Origin: Escherichia coli
Lineage (GTDB): Bacteria; Pseudomonadota; Gammaproteobacteria; Enterobacterales; Enterobacteriaceae
DNA length: 64,000 nt
Direction: 5' to 3' (one strand)
NCBI RefSeq assembly: GCF_046105845.1
Contig: NZ_CP151004.1
In this document: piece by piece, positions 1 through 64,000 of the stretch
Layout: the number at the start of each line of letters is the position of its first letter
How positions within the stretch are numbered: the first letter of the stretch is position 1
Notes under the pieces: model-generated
The model's input: the letters and a program-made list of their open reading frames with translations, nothing else
Told to the model about the DNA's origin: nothing
Database searches by the model: none
Program-made: the position numbers and the translations under genes

Positions 1-1
1 C

Positions 2-1009
2 GCTATTTTCGGCGGGAAAAGACGAGTAAGAATTTCAAGTCAAAGCCTTAAACGTGCGATGCGTAAAAGTGATTATTACGCACAAAATATTGGTGAATCC
101 AGTCTCAGAACAATTCATCTTGCACAATTACGTGATGTTCTTCGGCAAAAACTTGGTGAACGTTTTGACCAAAAAATCATCGATAAGACATTAGCGCTGC
201 TCTCCGGTAAATTAGTTGATGAAGCCGAAAAGATTTCTGCCGATGCGGTTACTCCATGGGTTGTGGGAGAAATAGCCTGGTTCTGTGAGCAGGTTGCAAA
301 AGCAGAGGCTGATAATCTGGATGATAAAAAGCTGCTCAAAGTTCTTAAGGAAGATATTGCCGCCATACGTGTGAATTTACAGCAGGGTGTTGATATTGCG
401 CTTAGTGGAAGAATGGCAACCAGCGGCATGATGAGTGAGTTGGGAAAAGTTGATGGTGCAATGTCCATTGCGCATGCGATCACTACTCATCAGGTTGATT
501 CTGATATTGACTGGTTCACCGCTGTAGATGATTTACAGGAACAAGGTTCTGCACATCTGGGAACTCAGGAATTTTCATCGGGTGTTTTTTATCGTTATGC
601 CAACATTAACCTCGCTCAACTTCAGGAAAATTTAGGTGGAGCCTCCAGGGAGCAGGCTCTGGAAATTGCAACCCATGTTGTTCATATGCTGGCAACAGAG
701 GTCCCTGGAGCAAAACAGCGTACTTATGCCGCTTTTAACCCTGCGGATATGGTAATGGTTAATTTCTCCGATATGCCACTTTCTATGGCAAATGCTTTTG
801 AAAAAGCGGTTAAAGCGAAAGATGGCTTTTTGCAACCGTCTATACAGGCGTTTAATCAATATTGGGATCGCGTTGCCAATGGATATGGTCTGAACGGAGC
901 AGCTGCGCAATTCAGCTTATCTGATGTAGACCCAATTACTGCTCAAGTTAAACAAATGCCTACTTTAGAACAGTTAAAATCCTGGGTTCGTAATAATGGC
1001 GAGGCGTGA
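2..1009 (+). CDS. casC: Cascade subunit CasC (Cas7e), 5' end cut by window edge
   Basis: Reading frame is open from nt 2 to the stop at 1009; the 316-aa track ORF is the C-terminal part. Followed directly by casD, casE, cas1, cas2 and a type I-E array. Confidence 0.85.
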
Positions 1010-1011
1010 AC

Positions 1012-1686
1012 ATGAGATCTTATTTGATCTTGCGGCTTGCTGGGCCAATGCAAGCCTGGGGGCAGCCGACCTTTGAAGGAACGCGACCTACCAGAAGATT
1101 TCCGACCCGAAGCGGGTTATTAGGGCTACTCGGGGCTTGTCTTGGGATCCAACGTGATGATACTTCTTCATTACAGGCGTTATCAGAGAGTGTGCAATTT
1201 GCAGTGCGCTGCGATGAACTCATTCTTGACGATCGTCGTGTGTCTGTAACGGGGTTGCGTGATTACCATACAGTCCTTGGAGCGCGAGAAGATTACCGTG
1301 GTTTGAAAAGTCATGAAACGATTCAAACATGGCGCGAATATTTATGTGATGCCTCCTTTACCGTCGCTCTCTGGTTAACACCCCATGCAACGATGGTTAT
1401 CTCAGAACTTGAAAAAGCAGTATTAAAGCCTCGGTATACACCCTACCTGGGGCGAAGAAGTTGCCCACTAACACACCCGCTTTTTTTGGGGACATGTCAG
1501 GCATCGGATCCTCAGAAGGCGCTATTAAATTATGAGCCCGTTGGCGGCGATATTTATAGTGAGGAATCAGTTACAGGGCATCATTTAAAATTTACGGCGC
1601 GCGACGAACCGATGATCACCTTACCTCGACAATTTGCTTCCCGAGAATGGTATGTGATTAAAGGAGGTATGGATGTATCTCAGTAA
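1012..1686 (+). CDS. casD: Cascade subunit CasD (Cas5e)
   Basis: Track ORF 1006..1686; ATG at 1012 gives MRSYLILRLAGPMQAWG..., recognised as E. coli CasD; 3' end overlaps casE by 14 nt. Confidence 0.9.
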   Translation: MRSYLILRLAGPMQAWGQPTFEGTRPTRRFPTRSGLLGLLGACLGIQRDDTSSLQALSESVQFAVRCDELILDDRRVSVTGLRDYHTVLGAREDYRGLKSHETIQTWREYLCDASFTVALWLTPHATMVISELEKAVLKPRYTPYLGRRSCPLTHPLFLGTCQASDPQKALLNYEPVGGDIYSEESVTGHHLKFTARDEPMITLPRQFASREWYVIKGGMDVSQ

Positions 1687-2272
1687 AGTCATCATTGCCA
1701 GGGCCTGGAGCAGGGATCTTTACCAACTTCACCAGGGATTATGGCATTTATTTCCAAACAGACCGGATGCTGCTCGTGATTTTCTTTTTCATGTTGAGAA
1801 GCGAAACACACCAGAAGGCTGTCATGTTTTATTGCAGTCAGCGCAAATACCTGTTTCAACTGCCGTTGCGACAGTCATTAAAACTAAACAGGTTGAATTT
1901 CAACTTCAGGTTGGTGTTCCACTCTATTTTCGGCTTCGGGCAAATCCGATCAAAACTATTCTCGACAATCAAAAGCGCCTGGACAGTAAAGGGAATATTA
2001 AACGCTGTCGGGTTCCGTTAATAAAAGAAGCAGAACAAATCGCGTGGTTGCAACGTAAATTGGGCAATGCGGCGCGCGTTGAAGATGTGCATCCCATATC
2101 GGAACGGCCACAGTATTTTTCTGGTGATGGTAAAAGTGGAAAGATCCAAACGGTTTGCTTTGAAGGGGTGATCACCATCAACGACGCGCCAGTGTTAATA
2201 GATCTTGTACAGCAAGGTATTGGGCCAGCTAAATCGATGGGATGTGGCTTGCTATCTTTGGCTCCACTGTGA
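1673..2272 (+). CDS. casE: CRISPR repeat endoribonuclease CasE (Cas6e)
   Basis: 199-aa ORF MYLSKVIIARAWSRDLYQLHQGLWHLF..., recognised as Cas6e; position between casD and cas1. Confidence 0.92.
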   Translation: MYLSKVIIARAWSRDLYQLHQGLWHLFPNRPDAARDFLFHVEKRNTPEGCHVLLQSAQIPVSTAVATVIKTKQVEFQLQVGVPLYFRLRANPIKTILDNQKRLDSKGNIKRCRVPLIKEAEQIAWLQRKLGNAARVEDVHPISERPQYFSGDGKSGKIQTVCFEGVITINDAPVLIDLVQQGIGPAKSMGCGLLSLAPL

Positions 2273-2287
2273 TTGAGGTGTAATAAA

Positions 2288-3491
<1,204 letters not shown>

Positions 3492-3596
3492 AAACAAAGA
3501 ATTAGCTGATCTTTAATAATAAGGAAATGTTACATTAAGGTTGGTGGGTTGTTTTTATGGGAAAAAATGCTTTAAGAACAAATGTATACTTTTAGA
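3492..3596 (+). promoter_or_regulatory. CRISPR leader (AT-rich, contains the array promoter)
   Basis: 105-bp AT-rich segment between the cas2 stop and the first repeat; in type I-E systems the leader sits here and new spacers are added at this end. Confidence 0.6.
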
Positions 3597-5089
3597 GAGT
3601 TCCCCGCGCCAGCGGGGATAAACCGTCCGATCCGAAAAAACGGGTAGTCGCCTACGAGAGTTCCCCGCGCCAGCGGGGATAAACCGCCCAGTGGCGAAGG
3701 GCAACGTAAGCATAAAACGAGTTCCCCGCGCCAGCGGGGATAAACCGGGGTAACACCGTGGCAGCAAGTCGATCCGCTGGAGTTCCCCGCGCCAGCGGGG
3801 ATAAACCTGATGCGCGCCGACTTGAATCACTGCGCATGGCGAGTTCCCCGCGCCAGCGGGGATAAACCGATGGACCGTGCCGCTTTTCGCCACCTGACGC
3901 CGAGTTCCCCGCGCCAGCGGGGATAAACCGTGGCTCCGGTCGGGGCCCGCCGCTTGCGGTGGGAGTTCCCCGCGCCAGCGGGGATAAACCGGTGCGTGAA
4001 TTATCTATCCAGGCAAAAGTAACGAGTTCCCCGCGCCAGCGGGGATAAACCGCATATTTTTCAGGATATCTATAAATGGGCGGGGAGTTCCCCGCGCCAG
4101 CGGGGATAAACCGCTCATCAAAATAATCGGCATTGTCAGAAATCCGAGTTCCCCGCGCCAGCGGGGATAAACCGTGCACTGGCTGACTACGCCGCAGCAC
4201 ATAAATGAGTTCCCCGCGCCAGCGGGGATAAACCGATAATTGATGCGATCTGGTCCACTACAGTGGCGAGTTCCCCGCGCCAGCGGGGATAAACCGTAGT
4301 TGCTGTTTAGGCTGTGTTGTGGTTACCAGAGTTCCCCGCGCCAGCGGGGATAAACCGACCTGCTCGCGATGCGTCTGCCGCTGGAACCCGAGTTCCCCGC
4401 GCCAGCGGGGATAAACCGTTGCGCGATCCATCGCTCAGCTTTGATCATGAGAGTTCCCCGCGCCAGCGGGGATAAACCGCGCAGCGCCGACGAACTGGAC
4501 GGCGCTATAAAGAGTTCCCCGCGCCAGCGGGGATAAACCGATGTGGCAGAAATTGATGGAGCGGATGTGCGAGAGTTCCCCGCGCCAGCGGGGATAAACC
4601 GATTTAGATACGGCACACAGGAATGCGCTGGATGAGTTCCCCGCGCCAGCGGGGATAAACCGCGGCTGGCTGTAATAATGCACGGCAGTGTGACGAGTTC
4701 CCCGCGCCAGCGGGGATAAACCGTGAATAATAAGGCGCTGACGGGCGATATTACGGAGTTCCCCGCGCCAGCGGGGATAAACCGGAACAACCTGAACGGA
4801 TGCCACCTTTTCACCTGAGTTCCCCGCGCCAGCGGGGATAAACCAACCGTCAGCATAGACCCATCTAGTCAGATTCTGTGTTCCCCGCGCCAGCGGGGAT
4901 AAACCGGCCCATTCCCCCCATACCGGCGGCAAGTTTAAGTGTTCCCCGCGCCAGCGGGGATAAACCGATTCCGTCAAATTTATCACTCAACGCCAGTTCG
5001 TGTTCCCCGCGCCAGCGGGGATAAACCGGGCGCACTGGATGCGATGATGGATATCACTTAGAATTCCCCGCCCCTGCGGTAGAACTCGC
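3597..5089 (+). CRISPR. Type I-E CRISPR array: 24 full 29-bp repeats, one degenerate terminal repeat, 24 spacers of 32 bp
   Basis: Repeat GAGTTCCCCGCGCCAGCGGGGATAAACCG recurs with an exact 61-bp period from 3597 to 5000. The last three full repeats begin GTG instead of GAG, and repeats 4 and 21 differ in their last base. Degenerate repeat GAATTCCCCGCCCCTGCGGTAGAACTCG at 5061..5089. Confidence 0.97.
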
Positions 5090-5109
5090 AGCTCTCATTT
5101 TCAACCCCA

Positions 5110-6147
5110 TCAAGACGCCTTCGCCAGCTCCTTCACCAGAGGTAGCATTATCCGCATAACATCACGGCAGCGACGTTCTATTCTTCCTGGAAGTGCCTTA
5201 TCAATATGTTGTTGATTATCCAGTCTTACGTCATGCCAGCTATTTCCCGCAGGGAATGCAGCTGTTTTTGCGCGTTGCTGATAACCATCCTTATTCCCAA
5301 GATTCCAATTTGTTGCTTCTACCGAAAGTACGGCAATACCGGCTTTGTCGAAAACTTCGGCGTCATTACAACAGCCAGTACCCTTCGGATAATTTTTATT
5401 CAAACCCGGATTGGTCGTTGCGGCAATTCCATGACTACGCGCAATTGCCAGTGCCCTGTCGCGCGTTAATTTCCTTACTGCTTCAGGGGTTTTTACACCA
5501 CTATTGAAATACAATTTATCGCCAACAATTAAGTTATCGAGATTAATCACCAGCAGCGTATTTTTCTTTTCGGTGTCACTCATCCGCTTGAGTAAATTCT
5601 CAGCGCCTAATTTCCCTTCCTCTTCACCGCTGGTCGCCACAAATCGAATACCATACTCGGTAGGCGTATTTTTCAGGCGTTCTGCCAGTTCCAGCATAAC
5701 ACCTAAACCTGCGGCGTTATCATCTATTCCTTGTAACGTCAGCCCGCCGAGATTGGCATCGGCGTCAGCATCGCTCAGCGGAGCGTAAGTATCCAGATGC
5801 GCCATAATGATGATCTGCTGCGGCGCTTTGCCTTCATGAGCGGCAATCACCGTACTTCCCGTCACGTTATGCCAGCTCTTGCGATTATCGCGGGCGGTAT
5901 AAATATACCGACTATTAAATGTCCGAATATCACTGCGATAACCCATTTGCTGAAACTGCTGGCGAATATAATCGGCAGATAACATTTCTGCAGGAGTTCC
6001 GGTCATGCGTCCCGGAAAGAAAGTAGCAATATGTCGTGCCTGGGTATTAGCAAAATCGCCAGGTTTAGGTGACGAGGCGTGTACGGGGAGAATAAAGCAT
6101 ACGCCGAGCGCCAGGGCAGCGGTACGGTGGCGCAATGCGGAAAACAT
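5110..6147 (-). CDS. iap: Alkaline phosphatase isozyme conversion aminopeptidase (M28 family)
   Basis: 345-aa ORF with signal-peptide-like N-terminus, recognised as Iap; the array's distal end abuts its stop, the classic iap-CRISPR arrangement. Confidence 0.9.
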   Translation of the reverse strand: MFSALRHRTAALALGVCFILPVHASSPKPGDFANTQARHIATFFPGRMTGTPAEMLSADYIRQQFQQMGYRSDIRTFNSRYIYTARDNRKSWHNVTGSTVIAAHEGKAPQQIIIMAHLDTYAPLSDADADANLGGLTLQGIDDNAAGLGVMLELAERLKNTPTEYGIRFVATSGEEEGKLGAENLLKRMSDTEKKNTLLVINLDNLIVGDKLYFNSGVKTPEAVRKLTRDRALAIARSHGIAATTNPGLNKNYPKGTGCCNDAEVFDKAGIAVLSVEATNWNLGNKDGYQQRAKTAAFPAGNSWHDVRLDNQQHIDKALPGRIERRCRDVMRIMLPLVKELAKAS

Positions 6148-6398
6148 AGTGAGTCCTTAAATACCATGCAAATTTTTTTACCGCCATAGTATGAAACTGC
6201 CGCTGCGCTAAAACAATTTCAAATCTTCCTAAACGCCCGAAATCCGGTGCCTTAAGCACTTTTTGATATTAGCTTTGCCAAATCGTTATTCCGTTAAGGA
6301 ACTACTCATTCTAATTGGTAATTTCATTCGTTCTCTTACGCTCCCTATAGTCGAAACATCTGATGGCAAGAAAATAGCGGTATTGCAAAGGAACGGTT

Positions 6399-7307
6399 AT
6401 GGATCAAAAACGACTTACTCACCTGCGGCAACTGGAGGCGGAAAGCATCCACATTATTCGCGAGGTGGCGGCAGAATTCTCAAATCCGGTGATGCTCTAC
6501 TCTATCGGTAAAGATTCCAGCGTCATGCTGCATCTGGCGCGCAAGGCGTTTTATCCAGGTACGCTGCCTTTCCCGTTGCTGCATGTCGATACCGGCTGGA
6601 AATTCCGCGAGATGTATGAGTTCCGCGATCGTACGGCTAAAGCCTACGGCTGCGAGCTGCTGGTGCATAAAAACCCGGAAGGCGTGGCGATGGGGATTAA
6701 TCCATTCGTACACGGCAGCGCGAAACATACCGATATTATGAAAACTGAAGGCCTGAAACAGGCGCTGAACAAATACGGTTTTGATGCCGCCTTCGGTGGT
6801 GCGCGCCGTGACGAAGAAAAATCCCGCGCTAAAGAGCGAATTTACTCTTTCCGTGACCGCTTCCATCGCTGGGATCCGAAAAATCAGCGCCCGGAGCTGT
6901 GGCACAACTACAACGGGCAAATTAACAAAGGCGAAAGCATTCGCGTCTTCCCGCTCTCTAACTGGACCGAGCAGGATATCTGGCAATACATCTGGCTGGA
7001 AAATATCGACATTGTTCCGCTGTATCTCGCTGCAGAACGTCCGGTTCTGGAACGCGACGGTATGTTGATGATGATTGATGACAACCGTATCGACCTGCAA
7101 CCGGGCGAAGTGATTAAAAAACGGATGGTGCGTTTCCGTACGCTGGGCTGCTGGCCGCTGACCGGTGCGGTGGAGTCAAATGCACAAACACTGCCGGAGA
7201 TCATCGAAGAGATGCTGGTTTCCACCACCAGTGAACGTCAGGGCCGCGTGATTGACCGCGACCAGGCGGGGTCTATGGAGCTGAAAAAACGTCAGGGGTA
7301 TTTTTAA
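6399..7307 (+). CDS. cysD: Sulfate adenylyltransferase subunit 2
   Basis: 302-aa [30 protein letters not shown]..., recognised as CysD (PAPS reductase-like fold); start of cysDNC. Confidence 0.95.
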
Positions 7308-7308
7308 G

Positions 7309-8736
7309 ATGAACACCGCACTTGCACAACAAATCGCCAATGAAGGCGGCGTCGAAGCCTGGATGATTGCGCAACAACATAAAAGCCTGCTGCGTTTTCT
7401 GACCTGTGGTAGCGTCGATGACGGCAAAAGTACTCTGATTGGTCGTCTGCTGCATGATACCCGCCAAATCTACGAAGATCAGCTCTCATCGCTGCATAAC
7501 GACAGTAAGCGTCACGGCACTCAGGGCGAAAAGCTGGATCTGGCACTGCTGGTGGACGGCCTGCAAGCTGAGCGCGAACAGGGCATCACCATTGACGTGG
7601 CTTACCGTTATTTCTCTACCGAGAAGCGCAAATTTATTATCGCCGACACCCCTGGGCACGAGCAGTACACCCGCAATATGGCGACCGGCGCATCGACATG
7701 CGAACTGGCGATCTTACTGATCGACGCCCGTAAAGGCGTGCTCGATCAAACCCGTCGTCACAGTTTTATCTCCACACTGTTGGGGATCAAACATCTGGTC
7801 GTGGCGATCAACAAAATGGATCTGGTGGGTTACAGTGAAGAGACGTTCACCCGTATTCGCGAAGATTATCTGACGTTTGCCGGGCAGCTGCCGGGTAATC
7901 TGGATATCCGCTTTGTGCCGCTCTCTGCACTGGAAGGCGACAACGTGGCTTCGCAAAGTGAAAGTATGCCGTGGTACAGCGGTCCGACACTGCTCGAAGT
8001 GCTGGAAACCGTGGAGATCCAGCGAGTGGTGGATGCCCAGCCAATGCGCTTCCCGGTGCAGTACGTTAATCGCCCGAATCTCGATTTTCGTGGCTACGCC
8101 GGAACGCTGGCATCCGGTCGAGTGGAAGTCGGGCAACGTGTCAAAGTGCTGCCCTCTGGTGTGGAATCAAACGTCGCGCGGATCGTGACTTTTGATGGCG
8201 ATCGCGAAGAAGCCTTTGCCGGAGAAGCGATCACCCTGGTGCTGACGGATGAGATCGACATCAGCCGTGGCGATCTGCTGCTGGCGGCAGACGAATCGTT
8301 ACCGGCTGTGCAGAGCGCGTCGGTGGATGTGGTATGGATGGCGGAACAGCCGCTTTCCCCAGGCCAGAGTTACGACATCAAAATTGCCGGTAAGAAGACG
8401 CGTGCTCGTGTTGATGGCATTCGTTATCAGGTTGATATTAATAACCTTACCCAACGCGAAGTTGAAAACCTGCCGCTGAACGGCATCGGCCTGGTGGATC
8501 TCACTTTTGACGAGCCACTGGTGTTAGATCGTTATCAGCAAAATCCGGTTACCGGTGGGCTGATTTTTATCGATCGCCTGAGCAATGTGACCGTGGGTGC
8601 CGGTATGGTGCACGAGCCAGTTAGCCAGGCAACTGCTGCGCCATCTGAATTCAGTGCATTCGAACTGGAATTGAATGCCCTGGTTCGCCGCCACTTTCCA
8701 CACTGGGGCGCGCGCGATTTACTGGGGGATAAATAA
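7309..8736 (+). CDS. cysN: Sulfate adenylyltransferase subunit 1 (GTPase)
   Basis: 475-aa ORF with GTPase motifs ([21 protein letters not shown]); 1-nt gap after cysD. Confidence 0.95.
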
Positions 8737-8738
8737 TA

Positions 8739-9344
8739 ATGGCGCTGCATGACGAAAACGTCGTCTGGCATAGCCATCCAGTCACTGTACAACAACGCGA
8801 GCTACACCACGGTCATCGCGGTGTAGTGCTGTGGTTTACCGGCCTCTCCGGGTCCGGTAAATCAACGGTCGCCGGGGCGCTGGAGGAGGCGTTACATAAA
8901 CTCGGCGTCAGTACGTATCTGCTGGATGGCGATAATGTTCGCCACGGATTATGCAGCGATCTCGGTTTTAGCGATGCCGATCGTAAAGAAAATATCCGTC
9001 GCGTCGGTGAAGTGGCGAATTTGATGGTTGAAGCCGGACTGGTGGTGCTGACCGCATTCATCTCGCCACACCGCGCCGAACGCCAGATGGTTCGCGAACG
9101 CGTAGGAGAAGGGCGCTTTATCGAAGTGTTTGTCGATACACCGCTGGCGATTTGCGAAGCCCGCGATCCAAAAGGCTTATATAAGAAAGCGCGTGCCGGT
9201 GAACTGCGTAACTTTACGGGAATAGATTCTGTTTACGAAGCGCCTGAATCGGCAGAAATTCATCTCAATGGTGAACAATTAGTAACAAATTTGGTACAGC
9301 AATTATTAGATCTGTTGAGACAGAACGATATTATCAGATCCTGA
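8739..9344 (+). CDS. cysC: Adenylylsulfate (APS) kinase
   Basis: 201-aa ORF with P-loop GLSGSGKST, recognised as CysC. Confidence 0.95.
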
Positions 9345-9393
9345 GACACCACCGGGTTTCCATGCCCGGTTCGTCAAAGTAACAGGATCAAAT

Positions 9394-9717
9394 ATGCGTA
9401 ATAGCCATAACATTACACTAACAAATAACGACAGCCTTACTGAGGATGAAGAAACCACATGGTCACTGCCTGGTGCCGTGGTCGGTTTTATCTCATGGTT
9501 ATTTGCGCTGGCGATGCCGATGTTGATTTATGGCTCTAACACGCTGTTCTTCTTTATCTACACCTGGCCTTTCTTTCTGGCACTGATGCCTGTCGCGGTA
9601 GTGGTGGGGATTGCGCTGCATTCATTGATGGACGGAAAGCTACGCTACAGTATTGTTTTCACCCTGGTGACAGTAGGCATTATGTTTGGCGCACTGTTTA
9701 TGTGGCTACTGGGCTAA
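9394..9717 (+). CDS. ygbE: Small inner-membrane protein YgbE
   Basis: 107-aa hydrophobic ORF in the conserved position downstream of cysC. Confidence 0.8.
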   Translation: MRNSHNITLTNNDSLTEDEETTWSLPGAVVGFISWLFALAMPMLIYGSNTLFFFIYTWPFFLALMPVAVVVGIALHSLMDGKLRYSIVFTLVTVGIMFGALFMWLLG

Positions 9718-9910
9718 TTTGTACTTTCTTGTCTCCTCTGTTCATAATTCAAACCGTAACTAATAATGAGATTATGTTCTGCACGCCCTGGGTATACGTA
9801 ACAATGGACAAATGTGGTACATTTGCCCGCGTTGTCGCGGTATCCCCAACAGAGGATGTAGAGTCGTCTTCGGATGCATGGGATGATGATGCCGTTTTTC
9901 AGGGGGCAGG

Positions 9911-10222
9911 ATGGGTAAACTAACGCTGCTGTTGCTGGCTATTCTGGTCTGGCTACAGTATTCGCTGTGGTTCGGTAAGAACGGTATACATGACTATACC
10001 CGCGTCAATGATGATGTGGCGGCACAGCAAGCTACAAACGCGAAACTTAAAGCGCGAAACGATCAACTTTTTGCCGAAATTGACGATCTCAATGGCGGCC
10101 AGGAGGCGCTCGAAGAGCGTGCGCGTAATGAACTCAGCATGACCAGGCCGGGCGAAACTTTTTATCGTCTGGTGCCTGACGCGTCGAAGCGCGCACAGTC
10201 TGCGGGGCAAAACAATCGATAA
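9911..10222 (+). CDS. ftsB: Cell division protein FtsB
   Basis: 103-aa ORF with N-terminal transmembrane segment and coiled-coil region; upstream of ispDF. Confidence 0.9.
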
Positions 10223-10240
10223 ATCAGCCCAGGAATTAAC

Positions 10241-10951
10241 ATGGCAACCACTCATTTGGATGTTTGCGCCGTGGTTCCGGCGGCCGGATTTGGCCGTCGA
10301 ATGCAAACGGAATGTCCTAAGCAATATCTCTCAATCGGTAATCAAACCATTCTTGAACACTCGGTGCATGCGCTGCTGGCGCACCCCCGGGTGAAACATG
10401 TCGTCATTGCCATAAGTCCTGGCGATAGCCGTTTTGCACAACTTCCTCTGGCGAATCATCCGCAAATCACCGTTGTAGATGGCGGTGATGAGCGTGCCGA
10501 TTCCGTGCTGGCAGGTTTGAAAGCCGCTGGCGACGCGCAGTGGGTATTGGTGCATGACGCCGCTCGTCCTTGTCTGCATCAGGATGACCTCGCGCGATTG
10601 TTGGCGTTGAGCGAAACCAGCCGCACGGGGGGGATCCTCGCCGCACCAGTGCGCGATACGATGAAACGTGCCGAACCGGGCAAAAATGCCATTGCTCATA
10701 CCGTTGATCGCAACGGCTTATGGCACGCGCTGACGCCGCAATTTTTCCCTCGTGAGCTGTTACATGACTGCCTGACGCGCGCTCTAAATGAAGGCGCTAC
10801 CATTACCGACGAAGCCTCGGCGCTGGAATATTGCGGATTTCATCCGCAGTTGGTCGAAGGCCGCGCGGATAACATTAAAGTCACGCGCCCGGAAGATTTG
10901 GCACTGGCCGAGTTTTACCTCACCCGAACCATCCATCAGGAGAATACATAA
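10241..10951 (+). CDS. ispD: 2-C-methyl-D-erythritol 4-phosphate cytidylyltransferase
   Basis: 236-aa ORF recognised as IspD; shares a 1-nt overlap with ispF. Confidence 0.93.
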
Positions 10952-11430
10952 TGCGAATTGGACACGGTTTTGACGTACACGCCTTTGGCGGTGAAGGCCC
11001 AATTATCATTGGTGGCGTACGCATTCCTTACGAAAAAGGATTGCTGGCGCATTCTGATGGCGACGTGGCGCTCCATGCGTTGACCGATGCATTGCTTGGC
11101 GCGGCGGCGCTGGGGGATATCGGCAAGCTGTTCCCGGATACCGATCCGGCATTTAAAGGTGCCGACAGCCGCGAGCTGCTACGCGAAGCCTGGCGTCGTA
11201 TTCAGGCGAAGGGTTATACCCTGGGCAACGTCGATGTCACTATCATCGCTCAGGCACCGAAGATGTTGCCGCACATTCCACAAATGCGCGTGTTTATTGC
11301 CGAAGATCTCGGCTGCCATATGGATGATGTTAACGTGAAAGCCACTACTACGGAAAAACTTGGATTTACCGGACGTGGGGAAGGGATTGCCTGTGAAGCG
11401 GTGGCGCTACTCATTAAGGCAACAAAATGA
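10951..11430 (+). CDS. ispF: 2-C-methyl-D-erythritol 2,4-cyclodiphosphate synthase
   Basis: 159-aa [42 protein letters not shown]..., recognised as IspF. Confidence 0.93.
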
Positions 11431-12456
11431 TTGAGTTTGATAATCTCACTTACCTCCACGGTAAACCGCAAGGCACCGGGCTGCTGAAAGCCAATCCGGA
11501 AGACTTTGTGGTGGTGGAAGATTTGGGCTTTGAGCCTGATGGTGAAGGTGAGCATATTCTGGTTAGAATCCTCAAAAACGGCTGCAATACCCGTTTTGTG
11601 GCGGATGCACTGGCGAAATTCCTTAAAATTCATGCCCGTGAAGTCAGCTTCGCTGGGCAAAAAGACAAACATGCTGTAACGGAACAGTGGTTATGTGCTC
11701 GCGTGCCGGGCAAGGAAATGCCCGATCTGAGCGCCTTTCAACTGGAAGGCTGCCAGGTGCTGGAGTATGCGCGGCACAAGCGCAAGCTGCGTTTAGGCGC
11801 GCTGAAAGGTAACGCCTTTACCCTGGTTCTGCGCGAAGTGAGCAATCGCGATGACGTTGAACAACGTCTGATCGATATTTGCGTAAAAGGTGTACCGAAC
11901 TACTTCGGTGCCCAACGTTTTGGGATTGGCGGTAGCAACTTGCAGGGCGCGCTGCGCTGGGCGCAAACCAATACTCCGGTGCGCGATCGCAATAAACGGA
12001 GTTTTTGGTTGTCGGCAGCCCGCAGTGCGTTGTTTAATCAGATTGTTGCTGAGCGCCTCAAAAAAGCAGACGTTAATCAAGTTGTTGACGGCGATGCGCT
12101 ACAATTAGCCGGACGTGGTAGCTGGTTTGTCGCAACCACCGAAGAACTGGCGGAATTACAGCGTCGCGTCAACGATAAAGAGCTGATGATAACCGCCGCA
12201 TTGCCGGGCAGTGGCGAATGGGGAACTCAGCGTGAAGCGTTAGCATTCGAACAAGCAGCTGTCGCCGCAGAAACTGAATTACAAGCCTTACTGGTGCGCG
12301 AAAAAGTTGAAGCCGCGCGCAGAGCGATGCTGCTGTATCCGCAACAATTAAGCTGGAACTGGTGGGATGACGTCACCGTAGAAATCCGTTTCTGGCTTCC
12401 GGCGGGAAGTTTTGCAACCAGCGTTGTCAGGGAACTTATCAACACAACAGGTGATT

Positions 12457-12476
<20 letters not shown>
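11427..12476 (+). CDS. truD: tRNA pseudouridine(13) synthase
   Basis: 349-aa ORF recognised as TruD; 4-nt overlap with ispF. Confidence 0.92.
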
Positions 12477-13838
<1,362 letters not shown>

Positions 13839-13977
13839 AACGTGAGGAAATACCTGGATTTTTCCTGGTTATTTTGCCGCAGGTCAGCGTATCGTGAACA
13901 TCTTTTCCAGTGTTCAGTATGGTGCCTTGCACGGTAATTATGTCACTGGTTATTAACCAATTTTTCCTGGGGGATAA

Positions 13978-15117
13978 ATGAGCGCGGGAAGCCCAAAATT
14001 CACCGTTCGCCGCATTGCGGCTTTGTCACTGGTTTCGCTATGGCTGGCAGGCTGTTCTGACACTTCAAATCCACCGGCCCCGGTAAGCTCCGTTAATGGC
14101 AATGCGCCTGCAAATACCAATTCTGGTATGTTGATTACGCCGCCGCCGAAAATGGGGACGACGTCTACAGCTCAGCAACCGCAAATTCAGCCGGTACAGC
14201 AGCCACAAATTCAGGCAACTCAACAACCGCAAATCCAGCCGGTGCAGCCAGTAGCTCAGCAGCCGGTACAGATGGAAAACGGACGCATCGTCTACAACCG
14301 TCAGTATGGGAACATTCCGAAAGGCAGTTATAGCGGCAGTACCTATACCGTGAAAAAAGGCGACACACTTTTCTATATCGCCTGGATTACTGGCAACGAT
14401 TTCCGTGACCTTGCTCAGCGCAACAATATTCAGGCACCATACGCGCTGAACGTCGGTCAGACCTTACAGGTGGGTAATGCTTCCGGTACGCCAATCACTG
14501 GCGGAAATGCCATTACCCAGGCCGACGCAGCAGAGCAAGGAGTTGTGATCAAGCCTGCACAAAATTCCACCGTTGCTGTTGCGTCGCAACCGACAATTAC
14601 GTATTCTGAGTCTTCGGGTGAACAGAGTGCTAACAAAATGTTGCCGAACAACAAGCCAACTGCGACCACGGTCACAGCGCCTGTAACGGTACCAACAGCA
14701 AGCACAACCGAGCCGACTGTCAGCAGTACATCAACCAGTACGCCTATCTCCACCTGGCGTTGGCCGACTGAGGGCAAAGTGATCGAAACCTTTGGCGCTT
14801 CTGAGGGGGGCAACAAGGGGATTGATATCGCAGGCAGCAAAGGACAGGCAATTATCGCGACCGCAGATGGCCGCGTTGTTTATGCCGGTAACGCGCTGCG
14901 CGGCTACGGTAATCTGATTATCATCAAACATAATGATGATTACCTGAGTGCCTACGCCCATAACGACACAATGCTGGTCCGGGAACAACAAGAAGTGAAG
15001 GCGGGGCAAAAAATAGCAACCATGGGTAGCACCGGAACCAGTTCAACACGCTTGCATTTTGAAATTCGTTACAAGGGGAAATCCGTAAACCCGCTGCGTT
15101 ATTTGCCGCAGCGATAA
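13978..15117 (+). CDS. nlpD: Lipoprotein NlpD (LysM plus M23 peptidase-like domain)
   Basis: 379-aa ORF with lipobox (LAGCS), PQIQ repeats and a C-terminal M23-like region; the rpoS promoters lie inside this gene in E. coli. Confidence 0.92.
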
Positions 15118-15179
15118 ATCGGCGGAACCAGGCTTTTGCTTGAATGTTCCGTCAAGGGATCACGGGTAGGAGCCACCTT

Positions 15180-16172
15180 ATGAGTCAGAATACGCTGAAA
15201 GTTCATGATTTAAATGAAGATGCGGAATTTGATGAGAACGGAGTTGAGGTTTTTGACGAAAAGGCCTTAGTAGAAGAGGAACCCAGTGATAACGATTTGG
15301 CCGAAGAGGAACTGTTATCGCAGGGAGCCACACAGCGTGTGTTGGACGCGACTCAGCTTTACCTTGGTGAGATTGGTTATTCACCACTGTTAACGGCCGA
15401 AGAAGAAGTTTATTTTGCGCGTCGCGCACTGCGTGGAGATGTTGCCTCCCGCCGCCGGATGATCGAGAGTAACTTGCGTCTGGTGGTAAAAATTGCCCGC
15501 CGTTATGGCAATCGTGGTCTGGCGTTGCTGGACCTGATCGAAGAGGGCAACCTGGGGCTGATCCGCGCGGTAGAGAAGTTTGACCCGGAACGTGGTTTCC
15601 GCTTCTCAACATACGCAACCTGGTGGATTCGCCAGACGATCGAACGGGCGATTATGAACCAAACCCGTACTATTCGTTTGCCGATTCACATCGTAAAGGA
15701 GCTGAACGTTTACCTGCGAACCGCACGCGAGTTGTCCCATAAACTGGACCACGAACCAAGTGCGGAAGAGATCGCAGAGCAACTGGATAAGCCAGTTGAT
15801 GACGTCAGCCGTATGCTTCGTCTTAACGAGCGCATTACCTCGGTAGACACCCCGCTGGGTGGTGATTCCGAAAAAGCGTTGCTGGACATCCTGGCCGATG
15901 AAAAAGAGAACGGTCCGGAAGATACCACGCAAGATGACGATATGAAGCAGAGCATCGTCAAATGGCTGTTCGAGCTGAACGCCAAACAGCGTGAAGTACT
16001 GGCACGTCGATTCGGTTTGCTGGGGTACGAAGCGGCAACACTGGAAGATGTAGGTCGTGAAATTGGCCTCACCCGTGAACGTGTTCGCCAGATTCAGGTT
16101 GAAGGCCTGCGCCGTTTGCGCGAAATCCTGCAAACGCAGGGGCTGAATATCGAAGCGCTGTTCCGCGAGTAA
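15180..16172 (+). CDS. rpoS: RNA polymerase sigma factor RpoS (sigma-38), full length
   Basis: Internal ATG of track ORF 15144..16172 gives [34 protein letters not shown]... (330 aa); no premature stop, codon 33 reads E. Confidence 0.95.
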
Positions 16173-16189
16173 GTAAGCATCTGTCAGAA

Positions 16190-16224
16190 AGGCCAGTCTC
16201 AAGCGAGGCTGGCCTTTTTCTTTT
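16190..16224 (+). terminator. Rho-independent terminator of rpoS
   Basis: GC-rich hairpin AGGCCAGTCTCAAGCGAGGCTGGCCT followed by a T-run, about 18 nt after the rpoS stop. Confidence 0.6.
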
Positions 16225-16292
16225 GTTTGGGAAGTCGGTGTGTTTTGTCGCCTGGATAAGACTCGTCAGCGTCCTACCCGGCAATCAGCATC

Positions 16293-16637
16293 CTATTTGC
16301 TCATCATCTTGCGCACCAACTGCATAAACAGCTCCTTCTCTTCTGCACTCAAACGCCCCAAAAATTCCTCATCCACACTGTCACCAATCGGTATCGCCGC
16401 AGCAAGTACCTTTTCTCCTTCGGCAGTCAGCCAGACAAAGCGACGCCGCTTGTCAGCGGCGTCATGTTCACGTCTGACTAAGCCACGATTTTCCATTCTT
16501 GCCAACATTTCTGCCAGCGTTGCTTTGGTGCTGACTGCTGCTTCTATCAGTGCCACCTGTTCGATACCAGGCTTATCAGCAATGGCGCGCATCACCGCGT
16601 ACTGTGGTTTGGTCAGGTCAGGTAACTCGACCCCGGC
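16293..16637 (-). pseudogene. MarR/SlyA-family regulator, apparently 5'-truncated
   Basis: The 100-aa track ORF begins inside the winged-helix region (…LTKPQYAVMMRAIADKPGIEQVALIEAAVSTKATLAEMLARMENRGLVRRE…); the frame stays open upstream only to a stop at about 16638, with no room for the N-terminal helix. Confidence 0.55.
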
Positions 16638-16793
16638 TCAAGCCCGGCCGGGATCACCGACAAGCTGATTATCGACGCCACCACGCCTGTCGCCCCGGAC
16701 AACCGTGGTCACTACAGCCAGCCCGTGGTGGATTTGCCGGAAACCAAAGCCTGGGCTGAAAAACTGACCGCTATGCTGGCCGCACGTAAATAA
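16626..16793 (+). pseudogene. 3' fragment (about 55 codons) of a UbiD-family decarboxylase gene
   Basis: Frame without a start codon translates to …GITDKLIIDATTPVAPDNRGHYSQPVVDLPETKAWAEKLTAMLAARK*, which looks like a UbiD-family C-terminus; it is bounded upstream by a stop at about 16623 and abuts the truncated MarR gene. Confidence 0.5.
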
Positions 16794-16803
16794 GGAGAAC
16801 AAG

Positions 16804-17040
16804 ATGATTTGTCCACGTTGTGCCGATGAACAGATTGAAGTGATGGCGAAATCGCCGGTAAAAGATGTCTGGACGGTCTACCAGTGCCAGCATTGCCTCT
16901 ATACCTGGCGCGATACCGAACCGCTACGCCGCACCAGCCGCGAACATTATCCCGAAGCGTTCCGCATGACGCAGAAAGATATTGATGACGCGCCGATGGT
17001 GCCGAGCATCCCGCCGCTGCTGGCGGCAGATAAGCGTTAA
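16804..17040 (+). CDS. Small zinc-ribbon protein resembling the D subunit of hydroxyarylic acid decarboxylases (EcdD/BsdD-like)
   Basis: 78-aa ORF MICPRCADEQIEV…VYQCQHCLYTW with two CxxC pairs; AAGGAG ribosome-binding site 7 nt upstream; lies right after the UbiD-like fragment. Confidence 0.6.
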   Translation: MICPRCADEQIEVMAKSPVKDVWTVYQCQHCLYTWRDTEPLRRTSREHYPEAFRMTQKDIDDAPMVPSIPPLLAADKR

Positions 17041-17080
17041 TAAAAAGTGCCGGGTAGTGGCTTTGCTTTACCCGGCCTCA

Positions 17081-17737
17081 TTACTTTATTTTATAAAATG
17101 ACAGCCGCCCGCTTTTCGGCGATCCGGTATCAATATAAATCTGGTTAGCGAACGTCTGAATGTTATCAAACATCATATGTCCAAATATAAAATAATCAGC
17201 GCCGTTTATTTGTTGTAACTCGCCATTAAGCGATTTCTGCACACGATCAACAGGCCAGAGTAGTTCTCTCTCCGCTATTTCTTTGTCAAAGAGATATTCA
17301 TTCCCCGGATAATCTGCATGTGCGATGACATATTTTATTATGTCGTTAGTGATTTCAATAATATGTGGAAGGCGATGAAATTTCAGCAACAGATTTATTG
17401 CTTCTTGTTGTTCCGTCTCATTTAATTCAAAGAACCAGTCGCCGCCGCTGGCAAGCCACATATTTCCATCGCCAGTTTCGAATGCATCAAGCGCCATCGC
17501 TTCATGGTTGCCTTTAACCGACGTAAACCAGGGTTGGTTTAGCAGGTGCAGCACGTTAAGACTCTCCGGCCCACGATCAATATTATCGCCGACAGAAATA
17601 AGTAAGTCGGTTTCAGGGCAAAAAGAGAGTTGATGTAAGCGGGATTGTAATAATTGATAGTCACCATGAATATCACCAACGGCCCATATATGGCGATAGT
17701 GATGGGTATTGATTTTTTGATAGCGTGTAGATGGCAT
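17081..17737 (-). CDS. pphB: Serine/threonine protein phosphatase 2
   Basis: 218-aa ORF with metallophosphatase motifs (GDIHGD, GDNIDRG, GNHE); adjacent to mutS. Confidence 0.9.
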   Translation of the reverse strand: MPSTRYQKINTHHYRHIWAVGDIHGDYQLLQSRLHQLSFCPETDLLISVGDNIDRGPESLNVLHLLNQPWFTSVKGNHEAMALDAFETGDGNMWLASGGDWFFELNETEQQEAINLLLKFHRLPHIIEITNDIIKYVIAHADYPGNEYLFDKEIAERELLWPVDRVQKSLNGELQQINGADYFIFGHMMFDNIQTFANQIYIDTGSPKSGRLSFYKIK

Positions 17738-17842
17738 GGTTTTACCCTGTAAAATAAGCTTTCCTATTATACAGGGTATTTTTATTTGATTCGTCAGTTG
17801 TCGTTAATATTCCCGATAGCAAAAGACTATCGGGAATTGTTA

Positions 17843-20404
17843 TTACACCAGACTCTTCAACCGATAAATCCACTCCAGCGCCTGACGCGGAGTCAGTGAA
17901 TCCGGGTCGAGGTTTTCCAGTGCCTCGACCGCAGGCGAAGTTTCTTCTGGTACGGGCAGCAAAGACATTTGCGTACCATCCACTTGCGTAGCGGCGGCGT
18001 TCGGCGAAATGCTTTCCAGCTCACGCAGTTTTTGCCGTGCGCGCTTAATCACCTCTTTTGGCACGCCCGCCAGAGCAGCAACCGCCAGGCCGTAGCTTTT
18101 GCTCGCCGCGCCATCCTGCACGCTATGCATAAAGGCAATGGTGTCGCCGTGCTCCAGTGCATCGAGATGCACGTTGGCGACGCCTTCCATTTTCTCCGGT
18201 AACTGGGTCAGCTCGAAATAGTGGGTAGCAAACAGCGTCAATGCCTTAATCTTATTCGCCAGATTTTCTGCGCACGCCCACGCCAGCGACAGACCATCGT
18301 AAGTGGACGTTCCACGCCCGATCTCATCCATTAACACCAGACTGTATTCGGTGGCGTTATGTAAAATATTGGCGGTTTCAGTCATCTCCACCATAAAGGT
18401 TGAGCGCCCGGAAGCCAGGTCATCTGCCGCGCCTACGCGGGTAAAGATGCGATCGATAGGTCCAATCTCGACTTTTTGTGCCGGTACATAGCTGCCGATG
18501 TAGGCCATCAGCGCAATCAGTGCGGTCTGGCGCATATAGGTACTTTTACCGCCCATATTCGGACCGGTAATGATCAACATGCGACGCTGCGGCGACAGGT
18601 TCAGCGGGTTGGCGATAAATGGCTCGTTCAGTACCTGTTCAACCACCGGATGGCGGCCTTCGGTGATGCGAATACCCGGTTTATCAATGAAGGTCGGGCA
18701 GGTGTAGTTCAGCGTATAGGCCCGTTCCGCCAGGTTCACCAGCACGTCGAGTTCCGCCAGCGCGCTCGCGCTCTGTTGCAACGCTTCCAGATGCGGCAAC
18801 AGCAGGTCGAACAACTCTTCATAAAGCTGTTTTTCCAGTGCTAGTGCTTTGCCTTTTGAAGTGAGAACTTTGTCTTCGTACTCTTTTAGCTCTGGAATAA
18901 TGTAGCGCTCGGCGTTTTTCAGCGTCTGGCGACGCATGTAATTGATGGGTGCCAGATGGCTTTGTCCACGGCTGATCTGAATGTAATAACCATGAACCGC
19001 GTTAAAGCCGACTTTCAGCGTGTCCAGGCCAGTACGTTCACGCTCGCGGACTTCCAGACGCTCCAGATAATCGGTCGCGCCGTCAGCCAGCGCGCGCCAC
19101 TCATCCAGCTCTTCGTTATAGCCCGATGCGATAACACCACCGTCGCGTACCAGCACTGGCGGTGTGTCGATGATTGCTCGCTCCAGCAGATCGCGCAGCT
19201 CGGCAAACTCGCCCATCTTCTCACGTAGCGCCTGTACCGGAGCGCTATCGACAGTTTCTAACTGCGCACGCAGCTCCGGCAGTTGCTGGAAAGCGTGACG
19301 CATACGGGCCAGATCGCGTGGGCGAGCAGTTCGTAAAGCCAGACGCGCCAGAATACGTTCCAGGTCGCCGACCTGACGCAGTACCGGCTGCAGCTCGGCG
19401 GTGAAATCCTGCAATGCGCCAATAGTTTGCTGGCGCTCAAGCAACACGCGGGTATCGCGCACTGGCATATGCAGCCAGCGTTTCAGCATACGACTACCCA
19501 TCGGCGTTACAGTGCAGTCGAGCACTGAAGCCAGCGTGTTTTCCGCACCGCCCGCCAGGTTCTGAGTAATTTCCAGGTTACGACGTGTCGCGGCATCCAT
19601 AATGATGCTGTCCTGCTCACGTTCCATGGTGATAGAACGAATATGTGGCAGGGTCGTACGTTGGGTATCTTTCGCATACTGCAACAGACAACCGGCAGCA
19701 CAAAGTCCGCGCGGCGCGTTCTCGACGCCAAAACCGACCAGATCGCGGGTGCCAAATTGCAGATTCAACTGCTGGCGCGCGGTGTCGATTTCAAACTCCC
19801 ACAGCGGGCGACGGCGCAGGCCGCGACGGCCTTCAATTAACGACATTTCAGCAAAATCTTCTGCATACAGCAGTTCCGCAGGATTAGTGCGTTGCAGTTC
19901 TGCCGCCATCGTTTCCCGGTCAGCCGGTTCGCTCAGGCGAAAACGACCGGAACTGATATCCAGCGTCGCGTAGCCGAAACCTTTGCTGTCCTGCCAGATA
20001 GCCGCCAGCAGGTTGTCCTGACGCTCCTGCAACAGGGCTTCATCGCTGATGGTGCCTGGCGTAACGATACGCACAACTTTGCGCTCAACCGGACCTTTGC
20101 TGGTCGCCGGATCGCCAATTTGTTCGCAGATGGCAACGGACTCGCCCTGATTCACCAGTTTGGCGAGGTAGTTTTCCACCGCATGGTAGGGAATCCCCGC
20201 CATCGGGATCGGCTCTCCCGCCGAAGCACCGCGTTTGGTCAGTGAAATATCCAGCAGTTGCGATGCGCGTTTTGCGTCGTCATAAAACAGTTCATAAAAA
20301 TCACCCATCCGGTAAAACAGCAGGATCTCGGGATGCTGGGCTTTCAGCTTGAGATACTGCTGCATCATGGGCGTATGGGCGTCGAAATTTTCTATTGCAC
20401 TCAT
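17843..20404 (-). CDS. mutS: DNA mismatch repair protein MutS
   Basis: 853-aa [43 protein letters not shown]… with Walker [10 protein letters not shown]. Confidence 0.97.
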
Positions 20405-20650
20405 GGGGTTATGTCCGGTTCCCTGATATTAAATGGGGTGTGATGGTTTTTATTTTCGTTGTAATCACATAAGGCGCACATGATACCGGAGTTAATCATT
20501 TCAGGGGAAGAAGCGAACGGCGAGTTCTTGATGCTGGTTCCGGGAAAGATGCTGTTTTGCAGCTTTTGCGTGATGCTTATGAAGCAAGTACGCAAAATTG
20601 TATCGGTTGGCTAACCCTTCTTCTTTAGAGTCATAGTGCCTTTTAAGATT

Positions 20651-20673
20651 AAGTTGTAATATAAATGCATCTT
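20651..20673. promoter_or_regulatory. Candidate NsrR operator upstream of ygbA
   Basis: AAGTTGTAATATAAATGCATCTT lies about 18-40 nt upstream of the ygbA ATG; the right half matches the AAATGCATCTT half-site I recall for NsrR, and ygbA is a known NsrR regulon member. Left half is degenerate. Confidence 0.4.
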
Positions 20674-20690
20674 AATGAGGTGGAGGCAGC

Positions 20691-21035
20691 ATGTCCGGCA
20701 AGCGTATCTCTCGTGAAAAACTGACGATTAAAAAAATGATCGATCTTTATCAAGCGAAATGCCCGCAGGCGTCAGCGGAGCCGGAGCATTACGAGGCGTT
20801 GTTTGTTTACGCGCAAAAGCGGCTGGATAAATGTGTGTTCGGCGAAGAGAAACCAGCCTGTAAGCAGTGTCCGGTGCACTGTTACCAGCCTGCAAAGCGT
20901 GAAGAGATGAAACAGATTATGCGTTGGGCCGGGCCGAGAATGCTGTGGCGTCATCCGATCTTAACCGTGCGTCATCTCATCGATGACAAGCGTCCGGTGC
21001 CGGAGTTGCCAGAAAAATATCGTCCAAAGAAATAA
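20691..21035 (+). CDS. ygbA: Nitric oxide-responsive protein YgbA
   Basis: 114-aa ORF MSGKRISREKLTIKKMIDLYQAKCPQASAEPEHYE…; divergent from mutS. Confidence 0.85.
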   Translation: MSGKRISREKLTIKKMIDLYQAKCPQASAEPEHYEALFVYAQKRLDKCVFGEEKPACKQCPVHCYQPAKREEMKQIMRWAGPRMLWRHPILTVRHLIDDKRPVPELPEKYRPKK

Positions 21036-21073
21036 ATCTGCCGGAGAGCCATACTCTCCGGCAAATAAGGCGT

Positions 21074-21502
21074 TTACGCTTTGGTGGCAATCAGGATGGC
21101 TGATGCTTTGATCAATGCAATAACGCGTGAGCCAGTGGTGAGTTTCATTTCATCCTGACTTTCATTTGTTACCACTGCCACAATTTCAAAACCCGCATCC
21201 GTTTTGATATGGACAGTGGCGTTCACTGCGCCTTCGGTGATTGTCGACACGCTGCCAGCAAACTGGTTGCGAGCAGAGAATTTCAGTCCACAGTCTTCCG
21301 TTGCCAGCGTTACCCACGGGGCTTTAATCAGGGCAATCGCTTCTTTCCCTTTCGCCAGACCCAGAGCCTGCTGGCTGCTGTGAGTCACAATTGCCACCAG
21401 CTTTGCACCACCTGCCAGCGTCAGTTCTACTTCGTCATTCACCGCGCCCATTGCTACTGCGCTAACTGTTCCGGTTAATTGATTTCTTGCTGAAACTGCC
21501 AT
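21074..21502 (-). CDS. Tandem TOBE (Mop-like) molybdate/tungstate-binding protein
   Basis: 142 aa from the ATG that has a strong GAAAGGAGG ribosome-binding site; two ~68-aa repeats each starting with the SARNQ(L/F)xG(T/S)V Mop signature; starts 44 nt after the fhlA stop on the same strand. Confidence 0.75.
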   Translation of the reverse strand: MAVSARNQLTGTVSAVAMGAVNDEVELTLAGGAKLVAIVTHSSQQALGLAKGKEAIALIKAPWVTLATEDCGLKFSARNQFAGSVSTITEGAVNATVHIKTDAGFEIVAVVTNESQDEMKLTTGSRVIALIKASAILIATKA

Positions 21503-21546
21503 ACTGCCTCCTTTCATTGAATGTTGATCGAGTATAACCACATCTG

Positions 21547-23625
21547 TTAAATCAATGCCGATTTATCAATTCCCAGTCGCTTCATCCGTGACAGCAGAGT
21601 CGTGCGTTTCAGCCCCAGACGTTGCGCAGCGCCTTTAGGCCCGGCAACCACGCCGTTGGTTTCTTTCAGCACGCGAACAATCAACTGATATTCATCTTCG
21701 CCCTCCTGGGCGACAACCGTTGCGGCAGGCGGCGTTTCTGGTTCCGGTAAAACAATATCTGGCAGTGACAGCTGCAGCACGTTGCCGCGTGTTAGCAATA
21801 CCGCGCGCTCAATGACGTTTTCCAGTTCGCGTACGTTACCCGGCCACTCCATGTTGCTCAGGATGCGCAGCGTCTCGGCAGGAATGCTGTCGATATTGCG
21901 CCCCAGACGACGGGCAATTTTGAAGGTAAAGGCTTTCGCCAGCAGCGGAATATCTTCCGGACGCTCGCGTAGTGGCGGCAGGTGAATCGGGAATACGTTC
22001 AGGCGGTAATAGAGATCGCTACGGAACTCACGGTCGGCGACCATTTTTTTCAGATCGCGGTTAGTTGCGGCGATTAGACGCACGTCCGTCTGAATGATTT
22101 TGTTGCTGCCGAGACGTTCAAACTCCTGTTCCTGTAATACACGCAGCAACTTCGGCTGTAACTCCAGTGGCATATCGCCCACTTCGTCGAGGAACAGGGA
22201 GCTTTTATCCGCCAGTTCAAAACGACCGATACGCTGGGCGCTGGCACCGGTAAAAGCCCCACGCTCATGACCAAACAGATCGCTCTCTAGCAATCCGGCA
22301 GGCATCGCCGCGCAGTTCATTTTTACCATGCGGCGATTATTACGCCCACTGAGATTATGGATCGCGCGGGCAATCAGCTCTTTACCCGTGCCAGTTTCAC
22401 CGAGGATCAGCACGGTACTGTCGCTTTGCGCCACCATTTCAACTTGTTTAAGTACGCTGTACATGGCTTCGCTGCGGCCAATAATCTCGCCAAATTCACT
22501 ATCAACATTGTTGAGCTGCTCGGTCAGGGCGAGGTTTTCATCAACCAGCCGTTCTTTCAGACGATGGATTTCCTGATAGGCGAGGGCGTTATCGACAGCG
22601 ATTGCCACACGTTCGGCAATCTGGCGCAGTAAATTCAGATTGGTAGTGGTAAACACTTTCTCTTCGCATTGCGCCAGTTTCAGCACGCCCAGCATGGTGT
22701 CGCCAGACATCAGCGGTAACAGGCACAAGGTTTGAATCTGGTTGCCCCAGGTGTCGAACAACATGCGTTCATAGGGGGCTAAATCGTCCCGCTCGTGGAG
22801 ATTAATCAGCAGCATCTCTTTGCTTTTGAACACGCGTTCGGTGAGGGTTCCGGCTTCATCGACTTCGCTCTGTTCGTGGGCGGGATGCTGTTTATCAAGA
22901 TAGTGAGTGGAGTAGATGTTGAGTTTGTTTTTACGGTGGCTGCGTAAGACGATGCTGATATCGTCAATGTCGAAGTAGTAATGGATTTCTTTGGCGACTT
23001 CGCTGACCAGTTCGTCCATATCCAGGCGGGAAAGCACCGCGTTGGTAATGGCAACCAGGATGCGGAAGTTATCGCGCTCCCGGCATAACAACTCATAGTC
23101 GACATTATTGACGACGCGGCTCTGGATTTGTTCGGTGACGACAGAAACGATCTGCGTAAATGTTTGCAGACGATTGAACTCTTTTTCGCTCCAGGGGCGA
23201 TCGTCATAACGAATAAATTCACAGCCACCAAAAATATGCCCTTCCGCCGCCAGTGGCATCAGGCAATAGTGACCAAATTTGGGGTATAGCCCACCTGCGG
23301 CCAGCTGCGGCCAGGTTTCACAAAATTCTTCGTAACTGCAATGCAGCGTATCAGGGCGCGACAAAATGCTGCGTACCGGACCGTGTGCCAGAACAGTTTC
23401 GTCTTCATATTTAATGGGGGTGTCTTTTTCACGCGATGCGTAATAAGACGCACGTTGAGTCTGCGCTTGCCACAACACAATAGCCGCGTTGTCGGCGAGC
23501 GCAGAACGCTTTACCAGTTGCGAAAGAGCCTCACACAGCGAGGCCAGATCGGGCTGCTGCAATAGTGTCCGAGTGATGTCGAACAACCCTTGTTGTCCGA
23601 GATCACTCATCGGTGTATATGACAT
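21547..23625 (-). CDS. fhlA: Formate hydrogenlyase transcriptional activator FhlA (sigma54 enhancer-binding protein)
   Basis: Internal ATG of track ORF gives MSYTPMSDLGQQGLFDITRTLLQQPDLASL… (692 aa); AAA+ sigma54-interaction domain ([14 protein letters not shown]). Confidence 0.95.
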   Translation of the reverse strand: MSYTPMSDLGQQGLFDITRTLLQQPDLASLCEALSQLVKRSALADNAAIVLWQAQTQRASYYASREKDTPIKYEDETVLAHGPVRSILSRPDTLHCSYEEFCETWPQLAAGGLYPKFGHYCLMPLAAEGHIFGGCEFIRYDDRPWSEKEFNRLQTFTQIVSVVTEQIQSRVVNNVDYELLCRERDNFRILVAITNAVLSRLDMDELVSEVAKEIHYYFDIDDISIVLRSHRKNKLNIYSTHYLDKQHPAHEQSEVDEAGTLTERVFKSKEMLLINLHERDDLAPYERMLFDTWGNQIQTLCLLPLMSGDTMLGVLKLAQCEEKVFTTTNLNLLRQIAERVAIAVDNALAYQEIHRLKERLVDENLALTEQLNNVDSEFGEIIGRSEAMYSVLKQVEMVAQSDSTVLILGETGTGKELIARAIHNLSGRNNRRMVKMNCAAMPAGLLESDLFGHERGAFTGASAQRIGRFELADKSSLFLDEVGDMPLELQPKLLRVLQEQEFERLGSNKIIQTDVRLIAATNRDLKKMVADREFRSDLYYRLNVFPIHLPPLRERPEDIPLLAKAFTFKIARRLGRNIDSIPAETLRILSNMEWPGNVRELENVIERAVLLTRGNVLQLSLPDIVLPEPETPPAATVVAQEGEDEYQLIVRVLKETNGVVAGPKGAAQRLGLKRTTLLSRMKRLGIDKSALI

Positions 23626-23698
23626 TTTGTTCTTCCAGGAAAGCACCGCAAAGCGGTGCAAAAGGTCATTGACTAACTATAGGAGATTTAGAATTTTA

Positions 23699-24709
23699 TT
23701 AGCATATACGCGGAAGCGGTTCGGCGTGCGGTAGATCGAGGGTTCGTTTCACGCCATACAGACCGGCAAGACGAACACCTTTACGTTCCACCACTTCACC
23801 AATCAGCGCCGCGTCTTTTCCCAGTGGATGGGAATGTAACGCTGCCAGCACTTGCTCTGCCGCGTTGCGTTCAACGGCGATCACCAGTTTGCCTTCGTTG
23901 GCAAAGTTAAGGGCGTCCAGTCCCAGCAGTTCGCAAACGCCGCGCACAGCAGGTTTAACCGGCAGTGCCGCTTCTGAAAGTTCAATACCGCAACCGCAGG
24001 CTGCCGCGAACTCATGAACTACCGCGTTCACACCACCACGGGTGGCATCACGCAGCGCTTTCACGCCGGGAATGTCACGCAGCGTCTGAATAAGCGGCGT
24101 TAGTACCGCGCAGTCGCTGACCAGTTCGCCGTCCAGCCCCAGTTGCTCACGCAGGTTAAGGATAGTCGCCCCGTGGTCCCCGAGTGTACCGCTAACCAGC
24201 AATACATCGCCTGCGGTTAGCGTCTGTGCGCCCCAGTGAATATTCGCCGGAATTGCGCCCATGCCAGCGGTGTTGATAAACAGTTTATCTGCCGCGCCGC
24301 GCTGCACCACTTTAGTATCGCCAGTGACGATGGCAATGCCTGCCGCGCGGGCGGTTTCTGCCATGCTGGTCACTACGGCTTTCAGTGTCTCCATCGGCAA
24401 TCCTTCTTCGAGGATAAAGCCACAGGAGAGATAGCGCGGAATAGCGCCACTGACCGCAACGTCATTCGCGGTGCCGCAAATCGCCAGCTTGCCGATATTA
24501 CCGCCAGGAAAGAACAGCGGGTCAATGACGTAACTGTCGGTGGAGAACGCCAGACGGTCGCCTTCCGCTACCAGCTGCGCCAGATCAAGACGTGCCTGAT
24601 CTTCCTGCTCTGCCAGCCACGGGTTGGCAAAGGCTTCCATAAACAGGCTGTTGATTAATTGCTGCATCGCCTGGCCGCCGCTACCGTGGGCGAGTTGGAT
24701 ATTATTCAC
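23699..24709 (-). CDS. hypE: Hydrogenase maturation protein HypE
   Basis: 336-aa ORF MNNIQLAHGSGGQAMQQLINSLF…, recognised as HypE. Confidence 0.93.
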   Translation of the reverse strand: MNNIQLAHGSGGQAMQQLINSLFMEAFANPWLAEQEDQARLDLAQLVAEGDRLAFSTDSYVIDPLFFPGGNIGKLAICGTANDVAVSGAIPRYLSCGFILEEGLPMETLKAVVTSMAETARAAGIAIVTGDTKVVQRGAADKLFINTAGMGAIPANIHWGAQTLTAGDVLLVSGTLGDHGATILNLREQLGLDGELVSDCAVLTPLIQTLRDIPGVKALRDATRGGVNAVVHEFAAACGCGIELSEAALPVKPAVRGVCELLGLDALNFANEGKLVIAVERNAAEQVLAALHSHPLGKDAALIGEVVERKGVRLAGLYGVKRTLDLPHAEPLPRIC

Positions 24710-25827
24710 GCTTCACTCTCCTGCTGACGATACTGATACCACGCGGCGCACGCTCCTTCGGAGGAAACCATCAGCGCACCAAACGCGGTTTGAGGATTAC
24801 AGGTGTTACCAAACAGCGGGCATTGATGCGGCTTACATTTGCCCGTTAATACTTCGCCACAACGTGCGCGCGGGTCATCGCAGACCTGCTGCGGTGCCGG
24901 GCGGAAATGCGCTTCGGCATCGAATCGTTGATAATCCGGCGTCAGGTGTACACCAGAAGATTCAATCACGCCTAAGCCGCGCCATTCGCTGTCGCCGTTG
25001 ACACAGAACACATCGGCAATCGCCTGTTGCGCCAGCAGGTTACCGGCATCCGGCACCACCCGACGATACTGATTCTCTACCTTGCTGTGGGCCGCTATTT
25101 TCTGCTCCACCAGCATGACCACGCCTTGCAGTAGATCAAGCGGTTCGAAACCAGCGACCACCAGCGGACGATGAAAATCGCTGGCGATAAAATTATAGGC
25201 ATCAGTGCCGATAACCATACTAACGTGACCGGGCGCAAGAAACGCGTCGATACCGTTATCCGGCTCTTCCAGCAAACTGCGCAGCGTCGGGATAAGCGTA
25301 ATATGCTGGCAGAAGAAGTAAAAATTCTGCACATCACGCGCTTTCGCCTGTTGCAGAGTGATGGCCGTCGTCGGCATGGTGGTTTCAAAACCTAAGCCGA
25401 AGAACACCACTTTGCGGGTTGGATTCTCCTGCGCCAGTTTCAACGCATCCATCGGCGAGTAAACGATGCGCACATCGGCACCGCGTGCTTTTGCCTGCAA
25501 CAGCGATCCCTGTTTCCCCGGCACGCGCATGGCGTCGCCAAAGGTACAGAAGATGACTTCCGGATGGCTGGCAATCTCCACGCAGGTGTCGATTCTACCC
25601 ATCGGCAGTACACACACCGGGCAACCGGGACCGTGGATAAACTCAACGTTTTCCGGCAGCAACTGGTCGAGGCCGAATTTAAAAATGGCGTGGGTATGAC
25701 CACCGCACACTTCCATAATCCGCAGAGGGCGTTCGGCGGTGTAAGAGAGATGTGAAGCACGTTCGCGCAGATGCTCAATTAACTGCATCACCTGTTCCGG
25801 CGCGCGATATTCATCAACAAAACGCAT
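24706..25827 (-). CDS. hypD: Hydrogenase maturation protein HypD
   Basis: 373-aa [23 protein letters not shown]…, recognised as HypD. Confidence 0.93.
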   Translation of the reverse strand: MRFVDEYRAPEQVMQLIEHLRERASHLSYTAERPLRIMEVCGGHTHAIFKFGLDQLLPENVEFIHGPGCPVCVLPMGRIDTCVEIASHPEVIFCTFGDAMRVPGKQGSLLQAKARGADVRIVYSPMDALKLAQENPTRKVVFFGLGFETTMPTTAITLQQAKARDVQNFYFFCQHITLIPTLRSLLEEPDNGIDAFLAPGHVSMVIGTDAYNFIASDFHRPLVVAGFEPLDLLQGVVMLVEQKIAAHSKVENQYRRVVPDAGNLLAQQAIADVFCVNGDSEWRGLGVIESSGVHLTPDYQRFDAEAHFRPAPQQVCDDPRARCGEVLTGKCKPHQCPLFGNTCNPQTAFGALMVSSEGACAAWYQYRQQESEA

Positions 25828-26099
25828 TATTTTTCCTCGCCATACAACAGCGCACCGACATCCGGCTCAACGTCAAACATGTTTTGTAAGGCGTCGAGAG
25901 TGTCGCGCGCTTCGGCTTCATTAATTACGCTCATGGCAAAGCCAACGTGAACCAGTACCCACTGGCCCACGCGCGGCTGACCGTTTTCATCGCAGCTGCC
26001 GACTAACGTTAAATCGACATCGCGCTGAATGCCGCAGACGTCGACTTTCGCCTGGTTGCCGTCAATGGTGCGGATCTGGCCGGGAACGCCTATGCACAT
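25827..26099 (-). CDS. hypC: Hydrogenase maturation chaperone HypC
   Basis: Internal ATG of track ORF gives [30 protein letters not shown]… (90 aa), the conserved MC(I/L)G(V/I)P N-terminus. Confidence 0.9.
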
Positions 26100-26962
26100 C
26101 GCTGTGTCTCCAGCCAGTTCAGCCACTGGTCCATCCCTTCGCCGCTGGTGGCGGAAATAAGGATGATTTCAATTTCTGGATTGACTTCGCGGGCGCAGGC
26201 GATGCACTTCTCAACGTCAAAGTTGAGATACGGCAACAGGTCAACTTTGTTGAGCAGCATCAGCGAGGCGGCGGCAAACATATGCGGATATTTCAGCGGT
26301 TTGTCTTCACCTTCGGTAACGGAAAGCACCGCCACTTTGTGTTTTTCACCGAGATCGAAGCTGGCCGGGCATACAAGGTTGCCAACGTTTTCGATAAACA
26401 GAATACCGTTATCGTCCAGTGGCAGACGCGGTGCGGCGTCGGCAATCATCTGTGCGTCAAGATGGCAGCCTTTACCGGTGTTCACCTGAATCGCTGGTGT
26501 GCCGGTAGCGCGAATGCGTGCGGCATCGTTCACGGTTTGCTGGTCGCCTTCAATAACCGCGCACGGAACGCTGTCTTTCAGGCGCATTAAGGTTTCCGTC
26601 AGCAGGGTGGTTTTACCGGAACCAGGGCTGGAAACCAGGTTGAGCACCAGTTGCTTGCGGGCAGCAAAGCGCGCGCGGTTGCGTTCAGCCAGACGGTTAT
26701 TTTTGTCCAGCACGTCAATTTCGACTTCCAGCATCCGACGCTGGCTCATGCCCGGCGCGTGAGTGCCCGCTTCGCCATGACCGTAATGCAGGTCGCCTTC
26801 TTCAGTCTGGCTGGGGGTAAATTCAGGCGCTTTAATGCCGGTGATTTTCATCTTCGGGCGTGCCGCCGGGGCAAATGGCGCGCTACGAAACGCGGAATGA
26901 GGGTTATGTTCATCACCCTCAATATAGAGGTTGCCTTCACCGCAACCGCATGTTGTACACAT
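26090..26962 (-). CDS. hypB: Hydrogenase nickel-insertion GTPase HypB
   Basis: 290-aa [13 protein letters not shown]… with His-rich stretch and GTPase motifs (GSGKTTLL). Confidence 0.93.
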
Positions 26963-26965
26963 CGC

Positions 26966-27316
26966 TCACTCCTGGTCTATTTCTATCCGCCGAATCTGTA
27001 AACCGTCGTCTGCCACAATCTGTAGCATGTCACCATGACACTGTGGACAGCGGCGGACGCGCTGGGTCAGTAGCGTCACATACTGTTGGCATGTTTCACA
27101 CCAGCATTCGGCCTCTTGTTCTTCGAGGTGCAGTTTACAACCTTCCGCCACGCTGCCGCGGCAAACCAGATCAAAACAAAAGGCAAGAGAGCTGGTTTCG
27201 ACACAAGAAAATGCGCCAATTTTGAGCCAGACCCCAGTTACGCGTTTTGCGCCGTGTTTTGCGGCCTGCTGTTCGATCAATTCCAGTGCCCGTTGGCAGA
27301 GGGTTATTTCGTGCAT
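26966..27316 (-). CDS. hypA: Hydrogenase nickel-insertion protein HypA
   Basis: Internal ATG of track ORF gives MHEITLCQRALELIEQQA… (116 aa) with zinc-binding CxxC…CxxC. Confidence 0.92.
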   Translation of the reverse strand: MHEITLCQRALELIEQQAAKHGAKRVTGVWLKIGAFSCVETSSLAFCFDLVCRGSVAEGCKLHLEEQEAECWCETCQQYVTLLTQRVRRCPQCHGDMLQIVADDGLQIRRIEIDQE

Positions 27317-27347
27317 ATCGCCTCCCATTAACTATTGCCAGCTACAA

Positions 27348-27362
27348 GCAATAATTGTGCCA
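27348..27362 (-). promoter_or_regulatory. Candidate sigma54 promoter of the hyp operon
   Basis: Minus strand reads TGGCACAATTATTGC, with GG and GC at the -24/-12 spacing; about 32 nt upstream of the hypA start. Coordinates approximate. Confidence 0.45.
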
Positions 27363-27475
27363 GTGTTGATTATCCCTGCAGTGAATAATGTCGATGATGT
27401 CGAAATGACACGTCGACACGGCGACGAAATTCATCTTTAGCTTAAAAATCGCTTTAATAACAATGAATTAAAAGT

Positions 27476-27491
27476 TGGCACAGAAAATGCT
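27476..27491 (+). promoter_or_regulatory. Candidate sigma54 promoter of the hyc operon
   Basis: TGGCACAGAAAATGCT with GG/GC at the -24/-12 spacing; about 37 nt upstream of the hycA ATG. The FhlA-activated hyc operon is known to be sigma54-dependent. Confidence 0.55.
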
Positions 27492-27527
27492 TAAAGCTGG
27501 CATCTCTGTTAAACGGGTAACCTGACA

Positions 27528-27989
27528 ATGACTATTTGGGAAATAAGCGAGAAAGCCGATTACATCGCACAGCGGCATCGTCGCCTACAGGACCAGTGGC
27601 ACATCTACTGCAATTCGCTGGTTCAGGGGATCACGTTATCGAAAGCGCGCCTGCATCACGCCATGAGCTGCGCGCCGGACAAAGAACTCTGTTTCGTCCT
27701 TTTTGAACATTTTCGTATTTACGTCACCCTGGCGGATGGCTTTAACAGCCACACCATCGAGTATTACGTCGAAACAAAAGATGGTGAAGACAAACAGCGG
27801 ATTGCGCAGGCGCAACTGAGCATTGACGGCATGATTGATGGCAAGGTCAACATCCGCGATCGCGAACAGGTTCTGGAACACTATCTCGAAAAAATCGCTG
27901 GCGTTTACGACAGCTTATACACCGCCATTGAAAACAATGTGCCGGTGAATTTAAGCCAACTGGTAAAGGGACAAAGCCCGGCAGCATGA
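27528..27989 (+). CDS. hycA: Formate hydrogenlyase regulatory protein HycA
   Basis: 153-aa ORF MTIWEISEKADYIAQRHRRLQDQWHIY…, recognised as HycA. Confidence 0.92.
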   Translation: MTIWEISEKADYIAQRHRRLQDQWHIYCNSLVQGITLSKARLHHAMSCAPDKELCFVLFEHFRIYVTLADGFNSHTIEYYVETKDGEDKQRIAQAQLSIDGMIDGKVNIRDREQVLEHYLEKIAGVYDSLYTAIENNVPVNLSQLVKGQSPAA

Positions 27990-28049
27990 GCTGAGGCTTT
28001 GCCCGTTTTGCAGGCGTTACGCCTGTTTGGGGATGGGCGTGTCGATGAG

Positions 28050-28094
28050 TGTCGAAAATGACATTTTATCGGCATGTTTTCGTCAAAAATGACA
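28050..28094. promoter_or_regulatory. Two copies of a TCGAAAATGACA-like motif in the hycA-hycB spacer (candidate FhlA upstream activating sequence)
   Basis: TGTCGAAAATGACA (about 28050..28063) and CGTCAAAAATGACA (about 28081..28094); a related GTCGAAATGACACGTCGAC motif sits in the hyp-hyc intergenic region near 27390..27410. Confidence 0.35.
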
Positions 28095-28113
28095 ATCACC
28101 TGAGGAATGCCTG

Positions 28114-28725
28114 GTGAATCGTTTTGTAATTGCTGACTCCACGCTCTGTATCGGCTGCCACACCTGTGAGGCCGCCTGTTCAGAGACGCATCGCCAGCAC
28201 GGCCTGCAATCAATGCCGCGCCTGCGAGTGATGCTCAATGAAAAAGAATCTGCGCCGCAGCTCTGTCACCACTGTGAAGATGCGCCCTGTGCGGTGGTTT
28301 GCCCGGTTAACGCCATCACCCGCGTTGATGGGGCCGTGCAGTTAAATGAAAGTCTGTGCGTAAGCTGCAAACTGTGCGGCATCGCCTGCCCGTTTGGCGC
28401 AATTGAATTTTCCGGCAGCCGTCCGCTGGATATTCCGGCAAATGCCAATACCCCGAAAGCGCCACCGGCACCGCCTGCTCCGGCGCGTGTCAGCACATTG
28501 CTTGACTGGGTGCCAGGTATTCGCGCGATCGCCGTCAAATGTGACCTTTGTAGTTTTGATGAACAAGGTCCGGCCTGCGTGCGGATGTGCCCGACTAAAG
28601 CCCTGCATCTGGTGGATAACACCGATATCGCCCGCGTCAGCAAACGTAAGCGTGAGCTGACTTTTAACACGGACTTTGGCGATCTCACCTTGTTTCAGCA
28701 GGCTCAAAGTGGAGAGGCTAAATGA
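28114..28725 (+). CDS. hycB: Formate hydrogenlyase 4Fe-4S ferredoxin subunit HycB
   Basis: 203-aa ORF with four CxxCxxCxxxCP clusters; GTG start per ORF track. Confidence 0.92.
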   Translation: MNRFVIADSTLCIGCHTCEAACSETHRQHGLQSMPRLRVMLNEKESAPQLCHHCEDAPCAVVCPVNAITRVDGAVQLNESLCVSCKLCGIACPFGAIEFSGSRPLDIPANANTPKAPPAPPAPARVSTLLDWVPGIRAIAVKCDLCSFDEQGPACVRMCPTKALHLVDNTDIARVSKRKRELTFNTDFGDLTLFQQAQSGEAK

Positions 28726-30548
28726 GCGCAATTTCCCTGATCAATAGCGGCGTGGCGTGGTTTGTCGCCGCCGCTGTTCTGGCATTTCTCTTTTCTTTTC
28801 AAAAGGCGCTAAGCGGCTGGATAGCCGGAATTGGCGGCGCGGTTGGTAGCCTGTATACGGCAGCCGCGGGCTTTACTGTGCTGACTGGCGCGGTTGGCGT
28901 GAGCGGTGCGCTGTCGCTGGTAAACTACGATGTGCAAATCTCTCCGCTTAACGCGATTTGGCTGATTACGCTCGGTCTGTGCGGTCTGTTTGTCAGCCTC
29001 TACAACATTGACTGGCATCGCCACGCGCAGGTGAAGTGCAACGGCTTGCAGATCAATATGTTGATGGCTGCCGCCGTCTGCGCCGTCATCGCCAGCAACC
29101 TCGGCATGTTCGTGGTAATGGCTGAAATCATGGCCCTGTGCGCGGTGTTCCTTACCAGCAACAGCAAAGAGGGCAAACTGTGGTTTGCGCTGGGGCGTCT
29201 TGGCACTCTGCTGCTGGCGATTGCCTGCTGGCTGCTGTGGCAGCGTTACGGCACGCTGGATCTGCGCCTGCTGGATATGCGTATGCAACAGCTGCCGCTC
29301 GGTTCCGATATCTGGCTGCTCGGTGTGATTGGCTTTGGCCTGCTGGCCGGGATTATTCCGCTGCACGGCTGGGTGCCGCAGGCACATGCGAACGCCTCTG
29401 CGCCAGCTGCCGCGTTGTTTTCTACGGTAGTCATGAAAATTGGCCTGCTGGGCATTTTAACCCTGTCGCTGCTGGGCGGTAATGCACCGCTGTGGTGGGG
29501 GATCGCGCTGCTGGTGCTCGGCATGATCACCGCGTTCGTCGGCGGTCTGTATGCGCTGATGGAGCACAACATCCAGCGCCTGCTGGCTTACCACACCCTG
29601 GAAAATATCGGCATCATCCTGCTGGGGCTGGGCGCTGGCGTAACGGGTATCGCGCTCGAACAACCGGCGCTGATTGCTCTTGGCCTGGTTGGTGGTCTGT
29701 ATCATCTGCTTAACCATAGCCTGTTCAAAAGCGTACTGTTCCTCGGGGCGGGGAGCGTCTGGTTCCGTACCGGTCATCGCGATATCGAAAAACTCGGTGG
29801 TATAGGCAAGAAAATGCCGGTTATCTCCATCGCCATGTTGGTCGGGCTGATGGCAATGGCTGCGCTGCCGCCGCTGAACGGTTTTGCCGGGGAATGGGTT
29901 ATCTATCAATCCTTCTTCAAATTGAGCAATAGTGGCGCGTTTGTTGCCCGTCTGCTGGGGCCACTGCTTGCTGTGGGTCTGGCAATTACCGGTGCGCTGG
30001 CGGTGATGTGTATGGCGAAAGTCTATGGCGTCACGTTCCTCGGTGCGCCGCGTACCAAAGAAGCCGAAAACGCCACCTGTGCGCCGCTCCTGATGAGCGT
30101 AAGCGTAGTGGCACTGGCGATTTGCTGCGTAATTGGCGGTGTTGCTGCGCCGTGGCTGCTGCCGATGCTCTCTGCTGCTGTACCTCTGCCGCTGGAGCCT
30201 GCTAACACCACCGTTTCTCAACCCATGATCACGTTGCTGCTGATTGCCTGCCCGCTGCTGCCATTCATCATTATGGCGATTTGCAAAGGCGACCGTTTGC
30301 CGTCGCGTTCCCGCGGCGCGGCCTGGGTGTGCGGCTACGACCACGAAAAATCAATGGTGATTACCGCTCACGGTTTTGCCATGCCGGTGAAACAGGCGTT
30401 TGCGCCAGTGCTGAAACTGCGCAAATGGCTGAATCCGGTGTCGCTGGTGCCGGGCTGGCAGTGCGAAGGCAGTGCGTTGCTGTTCCGCCGGATGGCGCTG
30501 GTTGAACTGGCGGTGCTGGTGGTGATTATTGTTTCACGAGGAGCCTGA
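28722..30548 (+). CDS. hycC: Formate hydrogenlyase membrane subunit HycC
   Basis: 608-aa polytopic membrane ORF, NuoL/ND5-like; position in the hyc operon. Confidence 0.92.
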   Translation: MSAISLINSGVAWFVAAAVLAFLFSFQKALSGWIAGIGGAVGSLYTAAAGFTVLTGAVGVSGALSLVNYDVQISPLNAIWLITLGLCGLFVSLYNIDWHRHAQVKCNGLQINMLMAAAVCAVIASNLGMFVVMAEIMALCAVFLTSNSKEGKLWFALGRLGTLLLAIACWLLWQRYGTLDLRLLDMRMQQLPLGSDIWLLGVIGFGLLAGIIPLHGWVPQAHANASAPAAALFSTVVMKIGLLGILTLSLLGGNAPLWWGIALLVLGMITAFVGGLYALMEHNIQRLLAYHTLENIGIILLGLGAGVTGIALEQPALIALGLVGGLYHLLNHSLFKSVLFLGAGSVWFRTGHRDIEKLGGIGKKMPVISIAMLVGLMAMAALPPLNGFAGEWVIYQSFFKLSNSGAFVARLLGPLLAVGLAITGALAVMCMAKVYGVTFLGAPRTKEAENATCAPLLMSVSVVALAICCVIGGVAAPWLLPMLSAAVPLPLEPANTTVSQPMITLLLIACPLLPFIIMAICKGDRLPSRSRGAAWVCGYDHEKSMVITAHGFAMPVKQAFAPVLKLRKWLNPVSLVPGWQCEGSALLFRRMALVELAVLVVIIVSRGA

Positions 30549-30550
30549 GA

Positions 30551-31474
30551 ATGAGTGTTTTATATCCGTTAATTCAGGCGCTGGTGTTATTTGCCGTTGC
30601 GCCGCTGCTCTCCGGTATAACCCGCGTGGCGCGCGCCCGCTTGCATAACCGTCGCGGGCCGGGCGTGTTGCAGGAGTATCGCGACATTATCAAACTGCTG
30701 GGTCGCCAGAGCGTTGGCCCGGATGCCTCCGGCTGGGTGTTCCGCCTGACGCCGTATGTGATGGTGGGCGTCATGCTGACTATCGCTACTGCGCTGCCGG
30801 TGGTGACCGTTGGTTCTCCGCTGCCGCAGCTGGGCGATTTGATCACTTTACTGTATCTCTTTGCCATCGCGCGTTTCTTCTTTGCCATTTCTGGTCTGGA
30901 TACCGGTAGCCCGTTTACCGCTATCGGCGCGAGCCGTGAAGCGATGCTTGGCGTGCTGGTTGAACCGATGCTGCTGCTTGGTCTGTGGGTCGCCGCACAG
31001 GTTGCCGGTTCCACCAACATCAGCAACATCACCGACACCGTTTATCACTGGCCGCTGAGCCAGAGCATTCCGCTGGTGCTGGCGCTTTGTGCCTGTGCAT
31101 TCGCCACCTTTATCGAAATGGGCAAACTGCCGTTCGACCTGGCGGAAGCCGAGCAGGAGTTGCAGGAAGGTCCGCTCTCTGAGTATAGCGGCAGCGGCTT
31201 TGGCGTCATGAAATGGGGTATCAGCCTGAAACAGCTGGTGGTGTTGCAGATGTTCGTCGGGGTGTTTATTCCGTGGGGACAAATGGAAACCTTCACCGTC
31301 GGTGGGTTGCTGCTGGCGCTGGTGATTGCCATCGTCAAACTGGTGGTTGGCGTCCTGGTTATCGCGCTGTTCGAAAACAGCATGGCCCGTCTGCGTCTTG
31401 ATATTACTCCGCGCATTACCTGGGCTGGGTTTGGCTTTGCATTTTTAGCGTTCGTCTCCTTGCTGGCGGCGTGA
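30551..31474 (+). CDS. hycD: Formate hydrogenlyase membrane subunit HycD
   Basis: 307-aa membrane ORF, NuoH-like. Confidence 0.92.
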   Translation: MSVLYPLIQALVLFAVAPLLSGITRVARARLHNRRGPGVLQEYRDIIKLLGRQSVGPDASGWVFRLTPYVMVGVMLTIATALPVVTVGSPLPQLGDLITLLYLFAIARFFFAISGLDTGSPFTAIGASREAMLGVLVEPMLLLGLWVAAQVAGSTNISNITDTVYHWPLSQSIPLVLALCACAFATFIEMGKLPFDLAEAEQELQEGPLSEYSGSGFGVMKWGISLKQLVVLQMFVGVFIPWGQMETFTVGGLLLALVIAIVKLVVGVLVIALFENSMARLRLDITPRITWAGFGFAFLAFVSLLAA

Positions 31475-31491
31475 TTAAAGAGAGTTTGAGC

Positions 31492-33201
31492 ATGTCTGAA
31501 GAAAAATTAGGTCAACATTATCTCGCCGCGCTGAATGAGGCATTTCCGGGCGTCGTGCTGGACCACGCCTGGCAGACCAAAGATCAGCTGACTGTCACCG
31601 TAAAGGTGAACTATCTGCCGGAAGTAGTGGAGTTTCTCTATTACAAGCAGGGTGGCTGGCTGTCGGTGCTGTTTGGTAACGACGAACGCAAACTGAATGG
31701 TCATTACGCCGTTTATTACGTGCTGTCGATGGAGAAGGGCACCAAATGCTGGATAACCGTGCGCGTTGAAGTTGACGCCAACAAACCGGAATATCCGTCC
31801 GTAACGCCGCGCGTTCCGGCGGCGGTATGGGGCGAGCGTGAAGTGCGCGATATGTACGGTTTGATTCCGGTAGGGCTGCCGGATGAACGTCGTCTGGTGC
31901 TGCCGGATGACTGGCCGGATGAACTTTATCCGCTGCGTAAAGACAGCATGGATTATCGTCAACGTCCGGCACCGACTACCGATGCTGAAACCTACGAGTT
32001 CATCAACGAACTGGGCGACAAGAAAAACAACGTCGTTCCGATTGGTCCGCTGCACGTCACTTCTGACGAACCGGGCCACTTCCGTCTGTTCGTCGATGGC
32101 GAAAACATTATCGACGCCGACTACCGCCTGTTCTATGTCCATCGCGGCATGGAAAAACTGGCGGAAACCCGCATGGGTTACAACGAAGTGACCTTCCTCT
32201 CTGACCGTGTGTGCGGGATCTGCGGCTTTGCTCACAGCACCGCCTACACCACGTCGGTGGAAAACGCGATGGGTATTCAGGTGCCAGAACGTGCGCAGAT
32301 GATCCGCGCCATTCTGCTGGAGGTAGAACGCCTGCACTCGCATCTGCTCAACCTCGGCCTCGCCTGTCACTTTACCGGCTTCGACTCCGGCTTTATGCAG
32401 TTCTTCCGCGTGCGTGAAACCTCCATGAAAATGGCAGAGATCCTTACCGGTGCGCGTAAAACCTACGGCCTGAACCTGATCGGCGGGATTCGTCGCGATC
32501 TGCTGAAAGATGACATGATCCAGACCCGTCAACTGGCACAGCAGATGCGTCGTGAAGTGCAGGAGCTGGTGGATGTGCTGCTGAGCACACCGAACATGGA
32601 ACAGCGCACCGTCGGTATTGGTCGTCTGGACCCGGAAATCGCTCGCGACTTCAGTAACGTTGGCCCGATGGTCCGTGCCAGCGGTCACGCCCGTGATACC
32701 CGTGCCGATCACCCGTTTGTTGGTTATGGCCTGCTGCCAATGGAAGTCCACAGCGAGCAGGGCTGCGACGTTATTTCCCGTCTGAAAGTGCGAATCAACG
32801 AGGTCTATACCGCGCTGAACATGATCGACTACGGTCTGGATAACCTGCCGGGCGGTCCGCTGATGGTGGAAGGCTTTACCTACATTCCGCACCGTTTCGC
32901 GCTGGGCTTTGCCGAAGCGCCGCGCGGCGACGATATCCACTGGAGCATGACCGGCGACAACCAGAAGCTGTACCGCTGGCGCTGCCGTGCGGCGACCTAC
33001 GCGAACTGGCCGACCCTGCGCTACATGCTGCGTGGCAATACCGTTTCCGATGCGCCGCTGATTATCGGTAGCCTGGACCCTTGCTACTCCTGTACCGACC
33101 GCATGACGGTGGTCGATGTACGTAAGAAGAAGAGCAAAGTGGTGCCGTACAAAGAACTCGAGCGCTACAGCATTGAGCGTAAAAACTCGCCGCTGAAATA
33201 A
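31492..33201 (+). CDS. hycE: Hydrogenase 3 large subunit HycE
   Basis: Internal ATG of track ORF gives MSEEKLGQHYLAALNEAFPGVVLD… (569 aa); NiFe-binding cysteine motifs (RVCGICGFAHS near the N-terminal site, DPCYSCTDR near the C-terminus). Confidence 0.93.
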   Translation: MSEEKLGQHYLAALNEAFPGVVLDHAWQTKDQLTVTVKVNYLPEVVEFLYYKQGGWLSVLFGNDERKLNGHYAVYYVLSMEKGTKCWITVRVEVDANKPEYPSVTPRVPAAVWGEREVRDMYGLIPVGLPDERRLVLPDDWPDELYPLRKDSMDYRQRPAPTTDAETYEFINELGDKKNNVVPIGPLHVTSDEPGHFRLFVDGENIIDADYRLFYVHRGMEKLAETRMGYNEVTFLSDRVCGICGFAHSTAYTTSVENAMGIQVPERAQMIRAILLEVERLHSHLLNLGLACHFTGFDSGFMQFFRVRETSMKMAEILTGARKTYGLNLIGGIRRDLLKDDMIQTRQLAQQMRREVQELVDVLLSTPNMEQRTVGIGRLDPEIARDFSNVGPMVRASGHARDTRADHPFVGYGLLPMEVHSEQGCDVISRLKVRINEVYTALNMIDYGLDNLPGGPLMVEGFTYIPHRFALGFAEAPRGDDIHWSMTGDNQKLYRWRCRAATYANWPTLRYMLRGNTVSDAPLIIGSLDPCYSCTDRMTVVDVRKKKSKVVPYKELERYSIERKNSPLK

Positions 33202-33210
33202 GGAATCGCC

Positions 33211-33753
33211 ATGTTTACCTTTATCAAAAAAGTTATCAAAACCGGCACGGCGACCTCGTCTTATCCGCTGGAGCCGATTGCGGTTGATAAAAACTTCCGT
33301 GGTAAGCCAGAGCAGAACCCGCAGCAGTGCATCGGCTGCGCGGCCTGCGTCAATGCCTGCCCGTCAAACGCCTTAACGGTTGAAACCGACCTCGCCACAG
33401 GAGAGCTTGCCTGGGAGTTTAATCTCGGGCGCTGCATCTTCTGTGGACGCTGCGAAGAAGTTTGCCCGACGGCGGCGATCAAACTGTCGCAAGAGTACGA
33501 ACTGGCGGTGTGGAAGAAAGAAGACTTCCTGCAACAGTCCCGCTTCGCGCTGTGCAACTGTCGCGTCTGCAATCGTCCTTTCGCCGTCCAGAAAGAGATC
33601 GACTACGCCATTGCGCTGCTTAAGCACAATGGTGACAGCCGCGCGGAAAACCACCGCGAAAGCTTTGAGACTTGCCCGGAATGTAAGCGCCAGAAATGCC
33701 TGGTGCCGTCCGACCGTATTGAACTGACTCGCCATATGAAAGAGGCCATCTGA
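33211..33753 (+). CDS. hycF: Formate hydrogenlyase iron-sulfur subunit HycF
   Basis: 180-aa ORF with two 4Fe-4S ferredoxin motifs. Confidence 0.92.
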
Positions 33754-34520
33754 TGAGCAATTTATTAGGCCCCCGTGACGCCAACGGCATTCCGGTCCCG
33801 ATGACGGTGGATGAATCCATCGCCAGCATGAAGGCGTCGTTACTGAAAAAAATCAAACGTTCTGCCTACGTTTACCGCGTGGACTGCGGCGGCTGCAACG
33901 GCTGCGAAATCGAAATTTTCGCCACGCTTTCGCCGCTGTTTGATGCAGAACGCTTCGGCATTAAAGTCGTTCCTTCACCGCGTCATGCGGATATTTTACT
34001 GTTTACCGGCGCGGTCACCCGTGCAATGCGATCCCCTGCGCTGCGTGCGTGGCAGTCCGCGCCGGACCCGAAAATCTGTATCTCCTACGGTGCCTGCGGT
34101 AACAGTGGCGGGATCTTCCATGATCTCTACTGCGTGTGGGGCGGTACGGATAAAATCGTCCCGGTGGATGTTTATATCCCTGGCTGCCCGCCAACGCCTG
34201 CCGCCACGCTGTACGGCTTCGCGATGGCGCTCGGCCTGCTGGAGCAGAAAATCCACGCTCGTGGGCCGGGTGAACTGGATGAACAACCGGCGGAGATCCT
34301 GCATGGCGATATGGTGCAGGCGCTGCGTGTGAAAGTAGATCGCGAAGCACGCCGACTGGCGGGTTATCGTTACGGTCGTCAGATTGCCGATGACTTCCTG
34401 ACACAGTTAGGGCAGGGCGAAGAACAGGTTGCACGCTGGCTGGAAGCGGAAAACGATCCGCGTCTGAACGAGATTGTCAGCCATCTGAATCATGTTGTTG
34501 AAGAGGCGCGTATCCGATGA
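33753..34520 (+). CDS. hycG: Hydrogenase 3 small subunit HycG
   Basis: 255-aa ORF, NuoB-like, with CGGCN…C…GCPP motifs. Confidence 0.92.
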
Positions 34521-34927
34521 GTGAAAAGGTGGTGTTCAGTCAACTGAGCCGTAAATTTATTGATGAGAACGATGCCACGCCCGCCGAGGCGCAGCAGGTG
34601 GTCTATTACAGCCTGGCGATTGGTCACCACCTTGGGGTTATCGATTGCCTGGAAGCGGCGCTCACCTGTCCGTGGGATGAATATCTGGCATGGATTGCCA
34701 CTCTGGAGGCGGGCAGCGAAGCCCGCCGCAAAATGGAAGGCGTGCCGAAATATGGTGAGATCGTCATCGACATTAACCATGTGCCGATGCTGGCCAACGC
34801 ATTCGATAAAGCCCGGGCAGCGCAAACTTCGCAGCAGAAGGAATGGAGTACAATGCTGTTAAGTATGCTGCATGATATTTATCAGGAAAACGCCATCTAT
34901 TTGATGGTGAGGAGATTGCGTGACTGA
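34517..34927 (+). CDS. hycH: Formate hydrogenlyase maturation protein HycH
   Basis: 136-aa [41 protein letters not shown]…. Confidence 0.9.
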
Positions 34928-35390
34928 CGTTTTACTCTGTGTTGGCAATAGCATGATGGGCGATGATGGCGCAGGCCCGCTACTGGCGGAAAAGTGCGCC
35001 GCCGCGCCGAAAGGTCACTGGGTGGTGATTGACGGCGGTAGTGCACCGGAAAACGACATTGTCGCTATTCGCGAACTGCGCCCTACGCGACTGCTGATTG
35101 TCGACGCCACTGATATGGGGCTAAACCCCGGCGAGATCCGCATCATCGACCCGGATGACATCGCCGAGATGTTTATGATGACTACCCATAACATGCCGTT
35201 GAACTACCTTATCGACCAGTTGAAAGAAGATATTGGCGAAGTGATTTTCCTCGGCATCCAGCCGGATATCGTCGGCTTTTACTACCCGATGACCCAGCCG
35301 ATTAAAGATGCGGTGGAAACCGTTTATCAACGACTGGAAGGCTGGGAAGGGAATGGCGGATTCGCGCAGTTAGCGGTGGAAGAAGAGTAG
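34920..35390 (+). CDS. hycI: Hydrogenase 3 maturation endopeptidase HycI
   Basis: 156-aa [28 protein letters not shown]…, recognised as HycI. Confidence 0.92.
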   Translation: MTDVLLCVGNSMMGDDGAGPLLAEKCAAAPKGHWVVIDGGSAPENDIVAIRELRPTRLLIVDATDMGLNPGEIRIIDPDDIAEMFMMTTHNMPLNYLIDQLKEDIGEVIFLGIQPDIVGFYYPMTQPIKDAVETVYQRLEGWEGNGGFAQLAVEEE

Positions 35391-35446
35391 TTCGTAGACA
35401 AACATGTTCACGTTTTGGAATTTGGACGTGCAATTGTGACGTGTAG

Positions 35447-35475
35447 ACGGGTGTTTACATATTGTGAACACCCGT
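35447..35475. promoter_or_regulatory. Inverted repeat upstream of the toxin gene (candidate antitoxin operator, or hycI terminator hairpin)
   Basis: ACGGGTGTT-N11-AACACCCGT (9-bp arms) 80-110 nt upstream of the higB-like ATG; further TGTGAACA/TGTTCAC-like copies at about 35403..35412; no T-run follows. Confidence 0.3.
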
Positions 35476-35556
35476 GTGATCAACTACTATAGAAAAATAA
35501 ATCCGAAGGAATGGTAGTCCAGGTTTAGTCATTCAGGCGCTAATAAGGAAGTTAAA

Positions 35557-35868
35557 ATGCACATCATTTCTAAAGCGCCATTTGAAGAGTGTGCGCGCAA
35601 ATATCCTAACGACGCTCTGGCTCTACACTCATTGTATCGGGTTATTAAGGAAACGGATTTTTCTACACCAGAAGAAATGCGAACGGCGTTTCCCAACCTC
35701 GACAATTTTAGATATCGCAACAAATGGTACGTTCTGGATGTCGGCGGGAACAATCTTAGGGTTATTGCCTACATAAACTTTGTTAATAAGCGGTTCTTTG
35801 TGAAGCACATAACGAATCACGCAGAGTATGACAAACTGACACGTTACTACAGAGAGAACAAAGAATGA
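35557..35868 (+). CDS. HigB-family (RelE/ParE superfamily) type II toxin, mRNA interferase
   Basis: 103-aa ORF MHIISKAPFEECARKYPNDALALHSLYRVIKETDFSTPEEMRTAFPNLDNFRYRNKWYVLDVGGNNLRVIAYINF…HAEYD…; shares the MH.I…KYP…FP.LDNF.Y…YV..VGGN.LRV…H.EYD pattern with E. coli HigB but is clearly a different sequence; AAGGAAG ribosome-binding site. Confidence 0.8.
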   Translation: MHIISKAPFEECARKYPNDALALHSLYRVIKETDFSTPEEMRTAFPNLDNFRYRNKWYVLDVGGNNLRVIAYINFVNKRFFVKHITNHAEYDKLTRYYRENKE

Positions 35869-36284
35869 CTGCTAATGCTGCACGCGCTGTTAAAGCAACA
35901 AGAGAACTGGTCAATGCAGTCCCCTTTCTGGGAGGTAGTGACTCAGAAGATGATTATCGTGAAGCACTGGAACTGGTCGAATATTTGATTGAAGAAGATG
36001 ACACCAATCCACTTATCGACTTTCTGGCGAGCCGCATTGCAGAATATGAAAACAACAACGAAAAGTTTGCCGAGTTCGACAAAGCCGTTGCAGCAATGCC
36101 GGTTGGCGTGGCGTTACTTCGTACGCTGATTGATCAACATAATCTGACCTATGCGGATTTGAAGAACGAAATCGGCTCTAAATCCCTGGTCAGTCAGATT
36201 TTGTCTGGACAACGATCCCTGACGATATCCCATATTAAGGCACTTTCAGCCCGATTTGGCGTTAAGCCGGAATGGTTTCTTTGA
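35865..36284 (+). CDS. HigA-family antitoxin (C-terminal XRE helix-turn-helix)
   Basis: 139-aa ORF overlapping the toxin stop by 4 nt (ATGA); C-terminal …IGSKSLVSQILSGQRSLTISHIKALSARFGVKPEWFL is HigA-like. Confidence 0.8.
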   Translation: MTANAARAVKATRELVNAVPFLGGSDSEDDYREALELVEYLIEEDDTNPLIDFLASRIAEYENNNEKFAEFDKAVAAMPVGVALLRTLIDQHNLTYADLKNEIGSKSLVSQILSGQRSLTISHIKALSARFGVKPEWFL

Positions 36285-36310
36285 TTTTGACTGATGCCAA
36301 ACGCCAGATT

Positions 36311-36335
36311 GCCCGATGCGCAACGCTTATCGGGC
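36311..36335. repeat. REP-like palindromic element
   Basis: GCCCGATGCGCAACGCTTATCGGGC (7-bp arms GCCCGAT/ATCGGGC) between the higA-like stop and the convergent ascB stop. Confidence 0.4.
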
Positions 36336-36362
36336 TTTCCTGGTTAGTGCGACAGTAGTTAC

Positions 36363-39253
<2,891 letters not shown>

Positions 39254-39512
39254 CGGATTTTATCCTGTTATCAGTAGGGTAGATGTAGTTGTTATCAGTC
39301 GACGTGACGGAAAAATGCCGATGCTGAAACGGAATTAGGAAACCGGTTTCACAAAATCATGAATAGTTGTCACTAAATAAGCAAGAGAGTTAATTGTTCA
39401 TTTTTTATATTTGTGAAACCGGTCACCTGAATATTTTTCCCGCCGATTGCGCAAGGACAATCGGCAAACGGTGCAGTACACTGCGTTGATTGCGTGTAAA
39501 GGGATGAAAATG

Positions 39513-40523
39513 ATGACGACGATGCTGGAAGTGGCGAAGCGCGCCGGGGTTTCAAAAGCGACCGTTTCCCGCGTGCTTTCAGGTAATGGCTACGTCAGCC
39601 AGGAGACTAAAGATCGCGTGTTTCAGGCGGTAGAAGAGAGCGGTTACCGTCCAAACTTGCTGGCGCGCAATCTGTCGGCGAAGAGTACTCAGACGCTGGG
39701 GCTGGTCGTGACCAACACACTTTACCACGGCATTTATTTTAGTGAATTACTCTTTCATGCCGCGCGAATGGCGGAAGAGAAAGGGCGACAGTTGCTATTG
39801 GCAGATGGTAAACACAGCGCCGAAGAAGAGCGCCAGGCGATTCAGTATCTGCTGGATTTGCGCTGCGACGCCATTATGATTTACCCGCGTTTTTTAAGTG
39901 TGGATGAGATCGATGACATCATTGACGCGCACAGTCAGCCGATAATGGTGCTTAATCGCCGCCTGCGCAAAAACAGCAGCCATAGCGTCTGGTGCGATCA
40001 TAAACAGACCAGCTTTAACGCCGTGGCAGAGTTGATAAACGCCGGACATCAGGAGATTGCTTTCCTTACCGGCTCGATGGATTCCCCCACCAGCGTTGAA
40101 CGTCTTGCCGGGTATAAAGACGCGCTGGCGCAGCATGGTATTGCGCTCAATGAAAAACTTATCGCTAACGGTAAATGGACGCCTGCCAGCGGGGCCGAAG
40201 GGGTAGAAACGTTGCTCGAACGTGGGGCTAAATTTAGCGCGTTAGTTGCCAGTAACGACGATATGGCGATAGGTGCGATGAAAGCGTTGCACGAGCGCGG
40301 CGTAGCGGTGCCAGAGCAGGTGTCAGTTATCGGATTCGATGATATCGCTATTGCCCCCTACACCGTTCCGGCGCTCTCCAGCGTAAAAATTCCGGTGACT
40401 GAGATGATTCAGGAAATTATTGGACGGCTGATTTTTATGCTCGATGGCGGGGATTTCTCACCGCCGAAAACCTTCAGCGGAAAACTGATCCGCCGCGGCT
40501 CCCTCATTGCTCTTTCGCAATAA
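39513..40523 (+). CDS. ascG: LacI/GalR-family repressor of the asc operon
   Basis: Internal ATG of track ORF gives MTTMLEVAKRAGVSKATVSRVLSGNGYVSQ… (336 aa); divergent from ascFB. Confidence 0.92.
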   Translation: MTTMLEVAKRAGVSKATVSRVLSGNGYVSQETKDRVFQAVEESGYRPNLLARNLSAKSTQTLGLVVTNTLYHGIYFSELLFHAARMAEEKGRQLLLADGKHSAEEERQAIQYLLDLRCDAIMIYPRFLSVDEIDDIIDAHSQPIMVLNRRLRKNSSHSVWCDHKQTSFNAVAELINAGHQEIAFLTGSMDSPTSVERLAGYKDALAQHGIALNEKLIANGKWTPASGAEGVETLLERGAKFSALVASNDDMAIGAMKALHERGVAVPEQVSVIGFDDIAIAPYTVPALSSVKIPVTEMIQEIIGRLIFMLDGGDFSPPKTFSGKLIRRGSLIALSQ

Positions 40524-40537
40524 ACATTGTCATCACA

Positions 40538-40571
40538 TGTCATCGTCACTAGTGTCGATGACATCGTTTTT
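40538..40571 (+). terminator. Hairpin plus T-run after ascG (candidate terminator, or regulatory inverted repeat upstream of hydN)
   Basis: Near-perfect 24-26-bp inverted repeat TGTCATCGTCACTAGTGTCGATGACA followed by TCGTTTTT, about 15 nt after the ascG stop and about 100 nt before hydN. Confidence 0.4.
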
Positions 40572-40671
40572 CCTGCATTACAGAATTTAATTTCTTTAAA
40601 TAACAGTAAATTAAAAACTGGCATGATTTGTGAATGTATCGGCGCATTAACTGTCATTGCTGGAGAATTTG

Positions 40672-41199
40672 ATGAACCGTTTCATCATTGCTGACGCGAG
40701 TAAATGTATTGGTTGCCGTACCTGTGAAGTGGCGTGCGTGGTTTCTCATCAGGAGAATCAGGACTGTGCATCGCTGACCCCGGAAACTTTTTTACCGCGA
40801 ATCCATGTCATTAAAGGTGTGAACATTTCCACGGCAACAGTCTGCCGTCAGTGTGAAGATGCACCGTGCGCTAACGTCTGCCCGAATGGTGCTATCAGTC
40901 GTGATAAAGGGTTTGTTCATGTGATGCAGGAACGTTGTATTGGTTGCAAAACCTGCGTTGTGGCTTGCCCGTATGGCGCGATGGAAGTGGTGGTACGTCC
41001 GGTGATTCGCAACAGCGGCGCGGGGCTGAATGTACGGGCTGACAAAGCCGAAGCCAATAAATGCGACCTCTGTAACCATCGTGAAGACGGCCCGGCGTGT
41101 ATGGCGGCTTGCCCGACTCATGCGCTGATTTGTGTCGATCGTAATAAACTTGAACAACTGAGCGCAGAAAAACGCCGCCGTACGGCGCTGATGTTCTAA
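40672..41199 (+). CDS. hydN: Formate dehydrogenase-H associated 4Fe-4S electron transfer protein HydN
   Basis: Internal ATG of track ORF gives [22 protein letters not shown]… (175 aa) with four ferredoxin-type clusters. Confidence 0.92.
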
Positions 41200-41351
41200 A
41201 AATCTTACAGAACTGTTCTGGCATCAAAGGAATTCCCGGAAATATTCGTAGAATACGGAGCGGGCGGTATCGCCGACCTGTGACTGCCGGATGCGACGCT
41301 GTCGTGTCCGGCTGGGCGGGTTACGCAATTCATGATGGCGGGAATAACTCA

Positions 41352-43592
41352 ATGGCAAAAAACATATCTTGCGGTGTCCAACTGCGTATTCGTGGCAAAG
41401 TGCAGGGCGTCGGTTTTCGTCCGTTTGTCTGGCAGCTGGCACAGCAATTAAATCTTCACGGCGATGTCTGTAATGACGGCGATGGCGTAGAAGTCCGGCT
41501 GCTGGAAGACCCGGAAACGTTTCTTGTGCAGTTGCATCAGCACTGCCCGCCGCTGGCGCGTATTGATAGCGTCGAGCGTGAGCCGTTTATCTGGTCACAA
41601 CTGCCCACTGAGTTCACTATCCGCCAGAGCACAGGCGGCACCATGAATACGCAAATTGTCCCGGATGCCGCCACTTGCCCTGCTTGCCTTGCCGAAATGA
41701 ATACCCCGGGCGAGCGGCGTTATCGTTATCCGTTTATCAACTGTACCCACTGCGGCCCACGTTTCACCATTATTCGCGCGATGCCTTACGACCGCCCGTT
41801 TACCGTGATGGCGGCGTTTCCGCTGTGTCCGGCCTGTGACAAAGAATATCGCGACCCGCTCGATCGTCGCTTCCACGCCCAGCCGGTGGCCTGCCCGGAG
41901 TGTGGCCCACATCTTGAATGGGTAAGTCATGGTGAACATGCAGAACAAGAGGCGGCATTACAGGCAGCTATCGCACAGTTAAAAATGGGCAACATTGTCG
42001 CCATCAAAGGGATTGGCGGATTTCATCTCGCCTGCGATGCGCGTAACAGTAACGCGGTGGCGACACTGCGGGCGCGCAAACATCGCCCGGCGAAACCGCT
42101 GGCGGTTATGTTGCCAGTGGCAGAAGGTTTACCAGACGCTGCCCGTCAGTTGCTTACCACACCCGCCGCGCCGATTGTGCTGGTGGATAAAAAATACGTT
42201 CCTGAGCTTTGTGATGATATCGCCCCTGGCCTTAACGAAGTTGGGGTGATGTTGCCTGCGAATCCGCTTCAGCATTTGCTGTTACAGGAACTGCAATGTC
42301 CGCTGGTGATGACCTCCGGCAACCTGAGCGGTAAACCACCGGCTATCAGCAACGAACAGGCGCTGGCGGATTTGCAGGGCATTGCCGACGGATTCTTGAT
42401 ACATAACCGCGACATCGTGCAGCGGATGGATGATTCGGTGGTGCGTGAAAGCGGCGAAATGCTGCGCCGTTCGCGGGGGTATGTGCCGGATGCGCTGGCT
42501 TTGCCTCCGGGCTTTAAAAATGTTCCGCCTGTGCTGTGTCTCGGCGCGGATCTGAAAAATACCTTCTGCCTGGTGCGCGGTGAACAAGCAGTGTTGAGTC
42601 AGCATCTGGGCGATTTAAGTGACGATGGCATCCAGATGCAGTGGCGCGAAGCGTTACGCCTGATGCAAAACATCTACGATTTTACCCCGCAATACGTTGT
42701 GCATGACGCACATCCGGGCTATGTCTCCAGCCAGTGGGCGCGCGAAATGAATCTGCCGACGCAAACGGTGCTGCATCATCATGCTCATGCGGCGGCGTGT
42801 CTGGCAGAACATCACTGGCCGCTGGATGGCGGTGATGTCATTGCGTTGACGCTCGACGGTATCGGTATGGGGGAGAACGGCGCTTTATGGGGCGGCGAGT
42901 GCCTGCGGGTGAACTATCGCGAATGCCAGCACCTGGGCGGCTTGCCAGCGGTGGCGCTTCCGGGGGGCGATTTGGCTGCAAAGCAGCCGTGGCGTAACCT
43001 GCTGGCGCAGTGCCTGCGCTTTGTGCCGGAGTGGCAGAATTACCCTGAAACGACAAGTGTGCAACAGCAAAACTGGAGCGTGCTGGCGCGGGCCATTGAG
43101 CGTGGAATTAACGCGCCGCTGGCGTCATCGTGTGGGCGTTTGTTCGATGCTGTGGCGGCGGCGCTGGGCTGTGCGCCAGCCACGTTAAGTTATGAAGGTG
43201 AAGCAGCTTGTGCTCTGGAGGCGCTCGCAGCTTCGTGCGACGGAGTGACGCATCCGGTGACGATGCCGCTGGTGGACAATCAACTGGATCTCGCCACTTT
43301 CTGGCAGCAGTGGCTGAACTGGCAGGCACCGGTTAATCAACGCGCGTGGGCGTTTCATGATGCGCTGGCGCAGGGTTTTGCCGCGTTGATGCGTGAGCAG
43401 GCCACGATGCGCGGTATCACTACGCTGGTATTTAGCGGTGGGGTTATTCATAACCGATTGCTGCGTACACGCCTGGCGCATTATCTCGCTGATTTCACAT
43501 TGCTCTTTCCGCAGAGTTTACCGGCGGGTGATGGCGGCTTGTCTCTGGGGCAGGGGGTTATTGCTGCGGCGCGCATCCTGCATACTGCATAG
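41352..43592 (+). CDS. hypF: Hydrogenase maturation carbamoyltransferase HypF
   Basis: Internal ATG of track ORF gives [30 protein letters not shown]… (about 747 aa): acylphosphatase domain, two zinc-finger CxxC pairs, YrdC and Kae1-like domains. Confidence 0.93.
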
Positions 43593-43635
43593 TGGCGGAT
43601 GTGGCGTAACTAAGCGTAAATAGAGCGCGGACAGT

Positions 43636-43657
43636 CCCCTCGCCCTTTGGGCGAGGG
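43636..43657. terminator. GC-rich hairpin between the convergent hypF and norW genes (candidate bidirectional terminator)
   Basis: CCCCTCGCCCTTTGGGCGAGGG (9-bp stem) in the 77-bp spacer between the hypF stop and the norW stop. Confidence 0.45.
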
Positions 43658-43669
43658 AGAAAAACATGC

Positions 43670-44803
43670 CTATACCGGCAACGTTTTCAACAATCCAAAT
43701 GCCTCTTTCATCCTATCCTCACTGACCACAAAGGCGCGAAGCTGGTCAGCATCGTCAACGCCGCGCGCCACCATTCCCTGGCGTTCGGTATTAATTTGCC
43801 AGCGTAAATCCTGACGCTGGGTTTCGCCTGCCAGATGCAGCGGTAATTCCGGCGTTTTGATTTTCACCAGCATCGCCGGGAGTTTCAGCGGCGTGTTATT
43901 GCCGAGAAGATTTTTTGCCAGCACCATCGCGCTAAGTTGAATCGGCTGGAGGAACGGCAATACCTGACCGTTAATTTCCGCGCAATCGCCCAGCGCATAA
44001 ATATCGGCATTACTGGTTTGCAGATAACTATCGACGCAAACGCCGCGATTAATCGTCAGCCCGGCGCGTCGTGCCAGGGCGGTTTCCGGGCGCAGCCCGG
44101 TGGCGGCAATTATCGCATCCACTTCGATGCAACGCTGGCGGTCCAGCGTTGCCAGAATGCCAGAATCCGTTTTTTCCAGCCCCTGCAACTGAGATTTTAA
44201 CAGCAGATGAACGCCCATCTCCGTCAACCGATGCTGTAAGCGGCTGCTTACTTCCGGTGGCATTAACGATGCCAGAATACTGGCAGCGTTGTCGATTAGC
44301 GTGACCGCTTTGCCTGCACGACAAAAATCCATCGCCAGTTCGCTACCAATCAAACCACCGCCGACAATCAACACGCGTCGGGCATCCCGCAGTTGCGTTT
44401 CACAGGCGCGATACTCTTGCTGACTATTTAACGTCAGCATTAACTCACGCCCGGGCACTGGCGGGACAAAGGCGCTGGCACCGGTTGCCAGCACTAACTT
44501 GTCGTATTGCCACTGATTATTCTGACTTTTCACCACATGGGCTTCGGCATCGATATCCGTTACCCAGGTGTGCGGAAACAGGCGCAGATTAAACTGCTCG
44601 GCAAATTCACCCGCTGTCTGGCGGGTAAGGTCATCGGCACGTTGCCCATGGCTGATAACATGGCTGAGATCCGGTTTGTTGTACTCATCCATGCTGTCGG
44701 CGGCAATCAGGGTTAATGGAATACTGGCGTCCTGTTTGCGAATATTTTTCACCAGTTGGCGGGCGGCGAAGCCCGAACCAATGATCACAATGCCGTTGCT
44801 CAT
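43670..44803 (-). CDS. norW: NADH:flavorubredoxin oxidoreductase
   Basis: 377-aa ORF with FAD/NAD Rossmann motifs ([16 protein letters not shown]). Confidence 0.93.
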
Positions 44804-46239
44804 TTTGCCTCCGATGCCAGTTCGTCAAAGACGTCTTTGCCAAGGGAGCATTCCGGGCACAGGAAGTTATCCGGGACTTCACTCCACGGCGTTCCTGGTG
44901 CAACGTCCTGCATTGGCTCGCCTTTTGCCGGATCGTAAATCCACTGGCAGACGCTGCACTGCATCCGTGGGCCGAGGTCAGCCGTCGTGGTGGCAGAGGT
45001 TTCTTCTTTAACCACCGTATTCACCGTGCTCTGCGGCAGCGGCGCGAGCGCCCACTGACGGGCAATTTCACGACCGTGTTCACGGCATAACTCCAGCGCG
45101 TCCTGGTCCGGTCGCCATTTGGCTTTCAGGCTAAGCGACATTTCGAAACCTGCATCCTGCAGGCGTGTGGAAAGACGATCCACCGCACCGCCGCTCCAGC
45201 CGTGAGAGCCGAAAGCACTGGCGTGTTTGTTACGGAAGCGTAATCCGGTCATCTCCTCCACCAGCCCGGCGATTTTCGGCATCATCACGTTATTCATCGT
45301 CGAAGTGCCAACCAGCACGCCTTTTGAGCGGAAGACATTGGTCAGGATTTCGTTTTTATCGCTTCGGGCGACGTTGAAAATTTTCACCGCCACGCGTGGG
45401 TCGGTTTCCGCAATCCCCTGGGCGATAGCGTCAGCCATCATGCGGGTATTATTCGACATGGTGTCGTAGAAAATGGTGATTCTGTCTTCCTGATAATCCG
45501 CCGCCCATTTCAGGTACAGCTCGACAATTTGCGTCGGGTTATCGCGCCATACCACGCCGTGAGAGGTCGCTATCATATCGACTGGTAAGTTAAAGCCCAG
45601 GATCTCGGTAATTTTCGGCGTTACCAGACGGCTGAACGGCGTCAGGATATTGGCGTAGTAACGCTGGCACTGCTCGAAAAGCTCCGTCTGATCCACTTCA
45701 TCGTTGAACAGATGCTCGTCGCAGTAGTGCTGACCGAAAGCATCGTTACTGAACAGCACCGCGTCGCCTGTCAGGTAAGTCATCATGCTGTCCGGCCAGT
45801 GCAGCATTGGCGTTTCGACAAAAATGAGCTGTTTGCCGTTGCCGATATCCAGCGTGTCGCCAGTTTTCACCACATTAAAATTCCACTCCGGATGATGGTG
45901 ATGACCATTTATCGAGTCGATAGCGTTGGCAGTACAGTAGATCGGCGTATCGGGAATTTGTGCCATCAGTTCGGTCAGCGCCCCGGCGTGGTCCTCTTCT
46001 GCATGGTTAATCACGATGTAATCGATATCCGCCAGATCGATTTCATTACGCAGGTTCTGCACAAATTCGCGGCTGAATTTATGGTCGACGGTGTCGATCA
46101 GTACGTTTTTTTCTTCGCGAATGAGGTAGCTGTTGTAGCTGCTGCCGCGCAGCGTTTTATATTCCGTGCCGTGAAAATCACGCACTTCCCAGTCACGTTG
46201 ACCAACCCAATGAATGTTATTTTTCACCACAATAGACAT
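44800..46239 (-). CDS. norV: Anaerobic nitric oxide reductase flavorubredoxin
   Basis: 479-aa ORF: metallo-beta-lactamase-like and flavodoxin domains, C-terminal rubredoxin ([10 protein letters not shown]…CPEC). Confidence 0.95.
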
Positions 46240-46285
46240 AGCAACCTCAATTTATTCAGCGTGTTCTAAAAAGATGTCTTGCTAA

Positions 46286-46302
46286 TTGCAGATTGCGTGC
46301 CA
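46286..46302 (-). promoter_or_regulatory. sigma54 promoter of norVW
   Basis: Minus strand reads TGGCACGCAATCTGCAA with GG/GC at -24/-12 spacing; about 36 nt upstream of the norV start. Confidence 0.6.
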
Positions 46303-46357
46303 GTTTTTTATCTAATTGTTTTTACTATATAAATAAAATTATGCTCATTAATGAGTA

Positions 46358-46413
46358 GTCAAAATGACTATCAATCAAATGGTCGATATGACAATATCTA
46401 TAGTCAAATTGAC
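46358..46413. promoter_or_regulatory. Three NorR binding sites (GT-N7-AC) in the norR-norV intergenic region
   Basis: GTCAAAATGAC (46358..46368), GTCGATATGAC (46382..46392), GTCAAATTGAC (46403..46413), matching the NorR enhancer architecture I recall. Confidence 0.6.
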
Positions 46414-46425
46414 AGTGAGGCAAAG

Positions 46426-47940
46426 ATGAGTTTTTCCGTTGATGTGCTGGCGAATATCGCCATCGAATTGCAGCGTGGGATTGGTCATCAGGATCGTTTT
46501 CAGCGCCTGATCACCACGCTGCGTCAGGTGCTGGAGTGCGATGCGTCTGCATTGCTACGTTACGACTCGCGGCAGTTTATTCCGCTTGCCATCGACGGGC
46601 TGGCAAAGGATGTACTTGGTAGACGCTTTGCGCTGGAAGGTCATCCACGGCTGGAAGCGATTGCCCGCGCCGGGGACGTGGTGCGCTTTCCCGCAGACAG
46701 CGAATTGCCCGATCCCTATGACGGTTTGATTCCCGGGCAGGAGAGTCTGAAGGTTCACGCCTGCGTTGGTCTGCCATTGTTTGCCGGGCAAAACCTGATC
46801 GGCGCATTGACGCTCGACGGGATGCAGCCCGATCAGTTCGATGTTTTCAGCGACGAAGAGTTACGCCTGATTGCCGCGCTGGCGGCGGGAGCGTTAAGCA
46901 ATGCGTTGCTGATTGAGCAACTGGAAAGCCAGAATATGCTGCCGGGCGATGCCGCGCCGTTTGAAGCGGTGAAACAGACGCAGATGATTGGCTTGTCGCC
47001 AGGCATGACGCAATTGAAAAAAGAGATTGAGATTGTGGCGGCGTCCGATCTCAACGTCCTGATCAGCGGTGAGACGGGAACCGGTAAGGAGCTGGTGGCG
47101 AAAGCGATTCATGAAGCCTCGCCACGGGCGGTGAATCCGCTGGTCTATCTCAACTGTGCCGCACTGCCGGAAAGTGTGGCGGAAAGTGAACTGTTCGGGC
47201 ATGTGAAAGGGGCGTTTACTGGCGCTATCAGTAACCGCAGCGGGAAGTTTGAAATGGCGGATAACGGCACACTGTTTCTCGATGAGATCGGCGAGTTGTC
47301 GTTGGCATTGCAGGCCAAGCTGCTGAGGGTGTTGCAGTATGGCGATATTCAGCGCGTTGGCGATGACCGCAGTTTGCGGGTCGATGTGCGCGTGCTGGCG
47401 GCGACTAACCGTGACTTACGGGAAGAGGTACTGGCAGGGCGATTTCGCGCCGATTTGTTTCATCGCCTGAGCGTGTTTCCACTTTCAGTGCCGCCGCTGC
47501 GTGAGCGGGGCGATGATGTCATTCTGCTGGCGGGGTATTTCTGCGAGCAGTGTCGTTTGCGGCTGGGGCTCTCCCGCGTGGTATTAAGCGCCGGAGCGCG
47601 AAATTTACTGCAACACTACAGTTTTCCGGGGAACGTGCGTGAACTGGAACATGCTATTTATCGGGCGGTAGTGCTGGCGAGAGCGACCCGCAGCGGCGAT
47701 GAAGTGATTCTTGAGGCGCAACATTTTGCTTTTCCTGAGGTGACGTTGCCGCCGCCAGAAGCGGCGGCGGTGCTCGTTGTTAAGCAAAATCTGCGTGAAG
47801 CGACAGAAGCGTTCCAGCGTGAAACCATTCGCCAGGCACTGGCACAAAATCATCACAACTGGGCTGCCTGCGCGCGAATGCTGGAAACTGACGTCGCCAA
47901 CCTGCATCGGCTGGCGAAACGTCTGGGATTGAAGGATTAA
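46426..47940 (+). CDS. norR: Nitric oxide-responsive sigma54 activator NorR
   Basis: Internal ATG of track ORF gives [28 protein letters not shown]… (504 aa): GAF domain, AAA+ (GETGTGKE), C-terminal helix-turn-helix. Confidence 0.93.
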
Positions 47941-48902
47941 ATAATCCCGGCCTGATAGAAATCCTGCAGGTTAATTGCGCCGGTGAGTTTGCCGTTTTCA
48001 TCCACCACCGGTGCGGCAGTGATTTTGCGCTTCATCAGGATCTCTTTGGCGTCGATGGCGCGACTTTGTGCCTGTAATGTGGTGCCGCCTGTCGTCATCG
48101 CTTCATTAACTGGCGTGGTGAGTGCGCCGCCGCCAACCAGCCAGCGACGTAAATCGCCGTCGGTAAAGACGCCTTGTACCTGTTGTTGAGCGTCACATAC
48201 CGCCACCAGCCCCAGACCGGTGCGACTGAGCTCCAGCATCGCATCCATCACGCTGGCGGTTAACGCTACCTGCGGGATAGCGTCATCACGGCGCATCAGA
48301 TGATGCACTTTATTCAGCAAGCGAGCGCCCAGTGCCCCGGCTGGGTGGGAGCGGGCAAAATCTTCTTCATTAAATCCGCGCGCCTGCATGACCGCCATCG
48401 CCAGCGCGTCACCCATCATCAGGGTATTGACGGTGCTGGAGGTCGGCGCAAGGTGCATCGGGCAGGCTTCGCGTTCTACGGAGATATCCAGCACCGCTTT
48501 CGCCGCCAGGCCCAGCGGTGACGTCGGTTTGCCGGTCATCGCCAGCAGCGCGATAGATTTATCTTCCAGACGCGGAATAATCAGATCCAGTTCCTTCGCG
48601 CCACCGGAGTAAGAGATAAACAGCATCACATCGCGGCTTTCAATCATCCCCAGATCGCCGTGCAGTGCTTCTGCCGGATGGACAAAAAAAGCCGGTGTGC
48701 CAGTGCTGGCAAGCGTTGCGGCGATTTTCTTACCTATGTGGCCCGATTTGCCAATTCCCGAAACCACCACTTTGCCTTCGCAGTGCAGGATGATATTGGC
48801 GGCGCGAACAAAATCATCGCCCAGACGTTCCGGTAAACGGCTTGCTTCCTGCAACTCCAGCATTAACGTCTGACGTCCCGCGTTCAGTAGTGCTTCACTC
48901 AT
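47937..48902 (-). CDS. gutQ: D-arabinose 5-phosphate isomerase (SIS plus CBS domains)
   Basis: 321-aa [30 protein letters not shown]…; last gene of the sorbitol operon. Confidence 0.92.
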
Positions 48903-49668
48903 TGCTCTCTCCGGTTATGATCACATCGATCCCTTTCTTTTCCAGCGCCTGACGAAACGCTGGATCGATACCTGCGTCGGTAATTAGCTTATCGACGCTT
49001 TCAAGACTGCAAACTACGTTGGGGCTTTTACGGCCAAACTTTGATGAGTCCGCCATCAAAATCACTTCGCGAGCGGCATTGCACATTGCCTTACTGACGG
49101 TATAAACCTCGTTGAACGTGGTTACGCCCGCATTGAGATCGATGCCGTCGGTGCCCATAAACAATTTATCGAAGGTGAAATGCTCGAAGGCATTCTCTGC
49201 CAGTTGCCCGTGAAATGAGGCCGATTTTTTACGAAATGTTCCGCCTGGCATCAGGATAGTTTGTTCGTTATCCAGTTCGGATAGCGCATTGACGATATGC
49301 AGGCTGTTGGTCATCACTGTGATGTTATTAAAGCGCGAGAGCAGGGGAACCATCTGCAAAACGGTACTGCCAGCATCAAGAATGATCGAATCGCCATCAT
49401 GGATAAAACTAACGGCAGCTTCTGCAATCAGCTCTTTCTTGTGGGTGTTGATGAGTGTTTTATGATCGATAGGCGGATCGGATTCCTCTTTATTCAACAC
49501 CACTCCGCCATAAGTACGAATGACGGTTCCGGCATGTTCCAGAATGACCAGATCTTTGCGGATGGTTGTGCCTGTGGTGTCAAAGTATTGCGCCAATTCT
49601 TCAACCGAGCATTTACCCTGCTTTTGCAGATACTCCAGAATGGCGGCCTGACGCTGACGAGGTTTCAT
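48895..49668 (-). CDS. srlR: DeoR-family glucitol operon repressor
   Basis: 257-aa [32 protein letters not shown]…. Confidence 0.92.
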
Positions 49669-49734
49669 GGGCGTGATTACCTGATTTAGGTTTCAAAATG
49701 ATAACTTCGCAAGCAAGTAACATTCACAACGAAA

Positions 49735-50094
49735 TTATCCACGTTTCAGTTTAAGCGCCAATGATAGAGCATTCTGTGATAGTGGATCATGGGGAAAGAT
49801 CACATCGGGCTGTAAATCACCCGCATACATACCGGTAATTGCGGGAATTTTTTGCGGTCGGGCGAAGACGGTCAGTCCTTTCATAAACAAGGTGTCGACG
49901 ATGCGTTGCTGATCGTCCAGGGCGATGGCGACCACGACCCGCGGTTTAAAGCGCCCGCTGGAACGGCCCACGCCAACCCGCCCTTGCTGGCATAGTGTGT
50001 CGAAGGCACGGTTAAAACGAGAAATTTGCCAACCGCCTAAGGCCAGTTGCGCACACCAGGCGATAACGGCGACGGTGATGAGTGCGGATACCAT
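49735..50094 (-). CDS. srlM: Glucitol operon activator GutM
   Basis: 119-aa ORF MVSALITVAVIAWCAQLALGGWQISRFNRAF…. Confidence 0.9.
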   Translation of the reverse strand: MVSALITVAVIAWCAQLALGGWQISRFNRAFDTLCQQGRVGVGRSSGRFKPRVVVAIALDDQQRIVDTLFMKGLTVFARPQKIPAITGMYAGDLQPDVIFPHDPLSQNALSLALKLKRG

Positions 50095-50129
50095 AACTTT
50101 TCCTTAATGTAGTGGCGGAAGTCCTGTAT

Positions 50130-50193
50130 GCCTGATGAGCGTAGCGCATCAGGCATTCTATTAGTCGCGCGGAGATCCTTAAAAGATCTCCGC
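50130..50193. repeat. REP-type palindromic elements between srlD and gutM
   Basis: GCCTGATGAGCGTAGCGCATCAGGC (8-bp arms) at 50130..50154 and GCGGAGATCCTTAAAAGATCTCCGC at about 50168..50193, in the 105-bp intercistronic spacer. Confidence 0.5.
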
Positions 50194-50199
50194 TGTTGA

Positions 50200-51354
<1,155 letters not shown>

Positions 51355-51364
51355 GTTTCAGCCT

Positions 51365-52902
<1,538 letters not shown>

Positions 52903-53139
52903 TTATTGTTTTATTACCAAACGGCAACCTAATCTAATCAGATTGAAAGATTTAAAAGTGTTATTTTGATCGCAAAATGAAAGATAAATATTTTAACTTG
53001 AAAGTTTAAATAAAAGGATAGCGAGGAGAATGAGTTGAGTTATGTAAAGTCCGTATCGGGCAGTGACTACCGCTTCCTTGTGCGGGGCGTGATGCTTTAC
53101 CATACTTGCCCCTGGTTGAATCTGTTAAATGGACCCCTC

Positions 53140-54225
53140 ATGTTCAAGCGTCGTTATGTAACATTGCTTCCCCTTTTTGTGTTGCTTGCCGCCTGTAGCA
53201 GCAAGCCAAAACCTACTGAGACTGAAACGACCACCGGAACGCCGTCTGGCGGCTTCCTGCTTGAGCCGCAGCACAATGTGATGCAGATGGGCGGCGATTT
53301 CGCTAATAACCCGAATGCCCAGCAGTTCATCGACAAAATGGTGAACAAACACGGTTTCGATCGTCAGCAGTTGCAGGAAATTCTCTCCCAGGCGAAACGT
53401 CTGGATTCGGTACTGCGGCTGATGGATAACCAGGCACCAACCACATCGGTGAAACCGCCATCAGGTCCGAACGGCGCATGGCTGCGTTATCGCAAAAAAT
53501 TTATTACGCCGGACAACGTGCAGAACGGTGTGGTTTTCTGGAATCAGTATGAAGATGCGTTGAATCGCGCGTGGCAGGTGTATGGTGTACCGCCGGAAAT
53601 TATCGTCGGGATTATCGGCGTTGAAACCCGCTGGGGGCGCGTGATGGGGAAAACTCGCATCCTCGATGCGCTGGCAACGCTGTCATTTAACTACCCACGC
53701 CGCGCGGAGTATTTTTCTGGCGAGCTGGAAACCTTCCTGCTGATGGCGCGCGACGAGCAGGACGATCCGCTCAATCTGAAAGGTTCCTTTGCCGGGGCGA
53801 TGGGCTACGGACAGTTTATGCCGTCGTCTTACAAACAATACGCGGTAGATTTCAGCGGCGACGGGCATATCAACCTGTGGGATCCGGTTGATGCCATTGG
53901 TAGTGTGGCGAACTATTTCAAAGCGCACGGCTGGGTGAAAGGTGATCAGGTTGCGGTGATGGCAAACGGTCAGGCTCCAGGCTTGCCAAATGGCTTCAAA
54001 ACCAAGTACAGCATTTCGCAGCTTGCCGCGGCAGGTTTAACGCCACAGCAGCCGCTGGGCAACCATCAACAAGCCAGCCTGCTGCGTCTGGATGTCGGTA
54101 CCGGTTACCAGTACTGGTACGGTCTGCCGAACTTCTACACCATCACCCGTTACAACCACAGTACCCATTACGCAATGGCGGTCTGGCAGTTAGGACAAGC
54201 CGTGGCGCTGGCGCGCGTGCAGTAA
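53140..54225 (+). CDS. mltB: Membrane-bound lytic murein transglycosylase B
   Basis: Internal ATG of track ORF gives MFKRRYVTLLPLFVLLAACSS… (361 aa) with lipobox LAAC. Confidence 0.92.
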   Translation: MFKRRYVTLLPLFVLLAACSSKPKPTETETTTGTPSGGFLLEPQHNVMQMGGDFANNPNAQQFIDKMVNKHGFDRQQLQEILSQAKRLDSVLRLMDNQAPTTSVKPPSGPNGAWLRYRKKFITPDNVQNGVVFWNQYEDALNRAWQVYGVPPEIIVGIIGVETRWGRVMGKTRILDALATLSFNYPRRAEYFSGELETFLLMARDEQDDPLNLKGSFAGAMGYGQFMPSSYKQYAVDFSGDGHINLWDPVDAIGSVANYFKAHGWVKGDQVAVMANGQAPGLPNGFKTKYSISQLAAAGLTPQQPLGNHQQASLLRLDVGTGYQYWYGLPNFYTITRYNHSTHYAMAVWQLGQAVALARVQ

Positions 54226-54369
54226 CTATTTGCAAGAGGGGAGCGTGAGCTTCCCTCTGGCTAATCAGCTTTTTTCTGAATCCTCCTCGTAAAATTGCAA
54301 CGCCAACACCATCTTCCTGACGAAAGTGCTATCTTGTCCGGCATAAATTTTTGACTGACAGAGGTTGTG

Positions 54370-54867
54370 ATGACTGACAGTGAACTGATGCAGTTAAGCG
54401 AACAGGTTGGGCAGGCGCTGAAAGCCCGTGGCGCAACCGTAACAACTGCTGAGTCTTGTACCGGTGGTTGGGTAGCGAAAGTGATTACCGATATTGCCGG
54501 CAGTTCCGCCTGGTTTGAACGCGGATTTGTCACCTACAGTAACGAAGCGAAAGCGCAAATGATCGGTGTACGCGAAGAGACGCTGGCGCAGCATGGCGCG
54601 GTGAGCGAACCTGTCGTGGTGGAAATGGCGATAGGCGCACTGAAAGCGGCTCGTGCTGATTATGCCGTGTCTATTAGTGGTATCGCCGGGCCGGATGGCG
54701 GCAGTGAAGAGAAGCCTGTCGGCACCGTCTGGTTTGCTTTTGCCACTGCCCGTGGTGAAGGCATTACCCGGCGGGAATGCTTCAGCGGTGACCGTGATGC
54801 GGTACGTCGTCAGGCTACTGCGTATGCATTGCAGACCTTGTGGCAACAATTTCTACAAAACACTTGA
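54370..54867 (+). CDS. pncC: NMN amidohydrolase PncC (CinA-like C-terminal domain)
   Basis: MTDSELMQLSEQVGQALKARGATVTTAESCTGGW… (165 aa); immediately upstream of recA. Confidence 0.9.
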   Translation: MTDSELMQLSEQVGQALKARGATVTTAESCTGGWVAKVITDIAGSSAWFERGFVTYSNEAKAQMIGVREETLAQHGAVSEPVVVEMAIGALKAARADYAVSISGIAGPDGGSEEKPVGTVWFAFATARGEGITRRECFSGDRDAVRRQATAYALQTLWQQFLQNT

Positions 54868-56008
<1,141 letters not shown>

Positions 56009-56028
56009 TCGTCTTGTTTGATACACAA

Positions 56029-56058
56029 GGGTCGCATCTGCGGCCCTTTTGCTTTTTT
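56029..56058 (+). terminator. Hairpin plus T-run between recA and recX
   Basis: GGGTCGCATCTGCGGCCC followed by TTTTGCTTTTTT in the 68-bp recA-recX spacer. Confidence 0.5.
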
Positions 56059-56076
56059 AAGTTGTAAGGATATGCC

Positions 56077-56577
56077 ATGACAGAATCAACGTCCCGTCGC
56101 CCGGCATATGCTCGCCTGTTGGATCGTGCGGTACGCATTCTGGCGGTGCGCGATCACAGTGAGCAAGAATTGCGACGTAAACTCGCGGCACCGATCATGG
56201 GCAAAAATGGCCCGGAAGAGATTGATGCCACGGCAGAAGATTACGAGCGCGTTATCTCCTGGTGCCATGAACATGGCTATCTCGATGACAGCCGATTTGT
56301 TGCGCGCTTTATCGCCAGCCGTAGCCGCAAAGGTTATGGACCTGCGCGTATTCGTCAGGAACTGAATCAGAAAGGTATTTCCCGCGAAGCGACAGAAAAA
56401 GCGATGCGTGAATGTGACATCGACTGGTGCGCACTGGCGCGCGATCAGGCGACGCGAAAATATGGCGAACCTTTGCCAACTGTCTTTTCAGAAAAAGTTA
56501 AGATCCAGCGTTTTCTGCTCTATCGTGGCTATCTGATGGAAGATATCCAGGATATTTGGCGAAATTTTGCCGACTGA
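56077..56577 (+). CDS. recX: RecA regulator RecX
   Basis: 166-aa [39 protein letters not shown]…. Confidence 0.92.
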
Positions 56578-56705
56578 ACGCATACGGGATTTTACTTCCC
56601 AGTCAAGAAAACTTATCTTATTCCCACTTTTCAGTTACCAGCCGGGCGGTTAACGACACGCAACGGCTGGTAGCGATATTTCGTTAGCTTGATTTCAGGA
56701 TAATT

Positions 56706-59336
56706 ATGAGCAAGAGCACCGCTGAGATCCGTCAGGCGTTTCTCGACTTTTTCCATAGTAAGGGACATCAGGTAGTTGCCAGCAGCTCCCTGGTACCCCA
56801 TAACGACCCAACTTTGTTGTTTACCAACGCCGGGATGAACCAGTTCAAGGATGTGTTCCTTGGGCTCGACAAGCGTAATTATTCCCGCGCTACCACTTCC
56901 CAACGCTGCGTGCGTGCGGGTGGTAAACACAACGACCTGGAAAACGTCGGTTACACCGCGCGTCACCATACCTTCTTCGAAATGCTGGGCAACTTCAGCT
57001 TCGGCGACTATTTCAAACACGATGCCATTCAGTTTGCATGGGAACTGCTGACCAGTGAAAAATGGTTTGCCCTGCCGAAAGAGCGTCTGTGGGTTACCGT
57101 CTATGAAAGCGACGACGAAGCCTACGAAATCTGGGAAAAAGAAGTAGGGATCCCGCGCGAACGTATTATTCGCATCGGCGATAACAAAGGTGCGCCATAC
57201 GCATCTGACAACTTCTGGCAGATGGGTGACACTGGTCCGTGCGGCCCGTGCACCGAAATCTTCTACGATCACGGCGACCACATTTGGGGTGGCCCTCCGG
57301 GAAGCCCGGAAGAAGACGGCGATCGCTACATTGAGATCTGGAACATCGTCTTCATGCAGTTCAACCGCCAGGCAGATGGCACGATGGAACCGCTGCCGAA
57401 GCCGTCTGTAGATACCGGTATGGGTCTGGAGCGTATTGCTGCGGTGCTGCAACACGTTAACTCTAACTATGACATCGACCTGTTCCGCACGCTGATCCAG
57501 GCGGTAGCGAAAGTCACTGGCGCGACCGATCTGAGCAATAAATCGCTGCGCGTAATCGCTGACCACATTCGTTCTTGTGCGTTCCTGATCGCGGATGGCG
57601 TAATGCCGTCCAACGAAAACCGTGGTTATGTACTGCGTCGTATCATTCGTCGCGCAGTGCGTCACGGTAATATGCTCGGCGCGAAAGAAACCTTCTTCTA
57701 CAAACTGGTTGGTCCGCTGATCGACGTTATGGGCTCTGCGGGCGAAGACCTGAAACGCCAGCAGGCGCAGGTTGAGCAGGTGCTGAAGACTGAAGAAGAG
57801 CAGTTTGCCCGTACTCTGGAGCGCGGTCTGGCGCTGCTGGACGAAGAGCTGGCAAAACTTTCTGGTGATACGCTGGATGGTGAAACGGCTTTCCGTCTGT
57901 ACGACACCTATGGCTTCCCGGTTGACCTGACGGCTGATGTTTGTCGTGAGCGCAACATCAAAGTTGACGAAGCTGGATTTGAAGCAGCAATGGAAGAGCA
58001 GCGTCGTCGTGCGCGCGAAGCCAGCGGCTTTGGTGCCGATTACAACGCAATGATCCGTGTTGACAGTGCATCTGAATTTAAAGGCTATGACCATCTGGAA
58101 CTGAACGGCAAAGTGACCGCGCTGTTTGTTGATGGTAAAGCGGTTGATGCCATCAATGCAGGCCAGGAAGCTGTGGTCGTGCTGGATCAAACGCCATTCT
58201 ATGCTGAATCCGGCGGTCAGGTTGGTGATAAAGGCGAACTGAAAGGCGCTAACTTCTCCTTTGCGGTGGAAGATACGCAGAAATACGGCCAGGCGATTGG
58301 TCACATCGGTAAACTTGCTGCGGGTTCTCTGAAAGTGGGCGACGCGGTGCAGGCTGATGTTGATGAAGCTCGTCGCGCCCGTATTCGTCTGAATCACTCC
58401 GCAACGCACCTGATGCACGCGGCGCTGCGCCAGGTTCTGGGTACTCATGTATCGCAGAAAGGTTCACTGGTTAACGACAAAGTGCTGCGCTTCGACTTCT
58501 CACACAACGAAGCGATGAAACCAGAAGAGATTCGTGCGGTCGAAGACCTGGTGAACGCACAGATTCGCCGTAACTTGCCGATTGAAACCAACATCATGGA
58601 TCTCGAAGCGGCGAAAGCGAAAGGTGCGATGGCGCTGTTCGGCGAGAAGTATGATGAGCGCGTACGCGTGCTGAGCATGGGCGATTTCTCCACCGAGCTG
58701 TGTGGCGGTACTCACGCCAGCCGCACTGGTGATATTGGTCTGTTCCGCATCATCTCTGAATCGGGTACTGCTGCAGGCGTTCGTCGTATCGAAGCGGTAA
58801 CCGGAGAAGGCGCTATCGCCACCGTTCATGCAGACAGCGATCGCTTAAACGAAGTCGCGCATCTGCTGAAAGGCGATAGCAATAATCTGGCTGATAAAGT
58901 GCGCTCAGTACTGGAACGTACGCGTCAGCTGGAAAAAGAGTTACAACAGCTTAAAGAACAAGCTGCCGCACAGGAGAGCGCAAATCTTTCCAGTAAGGCA
59001 ATTGATGTTAATGGTGTTAAGCTGTTGGTTAGCGAGCTTAGCGGTGTTGAGCCGAAAATGTTGCGTACCATGGTTGACGATTTAAAAAATCAGCTGGGGT
59101 CGACAATTATCGTGCTGGCAACGGTAGTCGAAGGTAAGGTTTCTCTGATTGCAGGCGTATCTAAGGACGTCACAGATCGTGTGAAAGCAGGGGAACTGAT
59201 TGGTATGGTCGCTCAGCAGGTGGGCGGCAAGGGTGGTGGACGTCCTGACATGGCGCAAGCCGGTGGTACGGATGCTGCGGCCTTACCTGCAGCGTTAGCC
59301 AGTGTGAAAGGCTGGGTCAGCGCGAAATTGCAATAA
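56706..59336 (+). CDS. alaS: Alanine--tRNA ligase
   Basis: 876-aa [52 protein letters not shown]…. Confidence 0.98.
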
Positions 59337-59570
59337 TATAAGCGTCAGGCAATGCCGTGGACTCGCTTCACGGCATTCGCATTAACGCTATCGACAACGA
59401 TAAAGTCAGGTTGAAGTTGTGTATATCGGCTAAACTTAGGTTTAACAGAATGTAATGCCATGACTGCTTACATGTAATGTGTTTGTCATTGCTTACTTTT
59501 TGGCGTTATATGATGGATAATGCCGGGATACAGAGAGACCCGACTCTTTTAATCTTTCAAGGAGCAAAGA

Positions 59571-59756
59571 ATGCTGATTCTGACTCGTCGAGTTGGTGAG
59601 ACCCTCATGATTGGGGATGAGGTCACCGTGACAGTTTTAGGGGTAAAGGGCAACCAGGTACGTATTGGCGTAAATGCCCCGAAGGAAGTTTCTGTTCACC
59701 GTGAAGAGATCTACCAGCGTATCCAGGCTGAAAAATCCCAGCAGTCCAGTTACTAA
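59571..59756 (+). CDS. csrA: Carbon storage regulator CsrA
   Basis: 61-aa [64 protein letters not shown]. Confidence 0.98.
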
Positions 59757-60071
59757 TCTTTCCGCGTCTCATCTTTATCGGTGAGACGCACCCTCAAAAT
59801 TTCTTCTTCACTCCATTGTCTTTTCGCTTTACTCCCGTTCATTCAACTTAAGTCTCCATTTTTTTGCATTACTGCTATCTGACAGACCTCCGTTTTTCTG
59901 TTGATAAAACACTCTTTTTGACGTTTTTACAGACTAATTGAGCGTGAAGTGTGCAAACGATAAAAGTGTGGGAAAAATTGTTTGACTTATAAGTCTCAGA
60001 AAGTAATATGTGCGCCACGCAGCGACGATGAGCGATAAACAAGTTCTTCGAAGCACTCGTAAGAGGCGTGT

Positions 60072-60164
60072 GGTGAGGTGGCCGAGAGGCTGAAGGCGCT
60101 CCCCTGCTAAGGGAGTATGCGGTCAAAAGCTGCATCCGGGGTTCGAATCCCCGCCTCACCGCCA
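60072..60164 (+). tRNA. serV: tRNA-Ser (anticodon GCU)
   Basis: 93-nt sequence GGTGAGGTGGCCGAGAGGCTGAAGGCGCTCCCCTGCTAAGGGAG…CGCCTCACCGCCA with long variable arm, GCT anticodon and encoded CCA. Confidence 0.95.
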
Positions 60165-60167
60165 TTT

Positions 60168-60244
60168 GCATCCGTAGCTCAGCTGGATAGAGTACTCGGC
60201 TACGAACCGAGCGGTCGGAGGTTCGAATCCTCCCGGATGCACCA
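60168..60244 (+). tRNA. argV: tRNA-Arg (anticodon ACG), copy 1
   Basis: 77-nt GCATCCGTAGCTCAGCTGGATAGAGTACTCGGCTACGAACCGAGCGGTCGGAGGTTCGAATCCTCCCGGATGCACCA; 3 nt after serV. Symbol assigned by position. Confidence 0.95.
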
Positions 60245-60378
60245 TATTCTACATATTTTCAGCGATGAAGGTATGGAAGAGGTGGCGGTAATAACCGCAG
60301 GCACTAGGGAGGATAACGTTGCTTTAGCAACGGCCCGAAGGGCGAGCCGCAAGGCGAGTAATCCTCCCGGATGCACCA
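60245..60378 (+). repeat. 134-bp element A ending in a duplicate of the tRNA-Arg 3' end
   Basis: Begins TATTCTACATATTTTCAGCGATGAAGG…, contains a small hairpin CGTTGC-TTTA-GCAACG, and ends …AATCCTCCCGGATGCACCA, identical to the last about 19 nt of the preceding tRNA-Arg. Confidence 0.7.
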
Positions 60379-60442
60379 TCTCTTACTTGATACGGCTTTA
60401 GTAGCGGTATCAAAAAATCTGCAGTAAAGTAAGTTTCCCGAT

Positions 60443-60519
60443 GCATCCGTAGCTCAGCTGGATAGAGTACTCGGCTACGAACCGAGCGGTCGGAGGTTCG
60501 AATCCTCCCGGATGCACCA
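60443..60519 (+). tRNA. argY: tRNA-Arg (anticodon ACG), copy 2
   Basis: Identical 77-nt sequence; symbol assigned by position. Confidence 0.95.
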
Positions 60520-60582
60520 TCTCTTACTTGATATGGCTTTAGTAGCGATATCAATATCAGCAGTAAAATAAATTTTCCCGAT

Positions 60583-60659
60583 GCATCCGTAGCTCAGCTG
60601 GATAGAGTACTCGGCTACGAACCGAGCGGTCGGAGGTTCGAATCCTCCCGGATGCACCA
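60583..60659 (+). tRNA. argZ: tRNA-Arg (anticodon ACG), copy 3
   Basis: Identical 77-nt sequence; 63-bp spacer from copy 2. Confidence 0.95.
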
Positions 60660-60722
60660 TCTCTTACTTGATATGGCTTTAGTAGCGATATCAATATCAG
60701 CAGTAAAATAAGTTTTCCCGAT

Positions 60723-60799
60723 GCATCCGTAGCTCAGCTGGATAGAGTACTCGGCTACGAACCGAGCGGTCGGAGGTTCGAATCCTCCCGGATGCACCA
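60723..60799 (+). tRNA. argQ: tRNA-Arg (anticodon ACG), copy 4
   Basis: Identical 77-nt sequence; 63-bp spacer from copy 3. Confidence 0.95.
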
Positions 60800-60932
60800 T
60801 ATTCTCCGAAATCTTCAGCAATAAAGGTATCGAAGAGGTAGCGGAATTAACCGCAGGCACCAGGGAGGATAACGTTGCGCCAGCAACGGCCCGAAGGGCG
60901 AACGCCAGTGAGTCATCCTCCCGGATGCACCA
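60800..60932 (+). repeat. 133-bp element B, paralogous to element A, ending in a duplicate of the tRNA-Arg 3' end
   Basis: TATTCTCCGAAATCTTCAGCAATAAAGG…GGAGGATAACGTTGCGCCAGCAACGGCCCGAAGGGCG…TCATCCTCCCGGATGCACCA; roughly 80 percent identical to element A by eye. Confidence 0.7.
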
Positions 60933-61079
60933 TCTTCTCCAAAAAATTTCCTTCAAAAATATCTCATTTCTAAATAACTACTTTATCCATTTCCTGAATA
61001 TTCTTCTCCTTCGCCATCAGCGACAAAATCAAGCAATTACGCTAAAGTAGCGTCATATTTTTCGACTTGCGAGAAGACC

Positions 61080-61646
61080 ATGTACGAGCGTTATGCAGGT
61101 TTAATTTTTGATATGGATGGCACCATCCTGGATACGGAGCCTACGCACCGTAAAGCGTGGCGCGAAGTATTAGGGCACTACGGTCTTCAGTACGATGTTC
61201 AGGCAATGATTGCGCTTAATGGCTCGCCCACCTGGCGTATTGCTCAGGCGATTATTGAGCTGAATCAGGCCGATCTCGACCCGCATGCGTTAGCGCGTGA
61301 AAAAACAGAAGCAGTAAGAAGTATGCTGCTGGATAGCGTCGAGCCGCTTCCTCTTGTCGAAGTGGTGAAAAGTTGGCATGGTCGTCGCCCAATGGCTGTA
61401 GGAACGGGGAGTGAAAGCGCCATCGCTGAGGCATTGCTGGCGCACCTGGGGTTACGCCATTATTTTGACGCCGTCGTCGCTGCCGATCACGTCAAACATC
61501 ATAAACCTGCGCCAGACACATTTTTGTTGTGCGCGCAGCGTATGGGCGTGCAACCGACGCAGTGTGTGGTCTTTGAAGATGCCGATTTCGGTATTCAGGC
61601 GGCCCTTGCAGCAGGCATGGACGCCGTGGATGTTCGCTTGCTGTGA
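61080..61646 (+). CDS. yqaB: HAD-family sugar phosphatase YqaB
   Basis: 188-aa ORF with HAD motif I (FDMDGT). Confidence 0.9.
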   Translation: MYERYAGLIFDMDGTILDTEPTHRKAWREVLGHYGLQYDVQAMIALNGSPTWRIAQAIIELNQADLDPHALAREKTEAVRSMLLDSVEPLPLVEVVKSWHGRRPMAVGTGSESAIAEALLAHLGLRHYFDAVVAADHVKHHKPAPDTFLLCAQRMGVQPTQCVVFEDADFGIQAALAAGMDAVDVRLL

Positions 61647-62071
61647 GTGAAGCGTTATCGCTTTTCTCGTTGTTTGCCAGTAGTTTTCTCAGCGCTACAC
61701 TATTACCCGGCAACTCCGAAGTCGTGCTGGTGGCAATGTTGCTTTCCGGGATCAGTCATCCCTGGGTTTTAGTTTTAACAGCAACAATGGGTAATAGCCT
61801 TGGAGGGTTAACTAACGTTATCCTTGGGCGTTTCTTTCCATTGCGTAAAACATCGCGCTGGCAAGAGAAAGCTACCGGCTGGCTGAAACGCTATGGTGCA
61901 GTCACGCTATTATTAAGCTGGATGCCCGTGGTTGGCGATTTACTGTGTCTGTTAGCGGGATGGATGCGCATCTCGTGGGGACCGGTAATCTTTTTTTTGT
62001 GCCTTGGTAAAGCGTTACGCTATGTTGCAGTTGCAGCAGCTACCGTTCAGGGCATGATGTGGTGGCACTAA
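61643..62071 (+). CDS. yqaA: DedA-family inner membrane protein YqaA
   Basis: 142-aa hydrophobic ORF overlapping yqaB by 4 nt. Confidence 0.85.
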   Translation: MSEALSLFSLFASSFLSATLLPGNSEVVLVAMLLSGISHPWVLVLTATMGNSLGGLTNVILGRFFPLRKTSRWQEKATGWLKRYGAVTLLLSWMPVVGDLLCLLAGWMRISWGPVIFFLCLGKALRYVAVAAATVQGMMWWH

Positions 62072-62116
62072 TTGTAGGCCTGCACATATGGTCACCATTA
62101 CAGTTATGCTAATTAA

Positions 62117-63700
<1,584 letters not shown>

Positions 63701-63708
63701 CAGAAAAG

Positions 63709-63781
63709 AAAAAGGCCACTCGTGAGTGGCCAAAATTTCATCTCTGAATTCAGGGATGATGATAACAAATGCGCGTCTTTC
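63709..63781 (-). ncRNA. micA: Small regulatory RNA MicA (SraD)
   Basis: Minus strand reads GAAAGACGCGCATTTGTTATCATCATCCCTGAATTCAGAGATGAAATTTTGGCCACTCACGAGTGGCCTTTTT, recognised as MicA with its terminator hairpin; lies between gshA and luxS as in E. coli. Confidence 0.85.
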
Positions 63782-63849
63782 ATATACTCAGACTCGCCTG
63801 GGAAGAAAGAGTTCAGAAAATTTTTAAAAAAATTACCGGAGGTGGCTAA

Positions 63850-64000
63850 ATGCCGTTGTTAGATAGCTTCACAGTCGATCATACCCGGATGGAAGCGCCT
63901 GCAGTTCGGGTGGCGAAAACAATGAACACCCCGCATGGCGACGCAATCACCGTGTTCGATCTGCGCTTCTGCGTGCCGAACAAAGAAGTGATGCCAGAAA
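63850..64000 (+). CDS. luxS: S-ribosylhomocysteine lyase LuxS, 3' end cut by window edge
   Basis: ATG at 63850 opens [50 protein letters not shown]…, which runs to the window end. Confidence 0.85.

Follow-up and report, generated by a model that had tools for sequence, protein, structure and literature searches.

A conserved palindrome upstream of a chromosomal higBA toxin-antitoxin pair in Escherichia coli is a probable operator for HigA

We analysed a 64-kb stretch of Escherichia coli DNA (64,000 nucleotides of contig NZ_CP151004.1, assembly GCF_046105845.1), which we refer to as the window. Between hycI and ascB, the window contains a toxin-antitoxin cassette made up of two genes, higB and higA, in that order (Table 1). 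The RefSeq annotation names the product of the first gene a "type II toxin-antitoxin system HigB family toxin" and that of the second a helix-turn-helix protein. When the antitoxin was compared with proteins of known structure, it matched the structures of HigA from E. coli K-12 (PDB 5IFG, 6JQ4, 6KML and others) with an E-value of 2.5e-35 and 47% identity. Because of this match, we regard the window pair, as judged from its protein sequence, as paralogues of K-12 higBA (also known as ygjNM). In our literature search, we found no paper on the hycI-ascB copy of higBA or on its proteins.

Table 1. Features of the hycI-ascB interval in the window
Feature	Position	Strand	Basis or remark
hycI (last gene of the hyc operon)	34920..35390	+	PF01750; RefSeq annotation
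Half-site-like 7-mers TGTTCAC (35405-35411) and ATTGTGA (35433-35439)	35405..35439		Probably non-functional
Full extended palindrome, ACGGGTGTTTACA-TAT-TGTGAACACCCGT	35447..35475		Repeat finder: 13-nt arms, 92% complementary
O1 operator core, GTTTACA-TAT-TGTGAAC, predicted HigA dimer site	35453..35469		Motif match and conservation
Predicted -35 hexamer TTGTGA, made by the O1 centre and right arm	35462..35467	+	Permissive scan
Predicted -10 hexamer TACTAT	35485..35490	+	Permissive scan; invariant in 7 E. coli alleles
higB Shine-Dalgarno AAGGAAG	35543..35549	+	Read from sequence; kept in the window and G3/10 alleles
higB (RelE-like toxin, 103 aa)	35557..35868	+	PF09907 HigB_toxin, E = 9.4e-23; RefSeq annotation
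higA (antitoxin, 139 aa, C-terminal helix-turn-helix)	35865..36284	+	PF01381 HTH_3
ascB	36363-37799	-	

The cassette is not a fixed part of the E. coli chromosome; 919 of 5,426 complete genomes contain most of it. The upstream region of the window type was found in 343 genomes, where it occurs as a single copy and is chromosomal without exception. EPEC strain E2348/69 carries the window allele at 98% identity. More generally, the hycI-ascB spacer is polymorphic across the species, and four forms were seen: an empty site, as in K-12 and O157; a 253-aa ORF between hycI and higB together with higBA, as in strain G3/10; higBA alone, as in the window; and a truncated ORF together with an orphan higA, with the operator, the promoter and higB deleted. 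The K-12 "empty" site resembles a deletion scar, as the bases that begin and end the 253-aa ORF are still there, together with an ACTGA junction. In the G3/10-type strains, the product of this ORF has an N-terminus that resembles a signal peptide (MNIRTGMCAFLLSLVLPAQA...), and a Pfam search with it returned no match. In one strain, IS621 adjoins higA. On the 3' side of higA, the window carries a REP-like palindrome, tgcccgatgcgcaacgcttatcgggc (36290-36340), which is shared with the empty sites of K-12 and O157 and which gives a weak, sub-threshold match to naRNA4 (15.5 bits).

The initial annotation had pointed to an inverted repeat in the hycI-higB interval, made up of 9-bp arms separated by 11 nt. 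Both of the stretches that it named, ACGGGTGTT (35447-35455) and AACACCCGT (35467-35475), are present as it claimed, and the repeat therefore stands. The geometry does not, as these stretches are the outer parts of a palindrome that is better described as a 7-N3-7 core extended to 13-N3-13. The full palindrome begins 57 nt after the hycI stop codon, and it has a 3-nt centre and a single imperfection, a T:G opposition. Palindromes of this size, defined by 13-nt arms with no more than one mismatch and no more than 11 nt between them, occupy six distinct places in the 64-kb window, whereas 30 shuffles that preserved dinucleotides contained 0.27 on average. The palindrome at 35447-35475 is real and goes beyond chance. 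When up to 3 mismatches were allowed, the core 19-mer was found at no second place in the window. We rejected the idea that the palindrome is a REP/BIME element or another dispersed extragenic palindrome, because it occupies one place per genome in 343 genomes and has no second copy in the window.

The core of the palindrome, which we denote O1, spans 17 bp and consists of two 7-bp half-sites around a 3-bp centre, so that positions 35453-35469 form a dyad with half-sites one helical turn apart. O1 matches GTTYACANNNTGTRAAC exactly, and is the sole such match in the window. The single mismatch between its half-sites falls at a position that varies between T and C across the family of related loci described below. 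From the start of O1 to the higB ATG is a distance of 104 nt. A search of the window for a second operator, again with up to 3 mismatches allowed, found none, leaving only O1; a two-operator layout is the usual feature of such loci rather than a strict one, and relatives with a single site do exist.

O1 overlaps a predicted promoter hexamer directly upstream of higB. The combination TTGTGA-N17-TACTAT was the top plus-strand match of a permissive scan, agreeing with the consensus at 8 of 12 positions. Transcription would be expected to start at about 35496-35499. At default stringency, the scan made no call in the intergenic region of the window, as 8/12 lies below its threshold. In two relatives, the same tool does call a promoter at the homologous position: TTGTGA-N17-TATAGT in G3/10 (9/12), and TTGTAA-N17-TATAAT, with an extended TG, on a Klebsiella plasmid (10/12). 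The -35 hexamer is made up of the O1 centre and right arm in both. These homologous calls, together with the overlap in the window, bear out the earlier proposal that the palindrome sits at the promoter of the toxin-antitoxin pair. We could not say the same of the "additional TGTGAACA/TGTTCAC-like copies" that had been proposed alongside it, which occur at the level expected by chance and are not conserved. In shuffles of a 166-bp interval, the expected number of 7-mer pairs is about 1.0 on average for direct pairs and 1.8 for inverted pairs. Neither TGTTCAC nor ATTGTGA makes a full site at up to 3 mismatches, and both were rejected as operators. In a minor E. coli clade, TGTTCAC is changed to TATTCAC.

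A comparison of two E. coli alleles shows how the core has fared in evolution. Starting 14 nt ahead of the higB start codon and continuing downstream, the window and G3/10 sequences agree at 93% of positions. Upstream of higB, blastn recovered only one block shared between them, GTGTTTACATATTGTGAAC, which is identical at 19 of 19 positions and is centred on the O1 core, and the flanks of the two alleles are roughly half identical.

Orthologues of the window higBA, with HigA proteins 75-82% identical, are found in Leclercia, Mangrovibacter, Kluyvera, Citrobacter, Yokenella, Phytobacter and Pluralibacter, in a scan that sampled one genome per species. None of the orthologous pairs adjoins hycI or ascB, and the flanking sequences upstream of them can be sorted into several groups that are unrelated to one another. 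Nevertheless, the motif is kept upstream of the orthologous higBA where these flanks have diverged. In 11 orthologous loci, there are two palindromes before higB, O1 (GTTyACA-TAT-TGTAAAC) and O2 (GTTyACA-TAA-TGTAAAC), the starts of which are exactly 38 bp apart, and a -10-like hexamer (TATAGT, TATCAT or TAGAGT) lies immediately 5' of O2. The usual arrangement is thus one in which O1 lies over the -35 hexamer and O2 abuts the -10 hexamer. Across the 11 loci, O1 and O2 are invariant or nearly so, while the intervening and surrounding DNA is variable. Taken over the family, the operator motif can be written as GTTyACA-N3-TGTrAAC.

The same motif is found on mobile elements. We found 2,517 plasmid records matching HigA, 513 of them at 60-80% identity and mainly from Klebsiella. 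On plasmids of Klebsiella and Enterobacter, the clade to which the window higBA belongs is very common. The two plasmid loci that we inspected, from Klebsiella and Enterobacter, have both O1 and O2, and the higBA copy of the 94-kb Cronobacter phage JK004 has O2 only. When the plasmid and chromosomal orthologues (Klebsiella IncFIB/HI1B plasmids, Enterobacter plasmids, Leclercia, Mangrovibacter, Kluyvera and others) are set against the window, they share with it the HigA protein at 75-82% identity with a near-identical helix-turn-helix, the O1 motif at the -35 position, and a spacing of 17 nt between the -35 and -10 hexamers. They differ from it in keeping O2 directly after the -10 hexamer, which the window lacks; in having a short leader, with 73 nt from the start of O1 to the ATG rather than 104 nt; and in having neither the new Shine-Dalgarno sequence nor the extended palindrome arms of the window.

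In a metagenome collection, the exact 17-mer was matched 82 times. For 39 of these matches, which represent 21 of 54 distinct contexts, a higB homologue follows on the same strand at a distance of 27-111 nt; some of these homologues are only 30-60% identical to the window toxin. The remaining matches are scattered, which is consistent with chance occurrences for a collection of this size. One of them straddles the junction between a CRISPR-like repeat, which ends in ...CCCCGCTCGCGCGGGGTTTAC, and the spacer that follows, a coincidence that is unrelated to higBA. Some environmental higBA pairs, with HigB 44-56% and HigA 31-46% identical, have the 17-mer directly after a -10-like hexamer and 27-34 nt before the start codon. 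Two metagenome contigs contain two copies of the 17-mer, placed 36 bp apart. With the environmental 17-mer standing upstream of such diverged higBA, the DNA specificity of the motif appears to be far older and better conserved than the proteins as a whole.

The part of HigA that would read the DNA is conserved along with the motif. Among the orthologues that share the motif, the window included, residues 101-139 (the helix-turn-helix) differ by two or three substitutions, whereas K-12 HigA differs from window HigA at several positions within this region. The cognate helix-turn-helix antitoxin is encoded in the operon that carries the motif.

Given these comparisons, we propose that the core at 35453-35469 is O1, an operator of the higBA operon and the site of HigA autorepression, and we give this reading a probability of about 85%. 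We favour a protein-binding operator because four independent comparisons agree, namely those among E. coli alleles, orthologues, plasmid and phage copies, and metagenomes. A HigA dimer, either alone or as part of a HigB-(HigA)2-HigB complex, would bind both 7-bp half-sites by means of the helix-turn-helix domains at its C-termini, with the half-site centres 10 bp apart and so separated by one turn of the helix. Because O1 overlaps the -35 hexamer of a weak predicted sigma-70 promoter, bound HigA would exclude RNA polymerase, and higB-higA would be repressed. Loss of the labile antitoxin would then relieve the repression. For the window locus, we take K-12 HigBA and Salmonella SehAB as the models from which we infer HigA binding, repression of the promoter, the start of transcription and a dependence on Lon. 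Motif conservation and the identity of the genes thus lend comparative support to the original suggestion that the palindrome is the autoregulatory operator of a helix-turn-helix antitoxin.

O2 has decayed between hycI and ascB in E. coli, and O1 alone remains. What is left of O2 in G3/10 is still legible past the -10 hexamer, with its left arm interrupted and the TGTAAAC arm deleted, and in the window allele even this remnant is gone. The leader has become longer in both E. coli alleles and now includes a strong Shine-Dalgarno sequence. With one of the two family operators missing, repression at the window locus may be weaker than in its relatives, or may be organised differently.

A known relative of the window pair is higBA of K-12, the promoter of which has been mapped by primer extension and is repressed by HigA, with induction that depends on Lon (PMC2814082). 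In our search of the open-access literature, we found no paper that gives the sequence of the K-12 HigA operator, and we read the K-12 palindromes directly from NC_000913.3. There, on the minus strand, CCGTTGCCA-ATC-TGGCAACGG lies over the -35 region of higBA, and ATTGCCA-ATT-TGTCAAC stands next to the -10 hexamer, at a distance of 31 nt from the ATG. K-12 and window higBA are alike in being toxin-first operons with an antitoxin of 138/139 aa, composed of an N-terminal dimerisation domain and a C-terminal helix-turn-helix. In the K-12 operon, as in the window family, the palindromes are built around a centre of 3 bp; one covers the -35 hexamer and the other borders the -10 hexamer at about 31-35 nt from the ATG, and GTTnnCA is common to the half-sites. 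There are several differences, however. The half-site is GTTGCCA in K-12 and GTTyACA in the window, so that 2 of 7 positions differ; the operator cores are 29 bp apart in K-12 versus 38 bp in the window clade; and the -35 hexamer falls in the O1 left arm in K-12 but in the centre and right arm in the window. Compared with K-12, the window has also lost O2 and gained a 6-bp extension on each arm.

A second relative is SehAB of Salmonella, which represents a third paralogue clade; a Salmonella Xre-family antitoxin is 44.7% identical to window HigA. SehAB, a HigBA-type system autoregulated by SehB, resembles the window pair in the domain order of its antitoxin. SehB has been reported to bind DNA with two palindromes at the -35 and -10 boxes (PMC7160566); the original 2013 report on SehAB (PMC3868539) is marked as retracted, and we placed no weight on it.

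One part of the palindrome is left over by the operator reading. The outer six pairs of each arm (ACGGGT / ACCCGT) belong to the window-type allele only and are absent from G3/10, and we found no such extension in any of the orthologues, plasmid copies or metagenomic relatives compared. Even within E. coli, the outer arm is imperfect (ACTCGT) in a minor clade. Six further complementary pairs would be expected by chance at about one site in 4,000. The extension lies outside the family motif and is not explained by HigA binding; most simply, it would be a lineage-specific addition, possibly the product of a template-switch "palindrome correction". To the left of the core, the window and G3/10 are similar (ACGGGT versus ACAAGT), whereas the five bases to the right of it are all different (ACCCG versus TTGGA). 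This pattern fits a template switch in which the right flank was rewritten from the left, and is suggestive but weak: because the surrounding DNA is about half identical anyway, the argument is not a strong one.

An alternative to the operator, or a function besides it, would be for the palindrome to act as an RNA hairpin at the 3' end of the hyc mRNA, where it could terminate transcription, cause a pause or protect the message, and insulate higBA from read-through induced by formate. The hairpin is indeed strong on the plus strand, with a predicted energy of -21.5 kcal/mol (z = -5.0), compared with -15.2 kcal/mol on the minus strand; the plus strand is the stronger because the imperfection becomes a G:U pair. 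Two C-to-T changes in the right arm, seen in a minor clade of five genomes and in WL297, likewise give G:U pairs. Three of three changes are thus compatible with wobble pairing, but chance alone would produce this about once in 8 times, and with only three events the result is not significant. It is also the case that the extension exists only in the allele in which higBA directly follows hycI, and that REP palindromes lie in the same intergenic region of K-12.

Several observations argue against an RNA-level role of this kind. The window hairpin resembles a Rho-independent terminator in being a stable, G+C-containing stem-loop and in its place just behind the final gene of an operon. Unlike one, it is followed by GTGATCAACTAC rather than by a U-rich tract directly after the stem, and its core is conserved in positions where a terminator would not stand; a terminator scan made no call. 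The absence of a T-run, which the initial annotation had noted, holds on both strands, and the hycI terminator that it offered as an alternative lacks support as the main role of the element. Furthermore, the part of the palindrome that is conserved is its AU-rich 7-bp core, which recurs in unrelated contexts and also at O2, downstream of the -10 hexamer. Because of this recurrence, we favour a protein-binding DNA motif over a structure of the hyc 3' end. What is conserved is the sequence itself, and not pairing maintained through compensatory changes. Finally, an Rfam search of 35200-36500, taken to E-values of up to 10, found nothing at the palindrome. We therefore consider an RNA-level function unlikely; a structure of the hyc 3' end, or a barrier to read-through, is possible as an addition to the operator but unsupported as its main function.

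Such an addition could account for the extension. On this speculative proposal, to which we give little credence, the extension would have arisen through a template switch at the quasi-palindrome of the operator, and would have been retained since a 13-bp RNA hairpin 57 nt past hycI would block or trim read-through from the formate-induced hyc operon. If true, a single DNA element would combine a protein operator with an RNA insulator, and would leave the toxin operon under the control of HigA alone.

It could also be argued that the palindrome has no function, and that it is a chance product, or the product of a template switch, in a decaying cassette. Decay of the cassette is plain enough, as O2 has been lost and many E. 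coli strains are missing higB, the promoter or the entire cassette, and the outer arms do vary within the species. Set against this are the 19/19 identity of the core between alleles with roughly half-identical flanks, its exact match to the family operator, and the rarity of palindromes of such size in shuffled sequence, which together make the absence of any function very improbable. Still harder to credit is a site for another regulator, such as CRP, through the TGTGA in the right arm, or FNR, through TGATCAA at 35477-35483, that would place higBA under carbon or anaerobic control, as the motif travels with higBA through many hosts and contexts. For CRP in particular, no match to TGTGA-N6-TCACA was found in 35391-35556 at up to 2 mismatches, and we rejected such a site.

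That type II toxin-antitoxin operons are autorepressed at palindromes in their promoters is textbook knowledge, and the conceptual gain from one more example is accordingly small. The window operator, to judge from its sequence, belongs to this well-known class of antitoxin operators, with the K-12 HigA operator as its closest relative. What the analysis adds is a definition of the motif, GTTyACA-N3-TGTrAAC, for a large HigBA clade. This clade is represented on the chromosome of roughly one in six E. coli genomes, and very commonly on plasmids of Klebsiella and Enterobacter. The analysis also shows that the E. coli copy retains just one of two ancestral operators. The two-base difference between the K-12 and window half-sites also provides a natural pair for studying how paralogues that reside in the same cell avoid cross-regulation. 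The differences in half-site and in helix-turn-helix may serve to insulate the K-12 and window paralogues from each other where they share a cell.

Follow-up and report, generated by a model that had tools for sequence, protein, structure and literature searches.

The FhlA sites of the formate regulon were reportedly footprinted by Schlensog 1994 and Leonhartsberger 2000. Promoters of the sigma-54 class need an upstream-bound enhancer-binding protein to fire, typically 70–150 bp away (PMC3844500), and the helix-turn-helix of FhlA, one such protein, is reported to contact the DNA from one side (cited in PMC11291172). In Escherichia coli, expression of hydN-hypF is enhanced by formate-FhlA, and the operon is counted as part of the formate regulon in a 2025 review (PMC11841067). 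In Salmonella, the orthologous hydN-hypF site was bound in ChIP-chip, the operon showed 13-fold sigma-54-dependent up-regulation, and FhlA is listed as its activator, with Maier 1996 cited there (PMC3844500). A full-text literature search found no description of the hydN enhancer sequence or of an ascG terminator.

What, then, is the long inverted repeat that separates ascG from hydN? We analyzed a stretch of 64,000 nucleotides of E. coli chromosome from contig NZ_CP151004.1 (hereafter, the window), for which the original prediction had called the role of this repeat ambiguous, either a terminator or a regulator site. The regulator part of that statement stands, while the terminator part falls as a conserved function. 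The palindrome is real and functional, and it lies in a known control region of a known operon—that is, in already known biology. Judged by its sequence and context, it is very probably the upstream activating sequence (UAS), or enhancer, through which FhlA would act on the sigma-54 promoter of hydN-hypF.

The spacer between ascG and hydN

The genes and elements that bear on this question, in window coordinates, are as follows.

ascG, 39513–40523, plus strand: LacI-family repressor of the asc beta-glucoside operon, with its stop codon TAA at 40521–40523, outside the hydN control region (RefSeq annotation of a 100% identical E. coli record; LacI-family matches)
Extra half-site TGTCATCAC, 40528–40536, plus strand: one helical turn (10 bp) 5' of the palindrome's left arm, recognized from sequence
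Palindrome ATGTCATCGTCACT followed directly by AGTGTCGATGACAT, 40537–40564, strand not applicable: proposed FhlA UAS, centered at 40550.5, or about -94.5 relative to the predicted start of hydN
TTTTT run, 40567–40571, plus strand: after a 2-nt CG gap 3' of the palindrome; with the hairpin it resembles a weak intrinsic ascG terminator; not conserved
IHF-like element TAACAGTAAATTA, 40601–40613, plus strand: degenerate relative to the consensus WATCAANNNNTTR, in the A+T-rich spacer
Sigma-54 promoter TGGCATGATTTGTGAA, 40619–40634, plus strand: ChIP-seq peak OS26, gSELEX peak and RpoN matrix
hydN, 40672–41199, plus strand: ferredoxin-like electron-transfer protein, first gene of the hydN-hypF operon (RefSeq annotation; NCBIfam equivalog HydN, 383 bits)
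hypF, 41352–43592, plus strand: annotation transferred from the identical RefSeq record
ascF, minus strand: annotation transferred from the identical RefSeq record
fhlA, 21547–23661, minus strand: gene of the sigma-54 enhancer-binding protein, in the same window as the palindrome (NCBIfam equivalog NF011958, 1547.6 bits); the open reading frame (ORF) starts 11 codons before the profile match

The annotation and the NCBIfam equivalogs bear out the gene context that had been noted, with ascG, the palindrome and hydN in that order. The near-perfect palindrome and T-run described 3' of ascG are likewise there, the 26-bp core TGTCATCGTCACTAGTGTCGATGACA occupying 40538–40563. In a repeat search, the full arms (40537–40550 and 40551–40564) are 14 nt each, complementary at 13 of 14 positions (93%) and separated by no gap. 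Positions 40400–40800 are 100% identical in many complete E. coli genomes, with a match in 5425 of 5426 genomes, and the K-12 MG1655 spacer carries the same palindrome and promoter (the MG1655 coordinate is 2878777 minus the window coordinate). Small ORFs that cross the spacer (40527–40694 on the plus strand; 40409–40657 on the minus strand) were rejected as mechanical, because conservation there fits DNA motifs and not codons. Across genera, the hydN 5' leader (40640–40671, ending …CTGTCATTGCTGGAGAATTTG before the ATG) is well conserved even outside the GGAG ribosome-binding site, and it holds another TGTCA unit.

How unusual is such a palindrome? Counting arms of 13 nt with at most one mismatch and a spacer of at most 6 nt, we found palindromes at five distinct places in the window, against 0.31 ± 0.63 expected from 100 first-order Markov simulations. 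The hydN palindrome sequence is unique in the window, even at three mismatches, and an Rfam scan of 40300–40900 at E ≤ 1 gave no match. The four further long near-perfect palindromes (35447–35475, 50128–50156, 16188–16217 and 21036–21066) have 13-nt arms and loops of 3–5 nt; they are G+C rich and are probably ordinary terminators or REP-like elements.

The promoter downstream of the palindrome had been put down as a weak sigma-54 candidate only (TGGCAT…TTGTG), which was wrong. The sequence CTGGCATGATTTGTGAA is the exact motif under sigma-54 ChIP-seq peak OS26, a peak that has been assigned to hydN and flagged as experimentally confirmed in EcoCyc, with transcription predicted to start 27 nt before the ATG of hydN, at about 40645 in the window (PMC4591121). 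The RpoN holoenzyme also gives a gSELEX peak in the ascG-hydN spacer (PMC8743547). By sequence alone the promoter is indeed weak, at 10.6 bits and rank 21 in the window with the RpoN matrix, but the ChIP-seq and gSELEX occupancy settle the question. Its -24 element, TGGCAT with the GG at 40620–40621, is a good match to TGGCAC-N5-TTGCW (GG-N10-GC), whereas the -12 element reads GTGA in place of TTGC, keeping the conserved G and replacing the C by A. A sigma-70 promoter (ATGACA-17-CAGAAT, 40558–40586) was rejected, as its one weak match compares with 2.4 expected by chance.

Apart from the hyc, hyp and hydN promoters, strong RpoN-matrix matches in the window are TGGCACATCTACTGCA (27597–27612, plus strand, 15.0 bits), inside an ORF at 27528–27989 that is presumably hycA; TGGCACAGCAGATGCG (32534–32549, plus strand, 13.7 bits), inside the large ORF 31471–33201; and TGGCACGCAATCTGCA (46287–46302, minus strand, 16.5 bits), which matches the published norV promoter motif.

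Conservation across hydN loci and the case for a terminator

Does the palindrome travel with ascG or with hydN? A HydN scan with one genome per species gave a comparative set of 80 loci from about 20 genera, including Escherichia, Salmonella, Citrobacter, Klebsiella, Raoultella, Enterobacter, Kluyvera, Kosakonia, Lelliottia, Trabulsiella and Cedecea. The motif GWCATCGWCA-N4-TGWCGATGWC lies upstream of hydN in 78 of these 80 Enterobacteriaceae loci, and the remaining two keep the core CGTCA-AAAG-TGTCR. The consensus of the hydN-type palindrome is TGTCATCGWCA-N4-TGWCGATGACA. Among the 78 loci, 65 have the identical left arm TGTCATCGTCA; on the right, 51 have TGACGATGACA and 24 have TGTCGATGACA. 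The central 4 nt, by contrast, occur in 18 different forms. An arm mismatch (the T/A wobble) goes uncompensated in 28 of the 78, E. coli included, and both arms are changed in just three loci, so that there is little compensatory change. Near-invariant arms, a free center and an uncompensated wobble indicate, from these alignments, base-specific recognition of the DNA by a protein rather than selection on an RNA stem. Conservation also extends outward: the column-conservation profile shows a conserved GTCGTCA block directly 5' of the palindrome, the most frequent 12-mers there agree with it, and the extra half-site reads TCGTCAGC or TCGACATC in other genera.

The distance from the palindrome to the promoter GG falls into two classes, 58.5–61.5 bp (30 loci) and 68.5–71.5 bp (48 loci), which are one helical turn apart. 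Insertions and deletions in the spacer have therefore been accepted only in one-helical-turn steps, as expected if a bound protein must face the promoter. Within the promoter itself, no genus departs from the TGG or from the downstream TG. The quality of the two elements varies reciprocally, with zero exceptions in 78 loci: those with a canonical -24 (TGGCAC or TGGCAT) have a noncanonical -12 (TGAA or TGTA, with no GC), and those with a degraded -24 (TGGAAC, TGGCTC, TGGCGC or TGGCGT) all have a canonical TGCA. This trade-off could serve as a natural test set for rules of sigma-54 promoter strength.

The palindrome is kept where ascG is missing, namely in Salmonella (L012 and L014), Cedecea (L059), E. 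albertii (L009) and Intestinirhabdus (L017). In Salmonella enterica arizonae and diarizonae and in Cedecea, hycI lies directly 5' of hydN and the asc cluster is absent; E. albertii has two unrelated ORFs 5' of hydN, and Intestinirhabdus has an upstream region with no ascG match and with ORFs unlike those of E. coli. The palindrome stands at about -121 from the hydN ATG in these ascG-less loci. Because hydN directly follows hycI in Salmonella and Cedecea, the ascG-ascFB cluster looks like an insertion, or a case of differential loss, between the hyc operon and hydN. Some Escherichia and Citrobacter loci (L005, L011, L028 and L033) apparently retain only a degraded 3' remnant of ascG.

These comparisons bear directly on the proposal that the hairpin and T-run form a Rho-independent terminator of ascG, as the main role of the element or as a second role in the E. 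coli lineage. The arrangement in E. coli is suggestive: the palindrome begins 14 nt 3' of the stop codon of ascG, its RNA would fold into a hairpin of -13.1 kcal/mol (z = -3.75 vs. shuffles) with CG and UUUUU behind it, folding a longer stretch of the region gives -16.1 kcal/mol, and in most genera ascG ends just 5' of the palindrome. However, only 13 of the 78 loci have a T-run, scored as at least four T in the 12 nt that follow the palindrome, and 65 lack one; the run is not commoner where ascG is present (8 of 67 loci) than where it is not (5 of 11). The palindrome is fully conserved in genomes that lack ascG, one third of the loci carry the stem mismatch described above, and the base of the stem is A/U rich; a consensus terminator scan did not report the element. 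Nor do four supplementary tables of a genome-wide E. coli 3'-end map (PMC7815308) contain ascG or hydN 3' ends, although ascG is probably too weakly expressed for this absence to be decisive. With the T-run unconserved, the palindrome persisting without ascG, and neither a scan call nor a mapped 3' end, ascG termination is not what keeps the palindrome, and the claim that it can serve as the ascG terminator is unsupported as a conserved function. We regard the terminator reading as unlikely; a weak, lineage-specific effect on ascG in E. coli would be at most a side effect.

A related and similarly doubtful idea is that, in the E. coli and Salmonella lineages, the enhancer gained a T-run, so that the same 28 bp might be both a DNA enhancer and a weak RNA terminator, or that bound FhlA might act as a roadblock. 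If either were true, hydN-hypF would be insulated from upstream read-through—from ascG in E. coli and from hyc in Salmonella.

An FhlA-type core in the hydN palindrome

If the palindrome is an FhlA enhancer, it should resemble the other enhancers of the regulon. The hyc/hyp intergenic enhancer, in the same window, reads aATGTCGATGATGTCGAAATGACACGTCGACAcggcgacgaaat; a second enhancer region, in the hycA-hycB spacer, reads gTGTCGATGAgTGTCGAAAATGACA…tTCGTCAAAAATGACA; and the fdhF enhancer of K-12, tttCGTCACGTCAAAACTGACGACA, includes CGTCA-AAAC-TGACG. The pattern YGTCR-N4-TGWCR is common to all three and to the center of the hydN palindrome, which is CGTCA-CTAG-TGTCG in E. coli and CGTCA-N4-TGACG in most genera. 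There are 13 matches to this pattern in the window against 2.25 expected, including those at 27389, 28050, 28081 and 40544, an enrichment that is supportive but partly circular and not independent, because the pattern was written after seeing the sites. The word TGWCGATGA has 7 matches in the window against 1.09 expected, 4 of the 7 within three enhancer regions; the hydN palindrome has this word in common with 27389 and 28040. Around the hydN dyad, GTC/GAC triplets are centered at about -20.5, -10.5, -4.5, +4.5 and +10.5, and the 10-bp phase of the outer ones is consistent with the one-sided helix-turn-helix binding reported for FhlA (PMC11291172).

Matches to the core pattern also occur inside genes (32055–32068, 23100, 24990, 25892, 39914, 50883 and 51811). 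These may reflect codon bias or weak extra sites. The first is a perfect palindrome, CGTCACTTCTGACG, in the large ORF 31471–33201 of the hyc gene run. This match and the one at 39914 in ascG were rejected as hydN-like, since their flanks do not continue the hydN palindrome. The hycA-hycB spacer (28040–28094) holds a second cluster of FhlA-type units, TGTCGATGAgTGTCGAAAATGACA … TCGTCAAAAATGACA.

Published descriptions of FhlA sites recover the hydN site poorly. A 14-nt FhlA matrix (PMC7658346) puts hyc/hyp sites in its two top places, but with it the hydN center gets 7.0 bits and rank 191 in the window, a low score that follows from its demand for an A-rich center; we rejected it as positive evidence for the hydN site. 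Its top match in the window, at 17.1 bits, is in the hycA-hycB spacer. The idealized FhlA consensus CATTTCGTACGAAATG (PMC4987338), allowing up to three mismatches, matches neither at hydN nor at the known hyc/hyp enhancers, and it is nondiscriminating for hydN because it misses those known enhancers too. The consensus derived here from 78 loci defines this hydN-type FhlA site more cleanly than do the matrices in use, which score it too low.

Could the palindrome bind some other dimeric regulator, whether AscG, HyfR or some unknown hydN repressor? Palindromic symmetry would suit any dimeric protein of the helix-turn-helix type, the published FhlA matrix fits the site weakly, and HyfR is a close paralogue of FhlA that could share its sites. 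Yet AscG is excluded as a conserved partner, because the palindrome exists without ascG; a site near -95, in phase with a sigma-54 promoter, has the position of an enhancer, not an operator; and the sequence core is common to the enhancers of three other FhlA-dependent promoters. Taken together, these observations leave little room for another regulator, and we consider one highly improbable. Sites for NtrC, NorR and GlrR were rejected, as their consensus sequences (PMC4987338) do not fit the palindrome. Still less credible, and already contradicted, is a functionless chance or selfish (e.g., REP-like) repeat, which has an intergenic location in its favor and nothing else, against the simulated expectation for the window, the uniqueness of the sequence, the empty Rfam scan and conservation at one orthologous position across about 20 genera.

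The FhlA reading is supported by position, regulon membership, conservation, phasing, the common core and the presence of fhlA in the same window. The center of the palindrome lies 69.5 bp before the GG at 40620 and at about -95 from the predicted start near 40645, inside the 70–150 bp enhancer range. The suggestion of a dimeric regulator site in the hydN promoter region thus gains support and can be given a name—an FhlA enhancer—as the element is kept with hydN in 78 of 80 loci, also without ascG, in helical phase with the promoter and with a core common to the hyc/hyp and fdhF enhancers. Between enhancer and promoter, the strict IHF consensus is found in 13 of 78 loci, with its start at a constant 19 nt from the GG, and a relaxed form in 47 of 78, E. 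coli included; the element at 40601–40613 is a possible IHF bending site, to judge by its sequence.

How would such a region work? We infer FhlA contact with these bases, DNA looping and IHF involvement. Some 95 bp upstream of the start, a formate-activated FhlA oligomer would bind the repeated GTCA/TGAC units and the extra half-site from a single side of the helix. The DNA would loop through its A+T-rich spacer, perhaps with a bend made by IHF, so that FhlA could touch the closed complex of RNA polymerase and sigma-54 on TGGCAT-N5-GTGA, and ATP hydrolysis would then open the complex and allow transcription of hydN-hypF. On this model, the ascG-hydN spacer is a textbook sigma-54 control region of the formate regulon, with enhancer, A+T-rich spacer and -24/-12 promoter. 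Its importance is small beyond correct annotation: the palindrome should be annotated neither as an ascG terminator nor as an ambiguous element.

Likeness to known systems

How does the proposed hydN enhancer compare with described elements? Like the FhlA UASs of E. coli hyc/hyp, hycA-hycB and fdhF, it lies upstream of a sigma-54 promoter whose operon is induced by formate, consists of GTCA/GTCG and TGAC units in the arrangement YGTCR-N4-TGWCR, and places several units on one helical face; with both hyc/hyp enhancer regions (27389 and 28040), it has the word TGTCGATGA in common. It differs from the other FhlA UASs in being much longer and cleaner, with arms of 11–14 nt, and in a central 4 nt that is not A rich (CTAG vs. 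AAAA, AAAC or ATGA), and it is a single, compact site, unlike the spread-out cluster at hyc/hyp.

A Rho-independent terminator would likewise have a stem-loop and a short U-run directly after a stop codon, as seen here in E. coli and a few relatives. In contrast to such terminators, however, the hydN stem has an A/U-rich base and an internal U·U mismatch, its U-run is only 5 nt long, offset by 2 nt and unconserved, and its arms are conserved in sequence.

More broadly, the hydN palindrome is like the sites of other enhancer-binding proteins—NtrC at glnAp2, NorR at norV and GlrR at glmY—in being an inverted repeat some 70–150 bp upstream of a promoter of the GG-N10-GC type. The sequences recognized are different (TGCACC-N4-GGTGCA for NtrC, GT-N7-AC for NorR and TGTC-N10-GACA for GlrR; PMC4987338), but such generic sites work through DNA looping, often with an IHF bend in between, and it is to these that the arrangement upstream of hydN can be likened.

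Follow-up and report, generated by a model that had tools for sequence, protein, structure and literature searches.

The serV-argVYZQ tRNA operon of the window (the whole 64-kb stretch of Escherichia coli DNA analysed here) carries two structured elements, A and B, which are already known: as judged from sequence comparison, they are orthologues of raV and raQ of E. coli K-12, two of the catalogued tRNA-linked repeats (TLRs), with 97.8% identity between element A and K-12 raV and 94.7% identity between element B and K-12 raQ. It is quite probable that both are TLR modules that are co-transcribed with the operon, cut out by tRNA-maturation nucleases and reshuffled by recombination. Repeats of this type were reportedly first described by Egan and Landy in 1978 as the 178-bp repeats of tyrT. 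[quoted passage not shown] The names raV, raZ and raQ are found in the strain table of the same work, and TLRs are there without a known function (PMC8144298). Elements A and B share with the catalogued members the position and orientation within a stable-RNA operon, the copy of a tRNA 3' end and sequence homology. The features of the locus are the following.

59982..60009 (+), promoter-like site of the serV-arg tRNA operon, TTGACT-16-TAATAT (consensus scan)
60072..60164 (+), tRNA-Ser(GCU), serV (ARAGORN; Rfam tRNA, 56.8 bits)
60168..60244 (+), tRNA-Arg(ACG) copy 1, the argV equivalent (ARAGORN, Rfam)
60245..60378 (+), element A, short-type tRNA-linked repeat of 134 nt, the raV orthologue
60379..60442 (+), ordinary 64-nt inter-tRNA spacer that resumes past element A, homologous to the 63-nt spacers
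60443..60519 (+), tRNA-Arg(ACG) copy 2 (ARAGORN, Rfam)
60520..60582 (+), 63-nt spacer between copies 2 and 3
60583..60659 (+), tRNA-Arg(ACG) copy 3, with no element after it where K-12 has raZ (ARAGORN)
60660..60722 (+), 63-nt spacer between copies 3 and 4
60723..60799 (+), tRNA-Arg(ACG) copy 4 (ARAGORN, Rfam)
60800..60932 (+), element B, short-type tRNA-linked repeat of 133 nt at the operon end, the raQ orthologue

The promoter-like site at 59982..60009 is a consensus match only, and its placement upstream of serV fits the operon. The four tRNA-Arg(ACG) genes are identical according to both ARAGORN and Rfam; ARAGORN also returned a spurious minus-strand call at 60188-60259, which extends 15 nt into element A. 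The preliminary description of this DNA, made from its letters alone, had reported elements of about 133 bp after tRNA-Arg copies 1 and 4, similar but not identical and each ending in a tRNA-derived stretch, with 63-bp inner spacers, and all of this is borne out: A (134 nt) and B (133 nt) begin at the base right after the CCA of their tRNA-Arg gene, in the orientation of the operon, their last 18-19 nt are tRNA-derived, and the inner spacers (60520-60582 and 60660-60722) measure 63 nt. Six copies of the 18-mer ATCCTCCCGGATGCACCA are present in the 64-kb window, namely in the four tRNAs and at 60361-60378 and 60915-60932, with 0 copies expected from 100 shuffles. The terminus of element A, AATCCTCCCGGATGCACCA, equals the tRNA-Arg end at 19 of 19 positions, and that of element B, CATCCTCCCGGATGCACCA, at 18 of 19. 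The resemblance between the two elements (83.7% identity overall) spans their full length, so that it goes beyond the tRNA-derived end: the 5' domains are 81% identical, the parts with stem and cassette 82% and the last 18 nt 100%.

Within the elements, a 5' domain with two small hairpins (H1 and H2 in element A) is followed by a long closing helix, whose 3' strand is the tRNA-end copy, and by the cassette of hairpins that this helix encloses.

60257..60270 (+), element A hairpin H1, UUUCA-GCGA-UGAAG, with a GNRA-type loop (single-sequence fold)
60285..60298 (+), element A hairpin H2, GCGG-UAAUAA-CCGC (RNAalifold)
60301..60314 (+), element A closing-helix 5' strand, GCACUAGGGAGGAU, predicted to pair with the copied tRNA 3' end
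60317..60355 (+), element A cassette with the hairpins CGUUGC-UUUA-GCAACG, CCC-GAA-GGG and GCC-GCAA-GGC
60360..60378 (+), last 19 nt of tRNA-Arg as copied in element A, from the T loop (in part) through the T-stem and acceptor 3' strands to ACCA
60857..60870 (+), 5' strand of the closing helix in element B, GCACCAGGGAGGAU
60873..60898 (+), hairpins of the element B cassette, CGUUGC-GCCA-GCAACG and CCC-GAA-GGG
60914..60932 (+), tRNA-Arg 3' end as copied in element B, CATCCTCCCGGATGCACCA, 18/19

The calculated minimum free energies are −56.3 kcal/mol for element A (z −5.65) and −49.0 kcal/mol for element B (z −3.97). RNAalifold and the single-sequence folds concur on the closing helix and the hairpins, and paired cells amount to 92.4% versus 28-48% in slid controls. 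Since the antisense strands fold about equally well (z −3.9 and −4.4), and the G-U and A-C exceptions to pairing are roughly balanced, neither the folding energy nor the wobble pairs prove that RNA is the selected form. Compensatory changes are found in H2 and in the third cassette hairpin: the H2 stem, GCGG/CCGC, is replaced by GCGA/UCGC in Klebsiella and Enterobacter, with both sides changed in 7 sequences. A hairpin is also found at the H1 position in other genera, with another stem sequence, and a remnant in two E. coli strains has a compensatory version of it, CAUCA-GUGA-UGAUG. The closing helix and the first two cassette hairpins are near-invariant in the Arg set and therefore bring no covariation evidence of their own. 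The strand GCACUAGGGAGGAU resembles the acceptor 5' strand of tRNA-Arg joined to the T-stem 5' strand; when duplex energies were calculated, the 3' end of the element's own tRNA was the best partner of the 5' strand in 8 of the 11 elements, which represent 7 tRNA types. These energies replaced an ungapped anchored count of complementary bases, which was noisy because of G-rich strands and bulges.

The cassette is what ties the Arg elements to the rest of the family. The CGUUGC/GCAACG hairpin, a CCC-NNN-GGG hairpin and a small variable hairpin are present in all examined TLRs that follow tRNA-Arg, Lys, Tyr and Pro, and the first two of them are present in the 5S-linked member of rrnB, which is located between the terminators T1 and T2. 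Around the cassette the closing helix has the tRNA-end copy as its 3' strand and a 5' strand that matches the cognate tRNA. Overall, the cassette was found after six tRNA species (including Arg(ACG), Arg(CCG), Lys, Tyr and Pro) and after 5S rRNA, in Enterobacterales and in Oceanospirillales. A scan of genome contigs with a 16-nt cassette pattern gave at least 120 matches, which are mostly due to chance in GC-rich genomes, and about 20 informative loci stand among the matches listed, too few for statistics on the distribution. Model R1 gives scores of 152 bits for element A and 134.4 bits for element B. The matches of the Arg-built covariance model in K-12 include the elements of the lysT operon (58-66 bits), that of proK (40.5 bits) and the tyrT repeats (25-29 bits), and at E 0.01 the model did not reach the 5S-linked RrA, RrB and RrF.

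The closest architecture is that of the short-type Lys elements of the K-12 lysT-valT-lysW-valZ-lysYZQ operon, which are the best non-Arg matches of the Arg model. As in the Arg elements, the closing-helix 5' strand runs directly into GGAU-AACGUUGC, and inter-tRNA positions inside the operon are occupied; however, they carry a copy of the tRNA-Lys 3' end, are about 82-100 nt long and have a shorter, different 5' domain. With RrA, RrB and RrF the Arg elements share the series AACGUUGC-GAAG-GCAACGG-CCC-GGA-GGG and the copy of the 3' end of the upstream stable RNA at the terminus, whereas the host RNA of these repeats is 5S rRNA, two intrinsic terminators (rrn T1 and T2) flank them, and both their processing and their in vitro binding to Hfq and CsrA have been demonstrated (PMC8144298).

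The preliminary description had also pointed to the tRNA-linked repeats of tyrT, and this kinship is supported by the common cassette and by sub-threshold matches to the Rfam family RtT (RF00391). Element A scores 33.9 bits (E 2.3e-5) and element B 28.4 bits (E 4.9e-4), compared with a gathering score of 45 bits and with 133-137 bits for the K-12 tyrT copies, and both matches are confined to model positions 50-130, i.e. to the 3' half. Thus, the Arg elements are relatives of RtT and not members by Rfam's criterion. The features in common with the 178-bp tyrT repeats (rttR and tpr in K-12) are the CGUUGC hairpin, the CCCGAAGGG hairpin, the small hairpin and GAGUAAUCC, along with the post-tRNA position and a closing helix that uses the copy of the cognate tRNA 3' end; the two internal hairpins that RtT has in addition and the tpr-like open reading frame are missing from the Arg elements, and the 5' domain is another one. 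Protein coding of the tpr type was considered for A and B and rejected: their open reading frames have no conserved start, lie in frames that differ between the two elements, and for the most part extend across tRNA genes.

The expectation that K-12 would show the same arrangement was right in that the arrangement is conserved rather than novel, but not in the number of elements, K-12 having three (raV, raZ and raQ, after argV, argZ and argQ) and the window two. The csrA-serV-arg-yqaB locus, the orientation, the start past the CCA and the 18-19-nt tRNA-Arg end are all the same in the K-12 repeats. The strain under study differs from K-12 in that raZ is missing after the third tRNA-Arg, where a plain 63-nt spacer is found instead, and element B differs from K-12 raQ by a G-to-A change that weakens its hairpin H1. 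Seven E. coli strains exhibited five arrangements, with four tRNA-Arg genes in every one; among 5426 complete genomes, 3653 contain a raV-type 5' domain, and the positions of the elements vary among Salmonella, Klebsiella, Enterobacter and Pantoea. Compared with K-12 raV, the counterparts in other genera are 86-100% identical in the closing-helix 5' strand and 78-93% in the cassette. Outside Salmonella, identity is only 25-62% in the 5' domain and 56-75% in the ordinary spacers of the operon, so that helix and cassette are conserved much better than the spacers beside them. The near-invariance of the cassette suggests that a partner may recognize it in a sequence-specific manner, a point against the processing path proposed below, which includes no such partner.

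With these features, a path can be proposed for the formation of a discrete RNA. The module of approximately 134 nt, starting right after the CCA of tRNA-Arg, would be transcribed within the serV-argVYZQ operon and would fold into the two small 5' hairpins and then the long helix with the copied tRNA 3' end as its 3' strand. Because the 5' strand is the complement of the copied 3' strand, the helix would imitate the acceptor/T-arm 'top half' of tRNA-Arg, with the conserved three-hairpin cassette in the place of the T loop. From the tRNA-like 3' end of the module and from its trailer, which is of the same type, we infer its release by the tRNA-maturation nucleases: RNase E would cut just past the CCA, 3' exonucleases would take part and RNase P might act at the mimic helix, so as to free the RNA and leave the leader of the next tRNA unchanged. 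Recognition by RNase P is uncertain because the acceptor-like part of the helix is interrupted by two mismatches in the Arg elements, and those of Tyr, Ser and Pro have a shorter version of it. For comparison, the mapped ends of 5S-linked RrB lie 3 nt past the 5S rRNA and 3 nt past the repeat, with RNase E as the proposed nuclease (PMC8144298). Of the two origins that the preliminary description had put forward, old att scars or RNA by-products of operon processing, the latter is the better guess, with excision as the step that we infer. Modules are gained, lost and moved within the operon, possibly by recombination, either of the repeated tRNA-plus-spacer units with one another or of the 19-bp direct repeats, which would explain the presence of two modules here and of three in K-12.

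The released RNA could also be thought of as a trans-acting sponge or protein titrator, like RrA, RrB and RrF or the leuZ 3'ETS, that would bind Hfq, CsrA, a tRNA-processing enzyme or tRNA itself. The strong conservation of the cassette and closing helix, the location of the operon directly downstream of csrA, the several GGA motifs within the elements and an output that would track tRNA transcription are in line with such a role, as are the processing and the in vitro Hfq and CsrA binding of the 5S-linked relatives (PMC8144298). However, the predicted probability of CsrA binding is below 0.01 for all 19 tRNA-operon TLRs (PMC8144298), many E. coli strains have no element at one or two of the positions, and this role is without a known target or partner. 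Moreover, a K-12 strain deleted for all 22 TLRs has been constructed (PMC8144298), so that any function is dispensable in the laboratory. A trans-acting role of elements A and B is therefore considered improbable.

It is very unlikely that A and B are tRNA-Arg pseudogenes that decayed after tandem duplication and of which the 3' end alone is still recognizable, perhaps through gene conversion. They do lie in a tandem tRNA array with a 3' end identical to that of the tRNA, and a manual comparison of the closing-helix 5' strand GCAyCAGGGAGG revealed 10 of 12 positions equal to the acceptor 5' and T-stem 5' strands of tRNA-Arg. This match, however, is automatic, given the complementarity of the strand to the copied 3' strand, and the cassette has no counterpart in tRNA, is common to the elements of unrelated tRNAs and of 5S rRNA, and varies less from genus to genus than true spacers do, contrary to the expectation for a pseudogene. 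As to tRNA-like structure in the elements, for which the preliminary description had proposed a check, a helix mimicking the acceptor/T-arm is predicted, but the tRNA models detect no cloverleaf. Specifically, ARAGORN found none within A or B and the Rfam tRNA model gave 0 matches even at E up to 10, and the reading of either element as a tRNA gene or pseudogene was rejected.

Least credible is the other origin of the preliminary description, that of old att scars. In this scenario, a phage or island would have integrated in the T loop/3' end of tRNA-Arg, duplicated approximately 19 bp and, after the loss of most of its length, left a 115-bp remnant between att repeats. tRNA 3' ends are classic integration sites, and the elements resemble attL/attR at tRNA genes in their exact direct repeat of 18-19 bp that begins in the T loop, with the module right after the CCA and a normal spacer resuming afterwards. 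They differ in being without integrase or cargo and in sitting between tRNA genes inside a single operon: no integrase or foreign DNA is found from csrA to yqaB, and E. coli, Salmonella and Klebsiella have the genes in one and the same order, csrA-serV-arg-yqaB-yqaA-gshA. Furthermore, the structured cassette recurs across tRNA types and 5S rRNA, and the elements contain a strand complementary to the repeat that changes with the type of tRNA, a feature for which an att scar has no need. A blastn search of a phage collection with element A returned four records, three of them mis-filed Salmonella chromosomal contigs and the fourth an unverified 7-kb 'phage' contig; the 17 plasmid matches are all non-mobilizable, those inspected being chromosomes or chromosomal fragments filed as plasmids, and the exact cassette pattern had 0 matches in 2.9 million viral contigs. 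The attachment-site interpretation was rejected on these grounds.

The window itself matters little, for it contains orthologues of named K-12 repeats, and what sets it apart from K-12 is a polymorphism common among strains. RefSeq leaves the elements unannotated, and sequence scans will therefore keep 'rediscovering' them. The rrnB T1-T2 region, TLR included, is a fragment of many cloning vectors. The family poses a modest open problem, being strongly conserved with no known function for its tRNA-operon members. As a tentative and rather doubtful proposal, TLRs may form a single functionally selected class of RNA, possibly mobile, in which a cassette on a mimic of the acceptor/T-arm of the host RNA would be recognized by some factor. 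The latter could be an enzyme of tRNA maturation or quality control, or else a recombination or retro-type activity by which new tRNA 3' ends would receive the cassette. Compatible with this proposal are the near-invariance of the cassette from one host RNA to the next (six tRNA species and 5S rRNA, in two gammaproteobacterial orders), the closing helix that tracks the host tRNA, and the fact that no function has been assigned since 1978. For the design of experiments on the family, the guides are the helix that tracks the host tRNA, the conservation of the cassette above that of spacers, and the position at the operon end, which is the most constant.

The region studied is the serV-arg tRNA operon, flanked by csrA and yqaB, in a window that is E. 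coli-like (top match 99.5%, at alaS-csrA). The tRNA genes, assigned with ARAGORN and Rfam, and the two repeated units, elements A and B, are arranged as follows.

tRNA genes and elements of the serV-arg operon
60072-60164, tRNA-Ser(GCU), serV
60168-60244, tRNA-Arg(ACG), copy 1
60245-60378, element A, 134 nt, directly after tRNA-Arg copy 1
60443-60519, tRNA-Arg(ACG), copy 2
60583-60659, tRNA-Arg(ACG), copy 3
60723-60799, tRNA-Arg(ACG), copy 4
60800-60932, element B, 133 nt, directly after tRNA-Arg copy 4

The four tRNA-Arg(ACG) genes are the same in sequence, and the 18-mer ATCCTCCCGGATGCACCA, of which no copy is expected by chance in the window, occurs six times: in these four genes and at 60361-60378 and 60915-60932. 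The preliminary description of the elements was correct, including the 63-nt inner spacers, and the likeness of A and B is not confined to the tRNA-derived end (83.7% identity over the full length, with the final 18 nt identical). A 64-nt spacer homologous to the inner ones picks up directly 3' of element A; with the 19-bp copy of the tRNA end, this makes each element resemble an insertion of approximately 134 bp that duplicated 19 bp of the tRNA 3' end. RefSeq carries no annotation of these elements. A tRNA-Arg(tcg) called by ARAGORN at 60188-60259 (− strand), antisense to copy 1, is spurious and, like sub-threshold Rfam matches to 'Plastid-ycf2' and 'Plastid-psbl-rps4' antisense to all four tRNA-Arg genes, an artefact of tRNA palindromy. 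The MicA small RNA (63710-63781, − strand; 83.9 bits, gathering score 41) is an expected neighbour in the gshA-luxS region.

Elements A and B are already known, as tRNA-linked repeats (TLRs) catalogued in K-12. The corresponding operon of K-12 MG1655 contains three of them, 3' of argV, argZ and argQ; element A is 97.8% identical to that following argV and element B 94.7% identical to that following argQ. The names raQ, raZ and raV in a published strain table (PMC8144298) identify the arg-operon members as a catalogued feature. The family was first observed at tyrT (Egan and Landy 1978), and the 1999 catalogue of Rudd comprises 22 TLRs at ten K-12 loci, each ending in 18-19 bp identical to the 3' terminus of the tRNA or 5S rRNA that precedes it, with no function known 'thus far' (PMC8144298). 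The arrangement is, as had been suspected, conserved rather than novel, but not identical in K-12, which has three elements against two in the window.

RNAalifold and single-sequence folds agree on the structure of the Arg elements. A leader (UAUUCUCC in most genera) is followed by predicted hairpins H1, with a GNRA-type loop, and H2 (GCGG/CCGC in Escherichia and Salmonella, GCGA/UCGC in Klebsiella and Enterobacter), and then by a predicted long closing helix, GCAyyAGGGAGGAU paired with AUCCUCCCGGAUGC, which encloses the three hairpins of the cassette and beyond which ACCA forms a 3' tail. At 10/12 positions the 5' strand of this helix is identical to the acceptor and T-stem 5' strands of tRNA-Arg, so that the helix mimics that half of the tRNA in which acceptor and T-arm are coaxial, the cassette taking the place of the T-loop; this likeness is an automatic result of the strand being complementary to the copied tRNA end and provides no independent evidence for tRNA descent. 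In the Arg-element alignment 92.4% of cells are paired, versus 28-48% with partners slid. H2 and the third hairpin of the cassette show two-sided changes; its first two hairpins and the closing helix are near-invariant within the Arg set. The helix is variable between tRNA types, and in 8/11 elements (seven tRNA types) the most stable duplex of the 5' strand is with its own tRNA's 3' copy. The antisense strand folds about equally stably, so that the assignment of strand and molecule type rests on the place of the elements inside a tRNA operon, where they are necessarily transcribed.

Taking K-12 raV as reference, four genomes from outside Salmonella (Enterobacter, Pantoea and two Klebsiella species) gave identities of 86-100% for the closing-helix 5' strand, 78-93% for the cassette and 94-100% for the 3' tRNA-end copy, compared with 25-62% for the 5' domain (the upstream part with H1 and H2) and 56-75% for the ordinary short spacers of the operon. 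With identities above those of 5' domain and spacers, helix and cassette are thus kept by purifying selection or steady homogenization.

The best-supported reading is that the elements are co-transcribed, structured spacer modules. The element would be transcribed as part of the serV-arg operon and, as its end copies the tRNA 3' end and trailer, the tRNA-maturation nucleases should excise it, by analogy with the 5S-linked relative RrB, whose ends map 3 nt past the 5S and 3 nt past the repeat and for which RNase E maturation was proposed (PMC8144298). A trans-acting regulatory RNA is possible, though without support for the Arg members; an earlier functional claim for rtT has been retracted, and a strain lacking all 22 TLRs has been constructed (PMC8144298). 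The 5S-linked relatives bind CsrA in vitro; tRNA-operon TLRs are predicted non-binders (PMC8144298). csrA lies immediately upstream of the tRNA operon in E. coli, Salmonella and Klebsiella (window 59700-60071) and several GGA motifs occur within the Arg elements, a conjunction that is probably coincidence.

The suggestion of old integrase attachment scars fits the geometry of the elements but is not supported: neither integrase nor foreign DNA is present, gene order is kept across genera, the elements sit within an operon, and the cassette is found with 5S as well as with different tRNA types. Those phage and plasmid matches that were examined proved to be mis-filed chromosomal contigs, except one unverified 'phage' contig, and a scan of viral contigs for the cassette gave zero matches. 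The 'phages' collection includes contigs from whole genomes of Salmonella, and entire chromosomes or pieces of them are filed under 'plasmids', among them a 14-kb K. pneumoniae record with csrA, serV-arg and yqaB; matches there can mimic mobile-element links. An origin as decayed tRNA pseudogenes is argued against by the lack of a cloverleaf with ARAGORN and the Rfam tRNA model and by a shared, well-conserved cassette. Protein coding was rejected, reading frames over the elements being inconsistent and without conserved starts.

Number and position of the elements vary among strains, with four tRNA-Arg genes retained throughout.

Elements by E. coli strain
This window and 2012C-4221: after tRNA-Arg copies 1 and 4
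K-12 and SCEC020001: after copies 1, 3 and 4
Ecol_AZ146: after copy 4 only
CEC13002: after copy 4; copy 3 is followed by a 39-nt remnant
F5446: after copy 1, a CEC13002-type remnant after copy 3, and a shortened element after copy 4

The raQ-type copy-4 element of F5446 has lost the stretch between two GCACCA direct repeats in a clean deletion, and the 39-nt remnant retains just the leader and an H1 hairpin whose stem carries a compensatory change (CATCA-GTGA-TGATG). Of 5426 complete E. coli genomes, 3653 have the raV-type 5' domain. Salmonella, Klebsiella, Enterobacter and Pantoea have elements after other tRNA-Arg copies, at times with truncated tandem partials; the last tRNA-Arg is followed by one in all eight genomes compared. 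Exchange between repeated tRNA-plus-spacer units, together with deletion from one 19-bp repeat to the other, would be sufficient for these patterns. A 150-nt spacer after the first tRNA-Arg of K. pneumoniae and K. aerogenes, with cassette-like pieces (GCAGCGGCCCGCAGTGCGAGGC...CGAGTCAC) and a terminal sequence unlike the tRNA-Arg 3' end, may be a decayed or retargeted element.

The likeness to the tyrT repeats was borne out. The Rfam RtT model (RF00391) matches elements A (33.9 bits, E 2.3e-5) and B (28.4 bits, E 4.9e-4) just over its 3' half and under its gathering score of 45, whereas the four tyrT copies of K-12 reach 133-137 bits. Common to both is the cassette, AACGUUGC-loop-GCAACG, G, CCC-GAA-GGG, CGA and a small hairpin, after which GAGU(A/C)AUCC continues into the tRNA-specific end. 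A covariance model trained on 17 Arg elements from eight genomes found A and B as its sole matches in the 64-kb window, and scored the E. albertii orthologue at 119 bits, the four short Lys elements in the lysT operon of K-12 at 58-66, Pantoea and Klebsiella Lys elements at 38-47, the proK element at 40.5, a Marinobacterium Arg(CCG) element at 36 and the tyrT repeats at 25-29. The short architecture is that of Arg(ACG) and lysT-operon elements; the long one (Tyr, Ser, Pro, lysV/lysQ) has two extra internal hairpins. In rrnB the stretch from terminator T1 to T2 contains the first two hairpins of the cassette and, after them, a copy of the 3' end of 5S. Long-type elements (K-12 serX, proK, lysV, rrnB) have an intrinsic-terminator-like hairpin and T run between stable-RNA gene and cassette, which would thus need read-through to be transcribed, unlike the mid-operon Arg elements, which have no such hairpin. 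Finally, cassette-bearing elements follow tRNA-Tyr in Amphritea and tRNA-Arg(CCG) in Marinobacterium, both Oceanospirillales, so that the family reaches beyond Enterobacterales, with a host tRNA that varies with lineage.
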